Shown piece after piece: positions 1 to 64,000 of a DNA stretch of 64,000 bases. Both the position numbers and the translations under genes were made by a program. The DNA is from Octopus bimaculoides. Taxonomy: Eukaryota. The DNA is taken from the NCBI RefSeq assembly GCF_001194135.2, contig NC_068993.1:46729743-46793742 (forward strand), read 5' to 3'. Position 1 is the stretch's first letter; each line of letters starts with the position of its first letter. The notes beneath the pieces were generated by a model that saw only the letters and a program-made list of their open reading frames with translations, was not told where the DNA came from and did not search any database.

Positions 1-145
1 ACCTGGTACTTATTCTGTTGGTCCCTTTAGTTGAACCACTAAGTTATGGGGAGATAAACACAACACTTGGTGTTGAGTGGTGGTAGGGGACAAACACAGT
101 CACAAAGACACAGGCAATATACATGACAGGCTGAAAGAAACCTGT

Positions 146-226
<81 letters not shown>

Positions 227-229
227 ATG

Positions 230-263
<34 letters not shown>

Positions 264-910
264 TATATATATATATGTTAGAGGCAATACTTGACAATTG
301 TAAGCACCTGTGTATGCCAGCTCGTGGTTGAGGTGAAAGAATGAATTGTAAATGCAAAAAATAAAAACAAAAACACAAAGGATTCTGCGGTACACGTGTT
401 TCAAGCTTTACACACATACACACATGTGTGTATGTGTCTTTGGCCCTACATTTGTCCCCCACTACTGCTTGGTAACTGGTGTTGGTTTGTTTACATCCCT
501 GTAACCTAGTGGTTCAGCAAAAAGAGAGCGATGGAATACATACAAGGCTTAAGAAAAAAGAAATGTACTGAGGTTGATTCATTTGACTAAAAGTTCTTCA
601 AGATGGTGCCCCAACATGGTTGCAGTTTATTGACAGAGACAGATAAAAGATATATTTAACTTTACTATGAAAGCAGACTCTGCTCTTTAACCACTAGGCT
701 CTCAATAAGTTGGAATGAAAATCCAACCAACTAGTGTGTTCAGTCTTCATTCAGACTTGCTGGGAGACTCACTTTTACTTTGTGGCATTACTGTACATGA
801 TAACATTTATAAACACTAAGAGATGTGTATGTATATGTGTGTATATATATATATGTATGAATTCACTTAAAGTATTAAGACAAAATTCTTTTCTTCTGCT
901 TGTGTTGCAG

Positions 911-1042
911 GTGCTCGATACGGTCGCCGTTCCACTTGGATTGGTGCCAGTGGTGATCAGACGTACATGAGAATTGATGAATCTTTGATCAATGCTCACA
1001 CACTCACTAGCTGTAACATCTTTGCCAACCAATCTTGTATTG
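911..1042 (+). CDS. MYCBP2: MYCBP2/Highwire exon (1st in window, phase 1-1)
   Basis: ttgcag| and |gtgagt; translates GARYGRRSTWIGASGDQTYMRIDESLINAH, matching my recollection of human MYCBP2 GARYGRKATWIGASGDQTFLRIDEALINSH. Confidence 0.95.
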
Positions 1043-1402
1043 GTGAGTTCATTTATCATTGTGTTAGCAGGCTTGTTGCGCATTATGTGTGTGTGTGAAT
1101 GTATCACTTAATGTCTATGTTGGCCTGTATTTGTGTATAACCTATCCACTGCCAAAAATGTGTTCTTCCTATCAGCTGCAAAACTTCATTGTTGCCAACA
1201 TTAATGATGATACGATGAAAGGTGATTGTTGAAATGCATGAGTAGAGGTGTGGTATGAGAGGTAAACCACTCCACTTAGCATTTGTTGACCTGGAGAAGA
1301 TAGCTGACATGGTAGATACCTACCATGCTCTGTAGTCACTTTGAAACCTGGAAATAAATGAGTTGAACATGCTTCTCCGGGTGTTTAATATTTACATGTG
1401 TG

Positions 1403-1449
<47 letters not shown>

Positions 1450-1904
1450 ACACACACTAAATGAATAAATATTCAAAAATATTTAAGCAGATATTATTAT
1501 TAATTATTTTCATTAGTAAAATAAATAACAATAATAATATAAATGGCCAGCAAGCAAAAGCTGATAAATAGCAAATCCAGAATTTTATAATTAATTTATA
1601 ATCATCATAGGGCACGCAAGGTGCCAGCATTGCTATGAAAATCAGAGTTGAAAAATCCTCTAAAAAAACTCTAAAAATTCTCTAAAAAGTTGGTGGGTTT
1701 TTTTCCAGTGATTCCTGGCAATATATATATATATGTGTATATATATATATATATAAAGGAATACCAAAAATGGGACAAGAACGCCAAACATCCAGTCAGT
1801 TAGATGATACAAAAAAGGAACAACAAAACATCCAGACAAACGATTATATATACATATATATATCACCTATCTGTCTTTTTTTGTTTAATTTTGAACCACA
1901 TATA

Positions 1905-1935
<31 letters not shown>

Positions 1936-1962
1936 ATAAAGATATATACTCACACACACACA

Positions 1963-2233
1963 AATGACATTAGAAATGAGCTGAGAGAAAAATGTGCTGC
2001 TATGGTATGGTATGGTCATGTATTGTATATGTATGATAACAGTTGGCTAAAGAAGTGCCAAATTATCTGAGTAGAAGGAAACAATAAAAGAGGGAAACCA
2101 AGGAAGACTTAGGCATAATTGATGAAAGATGATTTCAGGAGTTTGAATCCCAGTTGCAATAAGTCGATGATGCTGTATTGTTGAAGACCTGTGCAACCCA
2201 TGCAAGCATGGAAAATGGCTGTAAAAATGAAGA

Positions 2234-2235
<2 letters not shown>
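1963..2235 (+). mobile_element. RTE-clade LINE 3-prime end remnant
   Basis: WYGHVLYMYDNSWLKKCQ..VEGNNKRGKPRKT with stops (RTE WxGHVxRM...RGRPRKTW motif); 3-prime end aacccatgcaagcatggaaa... Confidence 0.75.
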
Positions 2236-2297
<62 letters not shown>

Positions 2298-2653
2298 ATA
2301 TGTGTATGTGTAAATGTAAATATATAAATGTGAAACTAGTATTTTGTGACCCAGAAAATATTTGTTCTGTTGACCTCACCACATTTTGTATCCCTATACA
2401 TTCACACTCTTACATGTAGTGATTCACCCACATGTACAATCACTTGCCAAGCTACACGTTCACCAGCTCTCTTACATTCACATGCTTGCACACGCTCATA
2501 CTTGTCCATGCACCCCCCCCTTACACACATCTGCATCCTTATGTTCACATCTATACACTTATGTGCACACACGCACATATTCCACATCTCTTGTAACTGA
2601 ACTACATTATCATTATTTGACCTTCTGACCTTTTTGTCTAATGTTATTTCCAG

Positions 2654-2732
2654 GCTTAATTCCTGTTAATGAAGACAGTGGCTGTACTATGAAGTGTCTG
2701 ATGATTAGTAAACATGATGGCTGTTGTAAAAG
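2654..2732 (+). CDS. MYCBP2: MYCBP2 exon 2 in window (phase 1-2)
   Basis: tttccag| and |gtatgt; [26 protein letters not shown] (human GLVP...FKCLLINKVDGSCK); phases join both neighbours. Confidence 0.92.
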
Positions 2733-2820
2733 GTATGTGGTTGTGTTTTATATGGGACGACTGAGAACAGAATTATATATATATATATATGTGTGTGTGT
2801 ATCATTTAACGTCTGCTTTC

Positions 2821-2897
<77 letters not shown>

Positions 2898-2900
<3 letters not shown>

Positions 2901-3245
2901 ATCATTTAACATCCATTTTTCCATGCTGGCATGGGTTGGATGATTTGACTGAGGTCTGGAAAGCCAGTGGCTGCACCAGGCTCCAATCTGATCTGGCAAT
3001 GTTTCTACAGCTGGATGCCCTTCCTAATGCCAAGCACTCCGAGAGTGTTGTGGGTGCTTTTTACGTACCACTGGCACAGGAGCCAGTCAGGCGACCCTAG
3101 CTTCGATCATGTTCGGATAGTGCTTTTTGCATGCCACTGGCACGGGAGCCAGTCAGGCGGCACTGGCATCGACCACATTTGGATTATGCATTTTACATGC
3201 CACCAGCACGGGAGCCAGTCAGGGTGCACTGGCCACAGCTATGAA
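2898..3245 (-). mobile_element. same RTE-tailed element family, reverse
   Basis: catcatttaacatcc...gtttctacagctggatgcccttcctaatgcc; further copies at about 30988-31080 and 60395-60625. Confidence 0.75.
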
Positions 3246-4028
3246 TTGATAATTACTGAGTTCAGTGTTTCCTCTTTATAATATGATGTACTACAGAATG
3301 AGGCTATAGATATCAACCAACACTGTGGGAATTTATTAATTAAACTTTATTAAATATATTGGGCAATCATAAATATATGTTCCTTTTATACACCCTCTCT
3401 CTGTGGACAAAAAAAAAAGGATCAGCCCAGATGTTGTCAACAATTGTCTAAAATCTTTTCACTGTCCATGCTGTAATGGTATTTATAGCTACTATCATTA
3501 AGGGTCTTGTTTAATCAGATTTATGATGCCTTCTTGACAGTTACTTCAGGGATGGTTAGTGAAATAAGCATCAGTTATATATTTGGGTGGATTCCATTAT
3601 AAGTTTTCTTCTAGATTTAAGAATATGGGAATAGAAAAATTACAGATATTAGTCGTTCGCTTAAAATTAAATTGCAGCATATTAATATTGTTGTCATTGT
3701 TCTGATTTCCAGTTCAAATGAGATTGGTTTGTCAACCTTATGTACCTTTTCTTTGAAATTTCTTAGAAACCAGAGAAATAAAGCATTATTATTACAAGGG
3801 TGAAAGATTGGCAGAATCATTAAAGCATCTTGTGATTTTTAGTTATGACTAAACCTGTTGTAGACAACTTTACCTTTTATCCTTTCTAGTTCACAAAACG
3901 TTCCTGTCAAGTGGTATGGTCGATAAAATCAACTGTTCTCCTCTTGCTAAATAACTGGTTTTGTGCCTGTGTGAGAAATGAATTGTTTTCACAAATTGTT
4001 ACAGGCTGTGGTATGTAGAATGGTAGAA

Positions 4029-4250
4029 AGGCGGCGATCTGGCAGAAACGTTAGCACGCCGGGCGAAATGCTTGGCAGTATCGTCTGCTGCTACGTTCTG
4101 GGTTCAAATTCCGCCGAGGTTGACTTTACCTTTCATCCTTTTGGGGTCAATTAAATAAGTACCAGTTATGCACTGGGGTCAATATAATCGACTTAATCCG
4201 TTTGTTTGTCCCCTCTGTGTGTAGCCCCTTGTGGGCAGTAAAGAAATAAG
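4029..4250 (+). mobile_element. tRNA-headed SINE, full length (tail type A)
   Basis: ggcggcgatctggcagaaacgttagc head, gggttcaaattcc B-box, taagtaccagtt core, ...gtgggcagtaaagaaataag tail; many copies in window. Confidence 0.85.
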
Positions 4251-4569
4251 AATAATGGAATAACTGCTTAGCATTATTTCCCTTCATACTCTGAGTTCAG
4301 ATCCTTCAGAGATCAACTTCTTATGTTGTCCTCTGCTATATTGATGAAATAAATGCTCTCCAAATTCTGAGAATATTTCAATTGAATGAAATTTTCCCCT
4401 AAACTAGTTGCTTTGTTCTCTTATTGAAAATTCTTATTAAAACAGTCTACATCAATCTTATCAATAAATTTATCTTCTCATCTCTTGAAATAGACTAAAA
4501 AGATTCTGGCAGAGTTACTGTGGCAGTGAAGTTATAGAATCACATGGCTGGACTGTATGCCTTACTGTA

Positions 4570-4900
4570 TCAGGTCCTATTGTTTTAGATTCTCACTTCT
4601 GATCTGGTCAACCTCAATATTGCCTCTCCCTTCTCTATGTTTTCATCTTCGGTCCTGCCAGACTCAACATTACGTCTCTATTCTCTGTATTTTGATCTCC
4701 AGTCCTTTCAGTCTTATTATTGCTTCTCCCTTCTCTGTGTTTTTGTCTTCCATCCTGCCAGACTCATAATTGCCTCTCTAGTCTCTGCATTTCGATCTCT
4801 GGTCCTTTCAGGATCCATATTGCTTCTCCTTTGTTTTGATCTTCAGTCCTACTAGGCTCAGCTTTACCTCTGTATGCTCTTAATGTTGATCATTGGCCCT
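4570..4900 (+). repeat. degenerate ~45-bp repeat (TATTGCTTCTCCCTTCTCTGTGTTTTGATCTTCAGTCCTGCCAGACTC-like)
   Basis: recurring attgcytctcc and cagtcct / cctgccagactc motifs. Confidence 0.6.
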
Positions 4901-5328
4901 GCCATGTTCAACCATTACTTCTCTTTTCTCTTTGTTCTGATTTTTAGTCTAGCATGGCCCCACAATGATTTTCATTAAACTGTAATCTGATCTTCAATCG
5001 ACTTAGGCTTAATTGTTGCCTATCACTCTTCTGAGTCAATAATGATAACTTTTTTATTTATTTATTTATTTATTTAAACTTTCTGGGTAAGACATTTTTA
5101 TTTGCTTAAGTATGTTCGCAGACAACTGCTTCCACTTCCACCTGACATTTAAGTGCTTAGTGATGAGTGAGAAGAGATTTAGTTGTAAAGAAAAACATTG
5201 CTTGGAAATACATTCCACAATTCTCTTTTATTATGTAAAGAAGCAATTTGAAAATTGGTAAAAAAAAAAAATTAAAAAAGCAGAAACCTTAAAAACTATA
5301 GATAACTCTTTTGTTACTTTCATTTCAG

Positions 5329-5403
5329 TTTCAGTTCGGCTGATCAAGAAAACCTGTTTCACCATGCTGTGTGTCTAGATCCAGTGTATGACACTCTTTG
5401 GAG
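5329..5403 (+). CDS. MYCBP2: MYCBP2 exon 3 (phase 2-2)
   Basis: catttcag| and |gtgagt; FSSADQENLFHHAVCLDPVYDTLW (human VCLDPVYDVIW). Confidence 0.92.
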
Positions 5404-5423
5404 GTGAGTGGCATGTGAGAATA

Positions 5424-5470
<47 letters not shown>

Positions 5471-5759
5471 AATGCATTTACAAAATATTTATACTGTATG
5501 TACAATATGGATATGTATATACAGTTTATACATTGAGTACACTATATGCGTGTGTGTATATATATATACACACACACATGCACACATATATTTAAGAGCT
5601 AAATACAACAGGTGGTTTACTCAAACTCTTTATTATAACACCATAGATTATGTAATCTTTCCACATGTTTAACTAGTGTATGTTGTATGATAATTATCAC
5701 ACAGATAATTGCTTAATTACTTACCAGTGACAGTTCTTCACAAGAAAATAGTAATTTAA

Positions 5760-5991
5760 AAGGCGGCAAGCTGTGGTGATCAGACGTACAGTGGGCGAAA
5801 TGCTTAGCAGTATTTCGTCTGCCGTTACGTTCTGAGTTCAAATTCCACCGAGGTCGACTTTGCCTTTTATCCTTTCGGGGCCGATAAATTAAGTACCAGT
5901 TACGCACTGGGATCGATGTAATCGACTTAATCCCTTTGTCTGTCCTTGTTTGTCCCCTCTATGTTTAGCCCCTTGTGGGCAATAAAGAAAT
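5760..5991 (+). mobile_element. tRNA-headed SINE (tail type A) with 18-bp TSD and a host-exon-derived patch
   Basis: TSD AAGAAAATAGTAATTTAA at 5742-5759 and 5992-6009; head altered at 5773-5791. Confidence 0.9.
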
Positions 5992-6236
5992 AAGAAAATA
6001 GTAATTTAATCCAATGCTTGTGTAGTATCCTTATAAAAGACTATCCACCACCTGACGAAGTGTTTTCTGGTTTGGAATTACTTACATTGTTAATTATAAA
6101 ATCTCATTTGTTTGCAAAACCAAAGGACAATAAGTTCTGTCATCTGGTTCTGTTTTAGTATCCTTGCAATATCTTATCAAATATGCTTTTTTTTTTGTTT
6201 TTGTTTACTGAACTTCTGACTTTGTATCTATTTTAG

Positions 6237-6406
6237 CTATTCTCCCAGCAAGAATTTAATCAATTGCTACATGGTATTGCTTCCTGAGGCCCGTCCTCTT
6301 TACAGCATTGACTCCAGCTTCTGTAACATCCTCAGTCCCGAAATGTATATACCTACAAGAGCTAGTTCCTATTCCACAAGGTCACATTGTTCATTGCACA
6401 TGCTTG
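6237..6406 (+). CDS. MYCBP2: MYCBP2 exon 4 (phase 2-1)
   Basis: ttttag| and |gtaagt; ...CNILSPEMYIPTRASSYSTRSHCSLHML (human CSILSPELALP...TRSHAALHIL). Confidence 0.93.
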
Positions 6407-6453
6407 GTAAGTATGTATGTATGTTTGTATGCATGTATGTATGCGCATGGGTT

Positions 6454-6504
<51 letters not shown>

Positions 6505-7617
6505 ATTTTGTATTTCATACCCAAACTATTATATTTAATATATTTAATGTCTCTAATTTATCTGCATAATTGCCTCTATATCCACTCAACTTGATCCCTC
6601 TTCCAGCCATTCTTTAGCTTGTGGAATTGATCCTCTGTAAAGACATCGGCGTCTAAGTTAGAATCTTTTGAGCACTACAAAGTGTCTTCTATATGGAGAA
6701 TCTCTGGACCTCATCTGTGGACTATACATCTTTTGCTTGGCCAAGTGCTACATATAGAAAATACATATATATATATATATAAATAGAAAACAGCATGTTT
6801 TACTGCTGGGCAAAAGTTGCTACTGGTATCTTTCCGCAGTCAACTTTAATTGGTTGAAGTGGGCATGGCACCACTGTGCTAATGCATAGTAACCAAAATA
6901 TGGCTTCCCTAATCACTAAAAATCCCTTGCATTAACTTTAATTGGGTAGGCCTATGATCAGGGCATTCAGGCTATGACTATGCCATCTTTTTAATGGTTA
7001 TCTAGGGCTATCTTATTCAGTGTGTTCTTTGTGTGAGATTTTAAGGTTATGTGTGTTTTGAAGGAGCTTTGACCTGCTATTTCAAGCAGGTTGAGTGATT
7101 ATGTACACTCCCTGAGGAGCTGTTGGTAGGGAAAAGATGTGGTTACTAAAAGTATGTGGAGACTGAAGAGGTATGGGAAGTAATGGGGTGTGGACTCTAA
7201 AGCGATGTGCCAGGTAAAGTGGAAAAGGTGTGGAAAGGAGAGAGGTATAGACCTTGAAAGGATATGGACACTGAATGAAATGTGGAAAGTGAAGAAATGT
7301 GGACATGAAAGGCATGTGGACAGTGAAGAGATGTGAATAATGGGGGGATGTGGACACAGTGTGTGGGCAGCAATATAAACATGAAAGCAGTGTCAACATA
7401 TAAACATCAAAATTTCCATTACAAATATTTTATAAACTTTTTTCATTTGAAGAGGAAGATGTATTTTTGAGATGATGTATGGTGTCTCAATTACTCTTAA
7501 TGAAACCTGCATTGTGTGGGAGCATAAAAAATATTGTCTTTTATAACAAATAGTAAACATATGTACATAATGTTTGGTTGATTATCTTCATGTGTGTTCT
7601 TTTGTCTGTACTTGTAG

Positions 7618-7743
7618 CTTGTCTCGATACATTGACCACTGCCCAACAGCTACACTTGGTGGTGTACGAAGAGACGAAGGAGAAGAGGGCGGCCACCAAG
7701 GATTACACCAAAGAAGACTTTTCAATTATTAACAGATTTGATA
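7618..7743 (+). CDS. MYCBP2: MYCBP2 exon 5 (phase 1-1)
   Basis: cttgtag| and |gtaagt; CLDTLTTAQQL...YTKEDFSIINRFD. Confidence 0.94.
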
Positions 7744-7917
7744 GTAAGTTACTCTCTCTCTCTCTATCTCTCTCTCTCTTTTCTCCATCTTGATACTTCT
7801 CTCTATGAATCTGTTTTGTTGTTACTAAAGATCTAGTTTGTTGTTGCTCCACTTCTCCAGCCTCCCTTCCACCATTGGTGGTCCTTATTAAGAACATACC
7901 TTGTTTGTCTACTGCAG

Positions 7918-8045
7918 GTCATGGAGGTGGTTGGGGTTATTCGGGCCATTCAGTTGAAGCTATTCGCTTTATGTCTGACACCGATATACTATTGGGTGGC
8001 TTTGGCTTGTTTGGAGGCCGTGGAGAATATTTTGGACGAATCAAG
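7918..8045 (+). CDS. MYCBP2: MYCBP2 exon 6, PHR1 domain start (phase 1-0)
   Basis: ctgcag| and |gtaaga; SHGGGWGYSGHSVEAIRFMSDTDILLGGFGLFGGRGEY, the hallmark PHR1 sequence. Confidence 0.97.
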
Positions 8046-8690
8046 GTAAGATTCTCTATTTTCACTTAAACTATTGCTGTTTTCCGAAGTTAAAAACTTT
8101 AGCTAACAATATGTGCATTTGTGTGTATGTCTATATATGTATGTATGTTTGTGCGAGTGCAAGTGTGAATATGTGAGACCTGTATAAAAGAGAAACCTGA
8201 CTTCTTAAACCAAGTTACTGATTTACTTACAATTTAATCCAGCTTATAGTCTTTAGCTTCTGCTACTATTCATACCCACTTCCAACTTTTATTTTCTTGC
8301 TTTTAAACACATTTTCTGGGATAGTATAGAGTTCTTGTAGTGAATAAAATTGATGTTCATTGATGTGGACCTGAACTTAACGGAACCAAATCTATGCAGT
8401 AGGGTGGATGCAGGAACGAGTAATTGCATGCTTTGTCAACCGGTCACAGATAAGGAGTGCTGTGCTAGCAGGTGCATTGTCATAGTGCAACATTCAGGTT
8501 CTATTTGTCCATGGTGCAGTCCTCTTTCTTCACATTGCCTCTTTCAAAAGGTTAAGGACATCGAACCGAAACACCTTACTGATCATCTGACCACGTGGAA
8601 CAAACTCATGACTCGGTTTCACTCAAAAGTTTTGCTTGGATTGAATAAAACATAGGTTACTGATTTATATTACTAATACTAGTTAGTTTA

Positions 8691-8918
8691 TTAACCTATT
8701 TGTTACCATATCTCTGTTGAGATGCTGTGTTTCTTTCAATTAATTTTAGATATAACAAAGAATTTAGTAACATAACTTAGTTATTATTATGCTAGTGTTA
8801 GGAACATAAATTGTGACTAAGGTTTGGTGGAAGATTTTAATTCAGAACTTTTAAAAACAGGACATCTGTACTATCTAGCCAGAGGCAGTTTCAGGTGAGT
8901 TGGTATCAAAAGGGTTAA
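8691..8918. mobile_element. TTAA-flanked MITE (piggyBac-like ends)
   Basis: ttaacc...aaagggttaa termini. Confidence 0.6.
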
Positions 8919-9155
8919 ACTTATATTTTGTTGTATTTAGGGTGAGTCATTATGCCAGACCCTAATCGATATAAAATAAAATTTGCTTCCACACAAGAAC
9001 TCACACCATGCATCTTGCAAGTCAATTCCTAAAATCAAAACCTCATATTTTCATAAGCCAAAAGTTAATCATATCCTAAGATGTTATTGTATAATTGAGT
9101 GAAACTAAAGCAGCAATTTTAATACTGATTAGATTATAATATTTACCCAAATATA

Positions 9156-9372
9156 AGGTGGCGAGCTGGCAGAAGCGTTAGCACTCTGGACAAAATGCTT
9201 AGTGGCATTTCATCTGTCTTTAGGTTCTGTGTTCAAATTCCACTGAGGTTGACTTTGCCTTTCATTCTTCCAGGGTTGATAAAATAAGTACCAGTTGAGC
9301 ACTGTGGTTGATGTAATCAATTTACCCACTTCCACAAAATCGCTGGCCTTGTGCCAAAATTTGAAATCAATA
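9156..9372 (+). mobile_element. tRNA-headed SINE (tail type B)
   Basis: same head and core; tail ...gctggccttgtgccaaaatttgaaatcaatatt. Confidence 0.8.
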
Positions 9373-9430
9373 TTTACCCAAATTAGGAGAAACATTTAGA
9401 ATATTGGATATGGATATTCATATACAGCGC

Positions 9431-9475
<45 letters not shown>

Positions 9476-9691
9476 GATATGGTTATATGCAAATACTATA
9501 TATACATTCATTTATACATGTGTATAGTCACACACACAGACATGCATACACAAACATTAACACATATGTACAAACACACACCATACATGTACACACACAG
9601 ACATCCACTCAAATCTCTCAATCTTTGATTTTTCTGTCCTGACTGTTTGTTATTTGAACCATTGATCTATGTGTCTGTGTGTCTGGTACAG

Positions 9692-9783
9692 CTGTTTGAA
9701 CTTGGCTTTGATGGTGCTGACAAGGAAGAAGATGGAACTCTGTTGGCAGAAACTGAAGAAATTCCATTTGAATGTGCTGCCAG
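9692..9783 (+). CDS. MYCBP2: MYCBP2 exon 7, PHR1 (phase 0-2)
   Basis: gtacag| and |gtaagt; LFELGFDGADKEEDGTLLAETEEIPFECAA. Confidence 0.95.
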
Positions 9784-10046
9784 GTAAGTTGTTTTGTTTT
9801 CTTCCAAAGTGTTAAATTATGGTAGCACCAACGATAGATAAATATTGTTATTGATAATGTTGACTATAGGAATGAAGAATATTTATATGTGAATAAATAC
9901 TCACACACACACACACACACACAAGGCAAGCGGGCATATTGATAGATACTTAGACAGAAAGACAGGACAGTAGACATAGATATATGTTAAGCAGATTTTG
10001 TTCCCTTTGTGAAGATTAATTAATGCCTTTGTTGTTTGTTTTCCAG

Positions 10047-10181
10047 AGAAACCTATGCAATGTTATTTTATGAGCCGGTGTCTCTCCAGGCTAATATCTG
10101 GTATGTGGCTTGGGCTAGGATATCTGGACCAAGTAGTGACTGTGGATCAAGTGGGCAGGCTGTTGTCACTACAGAAGATCA
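10047..10181 (+). CDS. MYCBP2: MYCBP2 exon 8, PHR1 (phase 2-2)
   Basis: tttccag| and |gtgagt; YAMLFYEPVSLQANIWYVAWARISGPSSDCGSSGQ. Confidence 0.96.
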
Positions 10182-11229
10182 GTGAGTATTTGCATTGATT
10201 GATTGATTGATTGATTGATTAACTCCTGGTCAACTCTGATTTAGGAGACATTTAATCCCAAGCATGATCTCCACTGAATTTTTTTCCATTTTTTAATTTT
10301 GCGCAGCCAGTGATTCTAAAACCACATTTTTTTTTACTGAAAGTGTCTTAAAAAAAAAAGTCTATGGGTATAATTTGCACAATTGCCCCTCAAAAACTGG
10401 AGGTGTTGGGGCCGAATGGTTGCATGGTTTAAGTATCAAATTAGTGTTGAAGTATCTGAAGTTCAAACATATTGCTGCTGCTAAGGCACCCATTCTTGTG
10501 CTGCTGGGAAAAATACATAACTGTGCTTACCTCTGTTTGCTTGGTTGACATGAGGTTGATTCTAGTTTCCTGAAGAGTGCTTAGTTATAGAATAAATCCT
10601 CAGCTATCAGAAATAAGAGTTACAGTAATAGATTGGTAATGTGAGAAGTATGTGAAGAATTTTGGGGCAGATAGTAAGTCAATTATGGAATGAAATGATT
10701 TGGTGCAGCTGTTTGGAGACTGACAATTTGGCATGGTTAAACTGGACATTCAGCCTGTTTTGGCGACAGTACATTTTGGTGCTGGAATTCAAACACAGGT
10801 ACAGACACATGCAAAAATAAACACAGATAGACCACGAGGAGGAGAGATATTACAATTTATTAATTGAAAACATTTGAGGAAAACACTTTCCCTCTCCTCA
10901 GACACATAGAGAGGAATATGTCCAGAAACACACAGAGAGCAATGGAAACATGAAAACATAACATCTGGATATCAAATAACTCCGCATCAAATCAGTGGTG
11001 CTAAATGGCAGATGCTAAAACGTCTCAGACCTAGTCTGTTACATTGATCCCACTGCTCAACTGGTACTTATTTTATTGACTTCGTAAAGATGAAAAGTAA
11101 AGTTAAAAACTCTGTAGAATTTGCACTTAGAACATAATGAGTCTAAAGAAATAGTGCAAAGCATTTTTCAGTCTCTCTGTCTGTGTCAGTTTGATAGTAT
11201 TAATAATAATAATAATAATAATAATAACG

Positions 11230-11432
11230 ATAATTCTTTCTGCTGTAAGCATAGGCCATGAAGCTTTAATGAAAGGGACTAGCCAATTACATTGACCCCC
11301 AGTGCTCAACTGGTACTTATTTCGTCAACCTTGAAAGGCAAAGTCAGCCCCGTTGGAATTTGAACTCAGAAGATAAAGCTGGAAAAAATGCTTCTAAGCA
11401 GTTTGTCCAGTGTGCTAATGATTCTGTTTGCC
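11230..11432 (-). mobile_element. tRNA-headed SINE, reverse orientation
   Basis: ccccagtgctcaactggtacttattt...gaatttgaactcagaa. Confidence 0.7.
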
Positions 11433-11563
11433 AATATCGATGATGATAATAATTTCTAAAGTAAAATTTAAGGAAGAATAAAAAGATTTGTTGACTTAAA
11501 AGTGCATAAATTATTGCCTTCCATTTTATATTCACAACTTTCTTTCTATCTCTTGTTACATAG

Positions 11564-11647
11564 AGTGGTGTTTAAATTCAAGAGTTCAAAGAAATCCAAT
11601 AATGGAACTGATGTGAATGCTGGACAGATCCCTCAGTTACTTTACAG
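11564..11647 (+). CDS. MYCBP2: MYCBP2 exon 9, PHR1 end (phase 2-2)
   Basis: acatag| and |gttggt; VVFKFKSSKKSNNGTDVNAGQIPQLLY. Confidence 0.96.
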
Positions 11648-13003
11648 GTTGGTTGAAATCTCTTTCTCTTAATCCCTTTTCTCATCCTTTTCTGCTTCTA
11701 CTTTTATGCCCCTTACAAACTTGTAATCTGTCTTAGCCAAATTTGAGTTAATGCAAATTTTAAGGGTGACATCTTCACAGTTTGTATGGTCATCCATGCA
11801 ACATCATCATCGTCATCATTGTTTTAACGTCTACCTTTCCATGCTTGTATGGGTTAGATGGAGTTCATTGCTGTAGTTTTTCTATATGTGTATGACCCTT
11901 TTGTCACTCACCCTCACCTGTTTCCAAGCAAGGTGATATTTCCTTATGACCAAATACTATTTTGCAGAATTTTGTTAAAAATAAGTAACAGCTTCTCTTA
12001 TGGTAATGACTCTCATTTGCAACTATCACAATGTTGAGACAAAGAAACCCACACATGTACATGCCCGCGATAGAATTTTCTCCTCAAAGATGATGTGTGA
12101 GTGTTCAGGTTTTATTGAATGACCTGCATAAAGGATTTGTTTATAATGATCAAATGTGTGTGCTGTACATTAGCTCACTCCCTCCATCGAATTGACATTG
12201 CCTTTACAAGTGCACAAGTGAGGTAGATTTGGCTATTATTTCTATTGGGTCAAGGCTCCCTTCTTAGGTTCATGCTTGTAAGAATGTCTCACTTCAATGA
12301 ACCACAAGCAAATATCTATTTGCTTCCTAAAAATAAAGTGAAATTCTGTCCTTGGTCTCTCTTGTTATGTGCCATGTCTGAGTGCATTGGTAATCATGGA
12401 ACTCTATGCCAAAGTTTGAAGTTTCATGATTTTGCTTGGGGAAAACACATCAATGGCTTCCCATTGCCTCCTGCTGGTTTATTTAGTTTACTTGTTAGAT
12501 TCCTGCTCTCCTGAGCTTACATTTGAGACACAAGACCTATTTATCTATCTCTGTGACAGAGGAAGTGATTCAAGTGGCATAAGGGCATGTCTACTTAACA
12601 GTGGATCTGTACAACACCTGTCTAGGGGCCAGCCCTCTTCTGAGTCCTGTATGCCTAAACCATAGGGCTGTCTTCTGCTCTTTGACCCTTAAGTGGCGCC
12701 CTTGAAAGTTACTATTACTCTAGGCCAGAGCAGATCTAAGAGTAGTGATAGGTAAGAGGAAACTCCGATCTCTGTAAAACCCTCTGATCTTCCAAATTGG
12801 AGCCTCACTACCAAATTATTATTCACAAAAAGGTATTCTTTTTAATCATTTATTATTGGCTTTTCATCCCTACAGGGTTGATTAAATGAGGTATTTGGCC
12901 AGAACTGGGGTCATTGTACTTGACTAATCCTCTTCCTTTCAAAGTTTCTGACTAAATTAGGCCCAATTATTATTGTTATTGTTGTTCTTTTTTCCTTCTT
13001 CAG

Positions 13004-13100
13004 ATTACCATCACCAGACAGACAGTCAATTCCTCGTAAAGCTGAACATTTAGAGCCTGCTCATATATTAACTCAAGACTTCAGCAGAACTGTATCACCT
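13004..13100 (+). CDS. MYCBP2: MYCBP2 exon 10 (phase 2-0)
   Basis: cttcttcag| and |gtaagt; LPSPDRQSIPRKAEHLEPAHILTQDFSRTVSP. Confidence 0.92.
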
Positions 13101-13139
13101 GTAAGTGTATCTTTGTTGTTGCTGTCGCTGACAATGTCT

Positions 13140-13295
13140 GTCAGTGCCAGCATCAGTCGGTGCCAACGTAGGTCGGCGCCAGCGTCGGTCGGTGCCAACG
13201 TAGGTCGGCGCCAGCGTCGGTCGGCGCCAGCGTCGGTCGGCGCCAGCGTCGGTCGGCGCCAGCGTCGGTCGGCGCCAGCATCAGTCGGTGCCAAC
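13140..13295 (+). repeat. CpG-rich 16-bp minisatellite (GTCGGCGCCAGCGTCG, about 10 units)
   Basis: direct inspection. Confidence 0.9.
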
Positions 13296-13533
13296 TACAT
13301 TAGCCAATGTGTCTTTAAAAATGATAGGATGTGATTTTGGGAGATTTGGTTGCTACATTTAGCAGGTGAAGCAACCATGTAGAAGTTCTCTTGTTGACCC
13401 ATGGTGATGCTCCTTCATTGTGAGAATCACACTGTTGTTTAATCCTGGGTCGCTACTGATTGAACTGACCATGCATTAAGTCCTTTCTTAAAAAAATTGC
13501 TAGTCTTGTACATCTATCATAAATTATTATTAC

Positions 13534-14186
<653 letters not shown>

Positions 14187-14399
14187 GCATTATTTTTACT
14201 ATTTTTATTATTAGGATTGTTGTGAATTGGTAGAAACTTTACTGTGTTGGGCCTTGGAATATTTGCTTATAATTGCTTTACATTTTGAGTTCAGAAGGAC
14301 CAGTTTCATCCTACTTCACTCCAGCTATGAGCCAATAAATAGGTACCAGTAAGAAGGTGCTACTACTACTATATCATCTGCAGATGAACACCATCAATC

Positions 14400-14800
14400 A
14401 TTTGTGTTGAGAATACTCCTAACCCTCATTGCTCTTGGAAGATTGTTCTTCAGTAGAGCAGCATCTTTAATCAGTTGGTCAATAAATGTCATGGCAGGAC
14501 AACCCCAGGCTATTTTTCATGTGTTGGTTCCCACATGAGCCATCAGCATTTGACTCGCTACTTCATCCTTGCTTCTAAAGATGTCTGCAGAATAATCAAT
14601 CTTCTTTCTTTTATGGTGGAGGTAACTCTTGGAAGATTACCATAAAGAACCTGATCTGTTGTATGGGATTACTGTTTGATGTTAAGTGCTGTTCTCAGAA
14701 ATCTTGTGTGTATTCATTCTATCTAGTTTTTCTACCAGTGCCTTAGTTAGGGTCCAGTTAGTGCAGTAATATGGTTAGAAACTAGCTTCATGCATTTATC
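14400..14800 (-). mobile_element. RTE-like LINE fragment
   Basis: minus strand HTTDQVLYGNLPRVTSTIKERRL, resembling the post-RT region of RTE elements; frameshifted. Confidence 0.6.
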
Positions 14801-14902
14801 GTCATTGTCTACAAAAATCCTCCTTTTCTTTTTCTTAATTCAAACTCTAAAAAAAAACTATTCTAATTAAATAACTACTGAATTTATTAATTACTTTTTC
14901 AG

Positions 14903-15095
14903 AGTTGCTTCGATGCCTTATTAAATCTCTTGGAGTGGGCGTGGTCTTCCTTCCATTCTTCCGCTGCTGAACTTGACGGACTGAAAGGAATTAGCCGTAC
15001 AGCACTAGTCTCCGATCTCCAAAGATTTGTCTACATCTGCAAAGCTTGCCTTCGTCTCATTAAAATTTACATTAATGAGGTGTTCTCTGATGGAG
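14903..15095 (+). CDS. MYCBP2: MYCBP2 exon 11 (phase 0-1)
   Basis: tttttcag| and |gtatgc; SCFDALLNLLEWAW...DLQRFVYICKACLRLIKIYINEV. Confidence 0.93.
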
Positions 15096-16192
15096 GTATG
15101 CACTCCCCATCTTTCTCCTCTCAGCCTCCTTCCCCTGTCTTACTAGTTTTTCTTTTTTTTTCTTCTCTTACTCTTTCTTTCTCTACTTTTTCTCTCTCTT
15201 TATCTAGTAAGATTTCTAATCCCAGTTTATATCCCTATCTATACAGCAATACTTTTACTTCTTGCATGGTACTCCACACCAGTCACTCTGAAATATCATC
15301 CTAACATGTGTTCCCCAATACTATCTGCTGTCTGTTATTTACCTAACATTGTCCTAAACTTTGATGCAAGACCTCATCTCTACTTTAGTACTTCTATACT
15401 GCTTCTGCCCTAATTTCTGCCATGGTACTTCATATTGCCTACTGCTTATGTTTTGTCCTAATCTTGTTCTGATCTCTGCTTTGGTACTCTATACTGTCTA
15501 TTGTTCATGTTGTCCTAATATCTGTTGTGAGAACTCTGCATGTCACATGGGACCATTGAGCTAGATCTGGAAACTTAATGAACTCAATGTGATGATAATG
15601 ATCTCTAACACCTGCTACCATCATTACTCCTACTGCTGCTGTAACTAGTATTATTACTGCTACTCTTGCTGCTGCTGCTACTACTACTACTACTACTACT
15701 ACAACAGGGTGACCCAAAAGTCACTGAGGGGTTTTAATTTTTAATAACTCCCTTATTTAAAAAAATAAGTGTATGAAATTTTAATTCAATATAGAGGAGA
15801 TATTGGAGTTTAATTTACATTAGTCCTTTTTCATGATACCCCTGCATTACATTTGAAAGATGACCTCTTTTAAATGGCATCCATTTTCAGCTTCACACAT
15901 CTGTGCCCTTTGCAAAATATGTTCCATGACAGCTATAAGGGTTTCTGGGTCCAGTATCCTGATTTCTGTAGAACAATTTCACCACTTAGGTGCATTGTGT
16001 GGTGCCATATTTTTCCATAATTAATTTCCAGGACCTAGTCTATAATATCCCCGAAAGGAAAAAAAAAGGGTCAAAAAATATAAAAATTATCAAAGATTGC
16101 AATATAGTTTTATATTTTAGCGATGAGGAATTATGTACATTATTTACATGATTTACATTTGATGGATATTTGTCCTCATCTTGTTTGTTGTT

Positions 16193-16238
16193 AACACAAT
16201 GTTTCGGCTGATATACCCTCCAGCCTTCATCAGGTGTC
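16193..16238 (-). ncRNA. minimal type I hammerhead ribozyme motif
   Basis: minus strand reads GACAC CTGATGA A GGCTG-gagggtatat-CAGCC GAAAC ATT GTGTT: stem I, conserved core, stem II, GAAA; ATT replaces the expected GTT. Confidence 0.7.
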
Positions 16239-16285
16239 TTGAGGAAATTTTGAATCCGGGTTCTCATTCCCGAGGTATTTTTCGA

Positions 16286-16319
<34 letters not shown>

Positions 16320-16320
<1 letters not shown>

Positions 16321-16390
16321 TCACTGCCTGGAATCGAACTCAGAATCTTGGGGTTAGTAGCCCCCGCTCTTAACCACTACGCCATATGCC
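16320..16390 (-). other. tRNA-derived Pol III head (A-box and B-box)
   Basis: minus strand GGCATATGGCGTAGTGGTTAAGAGC GGGG-CTACTAA-CCCC ... CTGAG TTCGATT CCAGG; acceptor stem does not pair, so not a functional tRNA. Confidence 0.7.
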
Positions 16391-16493
16391 TATGGGCATA
16401 TGGTGTAGTGGTTAAGAGCTGAATAATAATAATAATAATAATAATATCGAAAAATACCTTAGGAATGAGAACCCGTGTTCAAAATTTCTCCAA

Positions 16494-16536
16494 GACACCT
16501 GATGAAGGCTGAAGGGTATATCAGACAAAACGTGTT
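16494..16536 (+). ncRNA. degenerate hammerhead motif (second arm)
   Basis: GACAC CTGATGA AGGCTGAAGGGTATATCAGAC AAAAC GTGTT; core CTGATGA intact, GAAA changed to AAAA. Confidence 0.5.
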
Positions 16537-17097
16537 AACAACAAACAAGATGAGGACAAATATCTGTCAAATGTAAATAATGTAAATAATGAAAGATTGC
16601 AGCCTCACAGTGACTTTTGGACCACCCTATACTACTCTTGTTGTTGTTTCTCTTGCTGCTGCTGCTACTGCTGCTACTATTCTTGCACCTACTGTCACTA
16701 TTACCATTACTTTTGCTGCTGCTGTTACTACTACTGTTGCTGCTGTAATATTTTCCATTTGTTGTATACCTGAGTTGGAGGCAGTTGAGATTGTGCTAAT
16801 GTAGCCATATCTTCATTGGCCCCCTTCTCTACTAACCCCCCACACCCAATAAAGGTTTTAGTTCCATTTCTGTTACCCTAATAAAACAACCCTGTATCAA
16901 GCACCCTTATCTAATTGCCTCTACCCCACAAAAAAAAAAAAAAAAAACCATTATGTACCCATTTTGTCCAACCCATGCCAGCTTGGAACATGGATGTTGA
17001 ATGATGAGAATTGTTTAAATACTTTGAAGATTTTTAAAACAACAAAAAAAATAATTCTTATTGATTGCTTTTAAACTTTTTTCTCGTTTGATTTTAG

Positions 17098-17372
17098 CTG
17101 TCAGCAAAAAAACCATACCAGAAACCATGAAATTGGCTGAAGGTGTTGGCAACTCCAGAGATTTGCTTCGCAAGATTCTTGCTGAAGAGGTCCGTCCTTC
17201 GAAAGTTAGGCTTTCACTCTCCAACCCACCAATGAGTCCCGAATTTCGGCAGATGGCCGAAGAAATCCTGTCTGCATGCCATGACACTTTTACCGGATGT
17301 TTCCATGCCTTTTATCCAACTGCTAACCTGAAATGGCTGTGTTTATGTGATCTGCTGGTTATGTTGGAACCG
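17098..17372 (+). CDS. MYCBP2: MYCBP2 exon 12 (phase 1-0)
   Basis: attttag| and |gtgagt; KLAEGVGNSRDLLRKILAE...CHDTFTGCFHAFYPTANLKWLCLCDLL. Confidence 0.95.
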
Positions 17373-17893
17373 GTGAGTGTTTTTGTTTGTTTATTCATTG
17401 GTTTAGCTTCTGTTTTTCCATCATGGCATCAGTTTGATGACTCCTTTGAAGCAAGACTTTATGGCTGGATGCTCTTTCTGTTGTTAACCCATACCTATTT
17501 TTCAAGCAAGGAACATTTCGTTTTTTATTGCAGAAGTCTGTGGAAGCCCAGAATGACTGGGCATAATGCCAAGAAGTAATGTCTACATCATCACCATTTT
17601 GTTCAAGCAGTGACAAACATGGACTATTAACATTTATATCTAATTGCATGCATGCAGGAACATACATGTACACATTCACACATACAAACATATGCTGTAG
17701 GCATAGCAAGAAGTTTGCTTCCCAAATACCTGGTTTCAGATCCAGTCCCACTGCATGACATCTTAGATAAGTATCTTCTTCTATAGCGCCAGACCAACCA
17801 AAGCCTTGGAATTGGATTTGGTACATGGAAGTTGAAAGAACTGTCCTACCTGTGCATGCATGGAAGATGGATGTTAAACAATGATGATGATGA

Positions 17894-17929
<36 letters not shown>

Positions 17930-17950
17930 GTACATACATACACACAATCA

Positions 17951-18154
17951 CAGGGTTGGCCAAAAGTCACCTGACAAAAATTCAAAATTCCATACATACT
18001 TAATATTTAATTTTATTTATTCATTTCAATTATGAATGGTTAATAATTGGATTCTTTGCCTATTTATTGGCGAAGTCTCATATAAAATAATTTTTTTGTT
18101 TTAATCTTGCAATAATATGTTTTTCATGTATTGTCTGGTGACTTTTGGCTAACC

Positions 18155-18157
<3 letters not shown>
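17951..18157. mobile_element. Tc1/mariner-type MITE (207 bp)
   Basis: TIRs cagggttggccaaaagtcacc / ggtgacttttggctaaccctg, inserted in a TA/CA tract; TIR similar to the element at 15705-16629. Confidence 0.85.
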
Positions 18158-18229
<72 letters not shown>

Positions 18230-19109
18230 TGCACATATGCACACATATACATAAGGTACTGTGCAGTGGAACTGAACCCCAAACCATATCCTTGCAAAGA
18301 AAATTTCTTAAACAAAGAGTCATGCCTGCACCTCACAACCATGAGTGTGCCTGATGTTTAGAAAGGGTTATGGGGGAACAAATAGTGGCAATTGCTTTTG
18401 TCATTGTTACTTAGCCCCAAGTTAATCATTATCAAGCAGTTCTACAATCAAAGGCATTCTGTCCCTAGCTGGTTGTGGTACAGTAGTCAAAAATATTGAA
18501 ATTAGTGGTCACTTCGTAGATTGCTGACCATGGTGCTGAAAATGCAGTAATGTTGACCACTGTTCTCATTATAGATCTGCTTCTCTCACACCTTTATGCA
18601 GTTCTCCATAAGCATTTTCAACAGTTAGTGGTACAATGTTCTTTGGACATTGTCAAGCCATTGCAGCTGGTGATGTAAATAGAGTGCACTGGACTTGCAC
18701 ATTATTCATATATACATATGTGCACAGACTGGATGAAATGCATAGACTGTGTACCCACATAGATGTAGGCAATATAAATGCATAGACAATACACACATGC
18801 ACATACAATATAAGCATAATACATGTAAGCCTGCAATATATGCCATACATGCACATATACAGGTTATGTATGTAATACACAGTGTCACATTGATTGTATA
18901 TACACACAGCACTTGCATGCATACACACAATGCATGCATACACAATGCACACACAATACTGACATGCACAGTACACATTATACATTCACATATATCACAT
19001 CATGCTATACACAAAACTAATACAGACACATACAGACACACTCACATTCACTACATCTGTTTACTTCTTCCTTTTTCATTGTCTGTCTGTCTGTCACTTG
19101 TTTTCTCAG

Positions 19110-19532
19110 GGAATGAGCAACATGGATGGGTATGGTCGTCTTCTGGCTGCAATTATGGAGGCCCTTACTCACCCAACCATCAAACTGACCAATATTATGC
19201 CCATCAATTGTGAGCCAGAAACTGAAGAGATACTCCGTCGACAGTCCATTAGCATTGATGACAACACCAACAGCGCCGCACGCCTGGCTGAGTCACACAG
19301 ATTTCCAATCCTGGTCGATCACATGACCTATCGCACAGAGGTGGAAGGTATCGGCAGTGGCCACACGTCGTTTAAGGAGGTCCTCGACAGACTACTGCTG
19401 ATAGCAACCGTGCCAATACGCCAGGCCCTTAACAAGGAGCCGGCCAGTTACCCCCAGATATTGGTGACAAACACTTGTGCCTTGCTGTCATGTCTGATTA
19501 GTGAGCTGGCAGCTTCAGCCACTGGCTCTGAG
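19110..19532 (+). CDS. MYCBP2: MYCBP2 exon 13 (phase 0-0)
   Basis: ttctcag| and |gtaagt; RLLAAIMEALTHPTIKLT...NTCALLSCLISELAASATGSE. Confidence 0.95.
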
Positions 19533-19621
19533 GTAAGTAAGCTAATAATTACTGTGTGTGTGTCTGAATGTGATGTGTGTTGTAGCTGTCATTCTCAGGT
19601 AATTAAACTATAAGGACTCTG

Positions 19622-19662
<41 letters not shown>

Positions 19663-19942
19663 CCTGCATGCGTGGTGTGTGATATGGTGGTGTCTGACTC
19701 AAGTAAGCCTCATCAAGCAACGTCATTTCAAATGTGACCACCCAACCGTGTCCAGGGCATGGTGCACTTAGTACCTCATTATTTAATGACAGTAGGATGT
19801 GAGTTTTTTTTTGCTGCTATTTTTAGCAGTGATTAGCACAGAGCTATAGGCAAAAACATCGCCTATAGCCATGCCTGTGTGTATGATACTCGTATATAAA
19901 ACAAGGAATGGAATGTAAATGTAATATTTTTATCTTTGGCAG

Positions 19943-20155
19943 CTCGATCTGGCCAGTACTTCTAGGCCTTTGTTGGTCACTCCTAACCGTTTCACTCGAA
20001 CCATCCATGGAGCATACTGGAACACAGGCAATGGAAGTCCTGATGCTGTGGCGTTCAGTGTTGACAGGCCAGGCATCCTAATTGCTGGCGTCTACGTCTA
20101 TGGAGGAAGTGTAGTTGGAGGCCAGTACGAATACGAGTTGGAGCTCTTGGATGAT
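19943..20155 (+). CDS. MYCBP2: MYCBP2 exon 14, PHR2 start (phase 0-0)
   Basis: ttggcag| and |gtaagt; NRFTRTIHGAYWNTGNGSPDAVAFSVDRPGI. Confidence 0.96.
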
Positions 20156-20670
20156 GTAAGTTCATTTCTTTTGCATATTTGTTGTTGTTTAACCCTAGGC
20201 CAGCTCTGGTTGAGTAGACTTATGTTATTTAGATACATGGTCATATAACTGTTTGAATGAAGTAAGTTTAACTGCTATTTCTTGCTAACATTGCAAACAC
20301 ATAGAGGCTTCTTCAATGTTATGTTCTTGTTTAGCCCAAGATTGGTTCTGATAGAGTAGCTTACCATCGGAGTTCATACCAACTTTGATTATAACATCTT
20401 TTCTTCTGGCATAGTATATCTTAGACAACAGTAGCCAGTGTATCTCTTGTTTATTTACCCAGACAGTAGGACATGGTAAGAGAAAAATTGGCTGCTATTT
20501 TTAACAGTTTGGGCTACCCTGGAAAGGCTTCATCTTCATTGAGCTATTCCTGTAGTCATTGTTTGGAATGGTAGCACCAAATTAGATTGCTGACATTTAG
20601 TACTGAGTTGATGATATCAACTAACCACCTTCCCTGCAAAGTTGCTGAACTTGTGCTAAACTTCGAACAA

Positions 20671-20718
<48 letters not shown>

Positions 20719-21404
20719 AATTATTATTATTATTATTATTATAAATTATTATTATTATTTTATGTTTGACTTTTGCTTTGCATTTGTACAAGTTGGGATC
20801 CAAGTCTCACCCAGAGACCTCAAGAGACAACAAGTTAGAAGTTCATGTAGATGTTATGCCTAGGGTACCATATATTTGGATTTGTACGTAGTGTTGTTCT
20901 AGAGAATGTTTAAGAAACCATAAGAAAATTATGTGTTTGTTTCAAAATTTGAGATCACATAGACAGTATTTTACGTAGTATATGGGCAGTTCCCATGAGC
21001 ACTATCTTTTGAACTTCAGCCATTTTGGGGTTTCCTGGTATCTGAGCTAGGTAGTAATCAGCCCGTTTCACTGTCATTCCCAGGGCACCTATGACAATAG
21101 GTATTGTTTTAGTCAGTTTCGCTGTCATTCTCAGGGCACCTATGACAATAAGTATTGTTATAGTCTTATTACCTTATTATTATATACAAATTATTATTAT
21201 TATTTCATTAGTCTTGTTTATATGCAAAACCCTCACAACTACACATACACACACACACACATTTTTTTTTTTGTTTTGTCCTCTGTTGTCCATGTTTTTC
21301 TTCATGTAAACCCTTGTGGTTAATAAAGAAATTGTTATTATAATATATAAATTATTATTATTATATATATAGAGATTATTTTTTTTATTATTATAATAAA
21401 AACA

Positions 21405-21702
21405 GCAAGCTGGCAGAATCGTTAGTACACTGGACAAAATGCTTAGCAGTATTTTGCCTATCACTACGTTCTGAGTTCAAATTAATATTGGTTTCAAATG
21501 TTGGCACAATGCCAGCAAATTTGGGGGAGATGTTAAGTCGATTACATTCACTCCAGTGCTCAGCTGGTACTTATTTAATCAATCCCAAAAAGTTGAAAGG
21601 CAAAGTTGACCTTGGTGGAGTTTGAACTCAGAACATAAAGGCACACAAAATTCCATTAAACATTGTACCTGGCATGCTAGTGAGCTTACCAGCTTGTTGC
21701 CT
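21405..21702. mobile_element. SINE 5-prime fragment (+) abutting a full SINE (-)
   Basis: head 21405-21482 on +; complete copy 21483-21702 on -. Confidence 0.75.
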
Positions 21703-22012
21703 TATCATTATTATTAATACTTAATAATGGTAATACTGTTATTAAATTATAACTAATATTAATAATGATATTGTAATTAAATTATTATTAAGGGTCAGTG
21801 GATTTGCTGCATCATTAGAGCATCAAACAAAATGCCTTGGGATATTTAGTTACAACCCTTTATGTCCTGAGTTCAAATCCTACAGAGGTCCGTTTTGGGG
21901 TTAATTTATTTGACTACATCATCATCTCTTCCCTACCCCAAATTTAAGTCACTGTGGCTCTGTTATAAAACCCTTTGTTATTGTTGTTGTTGTTGTCTTT
22001 TTTTATATGTAG

Positions 22013-22153
22013 CAAAGTGAAGGTCATAGTGATCCAAATCAGTCACATACCAGTCGATGGAATAGTATCGAGATTGTCAAGGGCTCATATGGCCCTGACG
22101 ATTGTGTTAACGACATTGCTGAGATAAAGTTTGACCGTCCTGTACCAATCAAG
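22013..22153 (+). CDS. MYCBP2: MYCBP2 exon 15, PHR2 (phase 0-0)
   Basis: atgtag| and |gtgaga; SRWNSIEIVKGSYGPDDCVNDIAEIKFDRPVPIK. Confidence 0.95.
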
Positions 22154-22319
22154 GTGAGACAGCCCTGAATTCTTTCTTTCTTTTCATCTGTTTGGCATTT
22201 GCCTTTTCTGTTTGTCCCTCTCTTTCATTCTCTTTTTCTTTCTCTGTCTGATTTTGCCTCTTACTCTCCCCCCTGTCTGTCTGTCTTTCCTTCCTCTCAG
22301 ATAGAAAAAAACAGATTGC

Positions 22320-22400
22320 ATGATGCTTGTGTAAGAATGTTTATGCTCAATAATAGCGAAACGTGGGCCATAAATGCAGTTGGGAAACTGGCCTTATAAG
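22320..22400 (+). mobile_element. RTE LINE fragment
   Basis: RLHDACVRMFMLNNSETWAIN, like the RTE LYxACV...LxGSETW motif. Confidence 0.5.
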
Positions 22401-23009
22401 CCTATATTTCGGGAAGAATCTTTGATCCTTTTTTTTTTCTTTTTTCTGATCTGTTAATAAACATGTTACCTAAAGCAAAATAGTATGCTTGGTTTATTTG
22501 GGAGCAAATTGCAGCCACATAAAAGAAAACAACTCCCAGCTTACTAATGTGACAACCTCATTACAGGAGTTACCATACTGACAGCTGAAGCCACTATAAA
22601 TTTACCTGCGTGTGTGTGTGTGTGTGAGTCTATGCACGTTTTTAGCTTTTACTGTGTGTCTATGTTGGTAAAAAAAAATATAAAAGAAAATAGTGTTATT
22701 GAATAAAAAATATTTTGTATGATATTTATTCTCTTTCAGTTGCATAGGCACTGCTTTGTCACTGTCACTATCAGAGATACAGTGAACCATTGATTGGCCT
22801 GTTAGAAACTTGCAACCATCAATGCTAATATTCTCTAAATATGATGTGAAATAAATGAATAAATATGCCAGCATGGACAACGAATGTTAAATGATGATGA
22901 CAACATATACGTATAAAAGAAGCAATTTACCAGTCACTGAGGTGTGGAATAGGAGTGGAGGCTGTTATAGTGACATGGTCTGAGTAACTCATCTTCTGTT
23001 ACTGGTCCA

Positions 23010-23430
23010 GCAGTACCCACTTCATTTGCTTTATTGTACCTGTCCATGTCCTTTATAGTACCCGATCTATCTGATCTATAGTACCTGATCCATCTGCTCA
23101 ATAGTTCCTGGTCCAAGTGCCCTACAATAACCAGTCCATCTGCTCCATAGTAAGCATGCCATCTGCTTAGAGTACCCAATCCCTCTGCTCTAGAGTATCC
23201 AATCCCTCGGCTCTACGGTACCTATTCCATCTCCTCTATAGTACCCTGTTCATTTGTTCTGTAGTACCCGGTCCATTTGCTCTATAGTACCAAGTCCTTC
23301 TGCTCCCTTGTACCAAGTCCTTCTGCTCCCTTGTACCAAGTCCTTCTGCTCCCTTGTACCAAGTCCTTCTGCTCCCTTGTACCAAGTCCTTCTGCTCCCT
23401 TGTACCAAGTCCTTCTGCTCTGTAGTGCCT
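23010..23430 (+). repeat. 23-bp minisatellite (GTACCAAGTCCTTCTGCTCCCTT), about 6 near-identical units at the 3-prime end and degenerate units upstream
   Basis: direct inspection. Confidence 0.88.
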
Positions 23431-23481
23431 AGTCCAACATAAAGGACTCTAACATTTGTTTCTTCGTTTTTTACCACCCAG

Positions 23482-23660
23482 GAAGGGGTCAAGTATGCTG
23501 TCCTGTTAAGGAACCATGGTCCACGTACCCTGAATGGCGATGGAGGTTTAAGCCGAGTGAAATGTCCTGATGGTACCACCTTCACATTTACATCCTGTTC
23601 CCTCAGCAGTAATGGTACTAACCACATGCGTGGACAGTTGCCTCAGATCGTCTATTATAG
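23482..23660 (+). CDS. MYCBP2: MYCBP2 exon 16, PHR2 end (phase 0-2)
   Basis: acccag| and |gttagt; KYAVLLRNHGPRTLNGDGG...CPDGTTFTFTSCSLSSNGTNHMRGQLPQIVYY. Confidence 0.96.
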
Positions 23661-24145
23661 GTTAGTCTTTTTACATTGCTTTTTCCTCTTTTTCCTCTTT
23701 CCTTAACCAAAGATTTACAAAGAACTTTTTTCTTGCCAAATAAACTTGCATTATACATTCGCTCTTCCCTTGTTTATTACTGTTCTTATTTTATGTCCCT
23801 TGTCTGGAAATCTTTTGTCACACACCTGTGACCTCTTCAACTTCCCATCCCATATGACTTCTGTTCTCAGGTGGAGACACATTGGATGGAAAGTTGCTGA
23901 AGAGGTCACAGGTGTGTAAGGAAAGATTTCCAGGCAATGGACATGAAATAATAACAGTAATAAACAAGTGAAGAATGGATATATAATGTGTGTTTAAATT
24001 TGGCAAGAAAAAAAAATGCAACCGCCCTGAAATATAACAATATTTGTTTCAACACAAGATTTCACATCAAGAATCTTACATAAAAATAATGATAATTCTT
24101 TTTCCCCTACCTGTAACCTATGTTCACTCTCGTTGTTGTTTTCAG

Positions 24146-24285
24146 TGCTTCTCAAGATGGTGAATTCCAGCAACATCAATCAAAAGTCCTTGCCGAGATG
24201 CAGGCTCGGAAGGATGCTATAGGGATTACCAATGCTATCTGTCGGTCAGCCATTGATATTCTTCATAGAGCTCGAGGAATTTCAT
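24146..24285 (+). CDS. MYCBP2: MYCBP2 exon 17 (phase 2-1)
   Basis: ttttcag| and |gtaagt; ASQDGEFQ...AICRSAIDILHRARGIS. Confidence 0.92.
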
Positions 24286-24359
24286 GTAAGTTTCCCCAAC
24301 ACACTTGTACTTTTATTTTCTTTTTTCTTCCTACCAACAACGGACGTTACTGCCTGATT

Positions 24360-24720
24360 GTTTGCTGCTATCATTGCCACATGTGCTCTGTTATCATGAC
24401 AGCATGGCTGTTGTGTATACCTTATCATAGCCACATGTATATTGTCATGGCTACATGTGGTCTGTTGTTGTGGGTACATGTTGCCTGTTCGGACCACATG
24501 CACCCTGTTGCCATAGCTACATGTGCTCTATTGGTGTGGCCACATGTAGCTTGTCATGCCTACATGTGTTACATGTTCACTGTTGTCAAAAGTATGTGCT
24601 ATTTTTGTAGCACGTGCATTCATGTCATGGCTACATGCGTGGAATTGTTTTGGTGACATTTGCACTGTTGTCATAGGAACATGCACTGTTGTCATAGCTA
24701 CGGCTACATTTGCACTATTG
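24360..24720 (+). repeat. degenerate ~24-bp repeat (TTGTCATAGCTACATGTGCAC-like)
   Basis: recurring catggctacatg / catagctacatg motifs. Confidence 0.65.
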
Positions 24721-25180
24721 TTGTTTATACTTATTGATATTTTATCTTGTGACGACCTTGTGTTATTGAACTAAACTATGATAGCTTCAGCTCAAATTCA
24801 ATCAAAAATTATTCCAGTCGTCCTCCATCATTTTCCCACTGTCCTTCCTTGCTTAAGACATTTAGGTTTAGTTAGAGGTTTTGCTGTTTTTTCTATGAAA
24901 TTAAATGACTTGACTTAATTTTAGAGTCTCTCTCTCTAAAATTGGTTATGCTTTCTGTGATAATGGTGTTGAGCAAATCCCTTGATAATTTTGGGTGATG
25001 GGGTCACCTTTGAAGTTTTTAATGGGATTGAGAGAGTCCCTTAATAATACTAGATAATGGGGTTCTCCTTTGAAGTATTTAATGCAGTAGCAGTAATATT
25101 GTACAGGAACACAGTTCTGGCAAGGGTACTACCAGTTGTTTGCCCTTGTAAAGTTTGAAGTGAAACAAAACTTCCACAGT

Positions 25181-25406
25181 TTATCCCTTTAGTGTTTAAA
25201 CCGGCCATATCTGGCCCAGATATTTCTTCTGTTTTATGTTCAAACTAGCCTGATCTAACCTCTCACACCTACCCTACAATGCCATTCTAAAAATAGACAA
25301 TAACAGCATCAAAAACTTAGTTATGAGACAATACATCATTTATTCAAAACAATATGAATAAATAAGTTTTACATTTGACAGAGTAATTTGAACGCTAAAG
25401 GGTTAT
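25181..25406. mobile_element. TTAA/CCC-terminal MITE family copy
   Basis: ttatccctttagtgttt ... aacgctaaagggttat; body similar (reverse orientation) to 51199-51427. Confidence 0.7.
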
Positions 25407-25735
25407 ATTGGAGGAGGCCTGTGTCAATTTCTGGGCAATCATTAGTTCCATAACAGTCATAAAAATGGAATAAATGAGTGTGCCAAGTTATAAGATTTTA
25501 GGAATGGCTCTTGAAATGAAGCAAATTTTGAAAAAAATCTAGTTTTTGTGGAACATATCCTACTTCATTGCCTAATGTGTCCTTTTCGAAGATGGCAGTG
25601 TGTGACTCGAGGCAGATTTAGCTGCTATATCTACCATATCATGTGAATTTGTAGGTACTTCTTCATTGTAATTTGGACTGTCCATTTCTAGTCCTTCCTC
25701 TTTCTCTATTCAGTATGTCTTTTGCTTTGTTGTAG

Positions 25736-25836
25736 CTGAAGAAGCGAAAGAAATTTTGGGTGAATCTCCAATGTTTTCATCATTATTACCTTTGGTATTG
25801 GCCTACATTGGACCTGTCGCCACACAAGACCCAAGG
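25736..25836 (+). CDS. MYCBP2: MYCBP2 exon 18 (phase 1-0)
   Basis: gttgtag| and |gtaagc; EILGESPMFSSLLPLVLAYIGPVATQDPR. Confidence 0.94.
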
Positions 25837-25966
25837 GTAAGCTCAATACTTTCCAAGTATTTCTGTCTCTTTCACATCCACCTACTCATCACTTCATCTT
25901 TTGTTTTATTTCTCTACTTCTTTTTTCAGTTCCATTCTATAACTGTTTCTCTTTGCCTCTTTCTCC

Positions 25967-26720
25967 TTTCCCTCTCCTCTCACTCTTTCCCTCTCCTCTC
26001 ACTCTTTCCCTCTCCTCTCACTCTTTCCCTCTCCTCTCACTCTTTCCCTCTCCTCTCACTCTTTCCCTCTCCTCTCACTCTTTCCCTCTCCTCTCACTCN
26101 NNNNNNNNNNNNNNNNNNNNNNNNNNNNNNNNNNNNNNNNNNNNNNNNNNNNNNNNNNNNNNNNNNNNNNNNNNNNNNNNNNNNNNNNNNNNNNNNNNNN
26201 NNNNNNNNNNNNNNNNNNNNNNNNNNNNNNNNNNNNNNNNNNNNNNNNNNNNNNNNNNNNNNNNNNNNNNNNNNNNNNNNNNNNNNNNNNNNNNNNNNNN
26301 NNNNNNNNNNNNNNNNNNNNNNNNNNNNNNNNNNNNNNNNNNNNNNNNNNNNNNNNNNNNNNNNNNNNNNNNNNNNNNNNNNNNNNNNNNNNNNNNNNNN
26401 NNNNNNNNNNNNNNNNNNNNNNNNNNNNNNNNNNNNNNNNNNNNNNNNNNNNNNNNNNNNNNNNNNNNNNNNNNNNNNNNNNNNNNNNNNNNNNNNNNNN
26501 NNNNNNNNNNNNNNNNNNNNNNNNNNNNNNNNNNNNNNNNNNNNNNNNNNNNNNNNNNNNNNNNNNNNNNNNNNNNNNNNNNNNNNNNNNNNNNNNNNNN
26601 NNNNNNNNNNNNTCTCTCTCTGTTGCTCTCTCTCTGTTGCTCTCTCTCTGTTGCTCTCTCTCTGTTGCTCTCTCTCTGTTGCTCTCTCTCTGTTGCTCTC
26701 TCTCTGTTGCTCTCTCTCTG
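25967..26720 (+). repeat. pyrimidine-rich minisatellites (19-bp CTCTTTCCCTCTCCTCTCA and 14-bp CTCTCTCTCTGTTG) flanking a 512-N gap
   Basis: direct inspection; gap 26100-26611. Confidence 0.85.
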
Positions 26721-27021
26721 TTGCTCTCTCTCTGTCTGTTACTGTCTCTCTTTGTTATTCTCTTTTTGTTGCTCTCTCCCTCTTTGTTGCTCTCTCTCTC
26801 TTTGCTCTCTCTCTCTCACTTTGTTGGTCTCTCTCTTTGTTGCTCTCTTACACACTGCCTGTCACTCTCCCACCTCATTTCTCTCTCTCTCTCTCTCTCA
26901 CACACTCTGTCTATCACTCTTTCTCTGTTGTTCTCTGTCACTTCTTCCCTCCTTCTTTTATTTCCTCTCTCTCCGCTATCATTATTTCACCATTTACCCA
27001 TCTCTCTCTCTACATTGACAG

Positions 27022-27219
27022 GGTGCTGTACAGATATTAGGACTGATCCATGATGTGTTACCTGCAGTAGTGGCCTTAAACAGCCAGAATGTGCTCACAT
27101 CCTATGCTGGCCATCAAGATGGAATGTTATCAGAATCTGACACTTGTGGTACCAACCAGCATTATTGTCTCATTGAAAGTGACCATCCTTACAAACCAGC
27201 TACTGTGGCAAATTACAAG
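27022..27219 (+). CDS. MYCBP2: MYCBP2 exon 19 (phase 0-0)
   Basis: ttgacag| and |gtgacc; GLIHDVLPAVVALN...HYCLIESDHPYKPATVANYK. Confidence 0.94.
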
Positions 27220-27417
27220 GTGACCACATACCATTTACCTCTATTTTTGTTGTTGTTTACTGAATCTCAGGTCAGCCCCTGATTGAACAAAACCTATGAT
27301 GAAACAGAGATTGTCTTTGTTTAGCCCTATGCCAGGCTTCATGCAGCAGATCTATGATCATAGCATTCCAATCATGACCTAACCCCACACTATTATTCAA
27401 TGTATCTTTTTTTTAAG

Positions 27418-27858
27418 GTTCGACGACTGGCACCCATGCCAACGTTGTCTCCTTCATCGGACATGAAACTCGGCTTGCGAAGACCTGTTGGGGCAAGCAA
27501 AACCGAAATCGTGAAGGCACCTGTGCCCAGCGTCGCCTTCCTGGCACTTGTGCTGGTGGCATGTGTAAGACATTTGAGCGAGATCGTTGCCAGTGCTGCT
27601 GGACTGGCTCCTGTGCAGGTGGCACGTAAAATACATTTTGAGCGTGGCCATTGCCAGTACCGCCTGACTGGCCCTCATGCCGGTGGCACGTAAAAGCACC
27701 CACTACACTCTCGAAGTGGTTGGCGTTAAGAAGGGCATCCAGCTGTAGAAACTCTGCCAAATCAGATTGGAGCCTGGCGTTGCCATCCGGTTTCACCAGT
27801 CCTCAGTCAAATCATCCAACCCATGGAAAGTGGACGTTAAACGATGATGATGATGATG
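27418..27858 (+). mobile_element. short element with an RTE-type (GAT)n tail and internal ~60-bp subrepeats
   Basis: ends ggacgttaaacgatgatgatgatg; contains ggttggcgttaagaagggcatccagctgtagaaac; ggcacgtaaaa subrepeats. Confidence 0.8.
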
Positions 27859-28077
27859 TAGAGTGGGGTGACTTAAGAGTAATTTAGCTGCTATTTCTAA
27901 TAGGTCACCACACACACACTCACACATTTTGGAGGATAAATACATATAGATTTGTAAAAGTGAGGGGTTTGAGGTAACTAATGTTACTGGTGAAGGGGAG
28001 TAGTAGGGGGAGGAGGTAAACTAAAAGGAACATCTGCAAATTTGAAAAATGTTGAAGGAAACTGCCAAGAGACATGC

Positions 28078-28118
<41 letters not shown>

Positions 28119-28413
28119 ACACAAGTTTAAGTACAGGTACCTTGTAAGCAGACCTAGATTTTTGATGGACAGTACATACTTAATGTTTCCAGCTATGAAG
28201 TGGATGTAGGATGAGTCTCTCTCCCTGGATAGGAAACTAAATCTTCATTGACACCTTGTATCAGATTAAAGCTTTCTGTCTGTGTGTTACTGTCCACTCT
28301 GCATGAGTGTGGTTGTGTTGGTGTGTTACTCATGTGTCAGTTGTCTTGTGTGTTTTCATATGTATGCTTTTAACCCTAGGTCAACCTTAATCCAGTAAAC
28401 CTATGATCTAAGG

Positions 28414-28686
28414 CAGGGGTTTTCAAACTGTGGTCCGCGGACCGCAGGGGCTCTGTGGACAGCAATTACTTTATATGGGCAATTTGATTTTATATATGTT
28501 TTTTAATCGAAATCTTTTAATTGACAATAAACCTATTTGTTAAATACTGTTAAATAAATAAATGTAAAAATATGTTATTTTAAGCAAATATTTATGTATA
28601 AATTTCATAAGCGTTTATAAGGGGGTCCCTAAGGTAAAGCCTGAAATATAAAGGGGTCCGCAAGTCAAAAAGTTTGAAAACCCCTG
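28414..28686. mobile_element. hAT-superfamily MITE (273 bp)
   Basis: perfect 16-bp TIRs caggggttttcaaact / agtttgaaaacccctg and perfect 8-bp TSD ATCTAAGG (28406-28413 and 28687-28694). Confidence 0.92.
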
Positions 28687-28857
28687 ATCTAAGGCAATAA
28701 ATTCTTCTGTTCAGCAAAACCACCTGCCAGGGACTTGAACTTACATTTCTTGTTTTTGTAGTTCAATACATTGTCCACTCTGGTAATAATATTCAAGCAG
28801 CTAATTGTTTTCTGTTTAATTAAATCAATTGTTAACATCATGTGTAATTCTTTTCAG

Positions 28858-29092
28858 GTGTGCTTCCCAAGCACCGTCCGATGGATGGTGCTGGAATTTG
28901 ATGTACAGTGTGGCACTGCACAGGCTGAGGACACTCTGCAACTGTACATCCCAAGTCGGGTCAAAGAAAACAGTCTCTGTCCACTGACCGGCCAAGAAGA
29001 GGAGGAAGAGCAACAATCAACATCGGTGTTATGGCCAGTTCTGAAGAAATTCCATGGCAACAACTGGCCAAAAGCTGCTGTCGTTTTACCTG
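28858..29092 (+). CDS. MYCBP2: MYCBP2 exon 20 (phase 0-1)
   Basis: ttttcag| and |gtcagt; VCFPSTVRWMVLEFDVQCGTAQAEDTLQL...LKKFHGNNWPKAAVVLP. Confidence 0.95.
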
Positions 29093-30010
29093 GTCAGTTT
29101 ATATATTACAAACACACACACACACACACAAACACACATGCACACACACACACACACACACACAGTATCATACATATATACACATATATGCCTTTTCACT
29201 TGGCCAGTTTATTTGTCATGCATTCACATACACACACTACAGCTCCCATGCATATGCACACATTTGCAGAATTAGTGTCTAAGACATTCTGGTCATGACC
29301 TTCCCTTGTTGTATATCTAAAATGTTATTTCTAATGGGTTAAGTTAGACTCCTTTGTTGCAAGTAGATTTGAAAATAAAGGCATTCTAACCGTGACCAAA
29401 ATGTCTTTTTGTATATCTAAGACATTGTTCAATGTGTTCTTCCTTTTTAAAGACAGACGAATGTGATTTAAACCAGCCACATTCATCCCAAATATTCTGT
29501 TCTATGTTCAAACCAGTCAAATCTGGCCTCTTACACCCACCCTGTAATGTCATTTTAAAGATAAATGATCCCATCTTTGAAACACTGAAACTCCAAAATA
29601 GTACATGATTAATTCAAAACAGTGTGAATGAATAAGCTTTACATTTGACAAAGGAATCTGGCTACTATTTTTCCCATGCTGGCTCATTAAAACAGGATAT
29701 GTTGGTGGAAGTGAGATGTTGAGAGAGAGAGAGAGCTACTTAAGGTGGAAGATGGTAACAATGGGCAGTAACTGTTGTAGTAGAGGTAGGAGAATAAAAG
29801 AGAGGCCATAGCATGTTGATGAAATTGTGGTTGTGATGGGTTGATTATTTGCTGTTTTCCTATCAGTTTAATGAAGAGTAAAATGTTTATGTTCATATAA
29901 TAACCAGAGAAATATTGTACACTCATTACTGAAGTTGAATTGGTGTTGTTCTTATTAATGTTGATGGTGATGTTGTTGATGTCTTTTTAACTACTTTTTG
30001 TTTTTAACAG

Positions 30011-30129
30011 GGAATGAAGTAACTTTTTCACTGGAAAGTGCCTCGGATTATGTTAAAGATGAGAAGGCTTGCTTCTTTGGCTTCAAGTGTATGGTAACAG
30101 GCTATGAATGGAGTAGTAAACCTGAAGAA
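30011..30129 (+). CDS. MYCBP2: MYCBP2 exon 21 (phase 1-0)
   Basis: ttaacag| and |gtaagt; GNEVTFSLESASDYVKDEKACFFGFKCMVTGYEW. Confidence 0.96.
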
Positions 30130-30335
30130 GTAAGTATATCCTGATGTAGTATTATCTATTGATGATGTTGTTGCTATACAGGAAAGGGTGTTTCATTCCT
30201 CAGACACTGATGGTCCAAATACCTGTAATGTAATAGAAATTAGTTCAATTCACTATACTTTTCTCACCTTCATACATGTGTGGCCTTTGCAGATGATTAT
30301 AATGATTATAATTATTATGATCACTAAGATGACGG

Positions 30336-30780
30336 TCTTGCAGAACTGTCAGTGTGATGGGCAAAGTGCTTAGCAGCATTTGTTTTGGTTCTTTATCTTC
30401 TGAGTTCAAATTCTGTCAAAGTCAACTTTGTTGTTCATCCTTTTGGGGTTGATAAAATAACTACCAGTTGATATTATCGACTGACCTACTCCCCCTAAAA
30501 ATACTGACCTTGTGCTAAAATTTGAAATCGTTGTTGTTGCTGTTGCTAGTAGTAGTAGTTGTAATGATTAGGCTGGAGATCCAACCAAATGTGTACCAGT
30601 TGAGCACTGGGGGGTCAATGTAATCGACTAACCCCTTCCCCCCAAATTTCAGATCTTAGGCCTGTAATAGAAAATGTTATTATTAAGGAGGGCGAGCTGG
30701 CAGAATTATTAGCATGCCAGACAGAATGCTTAGAGGCTTTTGTCTGTCTTTACATTCTGAGTTTAAATATCACCAAAATC
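30336..30780 (+). mobile_element. train of three SINE pieces
   Basis: copies or fragments at about 30336-30527, 30575-30680 and 30686-30780. Confidence 0.7.
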
Positions 30781-30891
30781 ACTTGTGGTGTGTTGCATTT
30801 TGATATGCCTCAATCCTTTATGGATCCTTTGTAATTGGAATTGCATATGTATGTACACATATATATATATAAATGTATATACATGTGCGTT

Positions 30892-30983
<92 letters not shown>

Positions 30984-31163
30984 TACCATCATCATCGTTT
31001 AACGTCCGCTTTCCATGCTAGCATGGGTTGGACGATTTGACTGAGGACTGGTGAAACCGGATGGCAACACCAGGCTCCTATCTCATATATATATGTTAAA
31101 TAAAATGAGACAATAAATCCAAAGCGGTGTAAAATTTCTTGAACATTCATAAAGAGAAAGGTA

Positions 31164-31202
31164 GTCTTATAGCTGTTTCTGGGATATCCCTTCATCAGAG
31201 AC
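31164..31202 (-). ncRNA. minimal hammerhead ribozyme-like motif inside a short TA-flanked insertion (about 31085-31268)
   Basis: minus strand GTCT CTGATGA A GGG-atat-CCC A GAAAC agct ATA AGAC; stem I GTCT/AGAC, palindromic AGCT loop; ATA instead of GTA. Confidence 0.6.
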
Positions 31203-31470
31203 AATATGAGAGGGTTAAACGGAAGGAAAAAGTAGAGTTCCATATAAGAAGTTGTTTTGGATTATATATATGTTTTATCTACTCCATTTCTTAAGTCTTG
31301 GATTTTTATTTGCATACCTGGCAACCCTGGCTGCTGACTCTGAAATATAAAATAATCTTTTACAGCATATCGCACCTTCCCCATCAATAAACCATAATTT
31401 TTCCTGAATGTTATATATTTTATATGGATTGCTTGAAGCTCACTATCTTCCTACACCTTGATCCTTGGAT

Positions 31471-31510
<40 letters not shown>

Positions 31511-31700
31511 GTATGTATGAGTATGATATCTACAAAGTTCCACTCAGAAACAATTGTTCACTCTGAGGCTACAGTTGAAGACTGTTACCTTAAGTGTGCT
31601 ATCAGTGATATGAAACCCAGAAGCCCATTAGTTGCAAAACAAAACTTCTTAACCGCACAGTTATGCATGGTGATTCACTTAGATATCTTTATTGTTTCAG

Positions 31701-31788
31701 GCTGTGTTTCACTTGGAGAGAGAATTATCTTTCCTTGGTGGTATGTGTGCCTCCGCCTTAATGAGAAAAGACCTGACACTTCCTGCAG
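31701..31788 (+). CDS. MYCBP2: MYCBP2 exon 22 (phase 0-1)
   Basis: gtttcag| and |gtaaga; LERELSFLGGMCASALMRKDLTLP. Confidence 0.95.
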
Positions 31789-32861
31789 GTAAGAGCACAA
31801 CGCAATTCTTTGTCTTCCTTTCCTTTGTAAAACTGTTCTCAGTATTCTCTTCTTGAAGAACTTAATACTCAAATGCTCAGGTAATTGTGTGAGCTTGATA
31901 AATTTGACATGAGGACGATGGTAAAAATTGTAGTTTCAGCTCAGATCATGTGATATATTACTTAGTTGCAAGTTTTTTTTTTGAATATTTTATGAAGAAA
32001 ACAAATTCTTTAATTTGATTCAGTAGAGTTATTCCAGGTTTTTATGTGTCCTTGTTATGGGTGATATTGTGACTCACTTTGACAGATATGTTTGTGAAAA
32101 TGGTTCAGCATTTTTTTGCACTTGTAAGTTTAGTTCTTTTAATAGACAGGTAGAACAAGCATAGTAGGAGTGAGCACAAAAATAACATATGAAGATTGAA
32201 TTGTTTATGTTGACTGGTTTGCTTATTGCTATGGGAGATAGATTCTGTTTTACTGCAGTTCCAGATATGCTTCTGAGAAGAATGGAATTCAACAGATAAA
32301 CATCTCTGTTGCCTTGAGCCATTTCTACAGAATATGTTGAATCAAGAGTTCTCAAGGTGTTTTATTGTGTGTTGACAAATGAGATCCTGAAAATAACAGA
32401 ATTTCAAGTGTTCTCCTCTCAATATGCATTGGTAGTTATGGCCCAAAATTTACAATGTTTGGCAAATCCATGTAGTGTTGTGACATGAAATTCAATAACG
32501 TCATCTGGTTACTGTTTTTTGTGATTGGAAATGGAATCTGCCAAAAAATGGTATTCTGTTGTTGAAGAAAATGAAATCGAGGATGACTTTTGCAGTCAAG
32601 AACGAGATGGATTGGGTGGGGCTGTTTTTGGATTCTGACAATTTGGTACAGCTGATTGAACATTCAACTTGCTTTGGTAACAACATAATTTGGTACTAGA
32701 GGACAAACACATGCATACACACATTCACATACAATGTGTGTAAAAATTAAAGAGCAGTATGTGCATGTGTGTATGTGCCTGTGAGAGATTTTTGTTTATT
32801 AATTGGACACAGTTGACATAAACATTTTTCTTCTTCTCATACAAATAAAAAGAAATTTACT

Positions 32862-32899
<38 letters not shown>

Positions 32900-33438
32900 A
32901 GGGAAGGAATAAATGAGAAAAACATTAAAACATCTGATATCAAATAAGTCAGCAGTGAATTAATGATACCAAAACATGTCATACTCTGTTACTGTATTGT
33001 GGTCAGTATGGCTGAAGATTGAAATGGAGATGAAGATATTATGTGAAGTAAATCTTAGTTGTTTAACTGAGTCTGGGAATTCAGCCAGAAAATTTGACAA
33101 TACATTTTTCCAGTATGTCCCCTCTGTGCTAGCATCTGAAATGATATCAGAGTGATGTAGCTAAAGAAATTCCTTTCCATTGTTGTTGTCGCTGTTGCTC
33201 TTGTTTTATTTTATTATTGAAAGACATCCCTCAGAATACTTTTGTTTTGAAATTGTGAAAATGTTCATCTTTGTATTTATATTTGAGCTAAATAAGAGTT
33301 GCTGAGAAGTATGTTGTTTAGTTGGCTCAAATATATTACTTGAATATATGAGTTACAAGTGTGTGTGCATTGACTTTTTTTAGCAAATATTGGTTGTCAG
33401 TCTTCAGACTGTATATAGATATTAATTGAAGCAAACGG

Positions 33439-33695
33439 TATTATATATCCATTACGGTTGATCTTAATGATTGGTTTTCCATTAGGGGTTCAATGGAGTG
33501 TCAGCTAAAAGTTTGATTATGTAATCCTGTGCTCTTCAGAGATGGCAGTTATTGAATGGAGCAGTTGCCATATTTCATTCCATAACTACCACCTCTGAAG
33601 AGCACAGGGTTACATAACTGGTTTGTTATCTAACACTCTATTAAACTTTGAGTGTGAAACTGGTTGGTAAGATTGACCATAATGGATACATAATA
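33439..33695. mobile_element. foldback/palindromic element with about 120-bp imperfect arms
   Basis: left tattatatatccattac...ctgtgctcttcagag...gaatg is the reverse complement of right cattcc...ctctgaagagcacag...aatggatacataata; single-arm copy at 59250-59369. Confidence 0.7.
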
Positions 33696-33824
33696 TTGTA
33701 TACTTTGTTTAATATACCCACTCTACTGACAAATATATGAGTGCACTTTTTTTTCAGATTTATGTATTCTTAGATGCTATATATGTATATATACACACAC
33801 GCACGTGTGTATCTACATATAGGC

Positions 33825-33858
<34 letters not shown>

Positions 33859-33882
33859 CATATTTCTTTTGTATTTGATTAG

Positions 33883-33935
33883 GAGCTGAAGATATTGATG
33901 AAGATTTAGACTCTGTAGAAGAAGGGGCTCAGTTG
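33883..33935 (+). CDS. MYCBP2: MYCBP2 exon 23 (phase 1-0)
   Basis: tgattag| and |gtcagt; GAEDIDEDLDSVEEGAQL (human ELEEDLEILEEAALQ). Confidence 0.9.
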
Positions 33936-34065
33936 GTCAGTACTTTTTTTCTTCTCTTTATCCTTATTAACTATTTTACACCATTAAAATTGAATGCTCT
34001 TTCAATTGTGTAACACATAAGACAGCAAGCTAATTAATCAGTGCATTAACTAATATGAAAGCATA

Positions 34066-34281
34066 TTCTTTTCTACTCTAGGCACAAGGCCCAAAATTTT
34101 TGGGGAGGGGGCTAGTCGATTAAATCAACCTCAGTACACAACTGGTACTTAATTTATCGACCCCGAAAGGATAGAAAGCAAAATAGACCTCAGTGGAATT
34201 TGAACTCAGAATGTAAAGACAGATGAAATACCGCTAAGCATTTCGCCCGGCGTGCTAACATTTCTGCCAGCTCGCAGCCTT
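34066..34281 (-). mobile_element. tRNA-headed SINE (tail type C), reverse
   Basis: gcatttcgcccggcgtgctaacatttctgccagctcgc head end; tail on minus strand ...gggccttgtgcctagagtagaaaag. Confidence 0.8.
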
Positions 34282-34766
34282 CCAATAAGAAAGCATATTG
34301 TTCCACCCATGCCAGCATGGAAGACAGACGTTAAACGATGATGATGATGATTGATATTTTTAAAATTGTGCTTTGTAATAAAAATACACGGACCATATTA
34401 GAGTTTTTAACATTTTAGTAGTTAGTCTCAGGTTAGCTGTGATCGAAGCCATTCCAATTATATACATACTGTCTCCTGAGTCTTTGCTGGTGAAATTTCA
34501 GTCACAGTTCTCTTACATTCCATTTGAATAAGCCCTCTTCATCATCATTTTATGTCTAATTTCCACCTTTGCATAGGCTGGATTGATTTTTACAGTCTGT
34601 ATCAGTTCTTATTCAGATTTATTGGTCTCCTCGAGTGGTTGGAGAACTATGTTTTGCTTGGGCAATATATATAAACTGTAATTTTTTGTATAATAACAAT
34701 TCTACTACTATGCACACCTATTGGTGATGATGATGATGTTGATGTTGTTATTTGTTTCTTTCACAG

Positions 34767-34939
34767 GTATTCAATGCTCATTCAACCCTCTTGGATAAAG
34801 GATTTGCACTCTCCCACCCTCCAACAATAATGCAGGCCCTGGAGGGCAACCTTCCCTTCAGCTGGCAATCCAATGAGAGGTCGTTCCTGAAGGACTTTGT
34901 TGCCTGCAAACCTGGCACCAGTGGTGGACGTTTGGCACG
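34767..34939 (+). CDS. MYCBP2: MYCBP2 exon 24 (phase 0-2)
   Basis: ttcacag| and |gtaagt; KGFALSHPPTIMQALEGNLP...DFVACKPGTSGGRLAR. Confidence 0.96.
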
Positions 34940-35009
34940 GTAAGTCCTACTTGAGTCTAACACTTCTTCCCACCCTCACCTTTCCTCTCTTCTCTTTTCT
35001 TCTTCCTCT

Positions 35010-35560
35010 CTATCTCTCTCTCTGCCTCCTCCTCTTTCTCTCTGCCTCCTCCTCTTTCTCTCTGCCTCCTCCTCTTTCTCTCTGCCTCCTCCTCTTTCTC
35101 TCTGTCTCCTCTTCTTTCTCTCTGCCTCCTCCTCTCTCTGTGCCTCCTCCTCTTTCTCTNNNNNNNNNNNNNNNNNNNNNNNNNNNNNNNNNNNNNNNNN
35201 NNNNNNNNNNNNNNNNNNNNNNNNNNNNNNNNNNNNNNNNNNNNNNNNNNNNNNNNNNNNNNNNNNNNNNNNNNNNNNNNNNNNNNNNNNNNNNNNNNNN
35301 NNNNNNNNNNNNNNNNNNNNNNNNTCTCTGCCTCCTCCTCTTTCTCTCTGCCTCCTCCTCTTTCTCTCTGCCTCCTCCTCTTTCTCTCTGCCTCCTCCTC
35401 TTTCTCTCTGCCTCCTCCTCTTTCTCTCTGCCTCCTCCTCTCTCTCTCTGCCTCCTCCTCTCTCTCTCTGCCTCTTCCTCTCTCTCTGTGCCTCTTCCTC
35501 TCTCTCTCTGCCTCTTCCTCTCTCTCTCTGCCTCCTCTCTCTCTGCCTCCTCTCTCTGTG
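35010..35560 (+). repeat. 21-bp pyrimidine minisatellite (TCTCTCTGCCTCCTCCTCTTT) with gap 35160-35324
   Basis: direct inspection. Confidence 0.88.
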
Positions 35561-36088
35561 CCTCCTACTCTCTCCTTCCTACTCTCTGCCTCCTCTCTCT
35601 GCGCCTCCTCTCTCTCTGCCTCCTCTATCTCCCTCTCTCTCTCACTCACTCTCTCTCTCTGATTGATACCCTGCCTATAGCCAATATTGGAGTTCTACTC
35701 AGTCTAGATGAACCTGTTGTAGGCCCCTCGACCCCACAGGTCTTCAGTCTGTCTTGCCACCTAAATGCTGGTCGCTTTGCTCATCACACTGAGCTAAACC
35801 CAATCATTAAACAGCCCCGTGACCCTTCCTCTCTTCTGTTTTTTTTCCCTTCCACACTCCCCTTTTCTCTACTCTTCGTTCTACTCTCATCCTTACTCTT
35901 CCATCCACATCCCTCTCTCCTGCTTTTCCTTCCCACCATTCCTTCTTCCACTGCTCCTCTTCCCCCACAATGACACTCTTTCCTATACTCTTGCCTCCCC
36001 TCTGTCCTCTCACCTCAACACCTCTGCCCCTCCCACCACGATGTTGTCCTGTTTGATGATAGTATCGTTGCCTTTTATGTTCTTCCAG

Positions 36089-36233
36089 TTGGCTACAACC
36101 AGACTCTTATGTGGACCCGCGTCAGTGTGAGGTGATCTACAATAAGGAAGAGTTGAAGTGCAGCTGGCCTGCCATTCTCACTGTCCTCACCAAAGACCAG
36201 TATGGCCAGGTGGTACATGTACCTAACCTCAAG
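36089..36233 (+). CDS. MYCBP2: MYCBP2 exon 25 (phase 2-0)
   Basis: cttccag| and |gtaagc; WLQPDSYVDP...WPAILTVLTKDQYGQVVHVPNLK. Confidence 0.96.
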
Positions 36234-36604
36234 GTAAGCTCACTCCTTAACACTGTCCTCTTGATCAATGCGGGACAATAACTTGTCCCTCCTACTCGTT
36301 TTACAGTAAAGAAGTACATCATAACAGTTTGATGAGGAGGCCTTGCAGTTGCTTGATCTGCTATAACTAGTAGCTAAACCTTCATGAAATATCTCATTGC
36401 CTTAAATATGAGAAGGACATAGATATTATAGTCCTAGATGCTCTTAGAGATATAGTGGTTGTGGTAGAATACCTTTGATCATGGATTTGCTGGAATAGGG
36501 CCGTCCTGGGGCAAAACAACACTTCACTGCGCCTCATTGCATCACACTACAACAATGTACTATATCACACCATGTCTCTTTTTGACAACACACCTCAGCT
36601 CATA

Positions 36605-36950
36605 GCACACCATGGCTCGCGACATGACACGCCATGGCTCGCGACATGCCACGGCTTACATGACACAACATGCCACGGCTTGTGACACGACACGCCACGG
36701 TTCGCAACATGCCACGGCTCACAACACGACACGGCTCGCGACACGCCACGCCATGCCACGCCATGGCTTGCGACATGACACACCATGCCACGGCTCGCGA
36801 CACGACATGCCATGGCTTGTGACATGACATGCCATGGCTCGCGACATGACATGCTATGGCTTGCAACACGACATGCCATGGCTCGCGACATGAAATGCCA
36901 TGGCTTGTGAAATGCCACGACTTGCAACACGCCTCCGCTTGCATCATGCT
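36605..36950 (+). repeat. CpG-containing ~22-bp minisatellite (GCCATGGCTCGCGACATGACAT variants)
   Basis: direct inspection. Confidence 0.85.
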
Positions 36951-37431
36951 ATGGCTTGCAATTTCCCGCAGTTTGCAAGACCCAAGTACTCAGTCCCACA
37001 ACTCATAACACCTCACCATTTGCAACACCCCACCACCCACTACTCGCAACATCCCCAACTTGCAGCACCCTACTACTCACAATGCCCCACCGCACGCAGC
37101 ACCCAACAGCTCTCAACACCATATAGCTCCCAACACCATACAGCTCCCAACATCTTTCAGCTTTCAACACCACACAACACTATATACAGCAGCATAACGT
37201 ACCACACCTCACAACATTGACACCTCATTTCACCACAACACAATGTCTCTCTTCATCTTACAACAACACATCATACTGTTCTGCAACACAACTCATAAGT
37301 TAAAACAGCATTTCTTGCCAGAATATGAACCACGCAATGCAAATGTGGTGTGAACTGTCTCTACCAAACCCTCTTATATACTGATAGTGTTTATATTAAT
37401 TCACATCCCGTTATTTTGATTGAATTTGAAG

Positions 37432-37623
37432 GTGGAAGTTCGAGCAATACCGATTGACTTGAAGGAAACCAGTGGAGAAGACTTCAAGAAAATGAGGCGC
37501 TTAAGCAAGCAGGATGAAGGGGACATGACATTTGGTGGGCACCTGCCTCCACCACTGGACATACCATATGAAGTAACAGTGAAAGACAGAAAAGACATCT
37601 TCCATTCAATCTGTATGATGAAG
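37432..37623 (+). CDS. MYCBP2: MYCBP2 exon 26 (phase 0-0)
   Basis: tttgaag| and |gtaagg; VEVRAIP...MTFGGHLPPPLDIPYE...SICMMK. Confidence 0.92.
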
Positions 37624-38719
37624 GTAAGGTTTTCTCGATTGTTTTTATTTTCGCGTTGTTGTTGTGTTGTACTTTAGCTTCGCATGAACTCTTGTCAACC
37701 CAGACCATTCCATCTTTTGAAGGAAATCTAGTTGTGCTATATTATTCAATGTTTCCTTCCCGCAACATTAAAACAGTTGCGTGTGTTTTGAGGTGTACAT
37801 TGCTGCTTTTTCTGGCAGATTGTAAATGCTGCCTCATGGTTTATCAGGATGATAGGGGTAGTTGGCATCATATGGTTGGTATCATAAGTTTATCAAACTG
37901 AGGAAGCTGAGTATATGTTGCTACTACATCTGCTTGAACTTAATAATTACTGTAAAAATTGAACTCACAACCATGTTAATAGTGTGGTACTGTTAAACTT
38001 TCAGATACAATAGGAAAACGAAATCACATTAAGTAGTGATGTTAAGATGTGAGGTTTGTTAAAATGTGATATTTATTAAAATATGATGTGGTGTTAAGAT
38101 GGGATGTGTTAAATGGTTTCGTTTTTATTTCTACTGGATTTATAGAAGGTTGACTTGTGGTTAGGCGATTTGACTCATGGCCCTAAGGTCATTGGTTCAA
38201 TTCCTAGATTGGGTAGATGTTGTGTTCTTGTGAGAAGGTAGTTCATTTTATATTGCTTCAGTCTACGCAACTGTAAACATGTACAAGTTGTTGCTGGTGC
38301 TGCCATCCCACCTCAAGCGGTCACATCCTGGATAGGGTGGGGGTGGGGGGTTGCAAGTGTCTATGTCTTCTTGTGATTACATAAGCACCTAAAACAATTA
38401 GCAAAAGTAAGATATGTTACCAAGCCCTACTTGCACTCTTAATATATTTAGGAAAGGCATAACTATCATAACTTCCTACTGTTACAAAAATGAAATAGTT
38501 TGATTGAACAGAAGTATGATCAGAGACATTCCAGTTATGATCCTCTCTCATTGTTCTTTCAGGCATAGTGTTATTTAGGACTGCAATATCCAAATATGCT
38601 TCTTTTTAAAAACTTTGAGGTGTGTTGAGAGAAATTTTGCTGCTATTTGTAGTGACCACAGAGGCTTTCTTTCTTTCTCTCTCTCTAGTTTGTGGAGTTC
38701 ATTCTTCCATTTTCTCCAC

Positions 38720-38915
38720 CCTCTATTCTTGAGTAAGGTCCTTATCAGAAGCAACTGTTGTTACAATTTCTGGATGAATTCCCAAGTATGACCAACTGAA
38801 GCTATGGATATTACCCAACTGTGTCGGCCTTGGTCTATCCCTCAGTCTCTTGCCAGTTGGCTTCACTTTAAGAATCTGTCTTACAGGACTTTCCTGTAAC
38901 ATTCTAATCATGTCC
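38720..38915 (-). mobile_element. RTE-like LINE 3-prime fragment
   Basis: RMLQESPVRQILKVKPTGKRLRDRPRP...WSYLGIHPE, similar to the RTE G.RPRGRP motif region. Confidence 0.6.
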
Positions 38916-39076
38916 GTAGTACCAGAGCTGTGTGATCTCTCAATGTAGAAAAGTAGTGACTCGACCTGGAGAGACTCCTAGATCCCTGACCTCCCCACCC
39001 TGTTGAATAACGTTACTCTACACACTTTTTTTGGAAAACCCCATCTATCATTAATTTTTCTCTGTTTCTGTTTCAG

Positions 39077-39248
39077 GTTTATGAAAACTATTCATTTGAG
39101 GAGTTGCGTTATGCTGCCCCGGCTGTGCCACGCCCCAGTGAGAACATGCTAGTTCGTTCTAGCAATGATGGCTCCTACAACTGTAACTGGACCCCAGGCA
39201 GTGTTGGCTTTTACAACATCTATGTTACTGTTGATGGCTTCGATGCAG
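39077..39248 (+). CDS. MYCBP2: MYCBP2 exon 27, filamin-like region (phase 0-1)
   Basis: gtttcag| and |gtacga; VYENYSFEELRYA...RPSENMLVR...NDGSYNCNWTPGSVG. Confidence 0.96.
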
Positions 39249-39504
39249 GTACGACCAGAACCCTCACCACCCCCACCATCTCTTCTCTTACTCTTTTACT
39301 TGTTTTAGTCATTTGACTGTAGCCATGCTGGAGTACCACCTTGAAAAATTTCAGTTGAACAAATTGACCCCAGGACTTACTCGTTGTAAACTTAGTACTT
39401 ATATCTATCAGTCTCTTTTGTTGAACTGCTAAATTACAAGGACATAAACAGACCAGCATCAGTTGTCATACTCATACACAAATATAAATAAATATATAGC
39501 CTGA

Positions 39505-39698
39505 ACAGGATAAACTACCCCTATTTTGCAGAAAAAAGTGTAGGTGGTTAGCTATGAGACTCGAACTCACACCTCCGCGATTACGCTTCGCGGTGATCTG
39601 ACCGATTGAGCTTAACTCCACCACTTTAGTGGGGGAGTTCGAGTCTCATAGCTAACCACCTACACTTTTTTCTGCAAAATAGGGGTAGTTTATCCTGT
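39505..39698. repeat. perfect 64-bp inverted repeat around a 66-bp spacer
   Basis: 39505-39568 is the exact reverse complement of 39635-39698. Confidence 0.92.
39543..39622 (-). other. tRNA-like unit followed by a T6 Pol III terminator
   Basis: minus strand GGTGG...AGCTCAATCGGTCAGA, CCGCGA-agcgtaa-TCGCGG arm, GTGAG-TTCGAGT-CTCAT T-arm, ...CCACC then tacactttttt. Confidence 0.55.
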
Positions 39699-39798
39699 GA
39701 TTGAGAATTTAAAAAATCACTTCTTTAACTGTCTAAGACATCTCAACGCTTCTAAAAGCAAACTTCGTTTGTTTATGTTTACCGAAATTTGAATTTAA

Positions 39799-39833
<35 letters not shown>

Positions 39834-40074
39834 TGCACGCACAAACATACATGATGGGCTTCTTTCAGTTTCCATCTACCAGATCCACTCACTATTCTCT
39901 AACCTCAAATATTTATCTTTGCATCATCTGTTTGTATACCAACCCGTGAGCTCCTATTTTATTTATAATCCTCAGTTTGATATATACTTGCCCTGTCCAT
40001 CACTGACCTACCAGTTCTTACAATAATTTTGTATGTTTCTTTAACCATAATCTTTTGTTTCTGGAAACTTGCAG

Positions 40075-40163
40075 GAGAATCGTTCAAAGTCGATGTCCGT
40101 GAACCCCCTCAAGGAGTTACTCCACCATTACAGGCAGGCAAGAAATCACATCAACCTAACAAG
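40075..40163 (+). CDS. MYCBP2: MYCBP2 exon 28 (phase 1-0)
   Basis: cttgcag| and |gtaggt; GESFKVDVREPPQGVTPP...HQPNK. Confidence 0.92.
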
Positions 40164-41084
40164 GTAGGTAGTGAAAGGATTTTTTCTCATTACACTTTGG
40201 TTTGTTTGTTTGTTTCTTTTTTTATTTTAATTTTCACATTTTTGTCCTCTAATTTGCTTCATTTTGTCACTGTGTGACATCATCATTGTTATGACTTTTG
40301 TTTCTCCATACTGGTATGTCTTGGATGGACAGGAGTGTAGTTTGATGTAATAACTAATTGTTTCCAGTCCTGTGCTGTCTTGTCCTGTGAGGCCATTAGA
40401 TCCTGACTCAGAATCTCATTACTTCTTCCTGTCTCACTTGGGGTGGTGACAGGGTGGGGCATAGTCAGTTGAGCCTGTTCCAGTATATAACTGGTACATG
40501 TGTTATTGATCCTAGAATCATGAAAAGCAAAGTTGTTGTTAAAGTTTAACCCCAGTTCAGCTTTGATTGAGCAGGGCTGTAATCAAAGGCATTCTAGTTA
40601 TTATCATCATCCTGTTTTTTTTCCTTAAAATATAGTATGAACCCTCTATCCAATGATGGACACTGGCTGGTTTGGACTTGCCGAGTGCCTTTAATTTGTC
40701 ACAAGGAGAAAAGATATCATTTTACTAGCTTTGGTGGTATTTTTAACTCAAAATATAGAACAAAATTCAATCATTCAAAATTGTTTTCATGGCTACTGCT
40801 TACATCCTAAGAAAAACATTGTCAACCTGAAAATCCTGGATTCTCTTAAAATTCTTTAAAAATTAAAAATATCACAAATTTAACAGAATTTTAGTTCTAA
40901 GATTCTGGTCTCCTTTCCCCACAATATATCATTGCTAATCATAATTAACACTAATCATAACTTGCTATCACTTGAGGTTTCTGTGAGAGATTTATAACAG
41001 CTCATATAAAACAAAGCTATAATAATGTAGTAGTAGTAGTAGTAGTAGTAGTAGTTATCATAATATTGTAGTAGTAATAATAAT

Positions 41085-41300
41085 AATCCTTTCTACTATA
41101 GGCGCAAAGCCTGAAATTTAGAGTAAGAGGACTAGTAAATTACATTGACCCCAGTGTTTCACTGGTACTTAATTTATCAACCCTGAAAAGATGAAAGGCT
41201 AAGTTGACCTTGGTGGAGTTTGAACACAGAATGTAGCAGCAGGCGAAATACCATTAAGCATTTTATCCAGCATACTAACGATTCTGACAGCTCGCCACCT
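41085..41300 (-). mobile_element. tRNA-headed SINE (tail type C), reverse
   Basis: same head and core, ending aataatcctttctactataggc on +. Confidence 0.8.
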
Positions 41301-41379
41301 TAATAATAATACTAATAATGGTAATAAAAAAATTTTCTTGGCATTTTCAGTAAAAAAAATTTTTTTATTTTTCTTACAG

Positions 41380-41496
41380 ATGCGTCGATTTGTTGGGAAA
41401 AACAGCTCAGGTCTTCGTATTCGTATCAACCCATCTCTACAAAGTGAGCAGATAGGAACTATCAAACCTGATGGAACCATTTCTTTTGTAGATGAG
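41380..41496 (+). CDS. MYCBP2: MYCBP2 exon 29 (phase 0-0)
   Basis: cttacag| and |gtaaag; MRRFVGKNSSGLRIRINPSLQSEQIG...ISFVDE. Confidence 0.96.
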
Positions 41497-42068
41497 GTAA
41501 AGGATTCTTTGATCTTTTATTCTTTGTTGTGTTGTTGTTTAACCCCAGGTCAGACTTCACTGAGTAGATACTGGATGAGATTCTAGCCATGATCATTCCA
41601 TATCATGAGTAGATTTAGTATGTCTTGGATTATATTATTCAGTCTGATATTCTGTTTTGAAGACTTATGTGATTTGAATGAAGTGTGTCTATTTTGAAGG
41701 TATGAGATGTTGAGGCATAGCTGTTTTGACACCACCTGTTTGGCATGGCTGATTCGACACTTATTTAACATCAGACCTTTTAATGTTTCTCTCTTTCTCC
41801 CCCCCCCCCTCTCTCTTCTCTCCTTATGTGTATATTTCTCTGCATGCATGTGTTTGTGTATTTGCTTCCAGCATCAAAAGAACTGTTGCCAAAACAGGCT
41901 GAATATCCAGTTAGCTCATTTTGCTATTTTGTGCAGATTGATTATGTACTCCATATTCATCTGGAATAAAAGGAATAAAGACTCACTTCGGTCACGGATG
42001 ACCATGGGATTGCACTTAGAAAGTTCCCCCTCCTAGGCGCAAGTCAGAGCAAGGTTGTTTATGGAAGA

Positions 42069-42173
42069 CTGCTTCAGCAGTACATATACTAAAATTGGAA
42101 CAATACAGAGAAGATTAGTGTGGGCCCTGGGCAAAGATGACATGCAAATTTGTGTAACATTCTATATTTTTTT
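42069..42173 (+). pseudogene. U6 snRNA retro-pseudogene, nearly full length
   Basis: ctgcttcagcagtacatatactaaaattggaacaatacagagaagattagtgtgggccctgggcaaagatgacatgcaaatttgtgtaacattctatattttt aligns end to end with canonical U6; ACAGAGA box intact, AGC triad changed to AGT. Confidence 0.9.
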
Positions 42174-42181
42174 AAATAGAT

Positions 42182-42338
42182 GCAGGCGTGGCTGTGTGGT
42201 AGAAGGCTTGCTTCCCAACCACATGGTTTCGGGTTCAGTCCCACTGCATGGCATGTTGGGTCAGTGTCTTCAACTATAGCCTCAGGCTGACCAAAGCCTT
42301 GTAAGTGGATTTGGTAGATGGAAACTGAAATAAGCCTG

Positions 42339-42378
<40 letters not shown>

Positions 42379-42796
42379 GGAGAATTCAAAAAAAAAACAA
42401 CAGACGAAGACAGGTGGTGTAGAAAACAAATAGATGTATTAGTATAACGCTTGGGAATTGAAAAAGTCTTTAACGTTTTGAGCCTACGCTCTTCCACAGA
42501 AAGGAACACAGAAAGAAATAAGGAGAGAAAAAATGTGTGTAGTGGTTAGCGATCTATCATGGCGAATATATATATATATTTGTGTGTGTGTCTTTGTTTG
42601 TTCCCACACAACCATTTGACAACTGGTGGTGGTGTGTTTACGTCCCCATAACTTAATGGTTTGGTAAAAGACTCTGATACAATAAGTACTCTGCTTCAAA
42701 AAAGAAATAAGTCCTAGGGTCAATTTGTTAGACTAAAACCCTTAAAGGTAATGCCCCAACATGGCTGCAGTCAAATGACTGAAGACAAGTAAAAGA
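42182..42796 (+). mobile_element. second tRNA-headed SINE family with internal (TA)n tract and a nested insertion
   Basis: gcaggcgtggctgtgtggtag...gggttcagtccc head; ggatttggtagatggaaactgaaa; 3-prime part tttgtttgttcccac...cagtcaaatgactgaagacaagtaaaaga; related pieces at about 1-115 (-), 425-650 (+), 17700-17850 (+), 39395-39892 (-). Confidence 0.75.
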
Positions 42797-42904
42797 TGCT
42801 CATTACACATGCTTGTACATGCACTCACATTGTGTTTTTATACACACACACAACAATAGTTTATCAAGTTTGCACTAATCTACCTGTTGTTCTTGTTGTT
42901 ACAG

Positions 42905-43130
42905 ATTCACAATGACGATGGTGTCTGGGTGAGACTTAGTGGGGAGAGCATAAAAGAATGGTGTGGTGTGAATGGCTTCACTGAAGCCTGGTGTCTGCAG
43001 TATAACCAACATCTTGGTAAAACTCTGCTTATTCCCATTGAAGAACCGAAATCCATTCTTGATGAAATTATCAAAGAAACTTTGCTGAGGAAAATACCAG
43101 AATTTGTGCAAGAATCCAGAATTCGTAAAG
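42905..43130 (+). CDS. MYCBP2: MYCBP2 exon 30 (phase 0-1)
   Basis: gttacag| and |gttgtt; IHNDDGVWVRL...NGFTEAWCLQYNQHLGKTLLIPIEE. Confidence 0.94.
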
Positions 43131-44229
43131 GTTGTTGTCATTATTTTATTTTTGATTGATTTTTGTTGTTGTTATTACTGATGCTGTTGTTCTTGTTAGT
43201 GGTTTGGTTCAAATTGAGCTGATCCCATGATCAATGGTTTTCCAAATCTGACCATTCACTATACTGGACTATATTACCTGAGCTCCCCGACTTACCAGTT
43301 TTCAGTCAAATCGTCCAGCCCATGCTATCATGGAAAGTGAACATTAAACAATGATCATGATATATACACATGCACATAAACCCACTAGTGTGTGTTTGTG
43401 TTTATCTGTGTCTGGACATTATAAAGTGGTTGTAAACAAACATCATTGTTATACAAGCAAGGTCGTTCATTTCCAGTCTTCTGTGAAAAACATGTCTAAC
43501 CATGGGGAAATGTTACTGATGGGTGGTGACAAGAAGGGCATCTGGCTGTAGAAAATCTAGTTCAACTAATTCCATCTGACCCATACATGTACGGAAAAGT
43601 GGATGTTAAATGATGATAAAGTATTATCTATGTTGTATTCATGTGTGAGAACAGAAAGATATATGAGTTGTATATCTGCAAAATATAATGTGTTGCTGTT
43701 TTCCATAGCATGTATGTGAAAGAGAAATGGAATGAGAGCAAATGCGAGGTAAGCAAATACCTTTTAACAGCCTGCTGTAGAGCAAAACTTCTAATTTCAT
43801 TAAGACAGCTATGATGAGAGAATCAAATTAATGGTTATTTATAAGAAAAAAACGATGAATGTTTAAGAATGTTTTTTTTTTCTGCATTTGATGTGAGAAT
43901 AGAAAGAAACCCTTGAAGTTAACCAACATCTTAAAACAAAATATGACTGACTGAAATATGACAGCCATCACAAAATATGACTGACTGAAATAAATGTCAG
44001 ATTTGTTTACCTGCCTGCATAGACAGTTTACTGCATGGTCTTATTACCAAATATGGTATGTTGGCTAAAAGTAACACCTTAAGCATGACACAGATGTCTG
44101 AGACATTGTAGGATTAACTCCAAGAGAGATCTGCTTCCTAAGTTTATTGTATAGTTTGAGTGTGTGTGAAAACTGGAATAAAAGATTACATTGGCTCTCA
44201 GTTGTAAACTTGTATTGTTGTCATTTCAG

Positions 44230-44357
44230 GTGGACCTGGTGGCTATCAGGTGGTCAAATGTGGCTCTTCAGGCCACAACATTAGATGTCGGCCGAGTAAG
44301 AAAGCCACACCAATAGGAATGTTAGTTCTAGGTAACCAGCTCACAGCAACAGAGGAT
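44230..44357 (+). CDS. MYCBP2: MYCBP2 exon 31 (phase 1-0)
   Basis: atttcag| and |gtaagt; GGPGGYQVVKCGSSGHNIRCRPS...PIGMLVLGN. Confidence 0.96.
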
Positions 44358-44652
44358 GTAAGTACCGTTTGACCTTTTGTACCACCACTTCTATTATTCA
44401 CTACTACCAATGAATAATACAAACCACTGTTTCTACTTCTAACAGTATTGCCAACATGTTTTCTTAGTCAAAACTTCCACCATCTCTACTACGTCTTGAT
44501 TTGTTAGATACTCTGATGATTTTGCCAGTTTGCTGTTCACCATAAAGTCTCTAGTGGTATTATTAAGATATGATAGATGACAAAATAGTAGTGCAGAGCT
44601 GGTCAAAACACCCACCTGTCTTACTTTGCACCAATCTTGATAACACTTTGTC

Positions 44653-44866
44653 TGCTTTGACAAGCTGCCTTGACAAGCTGCCTTGACAAGCTGCTTTGAC
44701 AAGCTGCTTTGACAAGCTGCTTTGACAAGCTGCTTTGACAAGCTGCTTTGACAAGCTGCCTTGACAAGCNNNNNNNNNNTGACAAGCTGCCTTGACAAGC
44801 TGCTTTGACAAGCTGCCTTGACAAGCTGCTTTGACAAGCTGCCTTGACAAGCTGCTTTGACAAGCT
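44653..44866 (+). repeat. 13-bp minisatellite TTGACAAGCTGCY (about 16 units, 10-N gap inside)
   Basis: direct inspection. Confidence 0.92.
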
Positions 44867-44994
44867 TTCCTGCTCCCACCACAGCATAGTACCAGGGAAG
44901 GTGCTTCTTTCTCTGACTTCCTCCTTCCCCACCTACACAGAGATATAAAAAAAAATGATTCACACACACACACACACACACATATAAAATTTCC

Positions 44995-45450
44995 AGGATT
45001 CAAGAGAATTCCACTGAGGTCAACTTTTCCTTTCATCCTTTCAGGGTTGAAATATGTACCAGTAGAGTACTTGGGTTGATGTAATCGACTAGTCCTCCCT
45101 CCCAGGCTTCAGGCCTCATGCCTCTTGCAGAAAGGGTTATTATTATTATTATCATCATCATCATAATCATTATTAAGGTGGTGAGTTGGTAGAATTGTTA
45201 TCACACCAGGCAAAATGCTTAATGGCATTTCATCCATCTTTATGTTCTGAGTTCAAATTCCACTGAGGTCGATTTGTCCCGGGTTGATAAATTAAGTACC
45301 AGTGAAACACTGTGGTCGATGTAATTGACTAGTCCCTCTCCCCACCAAATTTCAGGCCTTGTGCCTTCAGTGGAAAGGATTATTATTATTATTAAATTGC
45401 TGTCCTTGTGCCAAAATTTGAAACTGTTATTATTATTATTATTATTAACA
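44995..45450 (+). mobile_element. tandem tRNA-headed SINE pieces
   Basis: 3-prime part about 44995-45135, full copy about 45175-45390, extra tail-B fragment after it. Confidence 0.7.
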
Positions 45451-45488
45451 ACGGTGTAAATGATATTTTTTCTTTTTGTTTTTGACAG

Positions 45489-45756
45489 ACCACAAACCAT
45501 GATGGCACTTGGGTAAAGCTGGACACTGACAGCATATCCCACTATTGCCATCTAACAGAAAGAGAAGCCTGGTCACTGGCTCGTGATCGCGACGACATAG
45601 TCTACTTGGAACATGAAGCCAATTTATCCTTCAACGAAAGCTTTGGCAGAAGAAACCCTTTCACATTCAATACCTTCCCCACCAACTCTGCTAAAGGATT
45701 CGACTTTTCCATGGCCCAGTACAACACATTACCAATGTTTGGCCAGAAAAGTGATG
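45489..45756 (+). CDS. MYCBP2: MYCBP2 exon 32 (phase 0-1)
   Basis: ttgacag| and |gtaata; TNHDGTWVKLD...EAWSLARDRDDIVYLEHE. Confidence 0.93.
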
Positions 45757-45879
45757 GTAATAAATCATTATTTGTTCTCTCTCTCTCTCTGTCTCTGTCT
45801 CACTCTCTCTCTCTCTCTGTATCTTACTCCCTATCTCTCTCTCTCTTTCTCTCTCTCTATCTTTCTCTCTCGCTCTCTC

Positions 45880-45942
<63 letters not shown>

Positions 45943-46313
45943 TTAAAAATTCTCTGACCTCTTGACCTGGAAAATCTTCTTTTCTTTTATTATAATTTTG
46001 GGATGTGAGCAGGGCAATATTTACATGAATTTATTTCGCTCTCTTTGAAGATGTTTGTGAAAGCACACACACACAATCACACACACAATCACACACACAA
46101 AATGCATATGCCTATATATATACACATACATGCACATGTTGAGATGTTTGTATATAAACACACACACATACACACATATAAAGCGTTTGCATACACCATA
46201 TCCACACACACAGACAAACATATATAAAGCAGATACTATACACACACACACATACATACACATAAGCATACACTTCAGATATTTTATGAAATGTATATTT
46301 TGTTGATCCTTAG

Positions 46314-46367
46314 GTTTTGGTCGTAGCTCAAGCTGGCCTGCACGGATGTTCTCATTTGGACCTACAG
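46314..46367 (+). CDS. candidate 54-nt symmetric cassette exon of MYCBP2
   Basis: tattttgttgatccttag| GT TTT GGT CGT ... CCT ACA G |gtttct; open in the phase-1 frame (GFGRSSSWPARMFSFGPT); weak donor. Confidence 0.45.
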
Positions 46368-46800
46368 GTTTCTATTTTTTACATTCACTCATCCTTTATA
46401 TATTCTGCTGTTGTTTTCATGCACACGCACACACACACACACACACAGATGCACACAAGCATTGCTAGTAGTTTTAACGAGCAAACAATGATTAAAACAG
46501 CAGAAACAATTTTGCATTTCTTGACTTGGAGCATCAGTTTTAGTTTTTTTGTTGTATCTCAGGGGTGTCATTATGTCACTGACAAACACATGCACTGTAT
46601 ACATGTACATGAAATCATAACATATATACACATATCTAAAGTCACACACGCACACACATATATATTTACACACACACACACACACACATATAATTACATA
46701 CATACATATATACATACCGAAACTCATAATCATGAAACCACACCAATAGCTAATCCTTATTCAAACCCTAAATCTAAGCCCGCTGTTGTTTCTCCTGTAG

Positions 46801-46842
46801 CATTAGGTGGATCGCACATAAATGTGCCTCAAGATGCAAGTA
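46801..46842 (+). CDS. candidate 42-nt symmetric cassette exon of MYCBP2
   Basis: ctgttgtttctcctgtag| CA TTA GGT ... GCA AGT A |gtgagt; open in the phase-1 frame (ALGGSHINVPQDAS). Confidence 0.55.
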
Positions 46843-47335
46843 GTGAGTCTACCACTGCCTGCCATTCTACATTGTTACGCAGTACTCTTGCAACTATTTT
46901 CTTTGTCTCTCTTTCCCCTTATTTCAGTGTCACCACCTCTTTATTGTCAATGTCACCCTTCCTTTGTTTCAGTGTCATTCCATTCACCTCATTTCAGTGT
47001 CACTTCACCTACTCCACCCCATTCCTGTGTTACATCCCACTCTGTTTCACTGTTACCCATCCTTACTGTTTTAGTGTCATCTCCTCTACACCCCTTGTTT
47101 CAGCATTAGCTCCTCCCCTTGTCCCAATATCAACAACCTCTCCCTATTTCAGTGTGACCACACCCTTGTTTCAGTGTCATTGACTCTCACCACCTCCTAT
47201 AAGTGTTACTATCTCCACCTTATTTCAATGTCACCTCCTTCTTGTTTCAATATCGCCCCCATCCTCCACCTTTCTGTATACTCATCCTTCACCTCCATTC
47301 CTTTATTCTCACATATCTGTTTTCCATTTCTTCAG

Positions 47336-47761
47336 GTTTCTCCGGAAACGATTCCACAGTATTTGGTCAAAAACCTCAGCATCACACGCATGAGCGAAGT
47401 TCCAGTTTCGGTGCCAGCTGGTACGGAGGGGCCGGAGGGGGTGGAGGAAACTCCTCCGACCAGTTCAATGGGCCGGTATTGTGTCGCGCGGACGGATTCT
47501 TGGGTGACACCAAACAGACTGGCTTATCTTTCATGGCAACGAAGGAACACAACGACTATGCGAACAGCCGACAAAATTCTGGCGGAAGCTATAAAAGCTC
47601 TGGCAGTATGGGTGGGTCAAAGTCTGTGAAAACATCAGAAATGAATGGAAGCATGCCAACGCCTGGTTCACAGAAGTCCACCAAAAAAGAAACACCTTCT
47701 TCTTCAGAGGTCAACTCTGAATTACAAGGTTTCTCTGTGAAAGAACTTGTCAAAGCTCTAG
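47336..47761 (+). CDS. MYCBP2: MYCBP2 exon 33, low-complexity Ser/Gly-rich region (phase 1-1)
   Basis: long pyrimidine tract ending ttcttcag| and |gtatgt; 426 nt open in the inherited frame, GFSGNDSTVFG...ELQGFSVKELVKAL; GC content and codon-like composition stand out from the intron. Confidence 0.85.
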
Positions 47762-48413
47762 GTATGTCTTGCAGTGCTTTTATTTCTTCCTCTTATTGTA
47801 TTAATATTTTAATTCCAGACTGATAGCTGTGGTTGTTTTCCATGTCCTCTTTGAGATTACAGTCAATTCTGTCAACCTGCCTTTCTAATTATCTTTATCT
47901 AAAATCCTAAATATAGGTTGGTTGCTTGTCTATAGTTTGTATGATATTTGGTGAATTACAGGAACGTGCGTCTCGGTAAAGAGTGTGGATTTGTTGCCGA
48001 AGCAACTTTAGCTTGTCTGTTAAATACACGCATGCATTTAATTTTTTCTTCTTCAAAACAGATTTGTTCTATTTCTACTCCAAATTTCTCATTTTTGTGT
48101 TTATTCAAGTGACAAAGCAGTAAATGAACTGTCACTGTCACTCCTTATTTTTAATCGGTCGGTTTTAGTCAGCTGAGGTGGAGCACTTAGCAATGTAGTC
48201 TTCCTGTCCCTTTGTGGTAAAGAACGAATCTGTTCTAGAAATAAGGAAGTTACCTATCTTTTGTACAGTGTATGGCTAGAGACAACTATGTTGGTTGGTT
48301 CATTATCCTCTTGTTCCTCAAAACCTTGTGTTTCAAAGTAGTCAGTTAGAATAAATGGGGTGGGGTGCACCAGCATGACCGCAGCCACTTGGCTGAAACA
48401 CATAAATAAATAA

Positions 48414-48467
<54 letters not shown>

Positions 48468-48658
48468 GGCATCATTTTATATTTGCTATCTATGGTTGCA
48501 TGAGTTTGAGGAGTTGTCAAGTAAGTTCTGAGTGAGTTCTTATTTGGAACTGCTGCCTCTCTATATGACTTGGAAGATCCTCCATCTTGCTCATATATTT
48601 CTTTTTTTTAGCTTGGTTGGGTACCCTTCCGACTGCTAACCATTTTACAGACTATACT

Positions 48659-48693
<35 letters not shown>

Positions 48694-48765
48694 GACTACA
48701 GCAGAAGTAGTGAATGAAGTATTAATAATAAATGATAAAAGAACATGATTTGCATAATTAAATTT

Positions 48766-49118
48766 GGCACCTGTGCCCAGCGTTGCCTTCCTGGCACTTA
48801 TGCCAGTGGCACGTGTAAAGACATTCGAGCAAGATCGTTGCCAGTGCCGCAGGACTGGCTCCTGTGCAGGTGGCATGTGAAATACACCATTTTGAGCATG
48901 GCCGTTGCTAGTACCGCCTGACTGGCCTTTGTGCCAGTGGCACGTAAAAGCACCCACTACACTCTCGGAGTGGTTGGCGTTAGGAAGGGCATCCAGCTGT
49001 AGAAACTCTGCCAGAAAAGATTGGAGCCTGGTGTAGCCATCTGGTTCACCAGTCCTCAGTCAAATTGTCCAACCCATGCTAGCATGGAAAGCGGACGTTA
49101 AACGATGATGATGATGAT
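48766..49118 (+). mobile_element. same RTE-tailed element family
   Basis: highly similar to 27515-27858; ends cggacgttaaacgatgatgatgatg. Confidence 0.8.
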
Positions 49119-49489
49119 TTTCTTACAGTTGTTTCAGTTGAAAGAAAAAAAAAGGAAAAACCAAAAGAAAACAATGCTAAATGATGAATACTACTCTATA
49201 TTCTCTTAGCATTCTCAGAACTTAACTGAATATGTCTAAGACCTTGTCTATGGTCTCTAAGCAAATGGATTTATTTATGCAGTTCATGCTCTTTTGCCAT
49301 TTATTATTTAACGCTTTGTTCTGTATTTCTGCAACTGTCTGTATACAACCCCACATATGAGGATCGGCATGATATTACACTGCCTCATGGTTGCTGTTTG
49401 TGGAGATCACCAGGGATTATAGATATATTATGTCCTAATGAATGGTTATTTGCTCTGCTATGACAGCAAAGCACACATGAAATATGTGA

Positions 49490-49568
<79 letters not shown>

Positions 49569-51198
49569 TGTATGTATGTGTGGTAAATCTTATCTGTACA
49601 GCTGGATGTATGACAGGTCTTAGTGAGTTTAGAGTTTCATCAAGAATATCATCATCACTCACAAGCTTATGTCATTCGTTCCCTACATATGTTTCGCCAT
49701 TGTAGTTGTTTGCATCCTCTGCAGTGGATGTTCCAAGTGCAACTGGATGCTGAACCACAACAGTTTATCAGGGGAATGCTTTCAATGACAAGTGAAATGA
49801 AATGTTCCTTACTTGAAACACAGACAAGGGTTAGCAGTGGGAAGAGCATCTGGCTGTAAAGACAATGCTTTCATGAAATGTATTCTTCTAACCCATGCTG
49901 GCATGGAAAGCAAATTTAAAGTGAATGAAAATACTATTAGTTTTGGATAGTTTGTTCTATTTATTAATTTTACCGTATAGTATTTATATATCATATGATA
50001 TTCTTTGGTCTGAAATTTGGTTGTGGAAGCATCTGTTTTCTTTCTGATTAGATAGTAAAAAAAAAAAAAAAAAAATTTTGGTTTGTAATTTATTAGAAAT
50101 CAGTTTTTCTTTGTTTCTTAGTTTTGCTTTGCCATTTTTGGGGTGGTGCTTACATTGCAAGAGAATGGCTATATTGTTTGCTATCCGTCTATCTCTTGTC
50201 TATGATAAGAATGGTACCTGATTGGCATTGGCTTATCTTTCTGATAACTGCATGTTTTTGTCTCTTTCTTCTGTTCATCTGTCTGTCTCTGAAATGCACA
50301 CACACACACATGCAGTGCCTTGAAAAAATGCATTCACTGCATTCTGTAAAATTTTTAGTGTTAAGAAGAGCAAGCATACAAACAGAGAAATCATGCTAAA
50401 ACTACAAAACTTGGTCTTCACATCTATCTAGGAAGACAGTAAATTGACATGAGAACTGACCTGCACTGCGATGACCTGTCCAACTCATGCCAGCATGAGA
50501 AGCCTATATAAAGTGAAGGTTATATCATCATTATCATTTAATGTTTGTCCCCCACCCACCCCAGCTGGCTGCTCAACAGTACCCAACAAGTCAGAGAACT
50601 GTGTTCTGTGTTGCTTGCTTTGTTATGGTTGCTGTGGCTGGATGCCCAGCCCAGCACACACACACACACACACACACTTTTAATTCATTTTGATTGCAAA
50701 GCATTACTGTATTTTCCAGCATACAAATCAATGTAGAATATAGTGTGAACATGTAAACATTCGAACACTGTCACTAACTTTTCAAATTCCACCTTTTTTC
50801 TCATGAAATATTTGGTTTGCCAAAGTCATCTTAGTGTCTTGGTTGACCTACCTTTTTTTTTTCTTTTTTTTAAATTTTGGTCTGAAAATCTTGGCTTGTA
50901 TGCCAAAACAAAAAAACAAAAACAAAAATACAGTGTTTGTGCATGTATCCATGTGTGTGACTACATAAATCCATATCATGATATATCACTACCCCTGTCT
51001 TTACTCACATCATCAGAAGTGTTCTTACATGCCAAACACCTCATGTGAAAACATGTGATATCATTCTGACAAATGTTTTCCTCAACTGATTTCTGGGTCA
51101 TTTCTGCCTGCCAGGACCCCCACAACTGCTGAACACAGCTTCCTAATTATCAACTTCATAACCCCNNNNNNNNNNNNNNNNNNNNNNNNNNCCCCCTC

Positions 51199-51427
51199 TT
51201 AACCCTTTAGCATTCAAATTACTTTGTCAAATACAATGCTTATTTATTCAAATTGGTTTAAATTAACCATGAAGTATCTTGTAGCTTTGAGATTTCAGTG
51301 ATGTGATTGTATGTCTTTATAGTGACATTGTAGGGCAGGTGTGAGTGGCCGAATCTGACCAGTTTGAACATAAAACATGCAGAATATATGGGCCCGATAT
51401 GACTAGCTTTAAATGCTAAAGGATTAA
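51199..51427. mobile_element. TTAA/CCC-terminal MITE family copy
   Basis: ttaaccctttagcatt ... aatgctaaaggattaa. Confidence 0.8.
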
Positions 51428-52014
51428 ACACACACACACACACACACGCACACACAGTTGGAGATTACTAATTTCAATTCCAACATGGTTACATTCATTA
51501 TCAAACTTTAGATTTTACCCGTGAATCATGATCTTTATGCAACATCTGAGTTTTGATAAAATTTTGGTTTACTTTTGTTTTCTTCTTTCCATCATTATTT
51601 TAGATTTTGTTTCCAATTGTCAGTATTCTTTATTAAAGTTCTTTTTTAAGTTTCCCATTCAATCATTATTTCTCTTGCCTCTTACAGAAATAATTATCAA
51701 CTATGATTCCATAACTCTTAAAGAAATTGTCAGGAGAGCTTTATATATAGATACATGCATACAGATACATAAAACACAAAGTCGTCCAGACATGACCACA
51801 TAGGTTGTGTATTCATTACATGTCATTCAGTCAAATTGATTGGTCTGTCATCTGCTTTTTATTGATTGCTTCTATCATCAGCTTATTGATTATGGCTACA
51901 GGTCATCGTGTGTTGTTAATACTCTTTTTCTTTTCGCACTTGGTAAGAGTCTTCATCGCAATTTCTGTTCTATTTCTCTCCTTCATCATAATTCTCTCCA
52001 TCTGATTTTTCAAG

Positions 52015-52137
52015 AGAAAGAAACTCTTAAAAGTTCAACCTTACCGCAAGCCTGTCTGGTGAAAATCCCAGCAGAAAATGGTGAAACTAAGCGCCTAGCT
52101 GCTCCTCTACTATCAAATGTGAAGACCCTCTCTGGAG
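52015..52137 (+). CDS. candidate 123-nt symmetric exon of MYCBP2
   Basis: pyrimidine-rich tract ending tttttcaag| and TCT GGA G|gtaaaa; open in phase 1 (EKETLKSSTLPQACLVKIPAENGETKRLAAPLLSNVKTLSG). Confidence 0.6.
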
Positions 52138-52525
52138 GTAAAAAAACTCTCTCTCGATCAATCTTCTTCCTCTCCCTTTTTTGACTTTCTGTTGCTGATT
52201 TTTCTCTCTTTATCACTCTCACTTTTATTCAGCTATTTAATTTTGTTCGCTCACTTGCTCTTTTTCTCATCATTACTGCTGCGATATCTGCTTATCGTAT
52301 TTTTGTGATATATTTTTTGAAGAATTCAATGTTCTGAAATGCAATTTAGTTGATCAATATACTTTTTTTTTATTTCACAAGAATTCACTAGCTTTGGTTG
52401 TTTATTTATTTATACATTTATTATATCTATCTATATATATATATTTATTTATTTTTCTTCACTCATTATGCACAGTTTTGGTTTAAATTTCGTTCATGCC
52501 TCTTGTATATTTTTGCCTTGTGCAG

Positions 52526-52540
52526 TGATTATATGGCTAA
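52526..52540 (+). CDS. candidate 15-nt microexon
   Basis: tatttttgccttgtgcag| TG ATT ATA TGG CTA A |gtgagt; strong sites on both sides, phase 1-1, TGC motifs in the acceptor region. Confidence 0.35.
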
Positions 52541-53381
52541 GTGAGTCTTATTTTATATCCTTGGATCTTTGAATATTTATTGATATAAAAAAAAAACAAA
52601 AAACAGAACATGTCTCCCTAAAACAAGAAGAAACCAAAAACCCCGCTCTTGTGTTGTATCCCAGTGATGTTCAATATTTTCCCAAATACTAAACAGAGAT
52701 TTGGTTGTTCATTTAGTTTTTAATTACTTAATTAGCTGCTGTTATGAACAGTTCACCCATATAAATATGATAATTCAAAAGAAATGGTATCTCCACAGCT
52801 TGCAATTTATCAATAATATTATTGATTACTATTATTATTGATATTTCAGTTTTTTTTTTTTTTTTTTTTTTGAAGCTACTTTTTACCTTTCTTTGGTTGT
52901 TTCATATTCTTTTCTGAATTTTTTCAGTCTACAGTGCATCATTTATGGGGTGTAAAAGGGGTACAGAGTTTAAGGTTGAAAGATATTTTGGTGGAAGAAT
53001 TTATTATAAAATTTATCAAATTTTCTGGCACTTTGTATGTTTTGTCCCTTTTTTTTTTTTTTTTGTTTCATGTGTGTGAATTGTTTTTAAAAATCTAATA
53101 TGATGTATTGGAAAAGGAACAGCGGAGAAAAATTAGTAAAAAAAAATTATTTTCTCTTAGAAGTATTTAAACCTGTTAAGCATATTTTATCTTATGGATC
53201 TCGTGATCAGTTGTATTGTGAGCTAAAATTGAGTTTCCAGTGTGGGGATTGACAACAGACTGCTTGCACTTGAGGTGGAATAACTACTAAAATGTGTTTT
53301 TTCTTGAAATGCCACTTTGTCATCATTCCTCTTGTTGATGTATATATCTTTAGCCTGATGCATTCAAATATATACATATTT

Positions 53382-53420
<39 letters not shown>

Positions 53421-54051
53421 GGCATGTTTGGTTTTACAAATGAAAGAAAGAGAACTCAATGTGTGAAGCAGGGTATAGTTAATCTGTCCTCAGTTGTATA
53501 ATTGCTATAGAAGGGACACAAAACCCTACAAATTCCTTTAAGTTACCTTTGAGAGGTGTCTTAGCTTGAAACTCTATGATCTAATGTCAACCTTGTAACA
53601 ATTCCAGTTAGTAAGAGAAAATCTGGTCAGCTATTCTTGCACCGACATGCAAATACACATGCACACACAAACCCTTTGCTCCTTATGAAGTATTAGCCAT
53701 TGCTGACCTTTCTCTACTGTTTTTGACTCAGGGCTTCCTTTTACTACTACTCTCCAATTAGATACTTGCCCTGCCTTGCAGCAAGAGAAGGCCTTCCTCT
53801 CTCAATTCTCATTGGTTTTGAAATTTGAAGTTTTCTGTAACTTTGCTTTTTTTTTCTTAGTAGGGATGGAGGCCCTATGCCAAAAAAACATGGACCGCCA
53901 CTCACTCTGAGAAGTGGTGGTCCATATTAATTTGGCCTCTATTCTTTGACCTGTCCAACATAAGAGGCTCTGTGCTCTGCTGGCATAGCTCTCTGGGTCA
54001 CTGAGGAAAACAAGCCTTTGCACTTCAATAAGGATTGGACCTTGTGGATAT

Positions 54052-54082
<31 letters not shown>

Positions 54083-54240
54083 NNNNNNNNNNNNNNNNNN
54101 NNNNNNNNNNNNNNNNNNNNNNNNNNNNNNNNNNNNNNNNNNNNNNNNNNNNNNNNNNNNNNNNNNNNNNNNNNNNNNNNNNNNNNNNNNNNNNNNNNNN
54201 NNNNNNNNNNNNNNNNNNNNNNNNNNNNTATACACACACA

Positions 54241-55527
54241 CAGGGTGTGGTGGATAAGTTGTCATCTAAATTATGCAAAAGGAAAATAACACTGACATCT
54301 CATTTTAACAGATATATTTACCAAAATTACATAAAAATATTTTGAAATACTTAAGAGTAAATTTATTCAATGAAATTGCCATGGCCTCCAGACAACTTCA
54401 GAATCTCTTGCAGCTCTTCTGGATGGTTTTCTTGGTTACGTTGGTCAATGCTGCCATAATCCTTGCCTTCAGTTCATCTTTGGTGTTACAAGGAGTTTTG
54501 TTGGTCTCTTGTCCAACTGTGCCCCACACATAATAATCAAGGAGGTTGCAGTCTTGGGACTTAGGTGGCCAGATGTTAAGGGTGATGTGGTCGCAGAAAT
54601 TGCTTGACAGCCATGACTGGGTTCTCCTGCTTGTGTGGCATGGTGCAGAGTCCTGTTGCCAGACATAGGCTCTTCCAGCAGCCAACCTCTTGACCCAATG
54701 CAGCAATACCTCTTCCAGGCACTTGATGTAGGCCTCTGTGTTGAGTCTAAGGCTGTGTGGGAAGATGAATGGAGGCATAACATCGCCATCACTAGTGATC
54801 ACTCCAGACACCATGATGTTGACTGGATGCTTGATTTTTATCCCTCTCAGTACATGTTTTGGGGACACGGAAAGCCAATGGTTGTTCTGTATGTTCACCA
54901 TCTAATGCTGGCAGAAATTTTTCTCATCTGAGAAAAACCAAAGCATGTTCGGTTGGAAGGGATGCTTGAGCTTGTTCAAAAGCTTCGAAGTGTTGTCTTT
55001 TCTCTTGGCCTTGATGGCTTGGGATAAAAATTGGCCCTTTCGCTTATTGTATAAGAAATACCAAATGTCTTCATGCACTACCTGTCTGATAAGTAACTCA
55101 GATATTCCTATTTCGCTGACGATGGACCTGAATGACTTGGTGGGATCATTGTCAATTGTGGCCAGGATCTCACCAACAAATTCAGTTCTTTTCTCATCAG
55201 AATGATCAGGGTGAGTTTTCCAAGCTGCCGTACCTTTGTAATCACCATTAGACTCATCCAACTCTTTCCGAATCCTCTGCATTGTCTTCAGATTGACACC
55301 CAAACACTCTGAAATGTTCATATTAGAGCTTCTGGCATGAATACCAAGCAGTATAGCATATTACTTCCAAATTTGTGGCAGAGTGAATTGCGTCATGGTG
55401 CTGTTTTTCTCCCAGACAGTGTCCAACTGACCCTACTATACTGTATAGTCGACAAAATCAAAAATGAACAATGCTCATGCATGAAATTAAAAATATAAAA
55501 TGGCAACAATTTACCCATTGCACTCTG
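54241..55527 (-). mobile_element. Tc1/mariner transposon of the DD37D (maT) type, about 1.29 kb, decayed
   Basis: imperfect TIRs cagggtgtggtggataagttgt / acaatttacccattgcactctg; transposase with FSDEKNF, QQDSAPCH and WPPKSQDCNLLDY motifs; 37 residues between the 2nd and 3rd catalytic D. Confidence 0.9.
54398..55396 (-). pseudogene. DD37D transposase pseudogene
   Basis: one reading frame from ATG at 55396 interrupted by TAA (about 55361-55363), TAG (54902-54904) and TGA (54398-54400); C-terminal tail apparently frameshifted. Confidence 0.85.
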
Positions 55528-56284
55528 TGTATATATCTTGAAGTATGTTTATCACCTAATAATAACTGAAAATTATACTCACAAGTTCACAGAAGCATGG
55601 CATGAATATCACATTGATGGTGCAATTTTTAAACTTTCTGATGAAATTCTCCATATTCTATGGACTTGGTGCTGTGTTAACAAGAAAAAACAGCTCATAA
55701 GCATATTATAGATTTTTTTTCAATTTTTTTCAGTTCGTGCAGAAGCTAATTTGCATATTGGTATTAATTTTCTTGGTTTTTGTTGTACTGTATGATTGCA
55801 TATGGTTTTTTTCACATATAAATGTATCCTTTGGTGTACCAAAGTTTAAAAAACAAAAATATTTGTGCTTCTTTGGAATTCAAGTTGTATGTATGTGTGT
55901 GTGTGTGTGCGTGTGTGTGTGTTAGACAGTGGATGGTGGAATTACCGAAGCATCTGTTCTTTACATTCTGAATTTAAATCATGCACAGGTGAGCTCTGTT
56001 TTATCTTTTCACAGCAGATAAAATAAATAAATATCAGGTAAAATTTAGATGGACGTAATTGATCATAATGTGGGAGATGTGCCCCAGCATGACCACAGTC
56101 TAATGACTGGATTCAGTAAAAGAATAGAGAAAATACAATGTCATGGTAATATAGAAGAAACTGTCACAATACAATTGACAAAACACTTTGGAGATGAATT
56201 TAGGAATAAACGTGGGGGAAAAGAATAAAATTGAGATAACAAAACGTGCTTGGAATAGCTTGTATTGAAATGTATTTTTGTATA

Positions 56285-56905
56285 CATAACAATTATTGGA
56301 ATTTGTGATGTGTTGTATTTTGTAGAACTAACAATTGCTGGAGTTTGTAAAGTGCATTTTGTAGATATAATTATTGAAGTTTGAAGTAAGATTATCTTGT
56401 AGACTTAACAATTCTTGGAGTTTGTAATGTGTTTTGAGAGCCTAACAACGGCTGGAGTTTATAATGCGTTTTGTAGAGCTAATGACTAATGGAGTGTGAA
56501 ACAAGATTACCTTGTAGGCTTAACTGCTGAAGTTTGTAATGGCTTTCTGAAAGCCTAACAACTGCTAGAGTTAGTAATATGTGTGTATTGTAGACCTAAC
56601 AACTGCTGGAGTCTGTATTGGTATTTTCAAAGCCTATTAGCTACTCAAGTTAATTAATCAGGTTGTTTTGTAGGCCTAACAATTGCGGGAGTTTGTAATA
56701 AGACGTGTACTTTGTGGACATGACAACTGCTGAAGTATGTTGTGAGATTGTTTTGTAAACCTTAACAGCTGCTGGAACTTGTAAAATATTTTGAAAGTCT
56801 AACAACTGCTGGAATTTGTTATGAGATTGTCTTGTGAACCTAACAGCTGCTGGAGTTTGTAAAGAAATATGTATTCCATAATACTAACAACTACTGGGGC
56901 TTTTC
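56285..56905 (+). repeat. degenerate ~40-45-bp minisatellite (TTGTAGACCTAACAACTGCTGGAGTTTGTAA...)
   Basis: roughly 14 diverged units, many containing CTAAC. Confidence 0.8.
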
Positions 56906-56907
56906 AG

Positions 56908-57054
56908 GTAAGATAAAAATGGATCGGGAGTCAAGTAAAAATCGTGACAAGTTGCAGGAGAAAGTTTCAACGAGCTCTAAGTCATCATCTTCTTCATCGT
57001 TGTTGTCATGTGGCCCATGTGGTATCAACCCTCATAGGCTAGCCTCTATTGTAG
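56908..57054 (+). CDS. candidate 147-nt symmetric exon of MYCBP2 (begins with GTAAG)
   Basis: TACTAAC at 56882-56888, ttttcag| acceptor, ATT GTA G|gtaagc donor; open in phase 1 (GKIKMDRESSKNRDKLQEKVSTSSKSSSSSSLLSCGPCGINPHRLASIV). Confidence 0.6.
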
Positions 57055-57944
57055 GTAAGCTCTCCTTTCTCGCTCTCTTCACTGCTCCTTGAGAATTTGT
57101 TTTTAGCTGAGGTTCTGCCACTCTTTTTCTTTCTTTTTATCTCTCTTGCGCTCTTTATATTTCTTTATACTTTTCTATACATATATATTGTTTTACCTCT
57201 CTCTCTCTCCATACCTCTCTATCTATCTGTCTATCTTCATACTTATCTATCTATCTATCTATCTTCATACTTATCTATCTATCTATCTATCTATCTACAT
57301 ACCTATCTATTTATCTGCTTCCATACCTCTCTCTCTCTATCTATCTATCTATCTATTCAACACCTCTGCCACTTCTTTTTGGAGCAAGATTACATGCATG
57401 ACACTGGAAAGTTGGATTATATACATATACGTGTCGTCATTGTTGTCGTTGGTCAATGTTTCAGATGTTGTTGCTATTGTTGTTGTCATTTCAATATCAG
57501 CAGAAGGACAGAAATGATTTATCACCAGCTTTATTTTCTTTTAAACAATTAGTTAAATATCCCTCTTCATTTTGAGCTCAAATACTACATCATTTGAGGA
57601 CATTGTTATGTTGCTCGGGTAAAAAAAACAAAAAAACTAATAATCATAATCGTGGGATTTATTCAGTTTCTTATACTTTTGATATGTCAGTGTTATTGGT
57701 GTTAAGCTCCTGTGAAGCACTGATTTGGCTGAGCTATGTATTCTAGCCTTGCCCATCATGTCATATTCATATAGACATACTATGTCTAGAACTACATTAC
57801 TGAGTACATCTTTCCTTTTCTTCTTGCAATATGCTAAAGTGTGATGTAAAAGAGATTTATGTGCTATATCTAGTTGATTAACCACAGACAGCTTTCCTCA
57901 ATATCAGTGTTCATTTTTAGTGTTTTAATTTTTAAATTTCTGAA

Positions 57945-58162
57945 GATGGTAACCTGGAAGAATAGTTAACATGCTGGACAAAATGCTTAGGGGCATTTCT
58001 TCTGACTTTATGTTCTGAGTTCAAATGCCACCAGGGTCGACTTTGCCTTTCATATTTTTGCGGTTGATAAAATAAGTAGCAGTTGAGTGCTGGGGTCGAT
58101 GTAATCAATTTACTCCTCTCCGAAATTTGTCTGGCCTTGTGCCAAAATTTGAAACCAATATT
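57945..58162 (+). mobile_element. tRNA-headed SINE (tail type B)
   Basis: head and core as above; tail ggccttgtgccaaaatttgaaaccaatatt. Confidence 0.75.
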
Positions 58163-58295
58163 TAAATTTACCCCCACTTTCTTTACATGTTTCTTTTCCT
58201 TCATTATATATTTTTTTTTTTGGGGGGGGGGGTTCAACTTCTTTAATCTGTATAAATACTGATATGTAGATTGGAGAAAAACTATTGTGTGTTGA

Positions 58296-58519
58296 TTAAC
58301 CCAGTAGCATTCAGATTATTCTGTCAAATGTAATACTTATTCAAATTGTTTTGAATTAATCATTTATTATCTTGTGGCTTCAAGATTTCGATGATATTAT
58401 AATTCATTTTTAGAATGAAATTGTAGGGTCAGTGTAAGATGTTGGATCAGGGCAATTTCAACATAAAAGAGGCAGAATATTTGGGCCAGGTATTGCTGGT
58501 TTAAATGCTAAAGGATTAA
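58296..58519. mobile_element. TTAA/CCC-terminal MITE family copy
   Basis: ttaacccagtagcatt ... aatgctaaaggattaa; similar to 51199-51427. Confidence 0.75.
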
Positions 58520-59786
58520 ACTTTAGCATTTAAAAATTATTAAATAATGCTTGAAAATAAGAACATGTACTAAACCTTGGCTCAAACTCCTTGCTTGCTC
58601 TTGATTTGTTATGTCACAGTTTTTAAACAGTAATACCATTGGTTAAAGGTTTCCGGTGGTCCAGTCACTGGTTCACTCCAATTCTGATTGTGAGAATGTG
58701 AAGGGAGGGGCTGTACTTGGTGGAATTCCTTTTTGAAGAATACTAGATTTTTGTTAATTATCACATCTGTCACAGGTATCTAATGAATTATACTAACTCA
58801 CAGACATAGTGTTTTGTGGTTATGGAGTTTGTTTCACAATCATAAGCATCTCTGTTCACTTTATTTCATGGTATCAGGTCGTGTACCTGAGCCCATGGTT
58901 ACCTCTATGAATCAGAGTGATGAGTTGCAAGCCTTCATGCAAAAAACAGCTTCTAAAATAAATATATGACAGTTGTAAGTACAGGGCACAATATAGTAGA
59001 CTAACTAAAATCTTTGGAGGTAGTGCTTTAGTATGGCTGTAATTGATGACTGAAACTAGTAAAAGAATAGTGTGTCATATATATATATGTATATCTGATG
59101 AAGCTATTGGGTAATACTCAAGCATTTCAAATATGAGTGCATTGCATCTTATAGCAGAAACAACTGTAAGCTAATGAAGTTCATAGCATAATTGTTTATG
59201 CCTTTGTCATCCCAATTTCTCATATATGTATATATATATAAATGTACTGTATTATATATCCATTACAGCTGATCTTACCTCTCAGTTTCGCACTAAGGGT
59301 TCAACAGAGTGTTAGGTAACAGTCCAGTTATGTAACCCTGTGCTCTTCAGAGGTAGCCATTATGGAATGATATATAAATATAAATATATATCCTAATAGT
59401 GTAATATCACTTGGTGACTGGCTTTTCTGACTGTATTTGACTTGATATGCTGTGTGTAGTAAACTGTATTTTGGTTCACTTTGTAAAATTTTACATATTT
59501 TTTATATATCTTATTTAATCTTTATTTTCTTTATTTCAACCTGCTTGCATCAAAGCTGCATGGCTATGTAAACAAACTTGGTACTATTTTTTTTTTTCTA
59601 ATGTTTAGTGTATCTACATTTTGGGAAGGTTATTAGTACATGTTGATAGATTTCGTACCGATGTTATTGCAGCTATTTTTGGTTCTTAAATATGTGTATG
59701 CATGCATACATATGTGTGTACATGTGTGTGTGTGTGTGTGTGTGTGTTTATATATACAAATGTGTATGGACATGCATATATATATT

Positions 59787-59834
<48 letters not shown>

Positions 59835-60282
59835 TAATGTTTGTTGTTTTTGTGTGTGTGTATATGTATGTTTTATTTTGCATTTTTCAAGTTGTTTTTA
59901 ACGTTGTCTCTCTTTTAGCTAATTACAATTTATAATATTCATAATTTTATTCCTTATTTCAATATTCTGTATTTGAATGTAATTTTGTTTTCTGAATTTT
60001 ATTGTAGAAATTTATTTTCAAAGGTGTTGAAATCTCAGTTGCTTACACAACATTGAGTGCATGGTTTTTTCAGTAATAGTTCTTGGTAGGATACCTTCCA
60101 GAGGAAACGCTCACATACATGTACACTCTCACTTGCATGCACACACAATAACAGGGTAGACATTCTCTATGAGGTGTGTATAGCTTTGTTTATAATTTTA
60201 AGGCCATACACACATTCTTAATCGTGCAAACATTTATGTTTATATATGTTTGTATTTATATATGTGTGCATATGTGTATGTA

Positions 60283-60328
<46 letters not shown>

Positions 60329-62176
60329 CACACACACATATGCACGTGTGTGTTTGTATGTTTATGTGTATGTATGTATGTGTGTGTCTGTATTATCATT
60401 CAACACCCATTGTCCATGCTGGCATGGGTTAGACGGTTTGACCAGAGCTAGCAAGTTGGGGAGCTGCACCAGACTCCAGTCTGATTTGGTATGGTTTCTA
60501 TGGCTAGATGCCCTTCCTAATGCCAACCCTCTTACACAGTGTGCTTGGTGCTTTTATGTAGCACTGCACAGGTGTCTTTATGTGGCTCTGCATGGGCACT
60601 TTTACATGGCACTGACATGAGTGCTTTTCACCACCAGAGGGACTGGTCTGAACACTTCTGTTGTGTGTGTGTGTGTGTATGCGTGAAGTAAATGAATCTC
60701 TGCTAGTTTTAAGAATAAGTAATCTAGTATATTCGCTCAGCTGATCTCCCTATTCATTTAATTGTAGTGTAAGTGGCTGAGTATTTCACTGACACTTGTA
60801 CCATTAACCTAATCCTCAGCCAGAACCATCATGAGGCACTGTGACAAGGCTGGCCCTTTAAAATAATAGTCCATTCGACAGGCTTCCACTGTTTCTCTTC
60901 TACTCAATTTCGTTGAGAAGCCTTGTGTTGGTTGATCTGATCTAAGAAGGTACTTGCTCAAGATGCCATACTGTGGGATGGAACTCCAAGACTTAACAGG
61001 TGTGAAGTGAACTTCTTGAACATTTGGTCATGCCTGTTTCTACTTTGGCTTTATGGATGTCTGGGAGACATTGGCTAAAAACTGTACAATATAGACAAAG
61101 ACTATCAAGTAAAGAGTGGTATCTTTGAGTTAAAATCAAATGATGCTGCTTTGAAGTGTCCATTCTGTAAGTGGGGCCCAAGTGCAGCACTTGCAGGATC
61201 CCAGCAGGGATTGAATTGTAGTGTGTTTGTGTGGACAATTTCTTCTCTCAAGGGCTTGGTTTGTCAGTCTTCTAAAGTCACGTGAGCCAGGGAGAAATCA
61301 AGCTGCTTGTGAGATGGTTCTCCTGTAATGTGAACCATGGTACATTTGTACTGTAAAGAGAAATAAGCATCACATCTGTGAATGTTCCTGCAGAAAGGAA
61401 GCTGGACTGAAAAGCTACTTGTTTGCACATGATCATGCACCATTCAACGGAGCGATGGCACTCATCTGACAAGAAGATGCAATCAGCATATATGTATATA
61501 TACATAATATATATTTATCATTCTTAGACAGAATGTTGTGGACAGTTTTGCCCAGCTAAGCCATCATTGGACTGCTGGCCAAAACTTCAAAGTCACTGTT
61601 AACATTCTTGTCCAAGAATAATAAATTTCTACTCTACAAAAGTATAGAGTAACCCAGATTAACGTAAAATTGTTCTCATCCTAACTGAACATAAGAGCAA
61701 ATGTTGAGATATCTCAACATTTACTATATTATTTAATATATAATGTAGTAAATGTTGATGCAAAACAAAATTAGATGGGAAAATACTAGGGGAGTGCATT
61801 AACATACCTTATAAAATTCCTTTCAAAAATAGAAGATTATGGAAGTCACACTCATACATTGCCAAAATCAAAATGCAAACACATACATTTCCTTCAGTTG
61901 TAACTTGCCTGAAGACTCTGTGCACTTGCAGGCAAAATTCAGACTAGCAAAAGACTGACTTGACCAATATATATATATATATATATATATANNNNNNNNN
62001 NNNNNNNNNNNNNNNNNNNNNNNNNNNNNNNNNNNNNNNNNNNNNNNNNNNNNNNNNNNNNNNNNNNNNNNNNNNNNNNNNNNNNNNNNNNNNNNNNNNN
62101 NNNNNNNNNNNNNNNNNNNNNNNNNNNNNNNNNNNNNNNNNNNNNNNNNNNNNNNNNNNNNNNNNNNNNNNNNNNN

Positions 62177-62224
<48 letters not shown>

Positions 62225-63422
62225 TTACAGTATCTAGCTTCTAGTTGTGTGGAAAGAATTGTGGAAAAGAATTTGTTTCTCAACTTTCCAGGAATATTGC
62301 TAAATGTTAATTAAAAAAAAAAAAAGAAACCTCACAATTTGCCATGATGTTGTCAGTGTACATTTGAGCAACTTAATTAGTAAATTAAACTAAGAGCTAA
62401 GACTTCTTTGATACTTCATTTTTTTTCTTAATTTCCATAATCACATAGTTTGTGTGCATGTAATTCTGTGCATCTGTGTTTATGTATGTGTATGTGTCCT
62501 AGTATATTTCATTCATTTTAACTGGTTTTATTTTGATTACTTCCTAGAACTGATTTTTTCGTTGATGATTCCACTCAATATGATCAAGGCATTAGAGATA
62601 TTTTGTTCAAGTCCCAAATTGAGAAAAAAATATTTTTTCCCTTTCTTTCTAGACATCTTCAGATATTTTTACCCTCTACTACAAGCTGCCATTCTCTTTT
62701 CCCTATGCAACTCTTCATTCATATCTACCATTCTCATTTACCACCATACATCTTTAGTGTTTCCACCACTTACTCTCTATATCTTACCGTCACCCATCAT
62801 TATTCCCCCCCCCCCCCATTACACTGTTCATGTTTCCATTCAATATCTTTCTCAACAACCATCTCTCTTCTATTACTTAATCTTCTACCATCACCTTGTT
62901 TCACTCTGTTACACTCATTCTATCCTCTTTCATCCTTATGGTATCCACTCCCTTCTTTTCATAATCCTAGTCATATTTGCCTCCAATGACTGAAGACCGC
63001 CTTAATTTTGCAGGAGACAAAGCAACCCTTACTAGCATTAATGCCGTAATAAAATGCATCATGCACACCCTATAAAGTGATTAGCAAGTGAATGGAAATA
63101 ATGTGAGAGAGAGGACTCATTAGTCTTGCTGAGTACTTGACAAACTCTTTGGTATTGGTTCCTCAATAAAATGGCAGAGTGACTCAGACAGTAAAGTGAA
63201 GTGTCATAAAACTGGTAGAAGTAGCTAAGTAGAGTATAGGTAGAAGTAGCTGAGATAAGCTGAGTATAAGTATAAGTAGCTCAGATAAGAAGAGTAAAGG
63301 TTGAAGTAGCTAAGATAAGTAAAGTGTGACAATACAGTGCTAGATTGCAGTAGTAGAGGTGAGTAGCTTAGACAGTAAAGTATCACAATACACTGGTGGA
63401 GGCAGCTCAGCTAGTAATGTGA

Positions 63423-63645
63423 CTAACCCTTTAGCATCGAGATTTCTGTGTCAAATGTGAATCTTATATAGTCATACTGTTTTGAATTAATCATTCATTA
63501 TCTCATAGCCTTGAAATTGCAGTGAATGTGATTATTTTTAGAATAATATTGTAGATTAAGTGTGAGAGGCTGGATCTGGCCAGTTCGATGATAAAACATA
63601 GATTATTTTGGCCAGATATGGTTGGTTTAAACGCCGAAGTATTAA
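63423..63645. mobile_element. TTAA/CCC-terminal MITE family copy (degenerate)
   Basis: ctaaccctttagcat start; body similar to 51199-51427. Confidence 0.7.
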
Positions 63646-64000
63646 GTAGAGTAAGTGATAGTGTTCAGTGATGTCCTCCTTCATTCTGATTTCAAATCCC
63701 ATTCATGTCAGCCTTGCATTTCTTCCCCAGTGACTCAGTAAAAATAAGCACCAGTAGCTTATTCTGGATTGATTCGTTTTATTGCAGACCACCCTACTTT
63801 TAACACTAGTAGGCTATCTCCTTAGGTGACAAAGTAATTAGTGCACCAGTAAGCTTTCATGTGTAAAGGGTTAAATTATACCATATGTAGGGGATATTTT
63901 CTTAATGATATTTGTGTCTCCTACTGAGTGCCATATTAGGACACATTCACCAGATCTTTTTCGTTAGGCGAATGATTAAAAAAATTTTTTTTTTTAGGGT

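What the first reader, a model, noticed from the sequence alone, without database searches (positions are those of the whole stretch)
5773..5791. SINE whose A-box region is replaced by an exact 18-nt copy of a host-gene exon 4.8 kb upstream
Seen: the SINE at 5760-5991 has an 18-bp TSD and otherwise matches its sister copy at 4029. It reads ggcggcaagctg-TGGTGATCAGACGTACAGT-gggcgaaatg where the sister reads ggcggcgatctg-GCAGAAACGTTAGCACGCC-gggcgaaatg, a 19-for-19 nt swap with no indel. GTGGTGATCAGACGTACA (5773-5790) is identical to coding exon positions 950-967 (codons for S-G-D-Q-T-Y, conserved with human MYCBP2), so the exon is the donor. My estimate for a given 18-mer matching somewhere in this window on either strand is about 2e-6 under a uniform base model. 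Inference: templated repair or gene conversion from nearby DNA or from the pre-mRNA/cDNA, or template switching during SINE reverse transcription. The patch removes the Pol III A-box region, so it may silence this copy. An assembly chimera is also possible.
Basis: partly seen in the sequence, partly recalled or inferred. Interest (0 to 1): 0.75.

Follow-up and report, generated by a model that had tools for sequence, protein, structure and literature searches.

The report
Exon-copied 18-base patch in SINE
One young SINE copy in an intron of an octopus-like MYCBP2/Highwire gene has had about 19 bases of its head overwritten by an exact 18-base copy of the coding exon 4.8 kb upstream; this is a real but single scar of template-switch DNA repair, a known kind of event.

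Summary
GTGGTGATCAGACGTACA occurs exactly twice in the window, at exon position 950-967 and SINE position 5773-5790, on the same strand. The SINE (5760-5991) has a perfect 18-bp target-site duplication. All 14 other copies in the window carry the family head sequence; only this copy carries the block, in register and without an indel. Twelve of 18 positions differ from the family (12% elsewhere; P about 8e-8), and 11 of those 12 equal the exon base. The exon encodes a conserved GASGDQTY motif of a PHR-domain (MYCBP2/Highwire-type) gene, so the exon is the donor. There is no flanking homology, so this is not classical gene conversion. Junction overlaps are 1 nt or less, so an assembly chimera is unlikely.

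My best reading is a homology-independent, template-switch repair patch, a deletion plus templated filler of the Pol theta / MMBIR / ectopic-capture class. The donor lies in cis but unusually far away (4.8 kb) and in direct orientation. I cannot decide from one locus whether the template was DNA or the gene's own transcript. The claim of A-box loss is inconclusive. No cephalopod data were available, so reads, other individuals and genome-wide frequency remain untested. It is a real curiosity of moderate interest.

The parts
911..1042 (+). Donor coding exon of a PHR-family (MYCBP2/Highwire/RPM-1-like) gene. It is bounded by ...ttgcag| and |gtgagt and encodes (G)ARYGRRSTWIGASGDQTYMRIDESLINAHTLTSCNIFANQSCI(G).
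   Evidence: Homologous exon ORFs from other animals keep GASGDQT[FY]. PHR domains lie downstream on the same strand.
950..967 (+). Donor 18-mer GTGGTGATCAGACGTACA, covering codons (A)GT GGT GAT CAG ACG TAC A(TG).
5742..5759 (+). Left target-site duplication, AAGAAAATAGTAATTTAA.
   Evidence: also recovered as an 18-nt orphan match.
5760..5991 (+). Recipient SINE copy. It is full length, in sense orientation in the intron after the donor exon, and belongs to a young CpG-rich subfamily (13 CpG, against 1-4 in most other copies).
5773..5790 (+). Exon-identical patch. G5773 is shared with the SINE (1-nt junction overlap), and 5774-5790 is the 17 nt that must have been copied. Eight positions (5774-5778, 5783-5785) are private to this copy and all equal the exon.
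5791..5792 (+). Two bases (GT) at the 3' junction. G5791 matches neither the exon (T) nor the SINE (C). T5792 matches a common SINE variant (7 of 14 copies) but not the young sister (C). They are read as a non-templated addition or a later substitution.
5793..5822 (+). Conserved SINE hairpin (GGGCGAAATGC-TTAGCA-GTATTTCGTC...) whose foot abuts the 3' end of the patch.
5992..6009 (+). Right target-site duplication, AAGAAAATAGTAATTTAA.
4029..4250 (+). Closest unpatched relative in the window ('sister' copy). It shares the 3' tail subfamily and reads GCAGAAACGTTAGCACGCC where the patch lies.

Best explanation
The patch is the scar of a homology-independent, template-switch repair event in cis.

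Shown: a full-length young SINE lies in sense orientation in the intron downstream of exon 911-1042. Nineteen nucleotides of its head (5774-5792) are replaced, and 17-18 of the new bases are an exact same-strand copy of exon positions 950-967. One or two bases at the 3' junction come from neither source.

Inferred: a break or a stalled fork arose in the SINE head, next to its conserved hairpin, and removed or unwound about 19 nt. A free 3' end (...AAGCTG) primed on the exon DNA 4.8 kb upstream with 1 nt or less of microhomology. The DNA could have been the same chromatid looped back or the sister chromatid. The end was extended by about 17 nt, dissociated, picked up 1-2 stray nucleotides and was rejoined to the other side.

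This makes it a deletion plus templated filler (delins) of the class made by polymerase-theta end joining, microhomology-mediated template switching, MMBIR or ectopic sequence capture. The equal length (19 for 19) is taken as coincidence. The event most likely followed the SINE's insertion, but the timing is not resolved. I attribute no function to it. At most it disables a retrotransposition-relevant head in a copy that was already an intronic passenger.
For: The exact 18-mer is unique to these two sites. It is the only unexplained exact match of 18 nt or more in 64 kb. The block is private to one of 15 copies and in register. Mismatches are strongly clustered, 12 of 18 against 19 of 158 (P = 8e-8), and 11 of the 12 equal the exon base. 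Donor direction is fixed by protein-level conservation of the exon motif and by the gene's identity.

There is no donor-recipient homology, which excludes homologous conversion and fits homology-independent capture. The junction anatomy is a 1-nt overlap at the 5' side and 1-2 unassigned bases at the 3' side. That matches what is described for Pol theta templated inserts (single-nucleotide homology; PMC4490562) and for ectopic sequence capture with N-additions by microhomology-mediated template switching without donor-recipient homology (PMC5087911). 'Insertions with replacement' are also reported for MMBIR-type events (PMC8421209).

Cis proximity and a single simple event are supported by the absence of any other match of 11 nt or more between the two neighbourhoods.
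Against: Templates of Pol theta and MMBIR fillers are usually reported within tens to about 100 bp of the break, and often inverted. Here the donor is 4.8 kb away and direct. The microhomology is minimal: 1 nt at one junction and none at the other.

Same-sense orientation, and a donor that is transcribed with the recipient, fit an RNA template equally well. The length-neutral swap is not predicted by the model. No reads, no second individual and no other species could be examined; the public collections available here hold no cephalopod DNA. The event therefore rests on one assembled sequence.
Confidence: 0.5

Rival explanations
1. The template was RNA, namely the gene's own transcript. There are two versions. 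In (a), a break in the intronic SINE was patched by reverse transcription of a locus-tethered MYCBP2-like transcript, as in class-2 templated-sequence insertion or transcript-templated DSB repair. In (b), the LINE reverse transcriptase copying the SINE RNA during target-primed reverse transcription stalled at the head hairpin, jumped to a nascent host transcript for 18 nt, and jumped back to finish the last 13 nt of the SINE.
For: The patch has the sense orientation of the host gene, which an RNA template requires and a DNA template gives only half the time. The donor is exonic and is co-transcribed with the recipient. RNA-derived patches at breaks, and transcript-templated repair, are documented (PMC5110952; PMC12065846). 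The 3' end of the patch sits at the foot of a stable hairpin, a plausible stalling site for a reverse transcriptase. Reverse-transcriptase template switching to other RNAs is well known for LINEs (papers listed).
Against: The 18-mer lies inside one exon and crosses no splice junction, so nothing marks it as RNA-derived. Version (b) needs two jumps with return to the same template, whereas known LINE chimeras have one junction. Documented transcript-templated repair uses homology to the break site, and there is none here. The exon-ness of the donor gives no net support. A spliced transcript would offer many exons, and the use of the nearest one points to linear proximity, which DNA explains equally well (inference).
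Confidence: 0.3
2. The patch is an assembly or library artefact and does not exist in the animal's genome.
For: The window is a scaffolded assembly with six runs of N. Young high-copy SINEs are hard to assemble. No reads could be inspected.
Against: A chimeric join needs a shared k-mer at each junction. Here the overlaps are 1 nt at the 5' side and 0 nt at the 3' side, far below any assembler's word size. The patch is flanked on both sides by correct SINE sequence and a perfect TSD. There is no N run near it; the nearest is at 26100.
Confidence: 0.07
3. The 19-nt block is a trait of a SINE subfamily found elsewhere in the genome, and its identity with the nearby exon is chance.
For: Only 15 copies of a family that must have very many copies could be examined, and only one other member of the young subfamily.
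Against: The probability that a given 18-mer recurs in 64 kb is about 1e-6 (composition). No other orphan match of that length exists in the window. The head is conserved across all subfamilies seen.
Confidence: 0.03
4. It is ordinary homology-dependent interlocus gene conversion from the exon to the SINE.
For: It is a same-strand, length-neutral, in-register replacement.
Against: No flanking similarity exists: 0.20 and 0.23 identity in the 40-nt flanks, and BLAST returns only the 18-mer. In-register identity between the exon and the original block is 6-7 of 18, which is chance level.
Confidence: 0.02

Closest known systems
Polymerase theta-mediated end joining with templated inserts (delins); PMC4490562
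   Same: Both combine a small deletion with an insert that is an exact copy of other genomic sequence, single-nucleotide homology at a junction, and heritable scars seen in natural genomes.
   Different: [quoted passage not shown] Here the only template in 64 kb is 4.8 kb away. Dependence on Pol theta cannot be tested.
[quoted passage not shown]
   Same: Both lack homology between donor and recipient, couple the capture to a deletion, have unidentified (N) nucleotides at the borders, and involve kilobase-scale distances.
   Different: Those events were induced by two nuclease cuts 3.2 kb apart in cultured human cells, and long inserts (45 bp or more) were the focus. This is a spontaneous 17-18-nt patch in an animal genome.
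MMBIR-type templated insertions, including 'insertions with replacement'; PMC8421209
   Same: Both are short templated tracts of 10 bp or more that replace the original sequence and are attributed to a polymerase template switch.
   Different: The operational signature there is an inverted template within 100 bp with microhomology at both junctions. Here the template is direct and 4.8 kb away, and microhomology is 1 nt or less.
Class-2 templated sequence insertion polymorphisms and transcript-templated DSB repair; PMC5110952, PMC12065846
   Same: Both are patches copied from a transcribed sequence and placed at a break with end-joining features.
   Different: TSIP donors are distant or unlinked and are shown to be RNA-derived. 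RT-DSBR uses homology to the break. Neither an RNA origin nor homology is shown here, and the donor is in cis.
Short-range template-switch mutations (four-point model); PMC5453318, PMC9435742
   Same: Both produce a cluster of apparent substitutions explained by one templated event.
   Different: That model yields reverse-complement copies of sequence a few to tens of bases away. This copy is direct and 4.8 kb away.
LINE reverse-transcriptase template-switch chimeras such as U6/L1 (papers listed)
   Same: Both involve a retroposon with foreign RNA-like sequence and a TSD around the whole insertion.
   Different: Known chimeras have one junction, with foreign RNA at the 5' end. Here the SINE sequence resumes 5' of the patch, giving two junctions.

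Membership tests
Pol theta (TMEJ) templated insert / delins | Loss of original bases together with an insert identical to other genomic sequence | tested here: met
   Nineteen nt are replaced, and 17-18 of the new bases are identical to 950-967.
Pol theta (TMEJ) templated insert / delins | Template in close proximity to the break (tens of bp) | tested here: not met
   The only other occurrence in the window is 4.8 kb upstream, even allowing 3 mismatches.
Pol theta (TMEJ) templated insert / delins | At least 1 nt of homology at junctions | tested here: inconclusive
   The 5' junction shares G5773. The 3' junction has 1-2 unassigned bases, so homology cannot be read.
Pol theta (TMEJ) templated insert / delins | Dependence on POLQ | not testable with these tools
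   This needs genetics.
MMBIR templated insertion (MMBSearch signature) | Inverted template within 100 bp, with microhomology at both junctions | tested here: not met
   The orientation is direct, the distance is 4823 bp, and microhomology is 1 nt or less. The definition is taken from PMC8421209.
Short-range template switch (four-point model) | Reverse-complement copy of nearby sequence | tested here: not met
   The copy is direct. The best inverted intra-SINE candidate (5824-5835) covers only 10 nt and needs two indels.
Homology-dependent interlocus gene conversion | Sequence homology flanking the converted tract | tested here: not met
   Flank identity is 0.20 and 0.23. BLAST returns the 18-mer only. 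No other match of 11 nt or more exists.
Class-2 TSIP / RNA-templated patch | Donor sequence is RNA-derived (for example spliced, or sense-only) | tested here: inconclusive
   The orientation is sense, but the patch lies inside one exon and crosses no splice junction.
LINE-RT template-switch chimera | A single junction with foreign RNA at the 5' end, and a TSD around the whole insertion | tested here: not met
   A TSD is present, but 13 nt of SINE 5' end precede the patch, so there are two junctions.
tRNA-derived SINE (possibly OR1-like CORE-SINE) | Short multicopy element with TSDs | tested here: met
   There are 15 copies in 64 kb, with TSDs of 18 nt (c5760) and 15 nt (c9156).
tRNA-derived SINE (possibly OR1-like CORE-SINE) | tRNA-like head with A and B boxes | tested here: inconclusive
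   ARAGORN and the Rfam tRNA model find nothing in any copy. Only weak motif matches exist: A-box-like 7 of 9 at three places in the consensus, and B-box-like 7 of 9 in c4029. The CORE-SINE assignment is a lead from memory and from PMC4824008 and was not tested.
MYCBP2 / Highwire / RPM-1 (PHR protein) gene | Two tandem PHR domains | tested here: met
   Pfam PF08005 hits lie at 7809-8066 plus 10024-10182 (first domain, split by an intron) and at 19925-20245 (second domain), all above the curated cut-off.
MYCBP2 / Highwire / RPM-1 (PHR protein) gene | Filamin-type repeat, RCC1-like domain and C-terminal RING | tested here: inconclusive
   The filamin hit at 39011-39313 scores 21.2 bits, below the 26.9 cut-off. 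The donor exon gave no Pfam or PDB hit. The C-terminus is outside the window.

The most novel reading that the evidence does not exclude
The template was the host gene's own transcript. The patch would then be a natural, heritable footprint of RNA-templated repair in an animal genome, or of a double template switch by a LINE reverse transcriptase onto a nascent host transcript. The donor would have been chosen by co-transcriptional proximity and not by homology.
Probability: 0.3. Interest if true: 0.6.

Novelty: new member of a known kind. Interest (0 to 1): 0.35.

Why it matters
Clusters of substitutions in repeats are usually read as point mutations or subfamily markers. This locus shows that a block of 12 apparent substitutions can be one templated event copied from kilobases away. 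Current detection tools, which search within about 100 bp and for inverted templates, would miss such an event.

If events like this are common in SINE-rich cephalopod genomes, they would inflate divergence-based ages of repeat copies. They would also give a way to ask, genome-wide, whether germline repair uses DNA or transcripts as filler templates, by looking at donor strand, exon-exon junctions and distance decay. As a single case with no sign of function, it is an instructive curiosity and not a discovery.

Tried and rejected
1. External validation. An exact look-up of the patch-spanning ORF 5713-5907(-) found no record. A protein search with the SINE translation found no candidates. A metagenome scan for the patch/SINE junction found 0 hits. 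A power-control scan for the SINE head found one hit, which turned out to be a chance match in unrelated DNA. The collections available hold no cephalopod SINE DNA, so these nulls carry no weight for or against a subfamily trait.

2. Pre-existing homology guiding an in-register swap. The majority consensus matches the exon at 7 of 18 positions (up to 10 of 18 if common variants are counted), but the young sister copy matches at only 6 of 18, which is chance level. Rejected.

3. The patch as a structure-selected sequence. In c5760 the patch pairs with 5824-5835 and extends the hairpin (RNA z = -3.7). However, 3-7% of random 19-mers do as well, and the original block gives the same energy. Rejected as coincidence.

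4. An inverted intra-SINE template (quasi-palindrome correction). It covers only 10 nt and needs two indels, against 18 of 18 for the exon. Rejected.

5. A conserved, structured head. The RNAalifold consensus is weak (-5.5 kcal/mol) with no compensatory pairs. Uninformative.

6. tRNA identity of the head. ARAGORN and Rfam were negative.

7. U6 plus SINE at 42069-42340 as an RT template-switch chimera. No TSD of 9 nt or more brackets the pair, and the SINE starts near its own 5' end. This is more simply a SINE inserted at the U6 T-run. Not pursued.

8. A solved-structure search with the exon peptide gave no hit.

Full report
**What is there.** The window carries part of a large plus-strand gene. 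Pfam finds two PHR domains. The first is split between 7809-8066 and 10024-10182, and the second starts in 19925-20245. There is also a sub-threshold filamin repeat at 39011-39313. That is the architecture of the MYCBP2/Highwire/RPM-1 E3 ligases.

The exon at 911-1042 is bounded by ttgcag| and |gtgagt. It encodes ARYGRRSTWIGASGDQTYMRIDESLINAHTLTSCNIFANQSCI. A search of 5.8 billion proteins returned only six exon-sized ORFs from other animals. They are 73-75% identical and all keep GASGDQT[FY].

About 4.8 kb downstream, in the following intron and in sense orientation, lies a 232-bp SINE (5760-5991). It is flanked by a perfect 18-bp target-site duplication (5742-5759 and 5992-6009).

**Checking the observation.** GTGGTGATCAGACGTACA occurs at 950-967 and 5773-5790, both on the plus strand, and nowhere else in the window even with three mismatches. 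Dinucleotide shuffles expect 0.03 matches. The bases flanking the identity differ on both sides, so it is exactly 18 nt.

BLAST finds about 15 copies of the SINE family in the window. In a multiple alignment, every other copy reads close to ...GCTGGCAGAATCGTTAGCACGC(C/T)GGGC... Only c5760 reads ...GCTGTGGTGATCAGACGTACAGTGGGC..., with no gap.

Column by column, 12 of 18 positions in 5774-5791 differ from the family majority, against 19 of 158 (12%) in the rest of the element (binomial 8e-8). Eleven of the 12 equal the exon base. Eight of them (5774-5778 and 5783-5785) are seen in at most one other copy.

A census of all maximal exact matches of 14 nt or more found no other unexplained match of 18 nt or more. 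The others are SINE fragments, this TSD, a palindrome and tandem repeats.

Some details need correcting:
- The 'sister' copy at 4029 is only 83-84% identical.
- The exon ends at 1042.
- The last two bases of the 19-nt block do not come from the exon. G5791 matches neither source. T5792 is a common SINE variant.

**Direction and nature of the event.** The exon sequence encodes a motif conserved across animals, and the SINE head is conserved across all 14 other copies. The exon is therefore the donor and the SINE is the recipient.

There is no similarity around the 18-mer. Identity in the 40-nt flanks is 0.20 and 0.23. BLAST returns the 18-mer alone. No other match of 11 nt or more links the two neighbourhoods in either orientation. 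Homology-dependent gene conversion is thus excluded, and the event was a single step.

I tested whether the original SINE block already resembled the exon in register, which could explain the length-neutral swap. The majority consensus matches at 7 of 18 positions, but the young sister matches at only 6 of 18, which is chance level. I therefore treat the 19-for-19 length as coincidence.

**Age.** c5760 and c4029 retain 13 and 12 CpGs, against 1-4 in most other copies (8 in c34280), and the TSD is perfect. This is a young insertion from a young subfamily. The intact 18 of 18 identity of the patch is therefore uninformative about whether the patch arose at or after insertion.

**Is it an artefact?** The assembly is scaffolded, with six N runs, and I could not look at reads. 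But an assembly chimera requires a shared word at each junction. Here the overlaps are 1 nt (G5773) and 0 nt, and both sides of the patch continue as correct SINE sequence inside a perfect TSD. I put an artefact at about 7%.

**Mechanism.** The anatomy has five features:
- loss of about 19 nt;
- a 17-18-nt exact copy of non-homologous sequence;
- a 1-nt overlap at one junction;
- one or two unassigned bases at the other junction;
- a donor in cis.

This is the anatomy of a deletion with a templated filler. Polymerase-theta end joining makes such scars in germ lines, using single-nucleotide homology (PMC4490562). Capture of ectopic chromosomal sequence without donor-recipient homology, with N-additions at the borders, has been attributed to microhomology-mediated template switching at kilobase scale (PMC5087911). 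MMBIR-type 'insertions with replacement' have also been described, but the detection tool looks only for inverted templates within 100 bp, and its authors note that more distant templates are unsurveyed (PMC8421209).

My best explanation is a break or stalled fork in the SINE head, priming on the exon DNA 4.8 kb upstream, extension by about 17 nt, and rejoining (confidence 0.5). The 3' end of the patch sits at the foot of a conserved SINE hairpin (5793-5822). That hairpin is a plausible stalling or breakage site, but this is inference only.

**The main rival.** The template may have been the gene's own transcript (0.3). The sense orientation is required by that model and is only a 1-in-2 outcome for DNA. 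Both RNA-derived patches and transcript-templated repair are documented (PMC5110952; PMC12065846).

The donor being exonic does not help to decide. A spliced transcript would offer many exons, and use of the nearest one points to linear proximity, which DNA explains equally well. The version in which the LINE reverse transcriptase switched templates during SINE insertion needs two jumps with return to the same RNA, unlike known single-junction chimeras. I rate that version lowest within this rival.

**The A-box claim.** Neither ARAGORN nor Rfam recognises a tRNA in any SINE copy, even in a narrow permissive search. The consensus head has three equally weak A-box-like matches (7 of 9), two of them in the replaced block. 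The patch happens to introduce AGTGG.

The replaced block is the most conserved part of the head, with many columns identical in 12-13 of 14 copies. Loss of promoter or recognition function is therefore plausible but not shown. The family consensus fold is weak and has no compensatory changes.

**A lead that failed.** In c5760 the patch pairs with 5824-5835 and the stray GT extends the inner hairpin (RNA -30 kcal/mol, z = -3.7). However, 3-7% of random 19-mers placed there fold as well or better, and the original block gives -29.4 or -28.8 kcal/mol. This is coincidence.

**Limits.** No cephalopod DNA is present in the searchable collections. The exact ORF look-up, the protein search and two metagenome scans gave nothing relevant. 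I therefore could not test read support, other individuals, other species or the genome-wide frequency of the variant.

**Verdict.** This is a real, statistically secure, single templated repair patch from an exon into an intronic SINE. It is a new example of a known class, unusual in donor distance (4.8 kb) and direct orientation, with the DNA-versus-RNA template question open. Interest is moderate (0.35). Its main value is as a seed for a genome-wide survey.

Noticed in passing
window 42069-42340: A full-length U6 snRNA match (42069-42171, plus strand, 81 bits against a gathering score of 44) lies inside an intron of the PHR gene. Its T-run is followed within about 10 nt by a copy of a second SINE family that ends in (TA)n. 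No TSD of 9 nt or more brackets the pair, so I cannot say whether the U6 is a gene or a retropseudogene.
   Followed up: partly
window 17715-17848(+), 31473-31582(-), 39805-39892(-), 42183-~42340(+): A second SINE family, whose head reads GGCGTGGCTGTGTGGTAGAAGGCTTGCTTCCCAACC...GGTTTCGGGTTCAGTCCCACTGC, has several copies in the window, usually next to (TA)n.
   Followed up: no
window 13146-13293: A 16-nt tandem repeat (consensus GCCAGCGTCGGTCGGC, 9.2 copies, 87% matches) lies in an intron.
   Followed up: no
window 13523-13975: Two SINE copies (c13567, c13977) are separated by a long (ATT)n microsatellite of about 70 units at 13767-13975. A shorter (ATT)14 precedes the first copy.
   Followed up: no
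window 61699-61722: A perfect 24-nt palindrome, AAATGTTGAGATATCTCAACATTT.
   Followed up: no
window 39550-39617 (-): A weak tRNA-like match (25 bits, below the gathering score of 29), possibly the head of another tRNA-derived repeat.
   Followed up: no
window, many sites (e.g. 60258-60409, 202-272, 18153-18253): Dozens of Rfam 'mir-297/466/3149/1277' matches are all below gathering score and lie on (TG)n/(TA)n simple repeats. They are false positives, not microRNA genes.
   Followed up: yes
window 26100-26612, 35160-35324, 44770-44779, 51166-51191, 54083-54228, 61992-62176: Six runs of N show the window comes from a scaffolded assembly with unclosed gaps.
   Followed up: no
window 564-579 vs 34123-34138: A 16-nt match links a truncated SINE fragment near 560-590 to copy c34280. 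It is an unannotated SINE remnant just upstream of the donor exon, not a second templated patch.
   Followed up: yes
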